In this document: piece by piece, positions 1 through 64,000 of the stretch
Layout: each line of letters begins with the position of its first letter
Position numbering within the stretch: the first letter of the stretch is position 1
Assembly (NCBI GenBank): GCA_002269645.1
Contig: NIVC01001778.1
Coordinates: 124,001-188,000 of the forward strand
Direction of reading: 5' to 3'
From: Macrostomum lignano
Taxonomy: Eukaryota
DNA length: 64,000 nucleotides
Program-made: the position numbers and the translations under genes
The notes under the pieces: generated by a model
Told to the model about the DNA's origin: nothing
Database searches by the model: none
The model's input: the letters and a program-made list of their open reading frames with translations, nothing else

Positions 1-1
1 A

Positions 2-349
2 GTGTGGGAAGACCCAAGCTTAGCCGAATGGGATCCGAACGATTTTCGAATCTTCTGCGGCGATCTTGGCAACGAAGTTAACGACGACGTGTTGACCAGA
101 GCGTTCAGCAAGTACGGCTCGTTCCAGAAGGCCAAAGTGGTGCGAGACCACCGCAGCAACAAGAGCAAAGGCTACGGCTTTGTCAGCTTCAAAGATCCGC
201 AAGATTTTGTTCGCGCACTGCACGAAATGAATGGCAAATATGTTGGCAATCGGCCTATCAAACTGCGCCGTAGCAACTGGAAGGAGAGAGAGATCACTTC
301 GGTGAAGAAGAAAATTAAAGAGAAACGTAAAATGGGTCTCAAGGTGTGA
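2..349 (+). CDS. RBM42: RNA-binding protein 42 (RBM42), C-terminal RRM-containing part; 5' end outside the window or in an upstream exon
   Basis: WEDPSLAEWDPNDFRIFCGDLGNEVNDD...KSKGYGFVSFKDP...EMNGKYVGNRPIKLRRSNWKER is the characteristic RBM42 RRM (RNP2 IFCGDL, RNP1 KGYGFVSF) with a basic tail; stop TGA at 347-349. Confidence 0.93.
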   Translation: MWEDPSLAEWDPNDFRIFCGDLGNEVNDDVLTRAFSKYGSFQKAKVVRDHRSNKSKGYGFVSFKDPQDFVRALHEMNGKYVGNRPIKLRRSNWKEREITSVKKKIKEKRKMGLKV

Positions 350-408
350 TTAGACTGTTTGACTCTGACGGCTTTTGTTACGAGTCTTGCTTTTATTATG
401 TATTTGCT

Positions 409-888
409 TGTGGATTGCTAATCTATCCAATCATGGGTGTTTCCCTCAGAAGTGGATTGTTAATCTATCCAATCATTGGTGTTTCCCTCAGAAATGGATT
501 GTTAATCTATCCAATCATGGGTGTTTCCCTCAGAAGTGGATTGCTAATCTATCCAATCATGGGTGTTTCCCTCAGAAGTGGATTGCTAATCTATCCAATC
601 ATGGGTGTTTCCCTCAGAAGTGGATTGCTAATCTATCCAATCATGGGTGTTTCCCTCAGAAGTGGATTGCTAATCTATCCAATCATGGGTGTTTCCCTCA
701 GAAGTGGATTGTTAATCTATCCAATCATTGGTGTTTCCCTCAGAAATGGATTGTTAATCTATCCAATCATGGGTGTTTCCCTCAGAAGTGGATTGCTAAT
801 CTATCCAATCATGGGTGTTTCCCTCAGAAGTGGATTGCTAATCTATCCAATCATGGGTGTTTCCCTCAGAAGTGGATTGTTAATCTAT
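409..888. repeat. 42-bp minisatellite, about 11 copies, just downstream of the RBM42 stop
   Basis: Unit AGTGGATTGCTAATCTATCCAATCATGGGTGTTTCCCTCAGA repeated head-to-tail; explains ORFs 346..921 and 375..890. Confidence 0.95.
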
Positions 889-1202
889 AAATATGTATTC
901 AAATTTGTAATTATTGCTTAGTCCAAGCTCTCAAATAAGTTAAATACGAGTATAATTCACACCTATGTGTACTTTACTTGCGTGTTTCCTTTATTGCTTG
1001 TTAATTGAGCTGAAAGCATTGCTTATGTATAATTGAAAATTGAAAAAATACTTGTTATAATACAACGTAATAAGCTTATATTGTTATTAGTTCTTAATAA
1101 GCTAGTGGTCCTTGCTTGTGTACAAAAAATTACTTATAAGAAAACTAATGTTTTGTGTTTATTGATTTATTAAACTAGCTGGTCCAGCGAAGGTTATTAC
1201 GG

Positions 1203-1735
1203 ACCCAGATCTCGAGTTTCCGGGTCAGCCTCCTAGATCCTCAGTTTCCGGGCCAGCCTCCCAGATCTTCAGTTGCTGGGCCAGCCTCCCAGATCCCCAG
1301 TTGCTGGGCCAGCCTCCCAGATCCCCAGTTGCTGGGGCATGGGCCAGCCTCCCAGATCCTCAGTTGCAGGGCCAGCCTCCCAGATCCCCAGTTGCTGGGC
1401 CAGCCTCCCAGATCCCCAGTTGCTGGGGCATGGGCCAGCCTCCCAGATCCTCAGTTGCAGGGCCAGCCTCCCAGATCCTCAGTTGCTGGGCCAGCCTCCC
1501 AGATCCTCAGTTGCTGGGCCAGCCTCCCAGAGTGACAGTTGCTGGGCCAGCCTCCCAGAGTGACAGTTGCTGAGCCAGCCTCCCAGATCCCCAGTTTTTG
1601 GGCCAGCCTCCCAGAGTCTCAGTCTGGGCCAGCCTCTCAGAGTGTCAGTCTGGGCCAGCCTATCAGAGTGTCAGTCTGGGCCAGCCTCATAGATCCCCAA
1701 TTGTTGGGCCAGCCTCACAGATCCTCAGTATTTGT
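1203..1735. repeat. About 28-bp degenerate minisatellite
   Basis: Unit CTGGGCCAGCCTCCCAGATCCTCAGTTG with insertion variants. Confidence 0.9.
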
Positions 1736-2019
1736 GCCCTTTTAGGTAACCTACAGTAATGTTAGTGCACGTTCCCAATCCCGTGATGCAAATATTTATT
1801 ATTTCGCTTGCTGCTGCAACCACGGATTAAGAGGAGGACAATTTTTATAGTACATTTTATAAACATATTTTTTAGGAGAAGCGTTTAAGAAAAAGGAAAT
1901 CCATAATTGTCAATAATTGATTTAGTAATGTGCAGCCAATGGGGAAAGTACTTGCTTCAGTAAAACGCTTTTCTTCTACATTGTACATTGGCTGCGTTAT
2001 ATAGTGTGTAGCAACCAGG

Positions 2020-2640
2020 GAGGTTTTGGAGTGAGGTTGGTGCAGGGATCCGCGGGAGGCTAGAAATGTAGAGGTTTGGAGTGAGGTGGGTGCAGGGATC
2101 CGCGGGAGGCTAGAAATGTAGAGGTTTGGAGTGAGGTTAGTGCAGGGATCCGCGGGAGGCTAGAAATGTAGAGGTTTGGAGTGAGGTGGGTGCAGGGATC
2201 CGCGGGAGGCTAGAAATGTAGAGGTTTGGAGTGAGGTGGGTGCAGGGATCCGCGGGAGGCTAGAAATGTAGAGTTTTGGAGTGAGGTGGGTGCAGGGATC
2301 CGCGGGAGGCTAGAAATGTAGAGGTTTGGAGTGAGGTGGGTGCAGGGATCCGCGGGAGGCTAGAAATGTAGAGGTTTGGAGTGAGGTTAGTGCAGGGATC
2401 CGCGGGAGGCTAGAAATGTAGAGTTTTGGAGTGAGGTGGGTGCAGGGATCCGCGGGAGGCTAGAAATGTAGAGTTTTGGAGTGAGGTGGGTGCGGGATTC
2501 CGCGGGGGTAGAAATGTAGAGTTTTGGAGTGAGGTGGGTGCGGGATTCCGCGGGGGTAGAAATGTAGAGGTTTGGAGTGAGGTGGGTGCGGGGATCCGCG
2601 GGGGCTAGAACTGTAGAGGTTTGGAGTGACGTGGGTGCAG
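2020..2640. repeat. 50-bp minisatellite, about 12 copies
   Basis: Unit GAGGTTTGGAGTGAGGTGGGTGCAGGGATCCGCGGGAGGCTAGAAATGTA. Confidence 0.95.
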
Positions 2641-2798
2641 GGATAGACAGAAAGAGAGACAGGAATGTACTCGTAGGGGTTCGGATTTATTTGAGTACAA
2701 GTAATATGCCAGAAAAAAATCAATAATAATTTTATCAAAATCTCTGCTTTGTTTATTTATGATTGCTGAGATTCCGCTTGCATGTAATGAAATGGTAT

Positions 2799-3160
2799 TA
2801 TTTTTTTATTAGAGGCAGGGGGTTGTGTGCACCCTGGCGCACTTTAAGCGACATAGGCACACAACCGGCGAGAGGCATTACTGCCCATTCCGCCGACTCC
2901 CCTGAGCAGGCACACAAGCGCGCGGATACGTACGCAGGCACACACTCACACAGGAGTGTACAGCGGCCCTAACTTTATTTATCGTTAGGCATGTACACTT
3001 CACTGCGCCTTGGGGGGTTGGCTCTCAAGGCCGTTAATTGCACGAGCAGAGCCAAGCCGAGATTCCAATTCAGCCCCAAATTAATGTGACTGCACTTGGA
3101 ATCGAGCCTGGGTCGCTGGCACACCAGAGCAGCTGCGCTACCGCTGGGCTACGGCCCCCC
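2799..3160 (-). mobile_element. tRNA-derived SINE, about 360 bp
   Basis: Minus strand begins GGGGGGCCGTAGCCCAGCGGTAGCGCAGC...GACCCAGGCTCGATTCCAAGTGC with a Pol III A box (TAGCCCAGCGG) and B box (GGCTCGATTCC) at tRNA spacing. A non-tRNA body and an A-rich end (AATAAAAAAAATAA) follow. Near-duplicated flank TAATGAAATGGTAT (2785-2798) / TAATAAAATGGTAT (3171-3184). Confidence 0.72.
3098..3151 (-). promoter_or_regulatory. Internal RNA polymerase III promoter (A box 3141-3151, B box 3098-3108) of the SINE
   Basis: Matches TRGCNNARYGG and GGTTCGANTCC (one mismatch). Confidence 0.7.
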
Positions 3161-3496
3161 TTAATAATAATAATAAAATGGTATGGCTTCAACTACTTTA
3201 ATATGAATCAATATTGGAGAGCATAGCAGGATGCAGAGTGCAGCTGGCTCGCATATTACGAGTACATGTGTATGCATACGCAGTCTCGTGGCTTATTTGG
3301 CGAGTTACTCGACATCCAGGGGTTTAAAGAATCACGATTCGGAACGCGTGCTCATCAATTTTTTGCAAAGCTGTCCGTCGTTTTTGTCCTATTAATATAT
3401 TCTGTCTATTTTTCATGTCGGCACCATTCGTTAAAAATTTCAGCGTTGAGCAATATGATTGCACTCTGCTTGCTAGTGCTGGCTTAATTGAACTAG

Positions 3497-4240
3497 AGGC
3501 GCCCCACTAAAGATTTAAATGGCGCCCCACCAAAGAGTCAAATAGCGCACCAAAGAGTCAAATAGCGCCCCACCAAAGAGTCAAATGGTGCACCGCTAAA
3601 GAGTCAAATAGCGCCCCACCAAAGAGTCAAATAGCGCCCCACCAAAGAGTCAAATGGTGCACCGCTAAAGAGTCAAATAGCGCCCACCAAAGAGTCAAAT
3701 AGCGCCCACCAAAGAGTCAAATAGCGCCCACCAAAGAGTCAAATAGCGCACCACTAAAGAGTCAAATAGCGCCCCACCAAAGAGTCAAATAGCGCCCCAC
3801 CAAAGAGTCAAATGGTGCACCGCTAAAGAGTCAAATAGCGCCCCACCAAAGAGTCAAATAGCGCCCCACCAAAGAGTCAAATAGCGCCCACCAAAGAGTC
3901 AAATAGCGCCCACCAAAGAGTCAAATAGCGCCCCACCAAAGAGTCAAATAGCGCCCCACCAAAGAGTCAAATAGCGCCCACCAAAGAGTCAAATAGCGTC
4001 CACCAAAGAGTCAAATGGCGCCCCACCAAAGAGTCAAATAGCGCCCACCAAAGAGTCAAATAGCGCCCACCAAAGAGTCAAATGGCGCCCCACCAAAGAG
4101 TCAAATAGCGCACCACTAAAGAGTCAAACGGCGCTAAAGAGTCAAATGTCGCCCGACTATAGGGTCAAACGGCGCCCCAATGAAGGGTCAAACGGCGCCC
4201 AATGAAGGGTCAAACGGCGCTCCAATGAGGGTCGAACGGC
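3497..4240. repeat. About 23-bp minisatellite with (G)GCGCC core
   Basis: Unit CCACCAAAGAGTCAAATAGCGCC, degenerating at both ends. Confidence 0.93.
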
Positions 4241-4689
4241 GTCCACAGGTTTTTTAGCTTAGAACGTTGAATTCATGGACTATCAGTTCATGGACTATTC
4301 AATCCAGACCTCAAGTCTGATTAGTGTCACACGCAATGCCTACGCCTGTGCCCATGTCGCTTCACCATTGGGCGGGAGATGAGTAAATACAGAGCACGGG
4401 AAAAGAGAAGAGAGGGCAAATGGCTCCACCCTGCTCGAGCTTCCCAGCCTCCCTTTCAGCAGGTGAGGCAGACTGTAAAGACACAAGCAGGACATCCGCC
4501 TGTAATGTTGTAGACGGATTAAAGTTAAATAATCCAAAAGCTAGCTGACTGGAAAACACTTCTCTTCCGAAAGTCCGTAAGTTCTCCGGCTTTTAAATAA
4601 TTTTTTATAACTATTCTACCAAAAAAGTGGAGATTTCAGAAAACCATGTTTTAAAATCTCCTGCAGACATCTCATGGATTCTCATACAG

Positions 4690-5010
4690 GGCGTAGAAAT
4701 CTCGCATAGGGATCTCAGAAATCTTTTATAGATATCTTAAAAAATAGAGATCTCACGGAAATCGCATGCGGAGATCTCATAGAAATCTCGTGCAGAGATC
4801 CCAGACAGACTAGAAATCTCATCCGAAGATCTCATAGAAGTCTCATGCAGAGATCCCAGACAGACTAGAAATCTCATGCGGAGATCTCATAGAAATCTCG
4901 TGCAGAGATCCCAGACAGACTAGAAATCTCATGCGAAGATCTCATAGAAGTCTCATACAGAGATCCCAGACGGAATTCTCATGCGAAGGTCTCCCACAAA
5001 CCTCATAGAG
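4690..5010. repeat. Degenerate AGAAATCTCATGC/AGAGATCCCAGAC tandem repeat
   Basis: Alternating subunits GGAGATCTCATAGAAATCTCGTGC and AGAGATCCCAGACAGACTAGAAATCTCATGC. Confidence 0.8.
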
Positions 5011-5344
5011 ATCCCCGATTTCAAAGGTTCTCTTCTTTGATTGGCTAAAATTGATGTGGATCAGAGATCTCAGAGACAGAGATAAGGGATTATCAATGCG
5101 GATTACCTACAGTATGTTTCGAAGCCTGCAACAGACTGATAAACTGCGACATCACTGTCACATCAAGATGCTTTTGATAGCTGTGTGACTGACTCACCAT
5201 TGTTTATGCTCATTTTTCCCTGTGCTCCTTTGTTTTTGACCAGATGAATCGGATTGATAATTGCTTGTCCTGAAAACAGGATAATACCGAGGGTTCATAT
5301 AATTATAGTCAAATTTAGATTCTCAGTCACTGCTTAATTACTCA

Positions 5345-6077
5345 ACTCGTGAACTCATAGACTCGTGAACTCATAGACTCGTGAACTCATAGACTCGTGA
5401 ACTCATAGACTCGTGAACTCATAGACTCGTGAACTCATAGACTCGTGAACTCATAGACTCGTGAAGTCATAGACTCGTGAACTCATAGACTCGTGAACTC
5501 ATAGACTCGTGAACTCATAGACTCGTGAACTCATAGACTCGTGAACTCATAGACTCGTGAACTCATAGACTCGTGAACTCATAGACTCGTGAACTCATAG
5601 ACTCGTGAACTCATAGACTCGTGAACTCATAGACTCGTGAAGTCATAGACTCGTGAACTCATAGACTCGTGAACTCATAGACTCGTGAACTCATAGACTC
5701 GTGAACTCATAGACTCGTGAACTCATAGACTCGTGAACTCATAGACTCGTGAACTCATAGACTCGTGAACTCATAGACTCGTGAACTCATAGACTCGTGA
5801 ACTCATAGACTCGTGAACTCATAGACTCGTGAAGTCATAGACTCGTGAACTCATAGACTCGTGAACTCATAGACTCGTGAACTCATAGACTCGTGAACTC
5901 ATAGACTCGTGAACTCATAGACTCGTGAACTCATAGACTCGTGAACTCATAGACTCGTGAACTCATAGACTCGTGAACTCATAGACTCGTGAACTCATAG
6001 ACTCGTGAACTCATAGACTCGTGAACTCATAGACTCGTGAACTCATAGACTCGTGAACTCATAGACTCGTGAACTCA
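5345..6077. repeat. 16-bp minisatellite, about 45 nearly perfect copies
   Basis: Unit ACTCGTGAACTCATAG; variant GAAGTC at 5466, 5642 and 5834. Confidence 0.97.
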
Positions 6078-6529
6078 CGAATTGACTTTCTTCTAGTACT
6101 ATTTATTTCACTACAGCCGCCAAGTGTTAATTAGCTGATGCTGTACAAGTGAAAGGCTGCATGTTCCACGATATCTGAAACCGACAAAATCTACTGATGA
6201 ATTAGCAGGTTATTCTGTAATCAAGGTGGGTAATAATAGCAAAGTAAGCACTATTTACTCAATCAGAATTACTTAGTGCTAGCTGATTTTCTATCAGCTG
6301 AATTGACATTTGATCCAGTGCAGCTTTTTTACTCCTGAGCAGCAAGATGGAGCAGAAAGCGAGATTCACACCTGCTGTTCTCAGCTTAATCAGTCAGAAA
6401 TTAATTCTGTTTTTGTAACGTTTGTCCAGAAACATATTAGTGTTAGTTTTTTATCAAACTGCACGTTTGGCTAGTGTGTAACAGGTGGATTGTACCATGC
6501 CTGTTTAGCAGGTAGATAGAACTGCTAGA

Positions 6530-8345
6530 TTCCAGATCTAAAATTAGCATGAGATCTACTAGATCTAGTCTCAAGATAAGCGTGAGATCTACTAGATCTA
6601 CTCTCTCTAGCGATATAAGCATGAGATCTACTAGATCTAGTCTCAAGAAAAGCGTGAGATCTACTAGATCTACTCTCTCTAGCGATATAAGCATGAGATC
6701 TACTAGATCTACTCTCTCTAGAGATATAAGCATGAGATCTACGATCTAGTCTCAAGATAAGCGTGAGATCTACTAGATCTACTCTCTCTAGCGATATAAG
6801 CATGAGATCTACTAGATCTACTCTCTCTATAGAGATATAAGCATGAGATCTACTAGATCTAGTCTCAAGATAAGCGTGAGATCTACTAGATCTACTCTCT
6901 CTCTAGCGATATAAGCATGAGATCTACTAGATCTACTCTCTCTATAGAGATATAAGCATGAGATCTACTAGATCTAGTCTCAAGATAAGCGTGAGATCTA
7001 CTAGATCTACTCTCTCTATAGAGATATAAGCATGAGATCTACTAGATCTAGTCTCAAGATAAGCATGAGTTCTACTAGATCTAGTCTCAAGATAAGCGTG
7101 AGATCTACTAGATCTACTCTCTTTAGCGATATAAGCATGAGACCTACTAGATCTACTCTCTCTAGAGATATAAGCATGAGATCTACTAGATCTACTCTCT
7201 CTAGAGATATAAGCATGAGATCTACGATCTAGTCTCAAGATAAGCGTGAGATCTACTAGATCTACTCTCTCTAGCGATATAAGCATGAGATCTACTAGAT
7301 CTACTCTCTCTATAGAGATATAAGCATGAGATCTACTAGATCTACTCTCTCTATAGAGATATAAGCATGAGATCTACTAGATCTACTCTCTCTATAGAGA
7401 TATAAGCATGAGATCTACTAGATCTAGTCTCAAGATAAGCGTGAGATCTACTAGATCTACTCTCTCTATAGAGATATAAGCATGAGATCTACTAGATCTA
7501 GTCTCAAGATAAGCATGAGTTCTACTAGATCTAGTCTCAAGATAAGCGTGAGATCTACTAGATCTACTCTCTTTAGCGATATAAGCATGAGACCTACTAG
7601 ATCTACTCTCTCTAGAGATATAAGCATGAGATCTACTAGATCTACTCTCTCTAGCGATATAAGCATGAGATCGACTAGATCTACTCTCTCTCTAGAGATA
7701 TAAGCATGAGATCTACTAGATCTACTAGATTCACAATAAACACACAAAATCTACTAGATCTAGTTTCTAGATAAACATGCAATCTACTAGATCTAGTCTC
7801 TAGATCCAATCTCAAGATAAGCATGAGATCTACTAGATCTAGTCTCTAGATAAGCATGAGATCTACTATATCTAGTCTCTAGATAAGCATGAGATCTACT
7901 AGATCTAGTCTCTAGATAAACATGAGATCTACTAGATCTAGTCTCTTTAGTGATATAAGCATGAGACCTACTATATCTACTCTCTCTCTCTAGAGATATA
8001 AGCATGAGATCTACTAGATCTACTCTCTCTAGAGATATAAGCATGAGATCTACTAGATTTATTCTCTAGATATACGAGTAAGCATGAGATCTACTAGGTC
8101 TAATCTCTAGATATAAGCATGAGATCGACTAGATTTATTCTCTAGATATAAGCATGAGATCTACTAGATCTAGTCTAAAATGACACAGTATTCTGATCGA
8201 CAGTCATAAGAGAACATGAGTTCCCCTGCAGAGACAGAAGATATAAGCATGAGATCTACTAGATCTAGTCTAAAATGACACAGTATTCTGGTCGACAGTC
8301 ATAAGAGAACATGGGTTCCCCTGCAGAGACAGAAGATATAAGCAA
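6530..8345. repeat. Palindrome-rich minisatellite (AGATCTACTAGATCT core), about 1.8 kb
   Basis: Units of about 33-37 bp such as GCATGAGATCTACTAGATCTAGTCTCAAGATAA; ends with a direct duplication of about 95 bp (8145-8340). Confidence 0.93.
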
Positions 8346-8689
8346 CCTAGCTTCCACTCTGCCAATTCTGTAAAAGGATCTGTTTAAGATACGTACAACC
8401 AGGCTTTAAGCTAAATGGGAATTCTGTAGGCAAATCGGGTTAGAGAGGTATTGGGTGTGGTCTCAGGCCAGCTCTGTCATCGTGTTTCGAATAATCCCAA
8501 TAAGGCGAATTTCTCTCCAGTGCAAGAAAACTGTGCGTGCTCCACATCTCACGCGATAAAAATTGTAGCTTGAAATAAATTGCTTAAACATCGCTAAGCA
8601 ACATTACAAGGGCAGATCTGCGAAAAATATGAAATCTCCGGAATTGATACTTAACGATTTTTAACACGACATTCTTTTTCTTGTAACTC

Positions 8690-9545
8690 ACTTTATTATG
8701 TAATCTACTCACTCTACCGTAAAATTTACTCCCTCTATCATGTAATCTCACTCTAGCATGTAATCTACTCACTCTAGCATGTAATCTACTCAGTCTATCA
8801 TGTAATCTCACTCCAGCATGTAATCTACTCACTCTATCATGTAATCTACTCACTCTATCATGTAATCTACTCACTCTATCATGTAATCTACTCACTCCAG
8901 CATGTAATCTACTCACTCTATCATGTAATCTACTCACTCCAGCATGTAATCTACTCACTCTATCATGTAATCTACTCACTCCAGCATGTAATCTACTCAC
9001 TCTATCATGTAATCTACTCACTCTATCATGTAATCTGCTCACTCTAGCATGTAATCTACTCACTCTATCATGTAATCTGCTCACTCCAGCATGTAATCTA
9101 ATCACTCTATCATGTAATCTGCTCACTCTAGCATGTAATCTACTCACTCTATCATGTAATCTGCTCAGTCTATGATAGAATCTACTCAATTCTATCATGT
9201 AATCTACTCACTCTATCATGTAATCTACTCACTCTATCATGTAATCTGCTCACTCTAGCATGTAATCTACTCACTCTATCATGTAATCTGCTCACTCCAG
9301 CATGTAATCTAATCACTCTATCATGTAATCTGCTCACTCTAGCATGTAATCTACTCACTCTATCATGTAATCTGCTCAGTCTATGATAGAATCTACTCAA
9401 TTCTATCATGTAATCTACTCACTCTATCATGTAATCTACTCACTCTATCATGTAATCTGCTCACTCTAGCATGTGATCTACTCACTCTATCATGTAATCT
9501 GCTCAGTCTATGATAGAATCTACTCAATTCTATCATGCAATCTAC
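8690..9545. repeat. 21-bp minisatellite with higher-order blocks
   Basis: Unit CATGTAATCTACTCACTCTAT; blocks end in CAGTCTATGATAGAATCTACTCAATTCTAT three times. Confidence 0.95.
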
Positions 9546-9618
9546 TCACTAATAGTGCAGCCTCAAGTCGCACTTCCCCACTTCATCGCCCGCTGCACGG
9601 CACCCTCTGCAGGCGGCA

Positions 9619-9826
9619 ATGTCCACCGCGCCCACCGGAACGCAGCAGCAGCCAAGTCTGCTGGACGCGCCATTCTGGATCGGTGCCATAATCCTAATTG
9701 GAGTCCTGCTAATCCTTGGCTTAATCCTTTGCCTCAAGCGACACTACGAAGACGACGTATCGCAGTGTCGACCTTGTCGAAGAAAAGCGACAGCAACGGC
9801 CGAGACGAGAGAGGAGAACTGCCATG
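9619..9826 (+). CDS. Exon 1 of orphan single-pass membrane protein (N-terminal TM helix)
   Basis: GGCAATG start; MSTAPTGTQQQPSLLDAPFWIGAIILIGVLLILGLILCLKRH has a hydrophobic helix of about 20 residues followed by KRH; donor GTGAGA at 9827 (phase 1). Confidence 0.65.
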
Positions 9827-9922
9827 GTGAGAGGCGGACACATCTGCCAAGCAGATGTTGCTCATGCACTGCAGTGTTTAACTTCTTGGCAGCCCATCAT
9901 ATTTTACTTCAAATATTTTCAG

Positions 9923-10050
9923 ACACTATGCGATTGGAGGCTGCGAAGCGACGCAGCTCGCAGATTCCACAGCAGCTGGGAGTGGCTTCCACGTTGGGGT
10001 CCGCTGCCACCAGCCATTGCAACAGCCCCATTGCCGATGGCAACGATGCT
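9923..10050 (+). CDS. Exon 2 of orphan membrane protein
   Basis: Acceptor TTTTCAG at 9916-9922, phase matches exon 1 (G|AC); donor GTGAGT at 10051 (phase 0). Confidence 0.6.
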
Positions 10051-10054
10051 GTGA

Positions 10055-10895
<841 letters not shown>

Positions 10896-11830
10896 TTCGA
10901 ACCTAACTATATTACCTAAGCCTCTGCAGTTTATCCCTCTGTCTAAAAGATTGATGAGCAAAACAAAGCATTAGTGAGTCCCTGCTCATTGCTAATACAT
11001 GCAGCATCTGCTCGTTCAGTTTCTGCAGCAGCAGCTTAACACTCCTTTGGGAAATCTGTGGGTTAGGAGAGAATTTTATGTCAATATGCCCCATGTCACA
11101 TGACCAATTTCCTCTATGAGATGAGAGTTGCACGGCATACGAGTACTATTGACCTTTGCTGGAACAAGATGTTAAACAGAGTTGAAACTTCTGAAATTTG
11201 GGGTCCGGCAAAATCTCTGGGTTTTGGATAACGAGATTCAATCACAAAAATTGGCCAATCTATGGTACCTGTTCAATATTATGTACGAGTCTCGTAATAA
11301 ATATTAATTTTAAAGTTATAATTCGAATCCCAGAGACAGTGAGCCCGATGCCGGGAATCCCAAGATAGGGTTAATTTTTTTGATTCATCAACAACACAAA
11401 ATTTTCATGAATGTCTATTGGTTGTAGTGTCCTTAATCTTTAATTAAAGCTCCAACTAAATTCTTCAACTATTTTAATTGCTTTAATGATTGGAATTAAT
11501 TGAGGGTAATAAGTACAGGGCAATGTACATTACCCCGTGATAATAAAATAGGCCCCGCTAGAGCGTTCGCCGGCGGCTTAACTTTCTGGCCTAGAAAATC
11601 TCGTCCGCGATAAGGCAGTCAGCCAATGTACATACAATGTGAATGTACATTGAAAAAATCTTGCCCCACCCTCTACGTCTGCCCTAGACAAAAAAAGTTA
11701 ATTTACATTTCGCGGCCAGTAAAAACTGGTTTTTCTAGAGTAGCCTAAAACTGCCTAACCGTCTGAATGTGCGCATGAAACTTCTCACAGAATGCTAAAT
11801 ATTACGTACGTACCCATACTAACCATTGTC

Positions 11831-11980
11831 CAGTGGGGCAACCAGGGAATACAAAATCCCGAGTTTTGCCAATCCCGGGATTCTCGGGATCGGGATATCC
11901 CGGACTTTGCCGATCCCGGGATCCCGAAAAATTGAAGGGGGTGACTCCCCCCCCCCCGCTCCCCTCTGGTTACCCCACTG
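11831..11980. mobile_element. 150-bp MITE-like element
   Basis: Terminal inverted repeats CAGTGGGGCAACCAG / CTGGTTACCCCACTG (14/15 match); flanks CATTGTC / CATAGTC (7 bp, one mismatch); interior full of ATCCCGGGAT palindromes. Confidence 0.5.
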
Positions 11981-12290
11981 CATAGTCCAGTCCATAAAAA
12001 ATTACGAGTACCAAATGGTGGCTGGGCCCTGTGGTTTTTAATTAAAAGCTCGGAGTTTCATTTTGTCATAAACAGGAAGTTATTTTTTCAGCTAGCGGAA
12101 GCGACTGACTTAGTGTGGTGTCCCCTGTCTAGGGTGAACTGCTTCGTGTACATTCAGATGATAACAGCCATCGAAGCCCCAATGTACATCCTCTGAAAAA
12201 TTCTCTATCCCTTTCTCCAACTGAAGCAGCCAATCAGCGAAGGCCTAAATTTGAAAACCAACCTCCCTCCCCTCCTCCCCGCCTTAACAG

Positions 12291-13688
12291 TCACCCGACT
12301 GTCGTCAACAGCGCAGTCGTCGCCAAGAGGCTGCTGAACGTTTCTTCGCCGCTGTCACCCACGGTGCTGATAGCCTTCTGCCAGATCAACAGTTAGCAGA
12401 CAATAGCGCAGAGACAATCAATTCTAACACTACTATGAGTAGCTGCTGCGCCAGCGGACAAAACGGCTGCAGGCGCGTTCTAGCATCTACCGAGATTCGC
12501 ATTGAAAAGCCGCCTTCGCCGCCGCCGCAGCCTCCGTCTCCTCCAGCCACATCAACGCAGCCGCCAGACTCCGTTGTCATTCAGGTGGACCCGCCTGAAC
12601 CTGAGCAACCGCCTAACACTCACGATGAAGAGCATGTTCAGCAGCCGCCAACGTCTTCCGCTCTGCTAGACGAAGACGAGGAGCAAGCGTTGAACGCCCT
12701 AGTGGAAGAAGTCGCCAACAGAATCCTGGGCATGTCGCGCTCGGTTGAGAACATTCTCCAACTGGCCGAAGAAAGCAAAAGCGATGTCGGAGGCAGAGTT
12801 AAGCGCCGCAGTCTTCTAGCAGATCCCCGTTGCCGACCCGAGTCCGTGGCCGGAGCCGCGCCAGCTAATAAGCGTCACAAGTTCGCGCAGCACCGTTCGC
12901 TAACCCTGACGAACACCTGCGAGACGTCCACGCCGCCGACTGGGAGCTCAAATCGGAGCTCTTCGTTAGTGCGCGGCGATTCGAATCGCCCAACGGAGAG
13001 TCGACGTCGTAGTCGCGATCGTCGGCATCATCGGAAAGACGACAACGAACGCTGGGCGTCGGCGTCGACAGCTCGAAGCGCGATCGGCAGCAACCCGAGG
13101 TTCAGACAGGACTCAGCTGATTCCGGCAGCTTCATCGCCTGCCCGAGCTGCTGCAGCCTGCCAGTCGGCAGTCACCGTCACCAGCCCGACTCTCTGGACC
13201 ATCGCAGTTTGGTTGATCGTCTGGTTCGCCAGGCCTCCTCCAATTGCGGTTGCCGCGACTGTCGACGCGGTTTCCGCGACGGTCTTCGCGATCTTCGCCG
13301 CCGATTCCGCCTGAACACCGCTGGGCATCGTCGGCATGGCGGACGTCGTCGGCAGCTCCAGCTGGGCTTGCCGCCTTCAGGCGATGATCTACGCGAAGAG
13401 GACGACCCGGCTGATGATGAAGAGGCTGGAGACGAGCGCCAGCATCATCTTCAGCCAGCCGCGGGCTCAAGCGGCGTAGCCACCTGGGTTGAACGCCATT
13501 CAACAGGCGACGCCAAGCAGCTGCACCGCTGCAACTCAATCGAGGACATGAACGCCGCGAAGGTCGCCGCCGAGGCCGCGGAAGCCGCCGAGGGGCGGTC
13601 AGGTGCCGAGGCCAAGCTGAGCGCCATGTCTGGGGCGCGCCGAAAACCGCCGCTTGTTAAATCGAATAGCGACGAGATTGTCTATGAG
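12291..13688 (+). CDS. Exon 3 of orphan membrane protein (long disordered P/S/R-rich region)
   Basis: Acceptor CCTTAACAG at 12282-12290 opens phase 0 in frame with ORF 12435..13742; GC-rich coding-like sequence; donor GAG|GTCAGC at 13689. Confidence 0.65.
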
Positions 13689-13789
13689 GTCAGCGATTCG
13701 CTGTGCTTTTGCTGCTTGTCTTCTGCTTTGAGTTTGCTGTGATTTTGTCCTATATTTTGCTTTTGCCTGTCTATTTTTAGCTCTGTCTG

Positions 13790-14350
13790 CGTCTTTACTG
13801 TCTGTTGTTTTGCCTGTCTGTTGATCTTTAAATTTCTGTCTGTTGTCTTACCTGTCTATTGTCTTACCTGTCTATTGTCTTACCTGTCTATTGTCTTACC
13901 TGTCTGTTGATCTTAAAATTTCTGTCTGTTATCCTACCTGTCTATTATCTTACCTGTCTGTTGTCTTACCAGTCTGTTGGTCTTTGCTTTCTGTTGTCTT
14001 ACCTGTATGTTGTCTTTCCTGTCTGTCGTCTTACCTGTCTGTTGTCTTACCTGTCTGTCGTTTTTCCTGTCTGTTGTCTTACTTGCCTGTCGTTTTACCA
14101 GTCTGTTGGTCTTTGCTTTCTGTTGTCTTACCTGTATGTTGTCTTGCCTGTCTGTTGTCTTACCTGTCTGTTGTCTTACCTGTCTGTTGTCTTACCTGTC
14201 TGTTGTCTTACCTGTCTGTTGTCTTACCTGTCTGTTGGTATTTCCTTTCTGTTGTCTTACCTGTCTGTTGTCTTACCTGTCTATTGTCTTACCTGTCTGT
14301 TGTCTTACCTGTCTGTTGTCTTACCTGTCTGTTGGTCTTACCTGTCTGTT
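13790..14350. repeat. 16-bp intronic minisatellite
   Basis: Unit CTGTCTGTTGTCTTAC. Confidence 0.93.
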
Positions 14351-14390
14351 GCTGCGGTTGTGCATCTATAAATTGACGCCATGTTCACAG

Positions 14391-14884
14391 GAAACTGATG
14401 ACCAGCCGTGCGAGCAGCTGCGAGACAGATTTCTTCAGGAGGCGTCTGTTGCCGCCGCTGCCGCCGCAGCATCCGGCTCCTCAGCTACCGACTCCTCAGG
14501 CCGCGCCGCCCCATCAAAAAAGCTATCCAAAGCCATGTCAACTGAACCGCCTGCAGCAGCCCAGACCCTCCTAGTTGTGCCCTCGCCAACCGCGGCAGAT
14601 CCGTCTATGACCTTCGAGACCGCGCCTCGGCGACACTCACCGACGCCCTCGATGGCCGTGGCCGACTCCGCCCCGATCGTGGTCGGCGACACTTTTGTGT
14701 ACATTGAAGACTGGAGCTGCCGCAATCTCGAGTCGCATTCGGCCATTCTACCAGCGGCAACTAGTCATGGTAACGTTATTAATAACGGCGATAAGAAAAA
14801 TATGAAATTGCCGCGTCAGCGGCGACATCAGACGGCTAAACCGACAAAGAGACGAGTGGCAATGCCGCCAAAGCCACCGCCAAA

Positions 14885-14916
<32 letters not shown>

Positions 14917-15160
14917 AACCTGCCGAAGAGGACGCTTCAAGCGACAGCTTCATAGCCAGATCCTCCAACTGCAGCAATGGCGAAGAGTTCTCGAGTCAGA
15001 CGAATAAAGTTAAAGATGTTTGCAAGAGCTCAAATTCGAAGTGTGCTAGCGGCGTACCCGTTGATGGGCGATTGAAACGATTGGGTGATTCGGCTTATCA
15101 GACCCAGGAGAGCTCGTCTGATGCCATCGTTGTGTTCAGCGGCGCTGCCAGGAGCCAACG
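14391..15160 (+). CDS. Exon 4 of orphan membrane protein (polyA/polyP tracts)
   Basis: Acceptor GTTCACAG at 14383-14390, phase 0, in frame with ORF 13977..15191 (ETDDQPCEQLRDRF...); donor CG|GTGCGG at 15161 (phase 2). Confidence 0.6.
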
Positions 15161-15169
15161 GTGCGGCAA

Positions 15170-16785
15170 TGGGGGTGACGAGGGGGGGTGACGAGAGAGA
15201 GTGACGAGGTAGAGTGACGAGGGAGATTGACGGAGAGTGACGAGGTGGAGTGACTAGGGAGAGTGACTAAGTCGAGTGACGAGGTGGAGTGACTAGGGAG
15301 AGTGAGGAGGTGGAGTGACGAGGGAGAGTGACGAAGGAGAGTGACGAAGGAGAGTGACGAGGGAGAGTGACGAGGGAGAGTGACGAGGGAGAGTGACGAG
15401 GTAGAGTGACGAAGGAGAGTGACGAGGGAAAGTGACGAGGTAGAGTGACGAGGGAGAGTGACGAGGGAGAGTGACGAGGTAGAGTGACGAGGGAGAGTGA
15501 CGAGGGAGAGTGACGAGGGAGATTGACGACGTAGAGTGACGAAGGAGAGTGACGAGGGAGAGTGACGAGGTAGAGTGACAAAGGAGAGTGACGGGGAGAG
15601 TGACGAGGTAGAGTGACGAGGTAGAGTGACGAGGGAGAGTGACGAGGGAGAGTGACGAGGTAGAGTGATGAAGGAGAGTGACGAGGGAGAGTGACGAGGG
15701 CGAGTGACGAAGGAGAGTGACGGGGAGAGTGACGAGGGAGAATGACGAAGGAGAGTGACGAAGGAGAGTGACGAAGGAGAGTGACGAGGGAGAGTGACGA
15801 GGGAGAGTGACGAGGGAGAGTGACGAGGGAGAGTGACGAGGGAGAGTGACGAGGGAGAGTGACGAGGGAGAGTGACGAGGGAGAGTGACGAGGGAGAGTG
15901 ACGAGGGAGAGTGACGAAGGAGAGTGACAAGGGAGAGTGACGAGGTAGAGTGGCGAAGAGAGTGACGAGGGAGAGTGACGAGGGAGAGTGACGAGGGAGA
16001 GTGACGAGGGAGAATGACGAAGAAGAGTGACGAGGGAGAGTGACGAGGTAGAGTGACGAGGGAGAGTGACGAGGGAGAGTGACGAGGTAGAGTGACGAAG
16101 GAGAGTGACGAGGGAGAGTGACGAGGGAGAGTGACGAGGGAGAGTGACGAGGTAGAGTGACGAAGGAGAGTGACGAGGGAGAGTGACGAGGGAGAGTAAC
16201 AAGGGAGAGTGACGAGGGAGAGTGACAAGGGAGAGTGACGAGGGAGAGTGACGAGGGAGAATGACGAAGGAGAGTGACGAGGGAGAGTGACAAGGGAGAG
16301 TGACGAAGGAGAGTGACGAGGGAGAGTGACGAGGGAGAGTAACAAGGGAGAGTGACGAGGGAGAGTGACAAGGGAGAGTGACGAGGGAGAGTGACGAGGG
16401 AGAGTGACGAGAGAGAGTGACAAGGGAGAGTGACGAGGGAGAGTGACAAGGGAGAGTGACGAAGGAGAGTGACGAGGGAGAGTGACGAGAGAGAGTGACA
16501 AGGGAGAGTGACGAGGGAGAGTGACAAGGGAGAGTGACGAGGGAGAGTGACGAGGGAGAGTGATGAAGGAGAGTGACGAAGGAGAGTGACGAGGGAGAGT
16601 GACGAGGGAGAGTGACGAGGGAGAGTGACGAGGTAGAGTGACGAAGGAGAGTGACGAGGTAGAGTGATGAAGGAGAGTGACGAGGGAGAGTGACGAGGGC
16701 GAGTGACGAGGGCGAGTGACGAGGGAGAGTGACGAGGTAGAGTGATGAAGGAGAGTGACGAGGGAGAGTGACGAGGTAGAGTGAA
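15170..16785. repeat. 13-bp purine-rich minisatellite, about 1.6 kb, intronic
   Basis: Unit GTGACGAGGGAGA; explains ORFs 15136..16527 and overlaps. Confidence 0.97.
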
Positions 16786-16902
16786 CTAACAGCTACATGG
16801 GGAAGTAACTAGAATGAGGAATAATGCGCCGAGAAATTTGATCAAAGAAAGATGATTTGCCTTATCGATCGAATAAACAAATGAAATTTTATCCCTTATC
16901 AG

Positions 16903-16972
16903 ACCTGAGATGCGACTGGATGAAGAACTGCAGCTGGCGGCCAGCAAGCTGAGCAGCCACCTACATGGGCAG
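16903..16972 (+). CDS. Probable exon 5 of orphan membrane protein
   Basis: Acceptor CCCTTATCAG, phase 2 matches exon 4 (CG|A), reads RPEMRLDEELQLAASKLSSHLHGQ, donor CAG|GTGAAT at 16973. Further exons not resolved. Confidence 0.45.
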
Positions 16973-17029
16973 GTGAATTCGGCTGCCAACTCCCAGGCAG
17001 CTTCAGACAGGTTGGTTCACCAACTCTGC

Positions 17030-17640
17030 TGTGACTGCTTGAGTGACTGTCGAGTGACAGAGTGAGAGTGACAGACTGTGAGTGACAGATTGAGAGTGAT
17101 AGATTGAAAGTAACAGATTGGGAGTGACAGAATGAGAGTGACAAATTGAGATTGAATGATTTTTGAGAGTGACAGACTGAACGTAATAGATTATTGAGCG
17201 TGACAGTTTAAGAGTGACAGATTTTTGAGAATGGCAGATTGAGAGTGACAGATTTTTTAGCGTGACAGATTACTGAGCGTGATAGATTGAGAGTGACAGA
17301 TCGAGTGACAGATTGAGAGTGATAAATTAAGAGAGCCAAATTGGGAGTGACAGATTGTGAGTAAGAGATTAAGAGTGGCAGGTTCAGAGTTACAGATTAT
17401 TGAGAGTGACAGACTGAGAGTGACAAATTAAGAGTGAATGATTATTGAAAGTGACAAATTAAGAGTGACAGATTATGGAGCGTGACAGATTGCGAGTGAC
17501 AGATTGAAAGTGACAAACTGACAGTGACAGATTGAGAGGACAGATTGAAAGTGACAAACTGAGAGTGACAGACTGAGAGTGACATACTGAGAGTGACAGA
17601 CTGAGAGTGATAGATTAAGAGTGACAGATTGCGAGACTCA
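17030..17640. repeat. Degenerate GAGTGACAGATT-type minisatellite
   Basis: About 13-bp units sharing AGTGACAGA. Confidence 0.85.
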
Positions 17641-17979
17641 AATAAAAAAATAAGATGCAATCACTCTATAAAGACTCAAAGAACTTAAAAACCCATAATA
17701 CTCATGTTTTTTTCACTTATCCTTCCCAAAGCCTACATGAGTGCCTGAAACCATCTCCGAATGCTATCATGGGTGTGGTAAATTTTCCTAATCCGCGTCT
17801 CACTTAATCCCTATTCCTAATCCACCCATTTTTCAAGGCCAGTGAAGACTGACAGACATTCAATTGAAAGCATCTCTTTGTCTGGCACTGAATGCTCACT
17901 TCCCAAGGGCGTGTGCGGTTCCCTGATCTGGCTTATGATTTGAGAATTGCTTCTGAACTGCACATGACACCGCTTCTAC

Positions 17980-18565
17980 AGTGTAATACTCCAGTGATTC
18001 TCCGGTGTAATACCCAAATGATTCTCCGGTGTAATACCCTAATGATTCCCAAATGTATAATGCCCCAATGATCCTCTAGTGTAATACCCCAATAATTCCC
18101 CATTTTAATACCCCAATGATTCCCCACTATAATACCCCAATTATCCCTCAGCATAATACCCCAATGATTCCCCAGTGCAATACTCCAACGATTCCTCAGA
18201 ATAATACTCAAATGATTCCCCAGCATAATATCCCAATGATTCCCCACTATAATACCCCAATGATTCCCCAGTATAATACCCCAGGTATTCCCCAGTGTAA
18301 TACCCCAAAGATTCCCCACTATAATACCCCAATGATTCCCTAGTATAATACCCCAGGTATTCCCCAGTGTAATACCCCAAAGATTCCCCAGTTTAATACC
18401 CCAATGATTCCCCAGTGTAATACCCAATGATTCCCTAGTATAATACCTCAATGATTCCCCATTGTAATATCCCAATGATTCTCCAGTGTAATACCCCAAT
18501 GATTCCCCAGTGTAATACCTCAATGATTCCCCAGTGTAATACCCCAATGATTCCCCAGTGTAATA
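17980..18565. repeat. 24-bp minisatellite
   Basis: Unit AATACCCCAATGATTCCCCAGTGT. Confidence 0.92.
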
Positions 18566-19109
18566 TTACCCTAATTCTCATTCACAATCTCACTAAAACT
18601 CTCCCACCCATCTACGAGTACTGGCAGTCCCTGCTCATCAGGGTCCACCACAATCAGCAAGCGAGTGTTGAGTCTGCACCAGCTGACTCAAATCTCTGAG
18701 GAGAGCCGTGAGCCCCCGCCAGCAGCAGCTCAAGGCCCATCTTTATTGAAATTTCTGAATCCGAAGCGCGCGGGACTGGAAACAGATATTGAAGTTCACG
18801 TGTAAACTGCTTTACTATTTTTTACAAAAATGCGCGATACTCTCTACTCTCCTATGGATAGTAAGTAGTGTAAATCTGTCGCGTTGAGAATGATTCAACA
18901 GTTTCTTTTGTTGAAAACTTTCACCATTTTCCTATTTAAAAAAACTTTAAAAAATTAAAACTATCACTTTGCACTTCGATTTCGTTTCAAAGCGAAGTTG
19001 TTAATATTTTTCCTGGTGACAAATAAACAATCCCAATGCAATGTATTCATAAACAGTGAATTGAAATTCATTTTCAGTTATCTTTCTAATTATTCTACCT
19101 TTACCTTTA

Positions 19110-19630
19110 AGATTCACCCTCCCCGGAGATTCACCCATCAATCCCTGAGATTCACTCACTCATCCATAAGACTCACTCTCCCGCTCCTGAGATTCACTTA
19201 CTCATCCATAAGATTCACTCTCCCCGGAGATTCACTCACTCTTCCATAATATTCACTCTCCCGGGAGATTCACTCACCAATCCTTGAGATTCACTCACCC
19301 CGGAGATTCACTCACCAATCCTTGAGATTCACTCACCCATCCATAAGATTCAGTCACCCATTCATGAGATTCACCTCCTTCCCTGAGATTTACCCTCCCT
19401 GAGATTCACCCTCCCTGAGATTCACCCTCCTTGAGATTCACCCTCCCTGAGATTCACCCTCCCTGAGATTCACCCTCCCTGAGATTCACCCTCCCTGAGA
19501 TTCACCTCCCTTCCTGAGATTCACCCTCCCTGAGATTCACCCTCCCTGAGATTCACCCTCCCTGAGATTCACCCTCCTTGAGATTCACTCTCCCTCCCTG
19601 AGATTCACCCTCCTTGAGATTCACCTGAGA
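19110..19630. repeat. About 16-bp minisatellite
   Basis: Unit GAGATTCACCCTCCCT preceded by longer GAGATTCACTC variants. Confidence 0.9.
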
Positions 19631-20109
19631 TTAATAATTTGAATTTCATTTTGCAAGTCCCAATTATAAAACTCGAATATTAAAAATGGAAGTCATGTTT
19701 TGTTTGACTTTGAGCTAGTCTGAACTCGGCTTCCTGAATGGATTCGCAGAAACACTTTCTGCTTGACTAGAAATTCGAAAAATACACAAAGCCAAGTTAG
19801 CAGATTCTGGTAAACACTCTGCAGACCTCGCAGCTTCCGCCTTCTCCATCCCATTTCTCCAGCATCAAAAGATTCGAAAGATCAAACAATATTCTTCAAT
19901 AAAAAGCTTTGATTAAAGACTTTTCAAGCGTGCTGGCTGGCGTAACAACTTGTTACTCCAATGCCTTTGTGGATAAGCCTGGGTTAATTCTCGTACCTGT
20001 TATACTAGGGGCTAATATTCAATGGCATGACTATTTTACTTGGCAAATATTCAGTCTTGCGGCTTTGCCAACCTTCTTTTCTGTCAATTTCACAAATAGA
20101 AAGAGAAGT

Positions 20110-21175
20110 AGAGAGTGAGGGTAGAGTGTACAGAGAGAGGTAGTGAGAGAGAGGTTAGAAACCGAGGGTTAGAGAGGGAGGCTTAGAGAGGGAGGGGTAG
20201 AGAGGGAGGGGTAGAGAGGGAGGGGTAGATAGGAAGAGGCAGAGAAGAAGGGTAGAGAGTGAGAGGTAGATAGTGAGAGGTAGAGAGGGAGAGGGAGAGA
20301 GTGAGAGGTAGAGAGGGAGAGGGAGAGAGTGAGAGGTAGAGAGGGAGAGGTAGAGAGTGAGAGGCAGAGAGGGAGGGGTAGAGAGGGAGAGGTAGAGAGT
20401 GAGAGGCAGAGAGGGAGAGTTAGAGAGGGAGGGGTAGAGAGTGAAAGGTAGAGAGTGAGAGGTAGAGAGGGAGAGGTAGAGAGGGAGAGGTAGAGAGGGA
20501 GAGGCAGAGAGGGAGAGGTAGAGAGGGAGAGATAGAGAGGGAGAGGTAGAGAGGGAGAGGCAGAGAGGGAGAGGTAGAGAGGGAGAGGTAGAGAGGGAGA
20601 GGTAGAGAGGAGAGGCAGAGAGGGAGGGGTAGAGAGGGAGAGGTAGAGAGTGAGAGGCAGAGAGGGAGAGTTAGAGAGGGAGGGGTAGAGAGTGAAAGGT
20701 AGAGAGTGAGAGGTAGAGAGAGAGAGGTAGAGAGGGAGAGGCAGAGAGGGAGAGGCAGAGAGGGAGGGGTAGAGAGGGAGAGGTAGAGAGGGAGAGGCAG
20801 AGAGGGAGGGGTAGAGAGGGAGAGGTAGAGAGTGAGAGGCAGAGAGGGAGAGTTAGAGAAGGAGGGGTAGAGAGTGAAAGGTAGAGAGTGAGAGGTAGAG
20901 AGGGAGAGGTAGAGAGGGAGAGGCAGAGAGGGAGAGGCAGAGAGGGAGAGGTAGAGAGGTAGAGGTAGAGAGTGAGAGGTAGAGAGGGAGAGGTAGAGAG
21001 GGAGAGGTAGAGAGGGAGAGGTAGAGAGGGAGAGGCAGAGAGGGTGGGGTAGAGAGGGAGAGGTAGAGAGTGAGAGGCAGAGAGGGAGAGTTAGAAAGGG
21101 AGGGGTAGAGAGTGAAAGGTAGAGAGTGAGAGGTAGAGAGGGAGAGGTAGAGAGGGAGAGGCAGAGAAGAAGGGA
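20110..21175. repeat. Polypurine (GA-rich) minisatellite
   Basis: Units GAGAGGGAGAGGTA / GAGAGTGAGAGGCA; almost pure purine on the + strand. Confidence 0.95.
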
Positions 21176-21844
21176 GAGCATAGTAGAGAGCAGGCACAGC
21201 ACGGCAGCTCAAAGTCTGACTTTCAGACTGTGCTGGCCCAAATTCCCATGCAAGACAAGATCCCACACGCGGTTCCCATGCGGATGCAAGTCATTGTTGC
21301 GCACCTCCCCACACAGCTATCTCAAGTGAGTCCTGAATGCGACTCCAGGCAGGCTGTGAAACAAAAACTTTCTCTGGCAGAGGGGCCCATATTGCCGCAG
21401 CCACTTGTGCATACGTGAGTTTGCAGCACTCACAGTCAACTCGGACTCCAAGGCCAGACAAGGAGGAGAAAGTGAAAACTTTATGCCACAAACAGATGGT
21501 AAACAGTGCGGCAATTGAGGCGGGAGCTAATTCTCAAATTGAAATGGAGCAGGAGACTCAACAGACAGTGAATAAGTGTGAGACTTGGCTTGAACACTTC
21601 TCCACTTAAGTCACTCTCTTACTGAATCAACTCAAAGCCCTTCACGAAAAATATATTCCATAATATTGTTTTATATAGTGTAAAATGTTGCAACAATTTC
21701 TCTCTCCTAACTGCTGTTGGGAAAATTGCTGCAGAAATTGAGGAAATTCAACTTGAGAGGGCGTCTTTTTCATTTGCTTAGTTTTGGCCGCTGCTGTTTA
21801 TGCAGAACTTTAATGCAAGTTTTACTGTTTAAACTGCGCCCTTT

Positions 21845-22828
21845 CAGATCCCGGATGGCGCCTCCATCAGATCCCGGATAGCGCCCCCATCAGATCCCGG
21901 ATGGCGCCCCCATCAGATCCCAGTTTGGCGCCAATCTCAAATCCCAGTTTGGCGCCAATCTCAAATCCCAGTTTGGCGCCAATCTCAAATCCCTGTTTGG
22001 CGGCAATCTCAAATCCCAACTTTAAGCGCCAATATCAAATCTCTGTTTGGCGCCAATCTCAAATCCCAACTTTAAGCGCCAATATCAAATCTCTGTTTGG
22101 CGCCAATCTCAAATCCCAACTTTAAGCGCCAATCTCAAATCCCAACTTTAAGCGCCAGTCTCAAATCCCAACTTTAAGCGCCAGTCTCAAATCCCAACTT
22201 TAAGCGCCAGTCTCAAATCCCAACTTTAAGCGCCAGTCTCAAATCCCAACTTTAAGCGCCAATCTCAAATCCCAACTTTAAGCGCCAATCTCAAATCCCA
22301 GTTTGGCGCCAATCTCAAATCCTAGTTTGGCGCCAATCTCAAATCCCAACTTTAAGCGCCAATCTCAAATCCCAACTTTAAGCACCAATCTCAAATCCCA
22401 GTTTGGCGCCAATCTCAAATCCCAACTTTAAGCGCCAATATCAAATCTCTGTTTGGCGCCAATCTCAAATCCCAACTTTAAGCGCCAATCTCAAATCCCA
22501 ACTTTAAGCACCAATCTCAAATCTCTGTTTGGCGCCAATCTCAAATCCCAACTTTAAGCGCCAATCTCAAATCCCAACTTTAAGCACCAATCTCAAATCC
22601 CAGTTTGGCGCCAATCTCAAATCCCAACTTTAAGCGCCAATATCAAATCTCTGTTTGGCGCCAATCTCAAATCCCAACTTTAAGCGCCAATATCAAATCT
22701 CTGTTTGGCGCCAATCTCAAATCCCAACTTTAAGCGCCAATATCAAATCTCTGTTTGGCGCCAATCTCAAATCCCAACTTTAAGCGCCAATCTCAAATCC
22801 CAGTTTGGCGCCAATCTCAAATCCCAAA
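21845..22828. repeat. About 24-bp minisatellite with (G)GCGCC core
   Basis: Units GGCGCCAATCTCAAATCCCAGTTT / AAGCGCCAATCTCAAATCCCAACTTT. Confidence 0.93.
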
Positions 22829-23359
22829 TGCAGCCCGGACACACCCATCTGCGATGCCAGCTTTGGCACATCCTGCAATTCAATTACCGCTTCCATCTAA
22901 TAATATCCCATGAAGTCGAAGAAACGCCATATGTCACTCCTCAATATCGATTTGCCTTTAAACCAAGCAGACGTCATCTCTTCATCTTTTCATCTCCAGC
23001 TTCCGGCCTCATGCGGGCGTGTTAAAGTTTCTAGCAGATTTTAGGAAATTTCCCCCCAATGACTCTACAGAGACATCGATGGAGTGAAAGTGGAATCTCA
23101 AAGAGGATCATGGATGGCTTCCTGGTAACCCCGGCCCTCGGATACTCACTGCAACCAGCTCGCTGTGGCCGCCGCTCCAGCAGTTATACAACAAGCGGAA
23201 ACAGGCCTATCGAAGGCTCTCCGTCTGTGGGCTGAGGGGAGAGGATAACTTATAACACGACTGAGAGCTGCAGCGGTCAGTCAAGTCCATGGATTACTGT
23301 TCATAGATATCTGGAGTCAAGAGTCAGATAGTGTGCAGGACGTTGATACGGCCGATCGT

Positions 23360-23620
23360 CTACCAAGAGTCAGGGGCGCCTACCAAGAGTCAGGTGCGCC
23401 TACCAAGAGACAGGGGCGCCCACCGGAGACAGGGGCGCCCACCGGAGACAGGGGCGTCCAACAAGAGACAGGGGCGCCAACCAAGAGACAGGGCGCCCAC
23501 CGGAGACAGGGGCGCCCAACAAGAGACAGGGGCGCCAACCAAGAGACAGGGGCGCCCACCAAGAGACAGGGGCGCCCACCAAGAGACAGGGGCGCCTATT
23601 AAGACAAAGGGGCGCCATCT
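23360..23620. repeat. About 20-bp minisatellite with GGCGCC core
   Basis: Unit GGGGCGCCCACCAAGAGACA. Confidence 0.92.
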
Positions 23621-24134
23621 CGAATCAAAATAATTTCTGATTTTGCATGTCTCCACTCCAGACCTCGAGTCCAGTGCACCATGGCACCCCCACGGCTTCT
23701 TCTCTTCACACCGGATCTGCGAGTCTTCAAGCATCTTTCTTCCCGAATAGGTTTCCGGCCAACACAGTCTTTAATTTTGACCTCCCCTCAATGGCTACCA
23801 CCATTTTCAAGTGTGTCCGCGGTCCCAAAATGATTAAGGTGGGCCGGGATACTCGATTCTTTCTAGTCGTGAATAAAAACTGACAGAGCTGAGACTACTA
23901 TGTTTTATGGCCTACTCAATGCCGAGAGAGAGAAATGGGCAGGGCAAGATTCTACAACGCAACGTGCTTACAATTGGCTGCGTGAAGTGTTTTAAATTGC
24001 GTATTGAAATCTGGCAGTAGCATGGGATTTTTCTTCAAGCACTGAGGAGGAAGTGGCTTGAGTTAGACTTCTATTGTGGGATTGATTTTCCCTGCTTGCA
24101 CCTTGCCCCGGGATCAGAAGGGGAATCGTTGGAG

Positions 24135-24720
24135 ATTAAGAGTTGGAGACACTGAGAGTTGGGTGGATAGGAGACTGAGAGTTGGGTAGATAGAAGAGAC
24201 TGAGAGTTGGGTAAATAGGAGACTGAGATTTGGGTAGATAGGAGACTGAGAGTTGGGTAGATAGCAGACTGAGAGTTGGGTAGATAGGAGACTGAGAGTT
24301 GGGTAGATAGGAGACTGAGAGTTGGGTAGATAGGAGACTGAGAATAGGGTAGATAGGAGACTGAGAGTTGGGTAGATAGGAGACTGAGAGTTGGGTAGAT
24401 AGGAGACTGAGAGTTGGGTAGATAGGAGACTGGGAGTTGGGTAGATAGGAGACTGGGAGTTGGGTAGATAGGAGACTGGGAGTTGGGTAGATAGGAGACT
24501 GAGAGTTGGGTAGATAGGAGACTGAGAGTTGGGTAGATAGGAGACTGGGAGTTGGGTAGATAGGAGACTGAGAGTTGGGTAGATAGGAGACTGGGAGTTT
24601 GGTAGATAGCAGACTGAGAATTGGGTAGATAGGAGACTGGGAGTTGGGTAGATAGGAGACTGAGTTGGTAGATAGAATACTGAGGGTTGGGTAGACAGGA
24701 GACTGAGAATCGGGTAGATA
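24135..24720. repeat. 23-bp minisatellite abutting the retrotransposon; same family as 49550-50155 (inverted)
   Basis: Unit GGGTAGATAGGAGACTGAGAGTT. Confidence 0.95.
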
Positions 24721-24721
24721 T

Positions 24722-25422
24722 TGTTGTGTCTCGGCCTAATGGCCGCTGGACGGGTCAAGGTTCGGGCCCTCCCCGCCTGAGACACCCCTGTCCCAGCCCT
24801 CACCCCGGCTATTCCTACCCTGTCTCGCTCGGTTCGGCGAGAGTTCGCCTGACCGAACACCCTGGGATCGGCGAGAGTTCACCGTTCCCAGGTCCCTGCA
24901 GATCCCGGCCCCACGCGGCAACCCAGAAGAACGAAAGCTCGAGCTCACCTCCTCTTGATATATCGAGTTACTAACGAAGCGTTTATTGGCCCGAAGCAGT
25001 TATTGGCACGCGAAGGCAGAGGTACGCCGATGAACGCAAAAACAGTAAGAACGAAGCGGACACCAATAGAGAGCCAACGTGGAGCGCAGCCCGCTCAGGG
25101 CTAGCATTTAAATAATACACAAAAAAGGGGGAGGGGTGGGGCAGAATGGAGACGGCGAGCCAAACCCTGGGGCCCAGCCGGCTTATCAGCCAGCCAGCCA
25201 ATACGAGCAGCCCCAGGGTGAGGCGGGCAACGAGGGAGGGGGGGGGCACCCAGATTGGACAGAGATTGGGCCGGGGGCTGGGTGCAAAGGGCTAGGCCAG
25301 GGTTGAGACTTACGCCTCTCACAAACCCTGGCCCGGGCGCGAGACGGGGGACGGGGCGGGGTGGCATGAAAACTGAAAACAAAAGTACGAGTACATACAC
25401 ACTGGAAGGGCGCAGCCCAACA
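24722..25422 (-). repeat. 3' LTR (701 bp)
   Basis: By eye it differs from the 5' LTR by one substitution (GAGCTC vs GATCTC) and one G in a homopolymer; TATTTAAA at about 25107-25114 and AATAAA at 24982-24987 on the minus strand. Confidence 0.97.
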
Positions 25423-25434
25423 TCCTCCCCCTCC
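25423..25434 (-). promoter_or_regulatory. Polypurine tract (plus-strand primer)
   Basis: GGAGGGGGAGGA immediately 5' of the 3' LTR on the minus strand. Confidence 0.92.
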
Positions 25435-25662
25435 ACGAAAAAGAAGAGGAGAAAGGGGATGTCAAGCAAAAAGCAACGCATGAACAAGCAAGTCTGAAAA
25501 AAAGTTAATTCAAAAAACGACGGCCGAAAAATAACAGAAAAACTTTGACGCGACGCGTGGATATCGCCGGCATTACAAAAAACAAAAACGAAAAAATGAA
25601 AACGGGACACAAACTATTGCGTACGCAAAAATTGAAAACGGGCTTAAGAACGCAATTCTACT

Positions 25663-27267
25663 CTACAATCGGCCAAAAAATCTACTACAGTTGGTCGCAA
25701 ACAGTCGAGTCCAGTACCTGCGATCACATTCACTGTCCGCTAGGGCTTCCGGCACGAACTTGATGGCTGTCGGGTCCTTGGGGTCTCCACCAAACGGTGC
25801 GGCCGATGTCACTAGCAGGCGCTGCCGCGGGAGATGCTTAGCCCGTTGGACCGCTCGCGGGGATCCTCGGCACCGAGCGGACACCTCGAAGAAGACCCCG
25901 TGGCACTTGCTCACCAGCGCGGCCTCGACGGCCTCCGGCAAGTCCAGGTCCTCGGCCAGCATGACGCTCATCGCTTGAAACTCCGGCTGCCGGAGGAATC
26001 CTAGGGCGACCGCCCAGGCAGGTTCGCCGCCTTCAACTCGGAACAAAACCGGCAGGCCGAACTCCTTGGCAAGCAAGAACTGCTCCATCGCCGCCGTTAA
26101 CTGGTCCTGGCGCTGCGACCTCTCAGCGTCCCAATTGAGCTCGACTTCGCCGACCGCCACGACACGCGGCCAGCTACCCGCTAGAAATCGTCGTACATCG
26201 TCTCGCAGCGATGGCCACCACGGTGCAGCACTGGCCTTCAGGCCCAGGGCGAACACGATCCGTCGGTCTTGCAGCAGTGGTCGGACAACGGGACATTCTA
26301 GACGCAGGCAGTACAGCGAGTTTACAGCCGCTAGACATCGACGCACGCCACGAAGGTCCTCGGGCTGAATCGACCGGCCCAGCCTCGTTAGGTATGCCTT
26401 TGCATCGACGAGACGCTTAGCCGAGCTGACCTTGCGCTGATTCGGGTCGTCACGGGGGCAGACCTCCTGGACCGTGTCGGCCGGTCGTACTTGCTCGGGG
26501 TCGACACCCGTTAACTCTTCGGTCGCCAAGTCGCGCTGGGCCGTCAGCGGAGTCTGCGAAAGGTGCGGCCCGTCACTCCCCTCCTCCGGGCGCCGCGCGA
26601 GGCCAGGATCCACTAAGAGAGACAGACCCCGGAGCCTCCCCAACAAGGGACCCCCCAACTCACACAGCTCAAAACCCCGCACAGCCAACAACACGCACTC
26701 AAACGCCGCCTGCAGCACCGAAGGCGGGACCCTCCGACACCTCCCGGAGCCACCACCAGAACCTCTCTTCCGCCCATACTGATTGCACAGAAACGACACA
26801 GACACTGCTAAGAATCTAGACAACTGCTCAGGCACACTCACACCAGCCCCATCAAGAAACCTCGCCACCTCCTGAACCACCAGGCAAGCTCCTTCACTAT
26901 CCCCAGCCCTCAACCGCGCCAGCAGCGCACCCCTCAGCCGCCTACACTCAGCAAGCGCAGCCGGAGCCAATAACTCGGCTGGGATCTCCGCGTGAACTGG
27001 AGCTTCCCCTGCGGCGCTTCCCTTAAGACTAGCCAAAGCTAACCTGACCTGCTCGGGCAACTCAACGTCAGGGGGAGGATTGAAAAAGTAGGCGTACTTT
27101 AACACCCCTTGACACGCTGCCTCTCCAACCCGATCGTATACTTCCCGAAACACTGGGTCAGATAAAACGCACATCGCCATCACGTCTCGCTGAGACTCCG
27201 GAGACCCTACCTCGGCAGGACAGACGCGGGGCCGCTTTGAGTACAGACGATACACACGCTGCCTCAA
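25663..27267 (-). CDS. Retrotransposon ORF3 main frame: C-terminal part of a J-like domain, helical linker and degenerate TatD-family (amidohydrolase TIM-barrel) domain
   Basis: 534-codon open frame. TatD motifs in order: LVDAKAYL (DxHxH), VFALGLKA (GxHP), VVAVGEVELNW (VAIGEIGLDY), LAKEFGLPVLFR (LAxELxLPVxIH), GVFFEVSA, HLPRQRLLVTSAAPF (IPLDRLLLETDAPY), ATNCSRFF (NAxRLF). N-terminal AMCVLSDPVFREVYDRVGEAA resembles J-domain helix III-IV [21 protein letters not shown]. Confidence 0.8.
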   Translation of the reverse strand: MRQRVYRLYSKRPRVCPAEVGSPESQRDVMAMCVLSDPVFREVYDRVGEAACQGVLKYAYFFNPPPDVELPEQVRLALASLKGSAAGEAPVHAEIPAELLAPAALAECRRLRGALLARLRAGDSEGACLVVQEVARFLDGAGVSVPEQLSRFLAVSVSFLCNQYGRKRGSGGGSGRCRRVPPSVLQAAFECVLLAVRGFELCELGGPLLGRLRGLSLLVDPGLARRPEEGSDGPHLSQTPLTAQRDLATEELTGVDPEQVRPADTVQEVCPRDDPNQRKVSSAKRLVDAKAYLTRLGRSIQPEDLRGVRRCLAAVNSLYCLRLECPVVRPLLQDRRIVFALGLKASAAPWWPSLRDDVRRFLAGSWPRVVAVGEVELNWDAERSQRQDQLTAAMEQFLLAKEFGLPVLFRVEGGEPAWAVALGFLRQPEFQAMSVMLAEDLDLPEAVEAALVSKCHGVFFEVSARCRGSPRAVQRAKHLPRQRLLVTSAAPFGGDPKDPTAIKFVPEALADSECDRRYWTRLFATNCSRFFGRL

Positions 27268-27340
27268 TCTCCGCAGAGTTAGCAGTCCGACCCACGCCTA
27301 ACACGCCATACAAATCAGTCGGTGTCGTTGGCGACGACAT
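27257..27340 (-). CDS. Probable true N-terminus of ORF3 (J-domain helices I-II), one base out of frame with the main ORF
   Basis: ACCATG at 27340; MSSPTTPTDLYGVLGVGRTANSAEIEAA aligns to DnaJ DYYEILGVSKTAEEREIRKA; the main ORF3 frame has a TAG at 27298-27300, so the join needs a frame change at GCG-T-GTG-TAT (27259-27250). Confidence 0.65.
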
Positions 27341-27677
27341 GGTCCTCCTGCAATGATGACATTTAAACCCAATCACTACCTATGCCTTGCGGACTAGCAA
27401 CTGTGACCCTGACCTGACCCATCCTATGACATGTTTATTTTACAATACGATTGAGAACGCTTCTTGCCTAGCATACTTTGTAATTTTAATACATTTAATG
27501 TTTTTTACGTGCTTTCCATGCGTTCCATTTTATGATTTTTTTGTGCTTTGGGGTTGTATCATTTTTTTCATTTTAGGTTATTTTAGGCTTTCTACCATAG
27601 ACAACAGCGTGGAGGCATTAATACAAGTGCATATTAAAAATCAATTTATGACGACCGCCTTGTGAGCCCACTGCGAA

Positions 27678-30600
27678 TTAACGATACAATACCGGATTCC
27701 CGTAATACGCTGGGGGCACACCCCGACGCTCGCGCAGTCTGCGCGGAGACACGGCTGGCGCCGCTGGAGCCACCGGTGCGCATGGCGCAACTGGCGTTCC
27801 CGGCCCTACTATCCCATGCCGAGGCCCAACGGCAACTGGTGGCACCACATACGAGTAAAACTCCTCCTCCTCCTCAAGTTCCGGCTCTTTAGTCGCCGGC
27901 CCCGCGGGCTCCTGTCTGCACCCTGCCGGCTCAGGCGGATGCGCCGACCGGCGCTGCACTGCCGTATGCCTATTCATCAACCTGAACTGCTCAGGCCGCT
28001 CGGGTACTTTTCGCAAATTATTATAATGCACTATTTTGCTCTTTCCCCTATTGGCGTGCTTTACCCGGTAATTCAAATCGGATATCTTCTCTAACACCTT
28101 CGCCGGCCCCTTCCAATTGCAATGGAACTTGGCTGCCTCCCCTGCCTGCAGCGCAGGCGAGTATTCTAGGACGGCATCCCCAACTTCTATGGCCGGGCCT
28201 CGCACCCTTGAGTCGTACAGCACTTTCTGTTTCCTCTGGTACTGCTGCAGGTTGGTCCGCACCTGCGAATGAGCCTCAGCCAGACTATTACCTAATGACT
28301 GAACATACGCCGGAGCACTGGCAGGAATGGACTCAGGCAAGGTTCCAATGTCCACTGGAAGCCGCATCTCCCTGGCGTACAGCATGTAGTACGGGGTGTA
28401 CCCCGTGCCTCTGTGAACGCTGCTACGGTACGCCATGAGAGACGGGTGGATCAGATCCTCCCAGTCTCCTTCGCCCACCGACTCACTCATCCTGCACTTG
28501 ATCATTGACTTCAACGTCTTATTGAAACTCTCAGCCTGACCATCAGCCATCGGGTGATAGGAGGACGTTCTGCATTTCTTAACGGCAAGCAACCGACACA
28601 ACTGCTTCATCAAAGCCGACTCAAAATTGGTGCCCTTATCGGTGACTAGAAATTCAGGACAACCAAAGTGCGCAATCCAGTGATCAAAAATCGCTCGCGC
28701 CACCGTCGGGGCTCGCTGATTGGACAAGGGCACCGCCACCGGCCACTTAGTAAAAGAATCCTGGATTGTCAGCACGAATCGATTGCCACCTCTGGACTTG
28801 GGCAACGGCCCGACAATGTCACTCATGATCCTCTGGAAAGCTCCTTCCGAGCAGATTGGCTGCAAAGGCGCCCGGTTGCTGCGCCCAGGCTTCGCCTTCG
28901 CACAGTGGACACAGCTCCGGCAATACTCTTCCACGGAACGACTCAGCCCCGGCCACCAGTATCTCGCCTTCACTTTCTCTTGTGTCTTCCTAACCCCAAG
29001 GTGCCCTCCTGCAACCCCATCATGAAGCTCACTGAGCACTTTCGGCAGCAAAGCCGGCGGCAGCAAGATCTTTTTCTGGCACCCACTCCCGGGACTCTGA
29101 AAATACAACAGATCAGACTCTACTCTTATCAGCTGCCGTTGTGCCCACAGCACACGCTCCTCCCACGACATCACTCTAGGCGCACTGGGGTTCGAACCCG
29201 GGTCCAGGGCATAGGAGCGGACAGCTGCAAGCTTCTTCTCGGCCACTTGCGCCTGCTGGACTTCCTTCGAAGACAGCCCACTGCCAAACACCGCGTTCAC
29301 TACTGGCACATTCTCGCTAAACTGGCAGCTAGGGCAGCTCTCATGGCCAGCGTGTTTTCGGTACTTGCGAGACAGCGAATCAGCGTTGCCGTGCTCCTTG
29401 CCTGGCCTGTGAATGATCTCAAAGTCGAAGTTCTGGAGCGACTCAAGCCACCTTGCGCACTGACCCTCTACGTCCTTCAGACTGGCTAGCCACTGCAAAG
29501 CTTTGTGGTCTGAACGAACAGTGAACTTTCTACCTAACAAATAGTACCTATACTTTTTGACGAAGTGCACGACGGCAAGCAACTCTAACCTGGTGGTGCA
29601 ATAATTTTTCTCCGCCGCATGAATCATCCTAGACCCGTAAGCGATCACCTTCTCACGGCCATCTGCTTGACGCTGTGACAGGACGGCTCCCAGCCCGACG
29701 CGCGAACTGGCGTCCGTGTCGAGGATGAACTCCCCGGCACCAGGCGAAAAATCCGGGAATGCCATCACATTCGGTGAACACAAAGCGTCTTTCAGCCTGC
29801 AAAACGAACTCTCCTCTTCACTACCCCACTCAAACTTCACTCCGTCTGCGGTTAACCTATACAGCGGCGCTGCAATCTCCGAAAACTGCGGGATAAATGA
29901 CTGATAGTAGGCGCACGTACCCAGGAATGCCTGCACCTTCTTGGCGCTACATGGCCTCGGCCAATTCTGGATCTCCTCGCACTTGCTCGGGTCCGTTGCG
30001 ATCCCCTCCTGAGAGACGATGTGGCCCAGAAACTTCACCCGCTCTGCGAGGAACACACACTTGGCGGGCTTCAGCTTGACATTGGCATCCCTCAGGCACT
30101 GGAAAACATGCTTCAATCGCTCGAGATGCTGACCCACCGACTTGGCGAACACGACTATATCGTCAAAGTACACCAGGCACTCCTTCCAGTTAACCTCAGA
30201 CAGGGCCATAGACATTAGCCTGGCGAACGTAGCGGGAGCATTGCGCAAGCCAAAACTCATGCACTTCCAGGCGAACTGACCCCTGTTGGGTACCACGAAC
30301 GCCGTTTTCAACTGGTCCTTCGGCTCAATCGGGCACTGATGATAGCCGGAGGCCAGATCCATCGTCGAGAAAACACAGTTCCCTCCTAGCGCATCAAGCG
30401 TCTCGTCCATCCGCGGCGGTGGGTAAGGATCTGGCACTGTGACCTCGTTAAGGCGCCGATAGTCTAGACACAACCTCAAGCTACCGTCGGCCTTTTTAAC
30501 CGGCACGATCGGGCTCGCCCACGGAGAGTAGCAGGGATAGATGCGATCCTGCTGCAACAACTCATCAACCTGCTTATCAATTTCCTCCTTCCAGCGCGGT

Positions 30601-31676
30601 GGAATCCTACGCGCGGGCTGACTTACTGGCTTGGCGTTGCCGGTGTCAATCTCATGCGCCATCAAGTGTGACTGTCCCAACTCCGAGCTATCCCTGGCAA
30701 AGACATCACGATTCCGAGCCATCAGGCGCTCAAACTCGTGCTTCTCATCGCCCGTCAGGCCACATCCTCCCCACTCCTTGACATCGCTGAGGGGGTTCCA
30801 GTCGTCTCGGACACTCTCCACCGAGTTCACCTGCCACCCAGCTGGCTGCTGGGCCGCCACTGGGGAGAACCAACCAATTCGGCTTCCCTTCCTTAATGAC
30901 AGACTGCATCCTGACGTGTTCAACACCCTGACAGCCAAGCGACCGTCCCCGTCAGGCATCTGTACCGATCTGGCCACCATCTGCTCGTTACTCACTCTCC
31001 TCTCAGACTCCACAATGCCTAGGAACTGAACCCCAGAGGGAACCCTTCTCTGCAACCTGACGTGCACCACCTTCTCTTGACCTGCATTGAACTGCTCAGG
31101 CTGACTCAGCACCAGACGGCAAAGACGCGGCTTATCTGCTGATAAGCGAAACGGATACACACAGGATGCAGTCTGCAAGCAATTCCTAGCAAAGTCAATC
31201 GCCATCCCGTGTCTCACGAAAAAGTCAGTGCCCAGAATACATGCCACAGCCAGTTCCTCGACCACAGCGAACTCGTGCAAAAACTCGGTGTCCCCAACAG
31301 AAAACTTCATCGTCACCATTCCATGTACAGCAATCGGTTCCCCATTGGCAGCGAAAACGGAAAAATTCGGCAAATTCGGCGATAAGTCAATGTCGGCTTT
31401 TCTAGACTTCAGGAAACGGTTGCTTAACAACGACACGGTGGCCCCGCTGTCCAGCAGACATGCAATCGGGGGCCCAAACCTAAACTGTGCATCCACATAG
31501 CCCAGTCCCTGCCGACTCAGCACACTCTGGGACAAGGCCGCGGCCCCCGATGCACCCGGATTCACTGACGCTGGGGCCCGGACGGGTGCCCCGGCCGAGC
31601 CCCCAATCCGTTTCCCGAACCCGACTGGTCCCACCGACGATAGCAGCGGTTGCGCATGTGCCCTGACTGGCCACAC
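27678..31676 (-). CDS. pol: Gypsy pol polyprotein (protease, reverse transcriptase, RNase H, integrase), expressed by -1 frameshift from gag
   Basis: LLDSGATVSLL (protease), LCLDYRRLN and YFDDIVVF (RT), ILDTDAS/ELLAVV/SDHKAL (RNase H), HDGVAGGHLG...CVHC zinc finger, DIVGP/TDKG/ESFN (DDE integrase), WKGP (GPY/F); 1332 codons uninterrupted. Confidence 0.98.
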   Translation of the reverse strand: MWPVRAHAQPLLSSVGPVGFGKRIGGSAGAPVRAPASVNPGASGAAALSQSVLSRQGLGYVDAQFRFGPPIACLLDSGATVSLLSNRFLKSRKADIDLSPNLPNFSVFAANGEPIAVHGMVTMKFSVGDTEFLHEFAVVEELAVACILGTDFFVRHGMAIDFARNCLQTASCVYPFRLSADKPRLCRLVLSQPEQFNAGQEKVVHVRLQRRVPSGVQFLGIVESERRVSNEQMVARSVQMPDGDGRLAVRVLNTSGCSLSLRKGSRIGWFSPVAAQQPAGWQVNSVESVRDDWNPLSDVKEWGGCGLTGDEKHEFERLMARNRDVFARDSSELGQSHLMAHEIDTGNAKPVSQPARRIPPRWKEEIDKQVDELLQQDRIYPCYSPWASPIVPVKKADGSLRLCLDYRRLNEVTVPDPYPPPRMDETLDALGGNCVFSTMDLASGYHQCPIEPKDQLKTAFVVPNRGQFAWKCMSFGLRNAPATFARLMSMALSEVNWKECLVYFDDIVVFAKSVGQHLERLKHVFQCLRDANVKLKPAKCVFLAERVKFLGHIVSQEGIATDPSKCEEIQNWPRPCSAKKVQAFLGTCAYYQSFIPQFSEIAAPLYRLTADGVKFEWGSEEESSFCRLKDALCSPNVMAFPDFSPGAGEFILDTDASSRVGLGAVLSQRQADGREKVIAYGSRMIHAAEKNYCTTRLELLAVVHFVKKYRYYLLGRKFTVRSDHKALQWLASLKDVEGQCARWLESLQNFDFEIIHRPGKEHGNADSLSRKYRKHAGHESCPSCQFSENVPVVNAVFGSGLSSKEVQQAQVAEKKLAAVRSYALDPGSNPSAPRVMSWEERVLWAQRQLIRVESDLLYFQSPGSGCQKKILLPPALLPKVLSELHDGVAGGHLGVRKTQEKVKARYWWPGLSRSVEEYCRSCVHCAKAKPGRSNRAPLQPICSEGAFQRIMSDIVGPLPKSRGGNRFVLTIQDSFTKWPVAVPLSNQRAPTVARAIFDHWIAHFGCPEFLVTDKGTNFESALMKQLCRLLAVKKCRTSSYHPMADGQAESFNKTLKSMIKCRMSESVGEGDWEDLIHPSLMAYRSSVHRGTGYTPYYMLYAREMRLPVDIGTLPESIPASAPAYVQSLGNSLAEAHSQVRTNLQQYQRKQKVLYDSRVRGPAIEVGDAVLEYSPALQAGEAAKFHCNWKGPAKVLEKISDLNYRVKHANRGKSKIVHYNNLRKVPERPEQFRLMNRHTAVQRRSAHPPEPAGCRQEPAGPATKEPELEEEEEFYSYVVPPVAVGPRHGIVGPGTPVAPCAPVAPAAPAVSPRRLRERRGVPPAYYGNPVLYR
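31552..31616 (-). promoter_or_regulatory. Programmed -1 ribosomal frameshift signal: slippery G_GGA_AAC plus H-type pseudoknot
   Basis: Heptamer 31616-31610 in gag frame; 6-nt spacer; stem 1 GGGGCTCGG/CCGGGCCCC; stem 2 GCACCCG/CGGGTGC; pol is in the -1 frame. Confidence 0.85.
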
Positions 31677-32542
31677 TCCCGGCAGACCACTGCATTACGG
31701 CACCGAGCCGTAGTATGCCCTGTCTGCAGGCACCGACCACACTGCCTCTGCTGCTGACTCTGCTCAGGGGCTCGATGCTGCAAGCTCACTTTTGGCTGCT
31801 CAGACCTTGCTGTCGCCATCGGCGCAGTGGGCGCTGCAGCACTTGCTTTTAGCTGAGCCACTTCCGCTTTCAGAGTTGCTATCTCGGCGGCTGCCCTGGA
31901 CTCCTGGCTGTTGCCAGCCGCTGCGGCCTGACCCCCCACCATGTGCACAGCTCGCTTACCCTCGGGCTCCATCAGAGCCAACGATGCCCTCACTTGACGC
32001 ACCCGCCTAATAGCGTCCTGGAGCGTCTCTGGCGCTTGCAGCAGCACGCTCTCCAGCACCCGGGCTGGCACCCGAATCCCCTTCAAAAACCTGTCTTTCA
32101 CCAACTCTTCTCGCTGGGCCGCTGGCAGCATTGGGTACGATTTTCTCATAAGCTCCTTGAGCACGTCTGCATATTCTTCAATGGGCTCGCCATCTTTCTG
32201 ATTCCTACTCTGGAACTCGGTCTTGTAATCTTGAGCAGTCCTATTCTCATCAAACCTAGCTTCTAGCTGCTCAACAAACTCATCATACGGCAAATCATCG
32301 GCCAACTCAAGATTCGCAACAGCCTTAAAAGCAGTATTAAAGTCAAGCAGACTGAGCAGCGCCTGCTTGCGCTGATCCCCTAGAATATGAGCCGCCTCAC
32401 AATACCCTGTGAATTGTTGCATCCAAAGGGCAAAGTCCTGTGTGGGCACGTACTTATTTGGCCTCGGCACCCGCTGTGCCACATTAAGTTCGTTTTGCAG
32501 ACGCGCCGTCAGGGCGTCAATCAGATCGTCTAAATTGGCCAT
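31562..32542 (-). CDS. gag: Gypsy gag (326 aa from GCCATGG at 32542)
   Basis: Retrotransposon-gag-like region (WMQQF...YDEFVEQLEARF...RNQKDGEPIEEY...LVKDRFLKG) and two zinc knuckles CGRCLQTGHTTARC and CRECGQSGHMRNRC. Confidence 0.95.
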   Translation of the reverse strand: MANLDDLIDALTARLQNELNVAQRVPRPNKYVPTQDFALWMQQFTGYCEAAHILGDQRKQALLSLLDFNTAFKAVANLELADDLPYDEFVEQLEARFDENRTAQDYKTEFQSRNQKDGEPIEEYADVLKELMRKSYPMLPAAQREELVKDRFLKGIRVPARVLESVLLQAPETLQDAIRRVRQVRASLALMEPEGKRAVHMVGGQAAAAGNSQESRAAAEIATLKAEVAQLKASAAAPTAPMATARSEQPKVSLQHRAPEQSQQQRQCGRCLQTGHTTARCRNAVVCRECGQSGHMRNRCYRRWDQSGSGNGLGARPGHPSGPQRQ

Positions 32543-32646
32543 GGCTACAAAAGCACAGAGACAACCGAAGCAAACAACACACAAATAAACTAGGCAACAC
32601 ACACAACCCTAAACACACGGCAGGACAGCAGGGGAGAGGACCGCTG

Positions 32647-32664
32647 ATCCTGGTCACGGCACCA
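32647..32664 (-). promoter_or_regulatory. Primer-binding site complementary to the 3' end of tRNA-His
   Basis: TGGTGCCGTGACCAGGAT two nt after the 5' LTR; its complement ATCCTGGTCACGGCA-CCA is the 3' end of invertebrate tRNA-His(GUG) as recalled. Confidence 0.85.
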
Positions 32665-32666
32665 CT

Positions 32667-33368
32667 TGTTGTGTCTCGGCCTAATGGCCGCTGGACGGGT
32701 CAAGGTTCGGGCCCTCCCCGCCTGAGACACCCCTGTCCCAGCCCTCACCCCGGCTATTCCTACCCTGTCTCGCTCGGTTCGGCGAGAGTTCGCCTGACCG
32801 AACACCCTGGGATCGGCGAGAGTTCACCGTTCCCAGGTCCCTGCAGATCCCGGCCCCACGCGGCAACCCAGAAGAACGAAAGCTCGATCTCACCTCCTCT
32901 TGATATATCGAGTTACTAACGAAGCGTTTATTGGCCCGAAGCAGTTATTGGCACGCGAAGGCAGAGGTACGCCGATGAACGCAAAAACAGTAAGAACGAA
33001 GCGGACACCAATAGAGAGCCAACGTGGAGCGCAGCCCGCTCAGGGCTAGCATTTAAATAATACACAAAAAAGGGGGAGGGGTGGGGCAGAATGGAGACGG
33101 CGAGCCAAACCCTGGGGCCCAGCCGGCTTATCAGCCAGCCAGCCAATACGAGCAGCCCCAGGGTGAGGCGGGCAACGAGGGAGGGGGGGGGGCACCCAGA
33201 TTGGACAGAGATTGGGCCGGGGGCTGGGTGCAAAGGGCTAGGCCAGGGTTGAGACTTACGCCTCTCACAAACCCTGGCCCGGGCGCGAGACGGGGGACGG
33301 GGCGGGGTGGCATGAAAACTGAAAACAAAAGTACGAGTACATACACACTGGAAGGGCGCAGCCCAACA
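32667..33368 (-). repeat. 5' LTR (702 bp)
   Basis: Near-identical to 24722-25422; followed on the minus strand by the PBS. Confidence 0.97.
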
Positions 33369-33994
33369 ATATAGTAGTGATACAGTTGAGTAGATTTCAG
33401 GCACTTCTCAGTCTATAAAGAGTGTCGGATATGCAATGAAACGCAAGCTAAACTTAAACGCACTCAATTAACCGTGGCTGGCCATAAATAAAGCTTCTAA
33501 AACCTTGAGCATCGCAGCGGGTATTCGCTAAAGCGCACTGCGACAGAGGCACTCAAATTGACTTTGCATAAAATAAATTGATTTGGCGAACAATTTTCAC
33601 AAAACTTCAACTAGTTTAGGCCTCGCCTTCTTTAATTGTTTTGTTATCTATTATACTCATAATATAACTACTAAAGTCAGAATTGACCAGACAGTCCCCA
33701 TCTCCGCTTGAGGTCCAATTAAAGAAAACGATAGCTAATTATAAAAATGTTGGCAATGAATGCTTATCATTTAATCCTATTCATTTAGGGATTTTAAGTC
33801 ATGCCCCATTATTGCAGGTGCCTCCTCGGTGGGCGGGAATCAGAACGAAGAGTTAAAAGCTCTTATCCAATTATGGAATTAGATGTTCTTAAATTCTAAA
33901 GTATTCGACACCCACACGCACACAGATGCAACTTTAATAATCGCTTTGTAAATTGAAAATACTCGAAAGAAACTAGAGGGAGCATCCAGGATTT

Positions 33995-34560
33995 TTTATT
34001 GAGAGGGGGGCACGGTTTTAAGGGCGCCATCATTGTTGGAGGTGCCGACGTGGGAGGCGCCATCATGGGAGGCCAGCATCAAGGGGCGCCATCATGGGAG
34101 GCCAGCATCAAGGGGCGCCATAGTGGGGCGCCAACATCAAGGGGCGTGATTGTGGAGGCGCCAGCATCAAGGGGCGCCATCGTGGGGGCGCCAGTATCAA
34201 GGAGCGCGATTGTGGAGGCGCCAGCATCAAGGGGCGCCATCGTGGGGCGCCAGCATCAAGGAGCGCCATCGCGAGGGGGCGCCAGCATCAAGGGGCGCCA
34301 TCGTGACGGGGCGCCAGCATCAAGGGGCGCCATCGTGACGGGGCGCCAGCATCAAGGGGCGCCATCATGGGGGCGCCAACATCAAGGGGCGCCATTGTGG
34401 GGGCGCCAGCATCAAGGGGCGCCATTGTGGGGGCGCCAGCATCAAGGGGCGCCATCGTGACGGGGCGCCAGCATCAAGGAGCGCCATCGCGAGGGGGCGC
34501 CAGCATCAAGGAGCGCCATCGTGACGGGGCGCCAGCATCAAGGAGCGCCAAGGGGGCGCC
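33995..34560. repeat. GGCGCC-core minisatellite
   Basis: Units GGGGCGCCAGCATCAA alternating with GGGGCGCCATCGTG. Confidence 0.92.
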
Positions 34561-35146
34561 TAGTCAGCTGCGTAGGAGGCGCCACAGAGTTTGCCAGCCT
34601 ACTTGCAGTGGGGGATGGCTCAAGCCCCTGAAAAACGCCAATAATCTGGACGAGTGGGAGTAGAAAGAACCTACAAGTTTTCAAATAACATAACATGGCC
34701 AGTTTTGACAATTGTCAAAACACAGACAGACAACTTAAGATGCGGCCGTATGTTGTATTAATTTTTTTCGGGGCAACACAACACACTGTCTGACAATAGG
34801 AGCCATAATAGAGGGTATTTGGAATTGGCGCCAAGATCACAGTGGGGGTCATTGTACGGTCTCTCAAGCCTCGTGTATGTAGCAGTTTCATATACCGTAT
34901 CCAACACGATAGAGTTTGAGCCAATGTGGGCCTAAGTGTGTCGCAACTGAATTCGAGTTAAGCGTGGCAAGAGAGAGGAGAGAAGCACTCGAAACATGTT
35001 GAAAGCATGTATATTGGTGTGTACAGAATCGATAGAACAATAAACAGTTTGCTTTAATAAAGTTGAATTGAAATGAGGGTCTCCGTGTTTTCAAATATAA
35101 CTCAAGTGTCTGCCCGTGGTCTCTGAGGTCGTTTTGATATTTTATT

Positions 35147-35492
35147 CAGTGTCATAAGCGCAGTGTCATCTGTTATGAGCGCGCAGTGTCATAAGCGCAG
35201 TGTCATCTGTTATGAACGCGCAGTGTCATAAGCGCAGTATCATAATAAGCGCGCGGTATCATAAGCGCAGTGTTATAAGCGCGCAGTGTCATGAGCGCGC
35301 AGTGTCATAAGCGCGCAGTGTCATAAGCGCGCAGTGTCATGAGCGCGCAGTGTCATAAGCGCGCAGTGTCATAAGCGCGCAGTGTCATAAGCGCGCAGTG
35401 TCATAAGCGCGCAGTGTCATAAGCGCGCAGTGTCATAAGCGCGCAGTGTCATAAGCGCGCAGTGTCATAAGCGCGCAGTGTCATAAGCGCGC
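35147..35492. repeat. 16-bp minisatellite
   Basis: Unit CAGTGTCATAAGCGCG. Confidence 0.95.
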
Positions 35493-36188
35493 TTTTGCAG
35501 CACAAACGGTGAAAACTTTAACAAATGAAGTCATAGTCATCACTGCATATCCACTGACAATATCGTTATTAACAAATTTCACTATCATCTATGTCACGAG
35601 ATTCGATCTCCCGCTGATCCCGTTAAACTTTGGCACGACGCAGTGATAAATATTTATTCATATTTTAAACCGTTAATTTGTTGTCCCTGCTCAGACAATA
35701 GAATAAGCGAAATATCCAGCTGATTTTGACAGTTAAACTTCTCAAAAACGCACACGCACATCGGCGAGAGGTACCACGCTGTGCGGAGAGGCACCTCTCG
35801 CAGTGCCCGGCAGTCGCAGCTTCCAGCAGAGTCCAGCGGGACTCAGAGGCGCCTTCAGAGAGAAGCTTTTGAGAACTTGACTGACTTCAACGGGAAAGAG
35901 AGGTGAAACTTGTCGAGGAGGTGGCGGAGGATGGGTTGGGGGAGAGGGTCCGACAACTTGAGTCTGGTTCTGAGTAGCCCCACACCCCCTCCTACCCCCC
36001 GGCAGCCAATCCGAGCCCTTCCTCCGCCTCCCGCCTGTCCCAAGCCCCGCTCCCCAGCTCTCCTGAGCTCAAACTGCTCACAAAACCGATTGCCGCCAGA
36101 GAGCGGCAGCCACTTCATCCAGCATTTCAAAACTGGCCCGAGTCAGTGTACACTAACTATCGAAGTCCTAGTACAATAGCAAGCAGAC

Positions 36189-36855
36189 ATGTCAACTGAG
36201 CCCGACTCTGCCGACGAGCGACCCGCATCGTCTGCTTCAGCGCATCATCAGCAAAAGCAACAACACCAGCAACACCAGCAGCTGCCACCGCCGCCGCTGC
36301 TGCAAGCTGCCAGCGCGTCGCCTTCTTTGCCATCGTTTCTCGCCGTGAGAGCCGCTGCAGCAGCGGCCGCGGCGGCAGCCTCCAGCGCCTCATCAACTGC
36401 CAGCGGAGCCGCAGCTTGTGAGCCCGGCGCCGTCCTGAACTCGCCGCATCACCTGGCGCAGCATCCGCATTTCTTCTTGCCACCGCCTGTCGGAGCCTTC
36501 AGGCCGCCGCCGCCAGGATTTCTGGCTGCTGCCGCCGCTGCTGCCGCTGCCGCTGGCGGTCCGCCGCCCCATCTGCACCCGCTGCCGCACCCGCCGCACC
36601 CGCCGCAGCAGCAGCAACAGCAGCACCAGCAGCAGCAACAGCAGCACCAGCAGCACCAGCAGCAGCATCACCAGCAGCAGAGCTTTCCACATCAGCCTCC
36701 TCCGACGCCGCACCCGGCGTTTCTACCGCCGCACGTCTCTGCCGCAACGGCCGATTTGATCTACAAGGCCACGGCGGCTGGGGCGGATCCCAGGCAGTTC
36801 CTGCCGGCTTCGCTCTTCTTCCGGGAGGAACCAAAGCCAAATCACAGCTATATTG
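36189..36855 (+). CDS. foxQ2: FoxQ2-type forkhead transcription factor, exon 1 (polyQ/A/P/H N-terminus to EEPKPNHSYIG)
   Basis: ATG 36189; ends FREEPKPNHSYI-G at donor GTGAGT 36856 (phase 1). Confidence 0.88.
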
Positions 36856-36874
36856 GTGAGTCATAGTTCTAACA

Positions 36875-37680
36875 CCGCTCTCTCCCGATCCTTTTCGCTC
36901 TCTCCCGATCCTTTCCGCTCTCTCCCGATCTTTTCCGCTCTCTCCCGATCCTTTTCGCTCTCTCCCGATCCTTTTCGCTCTCTCCCGATCCTTTCCGCTC
37001 TCTCCCGATCCTTTCCGCTCTCTCCCGATCTTTTCCGCTCTCTCCCGATCCTTTTCGCTCTTTCCCGATCTTTTCCGCTCTCTCCCGATCCTTTCCGCTC
37101 TCTCCCGATCTTTTCCGCTCTCTCCCGATCCTTTTCGCTCTCTCCCGATCCTTTTCGCTCTCTCCCGATCCTTTCCGCTCTCTCCCGATCTTTTCCGCTC
37201 TCTCCCGATCCTTTTCGCTCTCTCCCGATCCTTTTCGCTCTCTCCCGATCCTTTTCGCTCTCTCCCGATCCTTTCCGCTCTCTCCCGATCTTTTCCGCTC
37301 TCTCCCGATCTTTTCCGCTCTCTCCCGATCCTTTTCGCTCTCTCCCGATCCTTTCCGCTCTCTCCCGATCCTTTTCGCTCTCTCCCGATCCTTTCCGCTC
37401 TCTCCCGATCCTTTCCGCTCTCTCCCGATCTTTTCCGCTCTCTCCCGATCCTTTTCGCTCTCTCCCGATCCTTTCCGCTCTTTCCCGATCTTTTCCGCTC
37501 CCTCCTCCAATCTTTTCCGCTCTCTCCCGATCTTTTCCGCTCTCTCCCGATCTTTTCCGCTCTTTCCCGATCTTTTCCGCTCTCTTCCTATTCTTTCCGC
37601 TCCCTCCTCCAATCTTTTCCACTCTCTCACGATGTTTTCCGCTCTCTCCCTCTCTATCTTTTCCGCTCTCTCCCAATCTC
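36875..37680. repeat. 20-bp pyrimidine-rich intronic minisatellite
   Basis: Unit CTCTCCCGATCTTTTCCGCT. Confidence 0.95.
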
Positions 37681-38269
37681 GTATACGCAACGCAAGTATA
37701 TAGACACCGAATCCAGCAAGTTCGCACATGAATATGAATATTTATCAACAGACAGGGACATTTTGCACCAATTTTAATCCTTGCAATGAGTACAATTATA
37801 ATATCTGTTCTAATATAATCTCCCTCAGGTTACATGCATACATATATTAGGAACATTTTATCGATTTAAAAGCAATACACGCTCTCTATTGTATGGAATA
37901 TCACAAAGAATTGTCTAATAATTGTTACTGAGGTCTTAGCGATCTAATCAGGGAGACAGAGTGCATGTCGCGACTTGGCCCTCCAGGGTATTTCTAAGCC
38001 ATAACCTGTTTGGGCAGTTGTTAGTTGCGCTCAATACGTATGGCTACATGTATTGAAATCGTAGCAAGATCGTACCATGGCTCTGGGCACCCAGTGCATG
38101 TGCAACAATTCCAAACCTATTTTGGAGGGAATATGATCGGGGAGATTTAATGCTGTCAATGCCGATTAAAATTATTTTTCGAAAAGCATAGCATTGGACG
38201 TAGTATAAGCATGAGGTGTTACAGATGCCCTGGCACACTAATCCTTATGAGGGTACCTCATAATGATTG

Positions 38270-38765
38270 TGTGTCTGCCTGTCTGTCTGTCTTTCTGTCT
38301 GTCTGTCTTTCTGTCTGTCTGTCTTTCTGTCTGTCTGTCTTTCTGTCTGCCTGTCTGTCTGTCTGTCTGTCTGTCTTTCTGTCTATCTGTCTGTCTGTCT
38401 GTCTGTCTTTCTGTCTGCCTGTCTTGGTGTCTGCCTGTCTTGGTGTCTGCCTGTCTTGGTGTCTGCCTGTCTTTCTGTCTGTCTGTCTGTCTTTCTGTCT
38501 ATCTGTCTTTCTGTCTGTCTGTCTTTCTGTCTGTCTGTCTTTCTGTCTGTCTGTCTGTCTTTCTGTCTGTCTGTCTTTCTGTCTGTCTGTCTTTCTGTCT
38601 ATCTGTCTTTCTGTCTGTCTGTCTTTCTGTCTGTCTGTCTGTCTTTCTGTCTATCTGTCTTTCTGTCTGTCTGTCTTTCTGTCTGTCTGTCTTTCTGTCT
38701 GTCTGTCTGTCTTTCTGTCTGTCTGTCTTTCTGTCTGTCTGTCTTTCTGTCTGTCTGTCTGTCTT

Positions 38766-38812
<47 letters not shown>

Positions 38813-38825
38813 TTCTGTCTGTCTG
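38270..38825. repeat. (CTGT/CTTT)n microsatellite in foxQ2 intron 1
   Basis: Direct reading. Confidence 0.95.
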
Positions 38826-38862
38826 TGCAGCATCATTAAATATCCCCCATCACAATTCCCAG

Positions 38863-39027
38863 GCCTGATCGGCATGGCCATCCTCAGCTCCAAGGAGAGG
38901 AAGATGGTGCTCAGCGACATCTACCAGTGGATTCTGGACAACTATCCCTACTTCCGCACCAGAGGTCCCGGCTGGAGAAACTCGATTCGGCACAATCTGT
39001 CGCTAAATGACTGCTTCGTCAAAGTTG
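38863..39027 (+). CDS. foxQ2: FoxQ2-type forkhead transcription factor, exon 2 (forkhead core)
   Basis: Acceptor TTCCCAG; [55 protein letters not shown]; donor GTGAGT 39028. Confidence 0.93.
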
Positions 39028-39525
39028 GTGAGTACCCTACTCAGCGCTGAGCTGCAATAGGACACAGCAGCGCTGTTAATTTGAGCAGTTTTTGCACAGA
39101 CGCCAAGATTTCCAGTTTTGATCTGATTATTAAACCACTCGGTGCCCGCATAATCTTCTCTTTACAAGAATTGAGTAAGAGCAATTATGGGGCTTCGGAG
39201 CTCGAAGGACTCAAACTGGAGTTTATTTGGCAACAATGGGAGCTGGCCCTACTAAACACTCGTTTGGAGGGGCGCCATAAAACTGCCGTGTAATTCTAAG
39301 CCAAGCCAACAACGGAAAAAGCAGAGCCACGATGTGGCGTGAAAGCAAAGTGGATGCCACCTACCAGTGCTCGGAGGACTCCGCCCCTTTTCCACTAAGC
39401 CAAGCTTGCCTTCAACAACTAATAAGTTTGCAATTTGGCCCGGTGGGTGGTCGGCGGCAGGGGGCTGAGTTTGAGCTTGCCTGAGTCTGCTTGGGTTCTG
39501 CCTTCCTAACTTGCTGTCTGGGCTG

Positions 39526-39840
<315 letters not shown>

Positions 39841-41619
39841 ACAGACTGTCACTTCCCCCATGACAGACTGATTTACTGATTTGACTGACAGGTGCTCAGA
39901 CAGGTGAAGTCTGCCTGTCCCGCACCCCATAAAATGCAGAAGCGCCCAGAGTGGGAAGTTTGGCAAACATAATTGATGTGTTTTTCTCACTCTGCGCCCC
40001 CAGGATTTGCCTGTCATTCCCAGCAACAAGCAGGCAAAGCCAACTTGAGGACTCTCCAGTCGAAATACAAAAGAAAAGTAAAAAATTATTAATCAGCTGC
40101 TTCTCTTGCAAACAGGGAAAGGAGGACACGGGGACTTCTTGCTACTGTTGGAATTTTGGGATCCCAGATTAGAGGCTCACCAAATCCCGAGTCCGCACAA
40201 TTTGGGGATGAAAGATTAGCCATGGTTCAGAGCAGGCGATCGCAGCTGGTCTCAAAAACTTATCAATATTGATGGGGCAGCACTGTCTGCCCGTCACGAT
40301 TCCAGTTTTATATAAAAGCCTGTCTTCTTTTGAATTTACAAATAAGACCCAGAGAACCAAATATAGCACAACAACCTGTGAATAATTCAACAGCGTTAAC
40401 ACCTGCTCCACAGTAGCGTGAAGGCAGCTCATGGGAGCCTTCACTTGGCCCCGTCTTTACTCACTGCTGTGTGTTGAATGACTGTTTAAATAGGAATTAA
40501 TGGGCAGTGATCTGATCTTGGTGGTGAAACAGTTTTGTGGGGGGATTTTAGGGATTACAACCAAGAGTCTGGAGTGACACCCCTCACTAGACGGACCAGT
40601 AGAGAAAATACTAACGATTGAATTATGAGATATTTAAATTAGAGTTAAATTGAATCTAAGATAAGCCAGTAAGTGGGCGCAGGGCAAGTATAAACAAGTA
40701 TATTTATATGACTAATTTAGAGGGGGCTTGACTCCAGATAATAAGGAGAGGGGTGAAGTGCGCGACTGAAGAGAGAGGCGAGAATGGAGAGCCAATCAGA
40801 AGGCAGCAAGGGAGAGAGAGAGATAAGAATAACAAGATTGAGCTAGACAGAGAGAGAGAGTAAACAGAGTAAACAGAGACAAGTGAAGGTGAACTAAGAA
40901 ATGACTAGGAAAGTCGCGACAGGACCCACTAGAAAGTCAAGGGTTCGCTGTACATCCTGTGTGAGCGTGTGTACGAGTGAGTGCCAGCGTACGGTATTGG
41001 CGAGCTTGGATGTGCCCAGTAGTCAGCGGAGAGAGCAGAATTGTTGCTATTATAAAATATAAATTACGTGCTCCACAATTGTCTGAGCATAGGTCTCGGG
41101 ATGTCGGTGCTGAGTCCTTTTCAAGACATCCGCAATTAATTATTAACGAGCTGAAGAGGCCCCAGCCCGCTCCATTCTAATAATTTCTCCTTATAAAAAA
41201 TCTGTGAAAAGAGAAGCGCCTTCGTGTTTTGTAGGGCCAAAGCGGCCCAGCAAAATTCATAAATATTTTTGTCAAGTTAAACAAAAAACTGCTACATTTG
41301 AATTTTTTAAGCTTTTTGTTGAACTATCTAATGAAAATATCTAGAAATAGCTATAGGCAAAAAAGAGAATTAGGCTACCAATATGTTAGACCAGGTGTTG
41401 CAGATGGCAGCTCGAGATGGCAAAACAGAAACAAGAAGAAAAATGCTTTATTTCATGGCTCTCTCAGATCCCCATAATTAGATATCCCTTATTAGCAAGG
41501 CAAAAAATATTGAACCAGCCCCATTTCCTTTTTGTTGATCTGATTTTGCTCAGCTGTGTTGGATTAGCCAAATAAGCAATTAAATTACCTTTCTGTTCAG
41601 TGTTGGGCACCGCGAAAGA

Positions 41620-42340
41620 TGAAGGATACCAAAAGGGGAAAAGAATCCCAAATAGGGGAAAAGAATACCAAATAGGGAAAAAGAATACCAAATAGGGAAA
41701 AAGAATACCAAATAGGGAAAAAGAATACCAAATAGGGAAAAAGAATCCCAAATAGGGAAAAAGAATACCAAATAGGGAAAAAGAATACCAAATAGGGAAA
41801 AAGAATACCAAATAGGGAAAAAGAATACCAAATAGGGAAAAAGAATACCAAATAGGGAAAAAGAATACCAAATAGGGAAAAAGAATACCAAATAGGGAAA
41901 AAGAATACCAAATAGGGAAAAAGAATACCAAATAGGGAAAAAGAATACCAAATAGGGAAAAAGAATACCAAATAGGGAAAAAGAATACCAAATAGGGAAA
42001 AAGAATACCAAATAGGGAAAAAGAATCCCAAATAGGGAAAAAGAATCCCAAATAGGGAAAAAGAATCCCAAATAGGGAAAAAGAATCCCAAATAGAGCAA
42101 AAGAATCCAATAAAGGGGAAAATAATCCCGAATAGGGGAAAAGAACCCCGAATATGGGAAAAGAATCCCAAAGTTGGAAGAATCCCAAAGCTAGAATAGT
42201 CCCAAAAGGGGAAAATAATCCCAGATTGGGGAAAAGAATCCCGAATAGGGAAAAGAATCCCAAAAAGGGAAAATAATCTCGAATAGGGGAAAAGAATTCC
42301 ACATAGGGGAAAAGAATCCCAAAGCTAGAAGAATCCCAAT
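41620..42340. repeat. 20-bp minisatellite at the end of foxQ2 intron 2
   Basis: Unit AAAAAGAATACCAAATAGGG. Confidence 0.95.
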
Positions 42341-42382
42341 TCAGCAAAACTCTTCACGACAAACACCCCCGCCCAAATCAAG

Positions 42383-42867
42383 GCCGCTCCTCCAACGGCA
42401 AGGGTCACTACTGGTCGATTCACCCGGCCAATCTCGACGACTTTAAGCGAGGCGACTTCCGCCGGCGTCGGGCCCAGCGCAAGGTGCGCAAAGCGATGGG
42501 GCTGGCCTGCCCCGACGAGGAGGACACGCCGACCCCGTCGCCAACCGGCCCCGACAAATGCTTCGACTGGCAGGCCGCAGCCGCCATGGCAGCCGCTGCC
42601 GCAGCGGCCGGCGCAGATTTCGGCCTGCCAATGACGTCATCGTTTCCGCCGGCGCCGTTTCTGCAACATCAGCAGCAGCAGCAGCATCAGCCGCCGTTCC
42701 AGACTCCCCAGCAACAGTTTCTGGGCAACTTTGACGCCACTCCGGTGGTACGACGGAAGCGAGGCTTCGACATGGCTAGCCTACTGGCTCCGGAGGAGGC
42801 GTCTACGCCGCCAACGTCGACAATGTCGAGAGCGACTCGACCGCTTCTGTTGAACACGAGCTCTTGA
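42383..42867 (+). CDS. foxQ2: FoxQ2-type forkhead transcription factor, exon 3
   Basis: Acceptor TCAAG at 42378-42382 restores G-RSSNGKGHYWSIHPANLDDFKRGDFRRRRAQRKVRKAMG (fd102C/FoxQ2-like); C-terminal eh1-like RGFDMASLLAP; stop 42865-42867; spliced CDS 1317 nt = 438 aa. Confidence 0.9.
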
Positions 42868-42969
42868 GCAGCCGCCGCGAGCTTGAGTTAATGGCTCGGA
42901 TTAAATTTTTTTAAACATTGCTTTGTTGTGGTTGATACTTAGATTCTTCTCATCGCTAATTCAGATTTA

Positions 42970-43360
42970 TAAATCCCAATCCCAGATCCCAATTAATAAT
43001 AAAAAGTCTCAAAGTCCCAAATCTAAACCAAATTTTTCAGCCCCGACATATTAGGTCCCTAATCCGAAATCCCACATTCACAATCCCAGAATCCCAAAGT
43101 CCTAAAGTCCCAGAATCCCAGAATCCCAAAATCCCGAATCTCAAATCCCAAATCCCAAATCCCAATCCCAAAATCCTAAAATCCAAATCTTGAATCACAA
43201 ATCCCCGAAATCCCGAATCCCAAAATCCCAAAATCCCAAAATCCCAAATCCCAAATCTCAAATTCCAAAATCCCAAATCACAAAATCCCAGAATCACAAA
43301 ATCCCAAAAATCCCCAAATCCCATATCCCAAATCCCGCATCCCAAATAAAAAATCCCACA
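42970..43360. repeat. Degenerate AATCCC-rich simple repeat
   Basis: Runs of AAATCCCA / AATCCCAG. Confidence 0.85.
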
Positions 43361-44044
43361 TTCAAGCTCACACAGTTTCCTGTAAAACTACTCAGCTAGT
43401 CAAGGCGCCTGATCGGCAAAAGTGTACGCAAGCACCCCCTCTGATTGCGTCGCAGTGTCCGGATGCAAGGCATCAAAGTATTCCAAATAAATATGAATAC
43501 ACTTGTTCGCTTTTAATCTATTCGAACGCGTTTGAGCTTTCTAAGAAATGTTTCATTGTTCGGCCCCTCCCTAGTCACAGTTCTTGCTTAACTCGTTAAA
43601 GTTTAAAACAAAATCACGTCTCTGTTTATTAATAAGAATATTATTAAAAGTCTTTTGTTTTAATGCTTGTTTTACTTCCTTTGTTTTACTGTTTTTGTTT
43701 GAACTTGAAGCAGTTTTGTTAAACAAAAATGTTTATATAATGTAATTATTGCTTGAAAACAAGTTTTGAATGCAAATTTTTCATTGATTTAATAAACAAT
43801 GCTCGTATTAAAAATGGCAGTAAACGTCACAATTATGAACGAAGATATTAACAATAATAATTATCATTATTAATAAATACACTTATCGCACGTTCAGTCC
43901 CTGCGCAGTTAATGCCTGGGCTTGCAAATTTGTCGCAGAAAAATTTATTGTAGATAAAAAAATTCGCTCAATTTGGACTTTCATATTTGATTGAATCTGA
44001 AAATGAAATCTACCGTATTGTTTTGTGATGAACTCTTCTTTCAT

Positions 44045-44690
44045 CACATTCTCTCCTCCTCCCTATCTTTTCGCTCCCTTCTCCCTTCTCTCCGCTCCCT
44101 TCTCCCCTTTCTCCTCTCACTTCTCCCCCTCTCCTCTCTCTTCTCCCCTTTCTCTCCGCTCCCTTCTCCTTCCTCTCCGCTCCCTTCTCCCATCTTTCCG
44201 CTCCCTTCTCCCCTCTCTCCTCTCCCTTCTCCCCTCTTTCCGCTCCCTTCTCCCCTTTCTCTCCGCTCCCTTCTCCCCTCTTTCCGCTCCCTTCTCCCCT
44301 CTCTCCTCTCCCTTCTCCCCCTCTCCTCTCCCTTCTCCCCTTTCTCCTCTCCCTTCTCCCTTCTCTCCGCTCCCTTCTCCCCCTCTCCTCTCCCTTCTCC
44401 CCTCTCTCTCCTCTCTCTTCTCCCCTTTCTCTCCGCTCCCTTCTCCCCTCTCTCCTCTCCCTTCTCCCCTCTTTCCGCTCCCTTCTCCCCTCTCTCCTCT
44501 CCCTTCTCCCCTCTCTCCTCTCCCTTCTCCCCTCTTTCCGCTCCCTTCTCCCCTCTCTCCTCTCCCTTCTCCCCTCTCACTCCGCTCCCTTCTCCCCTTT
44601 TTCCGCTCCCTTCTCCACCCTCTCTCTCCGCTCTCTTCTTTCCTCTCTCCGCTCCCTACTCCTTTTTCTCTCCTCCCTTTCCTGTCTGCT
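44045..44690. repeat. Polypyrimidine (CT-rich) minisatellite
   Basis: Units CTCCCTTCTCCCCTCTCTC / TTTCCG. Confidence 0.93.
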
Positions 44691-45754
44691 CACACCCCCA
44701 TTAAATCTCAGACTGCACTCTCCGTCTTCTCTTCAATCCCATTAAGGCAGCCACAATGTCCATTGTTGGGGCAAACAACCCCAACCCCCAATCAAAGTGA
44801 GTGACAGTTGTCGTGTATTTAAAAAACCTTGATTCCCTCAACTTTCACTAGACTGAACCAGACTGAACCCTTCACAATGGCATTCAGCATAGCGAGAAAG
44901 TCGCCCCAGTCTTGTTCCGGGTGCAGAAACTCTCAATTTTTTTGCTTGCTAAAGAAATCACAGCCAGTTGGTGCTGATGAAGGTGGCTGAGGCAAAGATG
45001 CTGGCGGATGTTGCAGTAATCCCAGAAGAGGATATTTAAAAATGAATCTCAGTGAATTGCTTTAGTAGAAATGTTTTATACAAACTGGGCCTGCAGCTAT
45101 AAGAATACAGAGTTGATTTTTTACAAAACTCTTTCAATAAAATTGAATTCATAATCTTTTTTTGCCAGTCAGACTGGCAGACGGGGCTCTGTAGCCGGAA
45201 ATGCAGAAGTGGGTATAAGATTGAGAGCTAGTAAAAGCTACCGTAAAGGATCTGTAAGCTGACGGCAAGCTCTCTCTCTCTCTCTCTCATTCTCTCACTT
45301 CGGTAAGAGCCACTTTCCCGTCATCATAAATTTGCCCAGCCTCCGGAGGCCTGATCAGACCTGACAACGTGAGCCCCATCGGAGTGGCAGGCAGGGCAGG
45401 CATTTCCCTAAATAATTTGCCAAGCATTTGCACCACACTTTGCGTTGAAAAACTCTCTAGGAAGCTGGGCGGGCTGGCTAATAGGATCAAGGAAGCACGC
45501 GAGGATGTTGGGAGCTCGAGATCAGCTAGACCGGGGGCAGAAAAAGTGGCAAAATTAATCGAGAAAGATCGAGAGTTAGGATTGTGACAGATTTTGAGCA
45601 AATTAAATTGACTGTTGGGGATTAAGTCAGAGAATCACGGAACCTGAAGATTTTTTACACTCTGATATTTTTGCTTCTGAATGCGCAGAGTTTCTTTTGG
45701 GTATTTTCTTTATTTCAGCAAAATCTTAAATTATGTCAACTGTGGATACATCAT

Positions 45755-46530
45755 AGATAGATTAGAGATCGATCACAGATAGATTAGAGATCGATCACAG
45801 ATAGATTAGAGATCGATCACAGATAGATTAGAGATCGATCACAGATAGATTAGAGATCGATCACAGATAGATTAGAGATCGATCACAGATAGATTAGAGA
45901 TCGATCACAGATAGATTAGAGATCGATCACAGATAGATTAGAGATCGATCACAGATAGATTAGAGATCGATCACAGATAGATTAGAGGTAGATCATTGAT
46001 AGATTAAAGATGTTTAGAGATATATTAGAGATAGATTAGAGATTAGAGATAGATTAGAGATACATCTAATCTAGGAGATCCCAGACAGATCGCACATAGA
46101 TCACAGATAGATCAGAGATATACCACCGATAGATCACAGATAGATCAGAGATAGATCAGAAATAGACCAGAGCAGATAGATCACAGATAGATCACAGATA
46201 GATCACAGATAGATCAGAGCAGATAGATCACAGATAGATCAGAGATAGATCAGAGCAGATAGATCACAGATAGATCACAGATAGATCATAGATCACAGAT
46301 AGATCAGAGATAGATTAGAGCAGATAGATCACAGATAGATCACAGATAGATCACAGATAGATCACAGATAGATCAAGGATAGATTAGAGCAGATAGATCA
46401 CAGATAGATCAGAGATAGATCAGAGATAGATCAGAGATAGATCAGAGATAGATCAGAGATAGATCAGAGCAGATAGATCACAGATAGATTACAGATAGAT
46501 CACAGATAGATCTGAGATAGATCAGAGATA
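45755..46530. repeat. GATC/GATA-rich minisatellites (22-bp unit, then about 10-bp units)
   Basis: AGATAGATTAGAGATCGATCAC about 10 times, then GATAGATCACA / GATAGATCAGA. Confidence 0.92.
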
Positions 46531-47129
46531 GACCAGGGTTGACCAGAGAGAATAGATGGCACAACTGCCTGACTATTTGACTGACCAAATTTCTAGCCAA
46601 AGAACGGATACTGCAATAATTAGTCATCCACACGGAGAAGATAATTACTCTGGTCTCAAATAGAAAAGTCAAATCAGCCCGGGTCTCCTTGCTTGAAAGG
46701 CAACAAGCACAAAGACGAACGGACTGGGAGCTCCTTGTTTCAATTCCTGCATTCTGAATTTTTAAACATCATTTTGGACCTGTAATTCCCAGAAAGACTA
46801 CAATTTGCTTATGTTGGGGCATCAACTCCTGAAGGATAGACACAGTCGGCTTAGTGAGTGAATTTTTCTTCCCAGAAGACATGGCCAGTTAAATTGATAT
46901 CTTGTGTTCCAACTCAAAAAATTGGGCAATATTGTCCCGGAGCATGGCAACTCATACTCTCGATTTTGAGACAGCGCTTGGCGCCAAAATTCTTAATTAG
47001 GGGGGGGGATTTTTTAATTCTCTCGGGCAGCGGCGTTGAGGCCTGAGCTGAATGGTGAGGGGGTTCAGCCGTGACATCAGTTATGATCTCATCAGCTGAT
47101 ATCCGCCTGATCCACCGCTTGATTTCGGC

Positions 47130-48060
<931 letters not shown>

Positions 48061-48514
48061 ATCTGTGCTGAGCCTCGCTCTCCAACCAGCGCACCAAGAA
48101 GTCACCGAGCGCCCCGGTGGCCAGCTCTGAAATGGATCGCCCAAGGGGGCAGTCGAGTCCCAAAGTCTTTCAACTCCCCCAGTCCACTTTGCATTCGATT
48201 TTGACTCGATCAGTATGCAGCTCTGGCGGCTGTATTTTCACTTGGCCATTATGAAGGATAATATTGTTAAATCGTTGTCCCATCAGGGGGTGGCGCGAGA
48301 TATCCCCAGTTAATTCTGTGCCGATCCCAAAGACTGGGCCAGGCCCCGGGGCTCGGATTCGGGTCCGGATTGCTGGTGTGAAAGTTGCTTCAAATTGTCT
48401 CAAAAATCTTCACCGATCCCCTTGGGGGAGCAGAGATTTGCATCTGGTTACTTTGGAGTGAAAGCAGAAAATTCTGCCTCAGCTGACAGCTGCCAAGTCT
48501 TCTGCGAGTTGGCT

Positions 48515-49065
48515 TTACAGTAGCGTTCATTACAGCAGCATTGATTACAGTAGCATTGATTACAGTAGCATTGATTACAGTAGCATTGATTACAGTAGCA
48601 TTGATTACAGTAGTACTCATTACAGCAGCATTGATTACAGTAGCATTGATTACAGTAGCATTGATTACAGTAGCATTGATTACAGTAGCATTGATTACAG
48701 TAGCATTGATTACAGTAGCATTGATTACAGTAGTACTCATTACAGTAGCACTTATTACAGTAGCACTGATTACAGTAGCACTGATTACAGTAGCACTTAT
48801 TACAGTAGCACTGATTACAGTAGTACTCATTACAGCAGCATTGATTACAGTAGCATTGATTACAGTAGCATTGATTACAGTAGCATTGATTACAGTAGCA
48901 TTGATTACAGTAGCATTGATTACAGTAGTACTCATTACAGTAGCACTTATTACAGTAGCACTGATTACAGTAGCATTGATTACAGTAGCACTCATTACAG
49001 TAGCAATCATTACAGTAGCACTCATTACAGTAGCACTCATTACAGTAGCAATCATTACAGTAGCA
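48515..49065. repeat. 15-bp minisatellite, about 36 copies
   Basis: Unit ATTACAGTAGCATTG. Confidence 0.95.
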
Positions 49066-49549
49066 GGCACAATGCATTGTGATATCTACATGGCACAAGC
49101 AGACTTCATTGCCAACTTAGCAGACTAATAGGCACATATGCTTATTATTAAAACAGTAATATGAGATTCATGGAGTGTGGAACTAGCAACACACAGCTAT
49201 GCTCAATGTACACAATGCCACAACAGACAATAACTGTCATTCGATAAACTCAAACCTCAGCGGGCGGTCTTTATCAATGCGAAAATATTGTAAGCCTCTC
49301 ATAACCTATACTTTATATCTGATTACCATAGAATGGCGGTGAAAATTATTGCGTTGTACTGATTGACAGGAATATTGATTGGAATTGGGCGGAGAATGAC
49401 AATTTCTGCAAAATGTTGTCCAACTGCCAAATATGCGGGCCGAACAAGATTAGCGCTCTGTTATTATTAGTCTGGGTTCGAGCAGATTTTAGCGTCATCT
49501 TAACTTCAACTATAACCTCACGCTTTCAAACTGCATGAGGTCAATGTCC

Positions 49550-50155
49550 CTGCCTACCCAACTCTAGGTCTCCTGTCTACCCAACTCTCGGTCTTCTGTC
49601 TACCAAACTCTCAGTCTCCTATCTACCCAACTCTCAGTCTCCTATCTACCCAACTCTCAGTCTCCTATCTACCCAACTCTCAGTCTCCTGTCTACCACCC
49701 AACTCTCAGTCTCCTATCTACCCAACTCTCAGTCTCCTATCTACCCAACTCTCAGTCTCCTATCTACCCAACTCTCAGTCTCCTATCTACCAACTCTCAG
49801 TCTCCTATCTACCCAACTCTCAGTCTGCTATCTACCCGACTCTCAGTCTCCTATCTACCCAACCCTCGGTCTTCTGTCTACCAAACTCTCAGTCTCCTAT
49901 CTACCCAACTCTCAGTCTCCTATCTACCCAACTCTCAGTCTCCTATCTACCCAACTCTCAGTCTCCTATCTACCCAACTCTCAGTCTCCTGTCTACCACC
50001 CAACTCTCAGTCTCCTATCTACCCAACTCTCAGTCTCCTATCTACCCAACTCTCAGTCTCCTATCTACCCAACTCTCAGTCTGCTATCTACCCAACTCTC
50101 AGTCTCCTATCTACCCAACTCTCAGTCTCCTATCTATCCAACTCTCAGTCTCCCA
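49550..50155. repeat. 23-bp minisatellite, reverse complement of the 24135-24720 array
   Basis: Unit AACTCTCAGTCTCCTATCTACCC. Confidence 0.95.
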
Positions 50156-50739
50156 TCAGCCTTGAGCATTCGGCAGTTTACTCACTCGGAGTCTCCGACA
50201 ACGCGAATCCGAAATTCGACTCCGCCCCAGGCCAGCCGCCTTCGCAATCAACCGAGAGATCGGATCAGCCCTGATCAAAGCCCAACCCCTCCTCCCCTAA
50301 GCGACACGATTTGGGAAATATTTCCCCAATCGTCTTCTTCAAGACCTGCCGCGTGTCACGCGCTACTCGGGGGGTTTCTACTCAACAGAAAAAATCAGGA
50401 CCCCAGGCTAATTATCTCACAGCCTTCTCCCTCATCTTTGCCGGGGTTGAAAAAATCTGACAATGAAGTGAGGAAGCGAGCATGGGGAATTTTCGACGTT
50501 TTCAGCGCGCTGAGACTCGGACAGACAGACAGACTGGTGGAGGACAGATTTGGAGATCGAGCGTGTTGAGAAAGATTAGCGCAGGCCCTAATTAGCTTTG
50601 TCGCCTATTAAAGCTGGGCGAGTTTTTATTTGGTTCGAAGCTCAAAGTTATGACCGGCTTAAACTATGGCTGACACTCTCGCCTGCTCTCTGCTCCCTCA
50701 CCTGATTCCTGTGCGCCGCAGTCTCTGCTTTCCCCGTGC

Positions 50740-51640
50740 TCCCTTCTCCTTCTCTTCTCCTCTCTCCTCTCTCCTCTCCTCCTTTCTCCTCTCTCCTCTC
50801 TCCTCTCTCCTCTCCTCCTTTCTCCTCTCTCCTCTCTCCTCTCTCCCTCACTTCTCTTCTCTCTTCTCTCCTCTCTCCTCTCTCCTCTCACCTCTCTCCT
50901 CTCACTTCTCTCCTCTCAATTCTCTCCTCTCACCTCTCTCTCTCCTCTCACCTCTCTCCTCTCACCTCTCTCCTCTCACCTCTCACCTCTCTCCTCTCTC
51001 TTCTCTCTTCTCACCTCTCTCTCTCCTCTCACCTCTCTCCTCTCACCTCTCTCCTCTCTCCTCCAGTGGAGTAGCCAGGGGGGGGGGTGGGGTTGGGCGC
51101 GGCGGATACCAAAAACCAGGAGGCAAATGAGTGCCTGCGGCGCCAAAATGAGTGCCTGCGGCGCCAAAATGAGTGCCTGCGGCGCTAAAATGAGTGCCTG
51201 CGGCGCCAAAATGAGTGCCTGCGGCGCCAAAATGAGTGCCTGCGGCGCCAAAATGAGTGCCTGCGGCGCCAAAATGAGTGCCTGCGGCGCCAAAATGAGT
51301 GCCTGTGGCGCCAAAAGTGGCAATGGCATAAGGCATGGCCAGCCAGGCCAACCCGCCCCCCCCCCCAATTGAAATTCCTGGCTACGCTACTGCTCTCCTC
51401 TCTCCTCTCACCTCACTCATCTCTCATCTTTCTCTCTCCTCTCTCCTCTCCTCTCCCATTTCACATCTCACCTTTATCCTCTCTCCTCTCACCTCTCTCA
51501 TCTCTCATCTTTCTCTCTCCTCTCTCCTCTCCTCTCCCATTTCACATCTCACCTTTATCCTCTCTCCTCTCACCTCTCCTCCTCAATCCTCTCTCTCCTC
51601 CATCATCTCTTCTCTCTCCTTTATCCCTCCTCTATCCGCC
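50740..51640. repeat. CT-rich simple repeat interrupted by a MITE
   Basis: CTCTCCT/CACCT units on both sides of 51064-51392. Confidence 0.9.
51064..51392. mobile_element. hAT-like MITE (329 bp) carrying an internal 21-bp tandem array
   Basis: TIRs CAGTGGAGTAGCCAGG / CCTGGCTACGCTACTG (14/16); 8-bp TSD CTCTCCTC (51056-51063, 51393-51400); internal ATGAGTGCCTGCGGCGCCAAA about 9 times. Confidence 0.7.
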
Positions 51641-52199
51641 CCATCACACCGAGAGGATCAACTCCAAAGCAAGCACTAGGGCAATACCGATCGAAAATCG
51701 GGCGAGATTTAAGAACTGCCGCTTGAAAGTTGACCAGCCATGCAGCCCCCCAAAACGCGGTTTTTCATCAGTTCCACTCGCTTTCCTCCTGACCCCGGCG
51801 CGGCCGCCGCCTTATAACCCCCCGCCGAGCCCAAAGTCATTAGCCCACCGCAGCCGCCACCCCCACCCCCGCTGCCTCAGGTGCTAATTGTTTCCTAATG
51901 ATTATTTGCTCACTTGCCCATAACCGCTTTACCGTTCGGCACTCACTTCAAGTTTCCACACGCGGGATTCGTCACACTTGCCAATTTCTCACATCTCGGA
52001 ACTTGAAAATCTTTTTCGAACTAAGAAAAATTGATTTTATAAGCTCGTTCAGGTGTTGGAAATTTTTCAAAGGACCCGTCATTAGGGAAAGCAATTTGCG
52101 GTTAAGGGATTTTTTAGAGTTAGCAGCAAACTTTTTGGAACCCTCTCTGCCCGCGATCAAAGCGATCAAAATTGAATCAAGGAACCGAAAATAGACGTT

Positions 52200-52509
52200 A
52201 GGGAGTAGAGAGCAGTGAGAAGGAGAGAGTAGACAGTAGACAGACAGCAGAGAGAGGACAATAAACAGTAGACAGTAGACATTAGACAGTAGACACTGAG
52301 AGTAGACAGTTGAGAGTAGACACTGAGAGTAGACAGTTGAGAGTAGACAGTAGACAGTTGAGAGTTGAGAGTAGACAGTAGAGAGTAGACAGTAGACAGT
52401 AGACAGTTAAGAGTTGAGAGTAGACAGTTGAGAGTTGAGAGTAGACAGTAGACAGTAGAGAGTAGACAGTTGAGAGTTGAGAGTAGACAGTAGAGAGTAG
52501 ACAGTCGAA

Positions 52510-52543
<34 letters not shown>

Positions 52544-52579
52544 GAGTAGACAGTAGACAGTAGATAGTTGAGAGTTGAG

Positions 52580-52620
<41 letters not shown>

Positions 52621-53050
52621 GAGTAGACAGTAGACAGTAGATAGTTGAGAGTTGAGAGTAGACAGTAGAGAGTAGACAGTAGAGAGTAGACAGTAGACAG
52701 TAGATAGTTGAGAGTTGAGAGTAGACAGTAGACAGTAGAGAGTAGACAGTAGAGAGTAGACAGTAGAGAGTAGACAGAAGAGAGTAGAGAGTAGACAGAA
52801 GAGAGTAGAGAGTAGACAGAAGAGAGTAGAGAGTAGACAGAAGAGAGTAGAGAGTAGACAGAAGAGAGTAGAGAGTAGACAGAAGACAGTAGAGAGTAGA
52901 CAGTAGACAGTAGAGAGTAGACAGTAGACGGTAGAGAGTAGACAGTAGAGAGTAGAGAGTAGACAGTAGAGAGTCGACAGTAGACAGTAGAGAGTAGACA
53001 GTAGACAGTAGACAGTAGAGAGTAGACAGTAGAGAGTACAGAGTAAATAG
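52200..53050. repeat. 7-bp GTAGACA/GTAGAGA microsatellite
   Basis: Direct reading. Confidence 0.93.
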
Positions 53051-53489
53051 TTGAGAGTAATGTCACAAAGCTATTGCATTATCGCAGTTGGCCAGTGGTA
53101 AAAGCCAGTGACAAGCTAAATTCAATCCAGTTTTTATCAGTTCAGATCGTGGCAGTCCTGTTTCCCAAGCTCGCCCCGAAAATGGAAAGTTGAGTCAGTT
53201 TAACAACATTTCTGACTGCCCAACAAAAACCCAAATTCTTCAGTCTGTTCCCGAATTTCGCTTTGAAGGTGAAATGGAAAGTTAATTGAAAACGAAAAGT
53301 TTCCATTTTTTTCGTTTCCCTGCTCCAGTTGAGATGCAGTGAAAAAATAAGCGAAATTAGGCTTGCACAGGGACCGAGCCAGGACTTCTGGATGAGAAGC
53401 CTGGACTGGATCGGCAACCGGGAAAGTAAAAGCGTCAAAAAGCGGAAATTTCGCCTACAATTTTGCCTAAATGACACTCATGGTTGTGG

Positions 53490-53865
53490 AAGTAGAGAGT
53501 AGAGAGCAGAGAGTAGAGAGTAGAGAGTAGAGAGTAGAGAGTAGAGAGTAGAGAGTAGAGAGTAGAGAGTATAGAGCAGAGAGTAGAGAGCAGAGAGCAG
53601 AGAGTAGAGAGTAGAGAACAGAGAGTAGAGAGCAGAGATCAGAGAGTAGAGAGCAGAGAGTAGAGAGCAGAGAGTAGAGGGCAGAGAGTAGAGAGCAGAG
53701 AGTAGAGAGTAGAGAGCAGAGAGTAAAGAGCAGAGTAGAGAGCAGAGAGTAGAGAGTAAAGAGCAGAGAGTAAAGAGCAGAGTAGAGAGCAGAGAGTAGA
53801 GAGTAGAGAGTAGGGAGCAGAGAGTAGATAGTAGAGAGCAGAGAGTAGTGAGCAGAGAGTAAAGA
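53490..53865. repeat. 7/14-bp GCAGAGA-GTAGAGA repeat
   Basis: Direct reading. Confidence 0.92.
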
Positions 53866-54889
53866 GCATTTGTTATACGGGTAACTTTCCAACAAAACCC
53901 AGTTTCCAATCTGGAATCCTACACAGTGGTCCCCGAACAGATATATTTTCGTTGAATTGGTTTTTTGACTCCGTTTTTTTACTGCGCAAATCTTTTTTTG
54001 TGATAGCGTGCAGCACTGCGGCTTCTTACAACGGCAGGTATTCAGTCAGCAAATCAAGATGGTTAATTATTTTAGACGCTTTTTGCTTCGCTCCAAAGTT
54101 TTGCACGCAAATGTTCCCGCGGTGGTCAGAAAGTCATTCAAAATAGCTTTGTATGCACACTATAACAACTTCTGCTAAATGTTCGATAATTATTCATCGA
54201 ACAGGAGGAGGCAGATTGAATCAGTTGATTTCGGCAAATCTGTCTCTCAACTTACCTGTCCGCGAGGAATATTGCTTGCTAATAATAATAATTATAATGC
54301 TTTCTTAACACGATAGAAGCGCGGAGGCTGGGGCTCGACAATTTGATGAAGCATAACGATAGGAAGACGATTCTGGAGGCAGGTCCATCCATCTCAGTTA
54401 ATTTAGGCCCCCAGGCAGATTGTCGCATTCAGGTGGCAAAGCACTTCAAAAGATTTGCTAGCTTTTTATGCGCATACTATAACAAAACACAACAATAGCG
54501 GCTTCTGTGGTGGTGATGAGGCGTGACCAAGGTAGAGTGGAGTCTGGGAATGTAGCGTGTTACTCTTTTGATTTCGGGTGACAAAAATTCCATTATAGGG
54601 CGAGCGCAAGGTTCGATTGTTGTTATCAGTTGAAATTAGCTCAGACATCTGGAGGCTGACGGGCAGACAGGCAGGTCAGACATTTCACAGCTGGACTCAA
54701 CTTGGAGATTAAATGCCATTAGGCAAGTAGAGCACAGAGGCGCTGGGTGTGTCGTGCGACCTTTGGCTGCGTTGTTCATTGGTTTCCTTTTGTGAGCCAT
54801 TAGCCTGGCTAATTGAGATTGAGAATCTGTTCAAAGCTTGGAGACTCGAGTGTGGCTTTTTTACTGATTTAGGCTGCATTAAAACTACA

Positions 54890-55500
54890 GTGACTGAGAA
54901 GAAAGAAGAGTGACTGAGAAGAAAGTAGAGTGACTGAGAAGAAAGTAGAGTGACTGACGAGACAGTAGAGTGACAGAGGAGACAGTAGAGTGACAGGGGA
55001 GGCAGTAAAGTGACAGGGGAGACAGTAGAGTGACAGAGGAGACAGTAGAGTGACAGGGGAGGCAGTAAAGTGACAGGGGAGACAGTAGAGTGACAGGGGA
55101 GACAGTAGAGTGACAGGGGAGACAGTAGAATGACAGGGGAGACAGTAGAGTGACAGGGGAGACAGTAGAGTGACTGAGGAGACAGTAGAGTGACAGGGGA
55201 GACAGTAGAGTGACAGGGGAGACAGTAGAGTGACTGAGGAGACAGTAGAGTGACAGGGGAGACAGTAGAGTGACAGGGGAGACAGTAGAGTGACTGAGGA
55301 GACAGTAGAGTGACAGGGGAGACAGTAGAGTGACAGGGGAGACAGTAGAGTGACAGGGGAGACAGTAGAGTGACTGAGGAGACAGTAGAGTGACAGGGGA
55401 GACAGTAGAGTGACTGAGGAGACAGTAGAGTGACAGGGGAGACAGTAGAGTGACGGAGAAGACAGTAAAGAGATGGGAAAGAAAGCAGAGTGACAGAGCA
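54890..55500. repeat. 20-bp minisatellite
   Basis: Unit GACAGTAGAGTGACAGGGGA. Confidence 0.94.
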
Positions 55501-56019
55501 GTCAAGCAAATGCTCCAGCAGAGAGCAGCTTCAAAGTATGGAGCACACCACTTTTAGAAGATGCCAAGATGAAAGAAGCTGGAAGCAGAAAGCTCACAGA
55601 GGCCAGAGAGAGAGATATATATATAACGCAGGAAAAATGCGTTGGAAACAAAGGATAAGCAAAGAAAAATGAAGGGCCTATGCATAGTGGAAGATTCGTT
55701 CTGACAGAGATTACAGGCTTACAAATACGGTCAACACTCGGTCCGTAACGAAGTTGTCAGCTTTTTCTTGGGAAAACATCGACTTATTATTGAATCAGGG
55801 CGATACTCTCTCTGTTGCTAAGTTAATTCTTTTACAGCCTTGGGGCCTTTGGTTCAAGGGGGTGTATGAGTCTTCTGGTCTCAATGTGCAGGGGTCCAGT
55901 GTTTACTGCCAAAGTTGAAAGTGATGTCTTGTGACAGAAAATATTGGGCATGAAAGCGTCAAAGAAAAACCTGAATAATGATAGGGCTATGAAGAACAGA
56001 AAATCATTAAGTAGCTTCC

Positions 56020-56760
56020 GTGTCAATGATTCAGCAGCCTCAGTGTCAATGATTCAGCAGCCTCAGTGTCTATGATTCAGCAGCCTCAGTGTCAATAATT
56101 CAGCAGCCTCAGTGTCAATGATTCAGCAGCCTCAGTGTCAATGATTCAGCAGCCTCAGTGCCAATGATTCAGCAGCCTCAGTGTCAATGATTCAGCAGCC
56201 TCAGTGTCAATGATTCAGCAGCCTCAGTATCAATGATTCAGCAGCCTCAGTGTCAATGATTCAGCAGCCTCAGTGTCAATGATTCAGCAGCCTCAGTGTC
56301 AATGATTCAGCAGCCTCAGTGTCAATGATTCAGTAGCCTCAGTGTCAATGATTCAGCAGCCTCAGTGCCAATGATTCAGCAGCATCAGTGTCTATGATTC
56401 AGCAGCCTCAGTGTCAATGATTCAGCAGCCTCAGTGTCTATGATTCAGCAGCCTCAGTGTCAATAATTCAGCAGCCTCAGTGTCAATGATTCAGCAGCCT
56501 CAGTGTCAATGATTCAGCAGCCTCAGTGTCAATGATTCAGCAGCCTCAGTGTCTATGATTCAGCAGCCTCAGTGCCAATGATTCAGCAGCCTCAGTGTCA
56601 ATGATTCAGCAGCCTCAGTATCAATGATTCAGCAGCCTCAGTGTCAATGATTCAGCAGCCTCAGTATCAATGATTCAGCAGCCTCAGTATCAATGATTCA
56701 GCAGCCTCAGTGCCAATGATTCAGCAGCCTCAGTATCAATGATTCAGCAGCCTCAGTGTC
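56020..56760. repeat. 23-bp minisatellite, about 32 copies
   Basis: Unit TGTCAATGATTCAGCAGCCTCAG. Confidence 0.96.
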
Positions 56761-57404
56761 CAAGAATCATGTTAGAAAGCATCTAACTACGGGGAATCTG
56801 ATAGATTATTAATATTCAGAATCAGATTTATCGCCAGCCCTACACCAGAGCTAACTTGTGTGCGTGTTGGGGCTCGGGTCCAAGGCGCACAGATGTAACT
56901 GCAGATCCGGCATGTAGATCTATTATCATTTGAAATCGTGTTTCGAATGAAGCGCAACACAGAGCCAGAGGGGCCAATGACTGTGGCAGTTCTCAAGTTA
57001 CCCTTCTCAAATCTATAAATGAAATTGTCTTTGTAGCGAATACTCTTTGTCTTAGTCTTTGTATTTCGTGACTTTGTGCTTTTAAAGAATTTTACAATAC
57101 GATAACGGGAGCACGCAAAAGCAATGAAAGCTGATATCTGTTATGTGTGCTGTCAGCCAGGTAAGAACAGAATTTCTTCTTTACAAACTCGGGTCCAAAG
57201 CTAATTATGCTGTCAGAGCGGGGTGCTCTGTGTGGAGACACGGTTGTGCTAACATGCTCACGGTATAGGCTCATCTGTCCTTGAATCTGCTGGCGAAGCT
57301 CGAAAAAGATTAACAAAAAACTTCACTTGCTTCTATAAACATAGTAGACAGTGAGACAGTCTCCGAGTTTGAAGCTGGAGTCGGAGATGAGGCAGATTAT
57401 TTGA

Positions 57405-58110
57405 GATGGGGATGGATTTAGGGATGGAGATGGGGATGGGGATGGGGATCGAGATGGGGATGGGGATGGGGATGGGGATGGGGATGGGGATGGGGATGGG
57501 ATGGGGATCGAGATGGGGATGGGGATGGGGATGGGGATGGGGATGGGAATGGGGATGGGGATGGGAATGGGGATGGGGATGGGATGGGGATCGAGATGGG
57601 GATGGGGATGGGGATGGGGATGGGGATGGGGATGGGGATGGGGATGGGATGGAGATAGAGATGGGGATGGGGATGGGGATGGGGATGGGGATGGGGATGG
57701 GGATGGGAATGGGGATGGGGATGGGATGGAGATAGAGATGGGGATGGGGATGGGATGGGGATGGGGATGGGGATGGGGATGGGGATGGGGATGGGGATGG
57801 GGATGGGATGGGGATGGGGATGGGATGGAGATAGAGATGGGGATGGGGATGGGGATGGGGATGGGGATGGGGATGGGAATGGGGATGGGGATGGGATGGG
57901 GATCGAGATGGGGATGGGGATGGGGATGGGGATGGGGATGGGAATGGGGATGGGGATGGGATGGAGATAGAGATGGGGATGGGGATGGGGATGGGGATGG
58001 GGATGGGATGGGGATGGGGATGGGGATGGGATGGAGATAGAGATGGGGATGGGATAGGGATGGGGATGGGGAATGGAGATTGGGATAAAGATAGAGATGG
58101 GGATGGAGAA
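57405..58110. repeat. (GGGGAT)n G-rich microsatellite
   Basis: Direct reading; internal GGATGGAGATAGAGAT and GGGATCGAGAT variants recur. Confidence 0.95.
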
Positions 58111-58484
58111 ACTAAAAAAAGTAAACAGCTGGAAATTCACCCGTCAAAGACACAAAACTCTGACTCGCCTGACTTCATGCGCTTCAGCGCAAAACAAGCA
58201 GCCGAGCTGAACACATGGGGCATGAGAAACGAGCTCATTTTTATCAGAATCCGAAAGCCGTCAAAAACTGGTATTGCACTGTATAGCATGAATTCTACAA
58301 TACTACTGGGGATGTGCTAAACACACTACTTACAAGATAGCAAATGAGTAGTATATAGGGAGCATACGCATTGGGTTATTATTTTTGTAATACATTTTGC
58401 ATATAGCCTTGAATAATGGATTTGTAGTTGCTTTCAGAGTAAAAGCGTAATAAGTTACTGCAAATTACTATGGCAGACATCCCA

Positions 58485-58955
58485 TCTGACAAGAAACATC
58501 TCAAAGACACCTCTGACACAGACATCTCAAAGACACCTCTGACACAGACATCTCAAAGACACCTCTGACACAGACATCTCAAAGACACCTCTGACAACAG
58601 ACATCTCAAAGACACCTCTGACACAGACACCTCAAAGTCACCTCTGACACAGACATCTCAAAGTCACCTCTGACACAGACATCTCAAAGACACCTCTGAC
58701 ACAGATATCTCAAAGACAACCCTGACACAGACATCTCAAAGACACCTCTGACACAGACATCTCAAAGACATCTCTGACACAGGCATCTCAAAGACACCTC
58801 TGACACAGACATCTCAAAGACACCTCTGACACAGACACCTCAAAGTCACCTCTGACACAGACATCTCAAAGACACCTCTGACACAGACATCTCAAAGACA
58901 CCTCTGACACAGACATCTCAAAGACATCTCTGACACAGACATCTCATCTGACACA
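58485..58955. repeat. 26-bp minisatellite just 3' of the TRPM stop
   Basis: Unit ACACAGACATCTCAAAGACACCTCTG. Confidence 0.94.
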
Positions 58956-58979
58956 GGCATGTGTCCCTCCAACAGAAAT

Positions 58980-59571
58980 TTATTCAGGTAAGTCCAAAGC
59001 TGACTGGAACTGGCTTCCATCGCCCGTAGCATCCTCTGAAGAACTTTCCGTCGCGTGAACCTGCAGCTGGTAGTTTGGTGGCGGAGGGACTTCCAACGTT
59101 TGCTGCTGCTGCTGCTGTTGTTGTTGCAGAATCTTCTCCAGCATCGAGCGCAGGTCTTTCATCTGATCGTCCAACGAGGCCAAACGTCGTTCCACCGCTT
59201 GAATCGGCGGCTGCTGCTGCTGCAGCTGCTCAGCCGGCGTCGCCGCCGCCGCAGTCTCCCCGGTTGACTCGGTGAAGTGCCGACTTCGATTCGACTTCAC
59301 CAAACCCAGGTAGAGTTCGGCTCGTTTCGATCGCATAGCAACGGCCTGGACAGCCAGGTAGTAGACGAACTTTAACACGGCGGACTCTCTGCGGACTCCG
59401 CGCAGACGGCGAAGCATCGTGGCGCGGTGACGACCCAGTCTGGTGTTGTGAAGGCAGCGAGGCGCCCGCAGTCGTTGCAGCAGCAGGTAGACGGCCTGCA
59501 GGATGTTCAGCGGTGGCGGCAAGGCCAGACGACGTTGAAATTCTTCGACGGTGTAGTGACGACTGTAGTAC
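58980..59571 (-). CDS. TRPM: TRPM channel, last exon (TRP domain, coiled coil, polyQ tail)
   Basis: Acceptor CTCAACCAG; TG|G completes W of WYYSRHYTVEEFQRRLALPPPLNIL (TRP box and LPPP motif); coiled coil VERRLASLDDQMKDLRSMLEKIL; TAA at 58980. Confidence 0.85.
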
Positions 59572-59632
59572 CTGGTTGAGAAGGGGTTCGGGTGTTCCTA
59601 TGTCACGCGTGGGTCGAAGCTGGGTCGAGTTT

Positions 59633-59891
59633 GGTCAAGGATGGGTCAAGGATGAGCCAAGGATGGGTCAAGGATGGGTCAAGGATGGGTCAAGGATGGG
59701 TCAAGGATGGGTCAAGGATGGGTCAAGGATGGGTCAAGGATGGGTCAAGGATGGGTCAAGGATGGGTCAAGGATGGGTCAAGGATGGGTCAAGGATGGGT
59801 CAAGGATGGATCAAGGATGGGTCAAGGATGGGTCAAGGATGGGTCAAGGATGGATCAAGGATGGGTCAAGGATGGGTCAAGGATGGGTCAA
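59633..59891. repeat. 11-bp intronic minisatellite, about 23 copies
   Basis: Unit GGGTCAAGGAT. Confidence 0.96.
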
Positions 59892-59913
59892 GCACAAACC
59901 AAAAGACTCTCAC

Positions 59914-60488
59914 CACACCGATGTGCTATTCCCGTGGATCTGGTCAACAGTCTTGCTGAACAGGGCAATCAGCAAGTTCAACAGCAGCACGTTGGTGACC
60001 AGGATGAACAGGAAGTTCAGCGCGGTCGGCACCAGAACCCGACCGATTTCGTGTGGACAGCCGGCCTCCTCGCAGGCGAGTCCTTTGAGCTCTTCGACAA
60101 AGAACTCGCCTACGGTGATGTAGAAGGCCTTCTCGATGAGGTTGACCCACACGCGCTGCATCTCCCAGCGGCTGCTGTGAAGGTCCTCACAAGTCTCGTT
60201 ACCCTTAGCCGCGGGCGCAGACCTGCGCTGATAGTAGCCGTTGGGGTACAGCAGCGACTGCAGCGAGACGCCGAAGGCGGCCATGAAGATGCCGAGAACG
60301 AGCAGGAATGGCAGCAAATCGGTGACGAGCATCTCGCAGATCATGCGAATTTTCGGCCCGATGGCCTTGAAGATGACGGCGTAGAACAGGAGGCGGCAGT
60401 ACAGCAGGAACAGGCAGACGCAGTACAGAACTCTGATCCAGTAGTACCGGCTGTCCACGAAATCTGGGACGCAGGACATACGCTCCAC
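59914..60488 (-). CDS. TRPM: TRPM channel exon: S4, S4-S5 linker, S5, pore, S6
   Basis: RLLFYAVIFKAIGPKIRMICEMLVTDLLPFLLVLGIFMAAFGVSLQSLLYP...FYITVGEF...NVLLLNLLIALFSKT; acceptor ACTCCCAG, donor TG|GTGAGA. Confidence 0.92.
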
Positions 60489-60553
60489 CTGGGAGTCGTA
60501 TGGGATTGGAAGGAAAGATGTAGAATTGGGGAACTTTTTCTGGAAAGATTGAA

Positions 60554-61059
60554 GTGTCAGAGACTGTTCTAGGGTGTCAGAGACTGTTCTAGGGTGTCAG
60601 AGACTGTTCTAGGGTGTCAGAGACTGTTCTAGGGTGTCAGAGACTGTTCTAGGGTGTCAGAGACTGTTCTAGGGTGTCAGAGACTGTTCTAGGGTGTCAG
60701 AGACTGTTCTAGGGTGTCAGAGACTGTTCTAGGGTGTCAGAGACTGTTCTAGGGTGTCAGAGACTGTTCTAGGGTGTCAGAGACTGTTCTAGGGTGTCAG
60801 AGACTGTTCTAGGGTGTCAGAGACTGTTCTAGGGTGTCAGAGACTGTTCTAGGGTGTCAGAGACTGTTCTAGGGTGTCAGAGACTGTTCTAGGGTGTCAG
60901 AGACTGTTCTAGGGTGTCAGAGACTGTTCTAGGGTGTCAGAGACTGTTCTAGGGTGTCAGAGACTGTTCTAGGGTGTCAGAGACTGTTCTAGGGTGTCAG
61001 AGACTGTTCTAGGGTGTCAGAGACTGTTCTAGGGTGTCAGAGACTGTTCTAGGGTGTCA
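60554..61059. repeat. Perfect 20-bp intronic minisatellite, about 25 copies
   Basis: Unit AGACTGTTCTAGGGTGTCAG with no visible variants. Confidence 0.98.
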
Positions 61060-61095
61060 CTCTCGGACAGTCCAAGATTAGTAACCAACGCTAAC

Positions 61096-61755
61096 CTCCG
61101 CTCCGGTGGTGAGGTCGAGTCCCAGCTTGGCAAAGAAGCCCAGGTAAAACAGGCCAATGCTCGCCAGATCCATCACGTTCCACATGTCGCCAAGGTAGAT
61201 TAGCGGACTTTTACAATTGCGACACTCGATGGCCTCCTCGACAACCAGGCCGACAAACCAGACTGCTATGAGAGTCTCCAGACGGTTCAGTCTCGAGTGG
61301 AAATGGAAGAGCACAGTGCTAGTGAGCAGGGCCAGCAGCACCAGGTGTGACAGCAGGTGGTACTGGAACTTCACGGACGGAGAGCTCAGAAACTGGCCGA
61401 GGCTGGACAGTGCTCTGCGCAGATCCGAGCCCGATCTGCAGTCGCTGTCGTCGCCGCGGTCCAGCTCGTTCAGCAGCTCCTCGAGGCCGTGGTCGTTGCT
61501 GGCGAAGCCGACGCCACCGCCGATGCCACCGCCGCTGCTTCTGCCGCTGCCTTCGCCGACTGACTGCGGACCTCGACGACGCCCCAGGTTGCCGCGGGAC
61601 CCGCTGATCGACGGCGGCTCCTCTTCTTCCTCTTCTTCTTCCTCCTGGTTGACTTCGTCGGGAGCATCGGCTCCGGCTTCGGGTTTGTCGTTGAATTGCT
61701 CGTCTCCTTCGACATCCAGTTGGAGCGGCTGATGCCTGTCTTCTGGCGGCGCTGC
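61096..61755 (-). CDS. TRPM: TRPM channel exon: acidic pre-S1 loop, S1-S3
   Basis: FLSSPSVKFQYHLLSHLVLLALL...ETLIAVWFVGLVVEEAIE...YLGDMWNVMDLASI; acceptor CACCACCAG, donor GAG|GTTAGC. Confidence 0.88.
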
Positions 61756-61789
61756 CTGGTGGTGGGGTTGGTTGGGGATTTTAGATTTG

Positions 61790-62085
61790 AGATGGGAATG
61801 GGGATGGGGGTGGGGATGGGGATGGGGATGGGGATGGGGATGGAGATGGGGATGGGGATGGAGATGGGGGCGGCGATGGGGATGGGGATGGGGATGGGGA
61901 TGGGGAAGGGGATGGAGATGGGGATGGGGATGGGGATGGGGGGCGGCGATGGGATGAGGATGGGGATGGGGATGAGGATGGGTTAGAGATGGGGATGGGG
62001 ATGGGGATGGGGTGGGGATGAGGATGGGGATGGGGATGGGGATGGTGATGGGTGATGGAGGATGGGGATGGAGATGGGGATGGAC
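61790..62085. repeat. (GGGGAT)n microsatellite in a TRPM intron
   Basis: Direct reading. Confidence 0.95.
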
Positions 62086-62138
62086 ACATGAAGCAGGCCT
62101 CAAAAAAGCAACACAATAATCAACCACCCTCCCCATAC

Positions 62139-62360
62139 CTCCTCAGACATCCCATCGGATATCAGGACGCCGTCCTTCTGCATGGCTCGGCAGCGTTTCC
62201 TCATCGGCTGATGCGGCTGCTCCCCGCAGTTCCGTTGAATTCCCGGTTGATGACTCAACCGCCAACGCTGCTCCCAGCGTCGTCGCTTGAGCTTGATCAC
62301 AGCGTAGAAGGTGACGACATTCAGCGGCGGCAGCAGAGCCACCGCGGCAAGCAGCTGCCG
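62139..62360 (-). CDS. TRPM: TRPM channel exon (pre-S1 helix)
   Basis: RQLLAAVALLPPLNVVTFYAVIKLKRR...GMSEE; donor GAG|GTATGG; 5' boundary depends on a 41-nt intron. Confidence 0.7.
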
Positions 62361-62401
62361 CTTCACAACGAAAGCCGGCGACCGCATCCGGTCAGGCCCA
62401 C

Positions 62402-62768
62402 GGACTCGAAGTAGCAGCCGAACCAGTCTTTGTCCAGCGCGTCCTGACAGCAGGCCAGCGACAGGAAGTTGCCGCACTTGGCCGCCGCTGCCAACGACAC
62501 GACGCTGTGATTGCCGAACGGGGTGAGCTTGAGTCTGATGAAGTCGCAGGTGACCGTCTTTCTCTGCGAACGATCGTTGATGAACACCTCTTGCAGGGCA
62601 GCTTTCAACAGTTGCTCCATGGAGTCGGCGCGCTCTTCCAGGCCTTCGCGCACGCCTGTGGTGATGACTGACAGCCGGCAGAGGCTGCGGAGCACCTTCA
62701 CTGCGTACAGGCCCAGCGGGATGATGTCAAACTGGCGCATGCACAGGTTGAGAAAGCTGCGCTGGTAT
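62402..62768 (-). CDS. TRPM: TRPM channel exon (MHR4-like region)
   Basis: Acceptor CCAACCAG, AA|A phase match; FDIIPLGLYAVKVLRSL...LKLTPFGNHSVVSLAAAAKCGNFLSLACCQDALDKDWFG resembles the TRPM L..W...T.L.LA..A....F.....Q..L...W.G pattern. Confidence 0.8.
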
Positions 62769-62949
62769 CTGGTTGGTGCAGTTTTTTCACATAAAATTGC
62801 AGCTTAATCTACTTGCAGTAGCGTAGTGCACGTTTCTAATAAAAAAGTTGAAATTTAATTCGCTTTTAAAGTGATCAAAGATTTGCCATTTAAAATTTCT
62901 ACAGAAAATCGACTTAAATTTCTCATAGACTTTCTTGATTGTTCATTAC

Positions 62950-63070
62950 ATTAGCTAAGCTAAATTGGTCATAGATTAGCTAGCTAAATTGGTCATAGAT
63001 TAGCTAGCTAAATCGGTCATAGATTAGCTAGCTAAATTGGTCATAGATTAGCTAGCAAAATTGGTCATAA
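62950..63070. repeat. 24-bp intronic minisatellite, about 5 copies
   Basis: Unit TTAGCTAGCTAAATTGGTCATAGA. Confidence 0.85.
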
Positions 63071-63366
63071 CGTTTTTTTATAGTCAGTAATTCAGGTTGT
63101 GCTAGCCAGTAATTAAATTATGTCCAATTTACAGAGATTTCGTTAACCAAGTCTAGCTCAGAGAGGGTTAATTACTTCTTAGTGCATTGCAACCGTAGCT
63201 AGTAGGGTAGCTAGTAGGGTAGCTATTAGGGTAGCTGATAGGGTAGCTGTTTGGGTAGCTGTCAATCATTTTCTTGAGCATTCGTTGACTCTAATTCGCT
63301 CCCGACTTCAATCGGGCACCAAGCACTAGCCGCAGGCAAGGGAACACGGGATATTTCGCCACTCAC

Positions 63367-64000
63367 TTCCCAGTGATGACTGTCCAGACAATGTAGGTGC
63401 GAATAGGATTGAGGAAGATGCGGAACTGATTAATCTGGCACAGCCGTGCATCCGGTTCGGCCGTCTCGATGCCGGTGAGGTGAGCCAGAAAGTACTGCAG
63501 ACTGCGCCAGAACGCGTCCTCGTTGCTGAAGTCCAACTGTTCTCGAACATAGGTCCACACGCCTTGGCCATTCTCCTCGCACTCCTTGTACAGGGTGAAC
63601 AAGTAGTTCCGCTCGATTCGCTGGGTAATGTCTACAGGCGTCACGTCACCCATGACGTGCATGAGCACCTGCATGAGGTCGAAGTTCTCTTCGATGTAGG
63701 CTTTCTTGGTGAATAGCTCCATGAATCTCTGTCCAGACTCGCCCTCCATCAGCTTTCGGCTCAGACAGAACTCCGGCATCTGACGCATCAGTTCAAGGAA
63801 TTTCTTCAAGTTCTGCTCATTGATGCACTCCTCCAGGGCTTTGATGCTGAAGGCCTGACGAACCGTTTCGCTGGCGTGGTGACTCTGAATGAGACCGAGG
63901 CGTCTCAGCTCCTGTACGATCAGCAGGAAGCTGCGACCGGTGCTGTCAATCATTTTCAGCATCTCGAAGACGTCCCGGACCAGAGATAGTTGAGCTTTGG
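63367..64000 (-). CDS. TRPM: TRPM channel exon (N-terminal cytoplasmic region; continues beyond the window)
   Basis: Frame open to the window edge; ends NPIRTYIVWTVITG-AA|GTGAGT, matching the TRPM 'P...LFLWAVL' position and the phase of the next exon. Confidence 0.75.

Follow-up and report, generated by a model that had tools for sequence, protein, structure and literature searches.

A J-domain-bearing accessory gene in the env slot of a Gypsy retrotransposon clade of Macrostomum lignano

The element and its third open reading frame

The window (the whole 64,000-nucleotide stretch of Macrostomum lignano DNA analysed here) contains a complete, young Gypsy element on the minus strand at positions 24722-33368 (Table 1). 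The TG...CA LTRs, target-site duplication (TSD), primer-binding site (PBS), polypurine tract (PPT) and the order of gag followed by protease, RT, RNase H and integrase identify it as a Ty3/Gypsy LTR retrotransposon, and its 5' and 3' LTRs are identical at 701 of 703 positions. We take the PBS to be tRNA-His-like. The TSD was 4 bp long in 18 of the 19 elements of a wider set, a length that presumably hints towards the CsRN1 or Gmr1/Osvaldo cluster. No canonical heat-shock element was found in the LTRs scanned, and a heat-shock link of the elements was rejected on this ground.

Table 1 Features of the Gypsy element in the window.
Feature	Position	Strand	Description
5' LTR	32667..33368	-	702 bp, TG...CA; TATA-like box at LTR position 309
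3' LTR	24722..25422	-	identical to 5' LTR at 701 of 703 positions
Candidate splice donor	32888..32893	-	predicted; 3' half of 5' LTR
Second candidate splice donor	starts 32748	-	predicted; 5' LTR
Primer-binding site (PBS)	32647..32664	-	3' of 5' LTR
gag	31562..32542	-	Retrotrans_gag-like, zinc knuckles; open frame
pol	27678..31694	-	protease, RT, RNase H, integrase; 1338 codons, open
Candidate splice acceptor	27348..27360	-	predicted from cross-family conservation; 7 nt 5' of ORF3 ATG
ORF3	25663..27340	-	558 aa in open copies; one frameshift in this copy, near 27250-27260
J-like domain without HPD	27133..27322	-	ORF3 aa 7-69
Five-helix domain with basic loop	26605..26967	-	ORF3 aa ~125-245; conserved, matches no known family
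TatD-like barrel, degenerate metal ligands	25666..26421	-	ORF3 aa 307-558
Polypurine tract (PPT)	25423..25434	-	
Target-site duplication, left copy	24718..24721	.	4 bp, ATAT
Target-site duplication, right copy	33369..33372	.	4 bp, ATAT

Three further features of the window were recorded. A 23-nt tandem array (24071-24720) adjoins the left end of the element and recurs, inverted, 25 kb away at 49790-50157. A plus-strand frame at 42307-42864 has no Pfam match at E 0.01, and to us resembles the end of a forkhead domain. A TRP-like ion-transport exon on the minus strand (59913-60596) matched Pfam Ion_trans at E 1.6e-5, below the cut-off.

The third open reading frame (ORF3) lies 340 nt past the stop of pol and about 230 nt ahead of the PPT, and the original prediction was correct in its coordinates, its orientation and its slot between pol and the PPT. 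In the window, the ATG-bearing frame and a 544-codon frame are offset by the single frameshift, and the frame of about 558 aa that had been predicted by joining them exists naturally at other loci. A genome search for ORF3 returned 59 matches, with an open 571-codon frame (558 aa from the ATG) at nine loci (L002-L010). When 20 loci were compared with L002, nine were gap-free (L002 counted), ten had indels and one was a partial match with an indel; these loci represent 18 distinct places and are not independent insertions, because some matches are one insertion on duplicated contigs. A word-based homologue search with the window ORF gave no matches, and proteins 96-97% identical to ORF3 are named Macrostomum lignano in UniRef.

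As the original prediction held, ORF3 is not env: it has neither a membrane anchor nor homology to fusion proteins. The best 19-residue Kyte-Doolittle mean is 1.49, in agreement with the predicted lack of a transmembrane anchor, but the predicted lack of a furin site did not hold, as RX[KR]R strings occur at aa 200 and 499. These strings mean little because ORF3 has no membrane anchor.

Domains of ORF3 and their distribution in the clade

In the family of the window (family A), ORF3 is composed of a J-like domain, a five-helix domain and a TatD-like barrel. The J and TatD parts of the predicted architecture were both recovered, and the conserved helical domain (aa ~125-245) had been missed. 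The wider clade was surveyed by searches with the sister ORF3s, after which 80 genome stretches were examined. At least eight related M. lignano families (A-H) carry ORF3 after integrase, and wherever it is present it lies between integrase and the PPT, the same slot in all eight, as the original prediction envisaged. The Pol proteins of these families are 43-61% identical to that of the window. ORF3 consists of J, helical and TatD domains in families A, B and C, and of J-domain, acidic linker and helical domain (283-328 aa, no TatD) in families D, E, F, G and H. Of 93 matches, 14 were family-D loci with the full 322-codon frame, 20 of the 21 full-length matches of family H have no stop, and every examined ORF3 copy of families B and C is broken.

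A tree built on 30 RT/RNase H rows (L097 left out as too short, root placed at the midpoint only) put all ORF3 families in one clade (support 99/98), which splits into A+A'+B+C (99/98) and D-H (97/97). Three outgroup elements had no ORF3 match. ORF3 is dispensable in places: A', with an RT 82% identical to that of the window, has no J, helical or TatD match, C2 has only the C-terminal half of TatD, and two D2 loci are without ORF3. The core of ORF3 is the J-domain, linker and five-helix domain; the chromodomain of family G and the disabled TatD of families A-C are later additions. ORF3 is an accessory gene that one Gypsy clade captured and has long kept.

Several loci show unusual arrangements. 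C2 (L029-L031, L068, L100) has a pol and an LTR of the B type, and 117 nt past pol lies the C-terminal half of a TatD of the C type; the family is recent (LTRs 99.3-99.9% identical where both are available) and arose by recombination and deletion. The closest sister of the window's family (L081:3131-4400, L083:3417-4630) has 1.2 kb past pol with a GC-rich stretch of ~700 nt and no J, helical or TatD match, which may be a replaced or decayed ORF3. At L060:3661-6960, a deletion joins RT/RNase H in frame to a family-E ORF3 (1099 codons), and the fusion is annotated as a host hypothetical protein (P0008). A 289-codon frame at G000:C255:211154-211861, 28% identical to family-E ORF3 across 247 aa, is perhaps a ninth family. 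The PBS differs within the clade (L041, L049, L052, L053, L055), with one start in families A, B, C and E and another in G, and starts TGGCGCCC in D, F and H; we take the A, B, C and E type to be His-like and the TGGCGCCC start to be Lys-like. A 355-codon frame at L036:2030-3097 (also L034 and L035, one locus on three contigs) has a Walker A/B pair of the SF3-helicase type and weak AAA matches, and is possibly an integrated small-DNA-virus replication gene. A T-antigen-like fusion of J-domain and SF3 helicase at this locus was rejected, since the helicase-like frame interrupts a decayed ORF3. Two AT-rich frames of ~290 codons downstream of a family-G pol (L088:2000-3100) look to us like Polinton/adintovirus-type genes.

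Selection was evaluated by dN/dS (Nei-Gojobori). Within-group family pairs gave 0.08-0.38 across all domains, namely 0.10 (J), 0.08 (helical) and 0.14 (TatD) for B/C, 0.10 and 0.19 for H/H2, 0.15 and 0.30 for F/F2, 0.16 and 0.20 for D/D2, and 0.38 for the chromodomain plus helical domain of G/G2, where J was saturated. A/B and A/C gave 0.22-0.47, near saturation. The J, helical and TatD domains are all under purifying selection. For two HPD-less copies of family A, the value was 0.33 (0.17-0.57) for ORF3 versus 0.13 for pol.

The predicted N-terminal J-like domain scored below the Pfam DnaJ cut-off of 27.8 bits in the 558-aa family-A protein (aa 9-69, E=0.0025, 18.3 bits) and above it in the sister-family ORF3s (48.9 and 61.6 bits; 48-65 bits across the HPD-bearing families). 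A structure model covering ORF3 aa 5-246, built on an alignment of 29 rows (20 from elements and 9 from host J sequences), had a mean pLDDT of 79, and its N-terminus aligned with the ERdj5 J domain (Z 8.7, rmsd 2.6, 72 aligned). The N-terminus is accordingly modelled as a four-helix J fold, in a model that is not fully independent as host J rows were in the alignment. HPD is present in 7/7 representatives of families B-H and absent only from A; the predicted degeneracy of this signature is therefore right for the window's family and wrong elsewhere, with seven of the eight families keeping HPD. By sequence comparison, HPD loss is read as a derived state of family A. The family-A J branch measures 2.14 substitutions per site versus 0.1-0.8 for the other families, consistent with a relaxation or change of function once HPD was lost. 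Between L002 and L010, 5 replacement and 3 silent codon changes fall in the J-domain and 3 replacement and 9 silent changes in the helical domain, small numbers in each case. Monophyly of the element J-domains received 43/78 in the J tree, which does not name the donor. Dozens of the DnaJ matches in the M. lignano genome are transposon copies and not host chaperones, and caution is needed in reading such matches. Host J-proteins at L076-L078 occur as local tandem copies with long serine/proline repeat tails.

The helical domain was modelled as five helices with a flexible loop (pLDDT mostly 83-97), and comparison with known structures returned generic bundles only (best Z 8.3). It is homologous in all eight families, with leave-family-out scores of 15-87 bits (weakest in E and A, 15-16 bits) versus shuffled maxima of 5-11. 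The basic loop carries 5-9 K/R in 14/14 rows. The helical-domain profile found one M. lignano protein only, as weak evidence, only designed helical proteins in the PDB and no match in the Atlas. No part of the domain was sufficiently conserved to serve in scans of contigs.

Within the fast-evolving linker lie motifs such as FVVI-SDDE, IVVI-SDDE and CIII-SDDE. Such a SIM-like motif (hydrophobic core plus S-D-D/E) was counted in 8/15 frames and 6/8 families with a pattern set after the motifs had been seen. Host J ORFs (2398 aa) had no occurrence of this pattern and pol (4996 aa) had one; the motif is short and degenerate, and chance values overstate independence among these related families. 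It is absent from family A, where the acidic linker was lost together with HPD, and from the chromodomain-bearing family G, and the cores YILI, YVWI and YIWI fit the hXhh consensus loosely. Known SIMs in the accessible text of PMC8616421 include VVVI of PML and IIVLSDSD of Daxx. The linker matches the description of a SIM (hXhh/hhXh core with an acidic or phospho-Ser flank) and is a candidate SIM in six of the eight families. The chromodomain was above cut-off in G (47.7 bits) and G2 (29.1 bits).

At the C-terminus, the 558-aa family-A protein matched Pfam TatD below the cut-off of 27 (aa 359-535, E=5.5e-5, 23.1 bits), and sister-family ORF3s, from B and C, were above it (35.3, 31.9 and 31.5 bits). 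All TatD motifs follow in the predicted order when compared with bacterial TatD, with homology along the whole barrel. The first motif is DAKAY in the window's family and DAHAF in the sisters, and the ETD motif reads TSA or ASS. E91, E201 and D203 are given as catalytic in E. coli TatD in the portion of PMC10711561 available to us. The E91 equivalent is kept, and in 3/3 TatD-bearing families the E201 equivalent is T or A and the D203 equivalent A or S. Two of the three catalytic acids are gone in families A, B and C, in line with the degenerate metal ligands of the original prediction, and because the E201 and D203 equivalents are replaced, the barrel is a putative pseudo-nuclease in all three families carrying it. 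A single-sequence fold including the TatD part had a pLDDT of 39, and the better model covered only aa 5-246.

The ORF3 TatD shares with the TatD nucleases (E. coli TatD/YcfH/YjjV, human TATDN1-3) the barrel motifs in order and the E91 equivalent, and differs from them in that most histidines are replaced and no close donor was found among two host paralogues or bacterial matches. The best matches of its profile were bacterial YcfH/YjjV-type proteins, host TATDN1-like and TATDN3-like exons scored only 5-12 bits, and a third host TatD was not found in the M. lignano genome search. A resemblance to TATDN2 is, on our assumption, a conceivable pointer to its origin. The element TatDs form one clade (100/99) on a long stem of 2.0 in the TatD tree, and the donor is not named. 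The sole relative found outside M. lignano, P0003 (166 aa, 50% identical, an A-like TatD half), groups with family A (100/98). TatD-profile scans gave 598 metagenome and 83 viral contig pattern matches, none of them confirmed. By the RT/RNase H tree, TatD was probably added once within the clade.

Candidate signals for subgenomic splicing

A GTRAG donor lies in the 3' half of the LTR in 8/8 ORF3 families (chance product 0.0016, a generous value as the families are related), and also in the LTR of the ORF3-less A'. YAG occurs 0-1 nt 5' of the ORF3 ATG in 4/6 families (P 2e-4, generous for the same reason), and the YAG-to-ATG distance is 7 nt in A and 16 nt in D. Families B and C have no ATG where the J-domain begins; A is the last base of their donor exon and TG opens their acceptor exon, so the predicted junction would itself create a start codon, in the same place as that of F, G and H. 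The conserved signals point to an env-like, spliced subgenomic ORF3 mRNA. The contigs of four runs (kinds guessed; contigs drop rare forms) contain no joint at the predicted subgenomic junction, and none at the internal intron of gene models P0001/P0002 either, a result that weighs neither for nor against splicing. According to the consulted part of PMC8629364, M. lignano spliced-leader (SL) trans-splicing involves 30% of genes and the SL ends in AUG. Cis-splicing is preferred for B and C because the AUG of the SL would be out of frame there.

Proposed function and relation to known systems

The ancestral and commonest ORF3 product, judged from its motifs, should be a J-protein that activates Hsp70, and not a decoy. 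At a probability of roughly 45%, we favour an adaptor working in the nucleus, which would recruit host Hsc70 to repressors that carry SUMO or are bound to chromatin, in the manner of polyomavirus T antigen, because each added module would recognise chromatin, SUMO or nucleic acid, and a J-protein hands Hsp70 to the client bound by its other domains. Translation of ORF3 would use a subgenomic RNA spliced from the 5' LTR donor to the acceptor immediately ahead of ORF3, and the protein would act in the nucleus, docking on SUMO-modified proteins via the SIM-like linker, on methylated chromatin via the chromodomain and on nucleic acid via the basic loop and dead TatD. HPD would then fire host Hsc70 at the docking site, and repressive complexes bound to the chromatin or nascent RNA of the element itself would be loosened. 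The J-domain of polyomavirus T antigen acts on Rb-E2F in this way, SUMO has a role in piRNA-guided transcriptional silencing, and HSV-1 ICP0 is a SIM-bearing viral anti-silencing precedent for such an adaptor. Nuclear action rests on motifs, since the helical domain matches generic bundles only, and Hsc70 activation cannot apply to the window's family, where HPD is absent; this family lost HPD and the SIM-like linker together and probably kept only a docking or shielding half (helical domain plus pseudo-TatD). The anti-silencing role raised in the original prediction is plausible, and the SIM-like linker, chromodomain and basic loop would favour the chromatin level over Argonaute/PIWI loading. 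We hold the full scenario to be less likely than not, namely a T-antigen-like counter-defence in which an Hsc70 co-chaperone, aimed at SUMO and chromatin and produced from a spliced RNA like that of env, dismantles provirus silencing, with swappable aiming modules (SIM, chromodomain, dead TatD) and one lineage turned into a pure shield.

Intact HPD in seven of the eight families would also suit a chaperone of cytoplasmic replication, by which ORF3 recruits Hsc70 to Gag/Pol for particle assembly, RT maturation or uncoating and dead TatD shields RNA or cDNA ends. Auxilin, which acts on clathrin, and Hsp40/Hsp70 in hepadnaviral RT activation are models for this role; large DNA viruses commonly encode J-proteins, and the env-slot position comes with its own candidate splice signals. 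Yet Gag and Pol are ordinary, the close sisters without ORF3 are recent by LTR identity (A' 98.9-99.6%, C2 99.3-99.9%), and the chromodomain and SIM-like linker have no clear particle use, so that we regard this role as rather unlikely. The same splice signals, together with the K/R-rich loop, are compatible with an RNA factor that attaches by its basic loop to unspliced genomic RNA and aids the export of this RNA, while Hsc70 remodels the RNP. C. elegans Cer1 reportedly encodes such a Rev-like factor, CERV. ORF3 has no link to CERV or Rev in sequence or fold, however, the chromodomain is left unexplained and ORF3-less sisters retain the donor, and we consider an export factor improbable.

The double decoy of the original prediction, an inactive J plus an inactive TatD titrating host chaperones and nucleases, for example during PIWI loading, fits the sequence of the window's family, whose ORF3 is still selected (dN/dS 0.33) and whose TatD half has a relative elsewhere in P0003 (50% identity). 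It is not a general model, because seven of the eight families keep HPD and five of the eight lack TatD, and even in family A the very long J branch and the replacement-rich J-domain fit relaxed constraint; we hold it to be slightly less probable than the export factor. That ORF3 consists of host-gene fragments carried along as passengers, of no use to the element, would account for its repeated loss or truncation and for the broken copies of B and C. This is very improbable and largely refuted by the dN/dS of all within-group domain pairs, which is well under 1 at dS 0.8-2.2, by the many open-frame loci of D, G and H, and by the fixed slot in eight families despite Pol only 43-61% identical to the window's. 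Our order of preference is the nuclear adaptor, then the particle or RT chaperone, the Rev-like export factor and the double decoy.

If the nuclear adaptor reading is right, the ORF3 clade would be one whose elements steer host Hsp70 machinery, as its domains suggest. The HPD J-domain was kept through deep divergence of a retrotransposon clade, and the retroelement repertoire gains a helical domain without known family and a pseudo-TatD. Natural variants in one genome (HPD kept or lost, SIM-like motif, chromodomain, TatD, no ORF3) make function testable by family comparison, and transgenesis exists for M. lignano.

A retrotransposon-borne J-domain or TatD was not found among the matches listed by full-text literature searches, and DnaJ mentions in PMC9004415 and PMC3852528 are unrelated. 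In the M. lignano LTR-retrotransposon catalogue (PMC12801592), the main text as available has 0 matches for DnaJ, TatD or ORF, and five supplements do not mention ORF3 cargo, their DnaJ rows being host transcript clusters. These families probably belong to the CsRN1 or Gmr1/Osvaldo clusters of the catalogue, and an earlier annotation of the cargo elsewhere, for instance in Repbase or GyDB, is possible. Captured-domain ORF3s are already known, and the J/TatD cargo appears new relative to the available text of PMC5408684. That text describes non-env ORF3s with a DEDDy exonuclease or GDSL esterase in LTR retrotransposons of bdelloid rotifers and does not mention a J-domain or TatD. As here, a captured enzyme-like domain occupies the env slot with family-specific gain and loss; the bdelloid ORF3s keep their catalytic residues and show no clear departure from neutrality, whereas here a dead nuclease is under strong selection (PMC5408684, in part).

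Protein-based anti-silencing is established for plant VANDAL transposons, whose VANC21 and VANC6 are among the few cases listed in the sections of PMC6719617 consulted. Like ORF3, VANC is an accessory protein kept by a transposon lineage and proposed to counter chromatin silencing; it differs in belonging to plant DNA transposons, in having no J-domain and in that its function has been shown, the corresponding role of ORF3 being conjectural (PMC6719617, in part). With errantivirus env, ORF3 shares the position after integrase and, judging by its candidate splice signals, may share spliced subgenomic expression, but not the membrane anchor or fusion-protein homology. The large and small T antigens of polyomaviruses are, like ORF3, parasite-encoded proteins in which an N-terminal HPD J-domain is joined to client-binding modules; as ORF3 has no LxCxE, origin-binding or helicase domain, the analogy is one of mechanism.

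Follow-up and report, generated by a model that had tools for sequence, protein, structure and literature searches.

The window, a stretch of 64,000 nucleotides from Macrostomum lignano, contains at positions 24722-33368 a complete and young Ty3/Gypsy LTR retrotransposon with open gag and pol frames. The assignment is based on LTRs with TG...CA ends, a target-site duplication (TSD), a primer-binding site (PBS) and a polypurine tract (PPT), together with a gag that is followed by PR-RT-RH-INT (Table 1). Both LTRs differ at two positions (24943 and 25237), by one substitution and one 1-bp indel; the substitution affects the +6 position of the donor-like site. A slippery heptamer is located in the gag-pol overlap at 31610-31616. 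The primer is putatively tRNA-His; tRNA genes were not found in the 64-kb window. Between pol and the 3' LTR, which is the usual accessory position, a further reading frame occurs, in the following termed ORF3.

Table 1. Positions of the retrotransposon features in the window.
Feature	Position	Strand	Remarks
Target-site duplication, left and right	24718..24721, 33369-33372		4 bp, ATAT
3' LTR	24722..25422	minus	701 bp, TG...CA
Polypurine tract	25423..25434	minus	adjoins 3' LTR
Pseudo-TatD (beta/alpha)8 barrel	25663..26430	minus	profile, Pfam, Atlas, fold model
ORF3 main frame	25663..27267	minus	534 codons and stop; frame open from 27297
Helix-5 patch	25978..26019	minus	barrel residues 138-151; 13/14 identical with P0004, for the most part not found in canonical TatD
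In-frame segment with GT..AG ends	26554..26841	minus	288 nt, skipped by both gene models
Middle all-helical region	26611..26994	minus	ORF3 residues ~92-219
J-domain-like segment without HPD	27094..27316	minus	
Frame from ATG in good context at 27340	27158..27340	minus	first part of J-like segment; ends after 60 codons
Splice-acceptor-like site	27348..27380	minus	last intron base 27348, 7 nt before ATG
pol	27678..31676	minus	protease, RT, RNase H, integrase (PR-RT-RH-INT); no stop
gag	31562..32542	minus	capsid-like region and zinc knuckles; overlaps pol
Primer-binding site	32647..32664	minus	18 nt, 2 nt after 5' LTR
5' LTR	32667..33368	minus	702 bp; TATA-like 33059, AATAAA 32932, donor-like site 32893

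A tandem repeat array (24131-24720) directly adjoins the insertion site, and a related array that is inverted and ~91% identical lies 25 kb away (49554-50157). The plus strand carries a host forkhead gene of at least two exons (36189-36866, presumably FoxQ2-like, and ~38970-39150) with poly-Ala and poly-Gln tracts. The distance between the first listed ATG of this gene and the 5' LTR is 2.8 kb, and the LTR is directed away from it. Heat-shock control of the element was rejected, as the LTR gave no match to four HSE patterns. In five supplements of PMC12801592, which concern HSE-bearing M. lignano LTR families, two LTR motifs of the element were absent. PHROGs returned no family for three proteins and Rfam no match over the whole element, and a phage tblastn search gave five weak matches (~24%) to unannotated records. 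With the viral fold library one match at E<=0.001 was obtained, an uncharacterised Yasminevirus protein of 16% identity, which we take as no sign of a viral origin.

Architecture and predicted expression of ORF3

ORF3 comprises about 560 residues, arranged as an HPD-less J-like domain, a helical bundle, a linker and a pseudo-TatD domain. Similar to retroviral and errantiviral env genes, it is positioned after pol and predicted to be spliced, but it differs from them in that a membrane-length hydrophobic segment is absent (maximum 19-residue hydropathy 1.49). An env identity was ruled out for this reason. One N-glycosylation sequon is present.

In the copy of the window the J-like segment is split by a frame break near 27250-27260, caused by mutation or an assembly error, and the two halves score weakly against DnaJ models. 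In both database gene models, the M. lignano proteins P0002 and P0003, the segment lies in one frame. For P0003 the match to Pfam DnaJ (PF00226) covers positions 1-63 of 63 with E=0.0073 and 16.8 bits (cut-off 27.8), DNAJB13 is the best PDB match (E=1.6e-4) and many J-domains are found among the PDB matches. In comparison to J-domain proteins such as DNAJB13, DNAJB1 and DnaJ, the entire domain is matched but the HPD motif is missing, in the segment of the window as well as in P0003. The J-like domain is a probable homologue of these proteins and, judged by its sequence, a second, independently captured domain that has lost its signature. The original prediction for this locus, a TatD fold deprived of its catalytic residues, had placed the barrel correctly but missed this start of ORF3.

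The middle region is predicted to be helical, perhaps as a four-helix bundle, and could be assigned to no family. A single-sequence fold of ORF3 residues 1-279 reached a pLDDT of 45, and Atlas gave no usable match for residues 1-235. The structural matches of the 1-279 fold (best Z 8.7) were generic helical bundles at background level and were set aside. The 288-nt segment skipped by the gene models is probably coding, since it is in frame, free of stops (as were 122 of 2000 shuffles) and contains two predicted helices; possibly it acts as an optional intron. Within this segment a basic GRKRG stretch (ORF3 residues ~165-170, nt ~26760-26775) is observed, a possible nuclear localisation signal.

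The arrangement of donor, acceptor and AUG-free leader suggests that ORF3 is translated from a spliced mRNA. Both database gene models join an exon at the acceptor-like site at 27348. Within the 5' LTR and leader, a donor score of 7/9 is reached by the donor-like site at 32893 alone; across the element 20 of the 645 GT sites also score 7/9, so that donor strength is modest. The leader in front of the donor measures 159 nt. Upstream of the ORF3 start the pol-ORF3 spacer contains 12 ATGs, which would block scanning to this start. Expression via spliced messages is described as typical of ORF3s in PMC5408684. The spacer (27341-27677, minus strand) is AT-rich with an AATAAA at 27439; polyadenylation might alternatively take place here, or transcription start from an internal promoter.

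The TatD barrel and its active site

The pseudo-TatD domain represents the last 250 residues of the longer ORF3 and not a stand-alone gene; positions 25663-26412 (minus strand) comprise 249 sense codons and the stop codon, read in frame with the ORF 27267..25663. Barrel residues are numbered with nt 26430 as residue 1. As reference, 80 loci from one genome scan and two proteins were collected and reduced from 82 to 44 TatDs at <70% identity. Against the profile of these 44 canonical TatDs the domain scored 27.9 bits, compared to at most 1.8 bits in 1000 shuffles (314 reported) and −3.3 bits for the reversed sequence. Pfam TatD_DNase (PF01026) was matched with E=5.7e-6 and 26.3 bits by the domain and with 23.7 bits by whole ORF3, both below the gathering cut-off of 27. 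Atlas assigned a score of 0.93 with TatD in 30 of 30 matches, and the best PDB sequence match is a S. aureus YcfH-type TatD (E=7.4e-6). The segment 25663..26430 is a TatD-fold homologue that, by its motifs, is not a TatD nuclease.

With an identity to canonical TatD of ~20%, the domain retains 68 of 79 hydrophobic core columns (5 gaps; background 48%). Its frame was stop-free in none of 2000 nucleotide shuffles, and the other two sense frames contain 13 and 9 stops. The TatD fold as well as the preserved core over about 250 residues without a stop, both claimed originally, are borne out by these numbers. A fold model, which is biased as it was built on the canonical TatD alignment, shows eight strands with a pLDDT of 83. 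With this model, VIA returned TatD-type structures as the top 14 matches (Z 22.3-26.1, rmsd 2.5-3.1 Å, 232-246 residues); these matches are not independent of the homology for the same reason. A shadow ORF of an antisense gene was ruled out, as the antisense frames contain 8, 2 and 6 stops. Codon usage compared between ORF3 and pol lends no support to the coding frame (frame score 0.009 vs 0.064 in the +1 frame). A profile comparison of A1 with A2 was discarded as circular, A1 being contained in A2.

For the analysis of the active site the domain was aligned with the 43 canonical TatD rows of A2, a narrow set of class II proteins mostly from Bacilli. In these, eight of the nine site columns are invariant in 43/43 rows and the beta3 His is found in 39/43. 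The pseudo-TatD keeps one of the nine residues, the bridging Glu of the GE motif (G94-E95, nt 26148), which is also kept in P0002-P0004. The HxH of beta1 is replaced by K11-A-Y13 (nt 26400, 26394), which corresponds neither to HxH (class II) nor to (G/A)xN (class I) as these motifs are defined in PMC10085689. GxHP of beta3 reads G63-L-K65-A66, the beta5 His is exchanged for R131 (nt 26040) with E133 in place of the His+2 Arg, and ETD at beta8 has become T208-S-A210 (nt 25809-25803; A-S-G in P0004). K11, K65 and R131 thus occupy former His positions. No His at all is present in the beta6 segment V156-M-L-A-E-D161 (VMLAED). Depending on the register, the residue at the beta6 His position is L158, A159 (TATDN3 alignment) or E160, the latter from spacing judged by eye against TATDN2 in Fig S1B of PMC10085689; because of this ambiguity an acid may sit at the His position. 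The substitutions proposed motif by motif were all recovered in this alignment, and the GE glutamate is indeed the only site residue left. With TatD nucleases (E. coli TatD/YcfH/YjjV, human TATDN1-3, QatD) the domain shares the eight-stranded barrel, the motif order and the GE Glu. It differs from them by the change of 8/9 site residues, by its fusion behind J-like and helical domains and by being encoded in a retrotransposon.

Relatives of ORF3

Of 1.84 billion representatives, P0002 and P0003 came closest to ORF3. All six motifs are identical in both to those of the 25663..26430 copy, so that the substitutions recur in these two gene models (6/6 motifs). Matches of P0003 to the window extend beyond the element at either end, so that it represents this locus, or a duplicate of it, in another assembly. 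P0002 matches ORF3 alone with a different flank and is accordingly another insertion. Copies of ORF3 are retained at no fewer than two insertion sites and differ by up to three substitutions and one gap in 220 residues. The UniRef entries of P0002 and P0003 are chimeric gene models in which ORF3 is joined to unrelated flank, and their names (ribonuclease H; J domain-containing protein) conceal the retrotransposon origin.

Among the same representatives P0004 is the sole distant relative, a 166-aa fragment from a single 1208-nt contig that is 50% identical (81/163 positions) in a nearly gap-free alignment. The motifs of beta1 and beta3 lie outside this fragment. In the covered part the GE Glu is kept and an Arg stands at the beta5 His, whereas the His+2 Arg, the beta6 His and both ETD acids are gone. 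Site loss is therefore observed in three copies and in one distant relative; it is not private to the copy of the window, contrary to what would speak against the original claim, namely ligands kept by relatives and lost here alone. Since P0004, apart from the Glu, lacks each of the five site residues in its span, the loss is also old. Of the 81 residues common to P0004 and the pseudo-TatD, 50 occur in <10% of canonical TatDs, which speaks for a site-less TatD family under a constraint of its own, as far as one relative can indicate. The helix-5 patch is a candidate new binding surface; its permutation p is 0.035 with a window length chosen post hoc, and for a 20-residue window p is 0.41 and not significant.

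Word-indexed searches gave no further homologues: none for full ORF3 among 7999 candidates of 293-935 aa, P0004 alone for profile A1 among 8000 candidates of 91-447 aa and P0003 alone among 8000 candidates of 448-2000 aa. A close cellular parent of the pseudo-TatD was not found in these homologue searches. A bacterial-looking TatD homologue of 192 aa from ENA, P0007 (TIGR00010, 84.7 bits), has lost the site residues including the GE Glu; by its sequence we regard it as an independent pseudo-TatD, unrelated to the loss in ORF3.

Possible roles of ORF3

As the leading interpretation, which we propose tentatively and hold to be possible, the ORF3 protein is a CERV-like adaptor that acts on RNA or ribonucleoprotein of the element itself. 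It would be made from a subgenomic RNA in which the 5' LTR donor at 32893 is spliced to the acceptor at 27348. The barrel would lack catalytic metals, with Lys11, Lys65 and Arg131 at the former metal- or phosphate-binding His positions probably pairing with Glu95 and nearby acids and plugging the site. The adaptor could then help to export, protect or assemble the unspliced genomic RNA, like CERV for Cer1, by way of its basic beta1-beta3 half and the surface newly formed on helix 5. CERV of Cer1 is a spliced product of 517 aa with a GTPase-like domain devoid of catalytic residues and is required for genomic RNA export (PMC10309623), and Maelstrom is described as a dead nuclease turned RNA binder (PMC4408791). 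CERV and ORF3 are both multi-domain accessory proteins of ~500-560 aa with a C-terminal enzyme fold that lacks catalytic residues, the splicing of ORF3 being predicted. In contrast, their folds differ (GTPase-like and TatD) and homology between them was not detected; CERV shares exons with gag and its function is demonstrated, while ORF3 follows pol and its function is inferred. The barrel has a pI of 9.4. Its basic excess resides wholly in the first 89 residues (17 Arg/Lys, 7 Asp/Glu), with a high GC content inflating the Arg content, whereas the part shared with P0004 has a pI of 5.8. Nucleic-acid binding by the barrel is a conjecture, because the DNA-binding Arg of canonical TatDs (His+2) is missing and the half in common with P0004 is acidic.

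Reverse transcription necessarily passes through RNA:DNA hybrids. A host-directed decoy, the main competing reading and one that we consider unlikely, would use the barrel as mimic of a TATDN2-type nuclease to shield the RNA:DNA hybrids of the element or to titrate TATDN2 partners, and the J-like domain as mimic of a co-chaperone without Hsp70 activation. In line with this, TATDN2 is stated to degrade the RNA strand of R-loops (PMC10711561) and to be expressed in germ cells (PMC12709183). The best PDB match is of YcfH type, a label located near TATDN2 in the tree of Fig S1A of PMC10085689, with an uncertain placement taken from the text, and by eye the TATDN2 row of Fig S1B looks similar to the pseudo-TatD in the segments beta2-beta3 and beta6-beta7. 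The putative kinship to TATDN2 draws on this match and on the inspection by eye; the structural Z values differ little between the three TatD classes (22.3-26.1). The surface residues common to P0004 are moreover new and un-TatD-like, which fits mimicry poorly. Quite unlikely in our estimate is the wider reading that the LTR lineage built an accessory protein from an inactivated TATDN2-type R-loop nuclease and a DnaJB-type co-chaperone. Just as doubtful is its functional part, in which Lys and Arg would replace the barrel metals and the protein would bind element RNA or RNA:DNA hybrid and shield or export it in stem and germ cells. If true, it would constitute an element-encoded counter-measure to host hybrid surveillance.

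It is rather improbable that ORF3 is a passenger, that is, two captured host gene fragments which drift and are still open because the element family is young. The frame break in the J-like segment of this copy would agree with drift, and for bdelloid ORF3s PMC5408684 reports intragenomic evolution without significant departure from neutrality. The pseudo-TatD keeps 24 of 76 near-invariant columns, and retention of site residues (1/9) compared to the other columns (23/67) gives p=0.15. Set against 13 structural columns shared by every TatD class in Fig S1B of PMC10085689, 8 of them kept here, p is 0.025. The loss of site residues alone is hence weak evidence of selection. The concerted loss, which had been read as suggesting selection for a non-catalytic binding role, carries little weight by itself; the non-catalytic nature is likely, a binding role conjectural. 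Drift, however, could hardly reach ~20% identity while preserving 534 codons without a stop and the core columns, a 50% identical relative aligned nearly gap-free over 163 residues argues against it, and the searches yielded no close cellular parent. The pattern in P0004 is stronger evidence of constraint than the loss pattern. We consider it likely that the barrel is dead and maintained as an accessory protein.

Regarding catalysis, the sequence makes a non-catalytic pseudo-TatD likely. According to PMC4176340, E. coli TatD is inactivated by each of E91A, E201A and D203A; the equivalents of E201 and D203 are gone here, which amounts to two of three key acids. TATDN3 D218A shows a ~30-fold drop (PMC10085689). 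TATDN1 for the most part tolerated exchanges of single His residues or of Asp222, and both activities were reduced by a change of the GE Glu only (PMC10085689 and its Table S4); the sole residue kept, E95, corresponds to this Glu, the most damaging one to lose in TATDN1. This last point would favour a rewired enzyme, in which E95 with E97, E160, D161 or E182 as migrated ligands confers a weak or altered metal-dependent nuclease activity, or a barrel-mouth Lys acts on abasic sites. P0004 has the same residues at E95, E160, D161 and E182, and beta6 can be aligned in more than one register. Nevertheless, the changes at 8/9 site residues, three of them to cation-repelling Lys/Arg, and the mutants of the E. 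coli enzyme and TATDN3 make such an activity very improbable. Death of the barrel in a cellular gene before its capture, with P0004 as member of that cellular family, is hardly to be expected: P0004 offers no genomic context beyond its contig and P0007 shows that dead TatDs arise in cells, but the M. lignano matches are element copies only, in searches that can miss relatives.

The adaptor role preferred here would add to a small set of captured genes. Bdelloid LTR ORF3s encode a DEDDy exonuclease and a GDSL esterase with intact catalytic residues (PMC5408684), and for the AlkB captured by an orchid Gypsy element activity was demonstrated (PMC9289625). Like these, ORF3 is a captured enzyme gene that forms an extra ORF of an LTR element. 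Whereas the former keep their catalytic residues, both recognisable domains of ORF3 are degenerate. Active TatD has been co-opted in defence (PMC13434339). In literature searches, with Repbase and subscription papers outside their scope, we met no description of a TatD or J-domain from an LTR element. The parts of the M. lignano LTR paper PMC12801592 covered do not mention TatD and list DnaJ in the expression table only, and a lead in PMC6962438 was a gene label only. Within the literature searched (Repbase outside), ORF3 is a previously unremarked double-degenerate accessory ORF.

Few extra ORFs of env-less LTR elements have an established role, CERV and the orchid AlkB being among the few tested cases in the literature considered. 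Since the element is young and its host offers transgenesis and is amenable to RNAi, the role of ORF3 is directly testable. The pseudo-TatD would provide a natural metal-free TatD scaffold that separates binding from catalysis. With signatures erased and frame and core kept, the TatD- and J-derived ORF3 extends the range of sources from which accessory proteins arise. As targets of conflict it suggests two host processes, the surveillance of nucleic acids by TatD enzymes and chaperoning by Hsp70.
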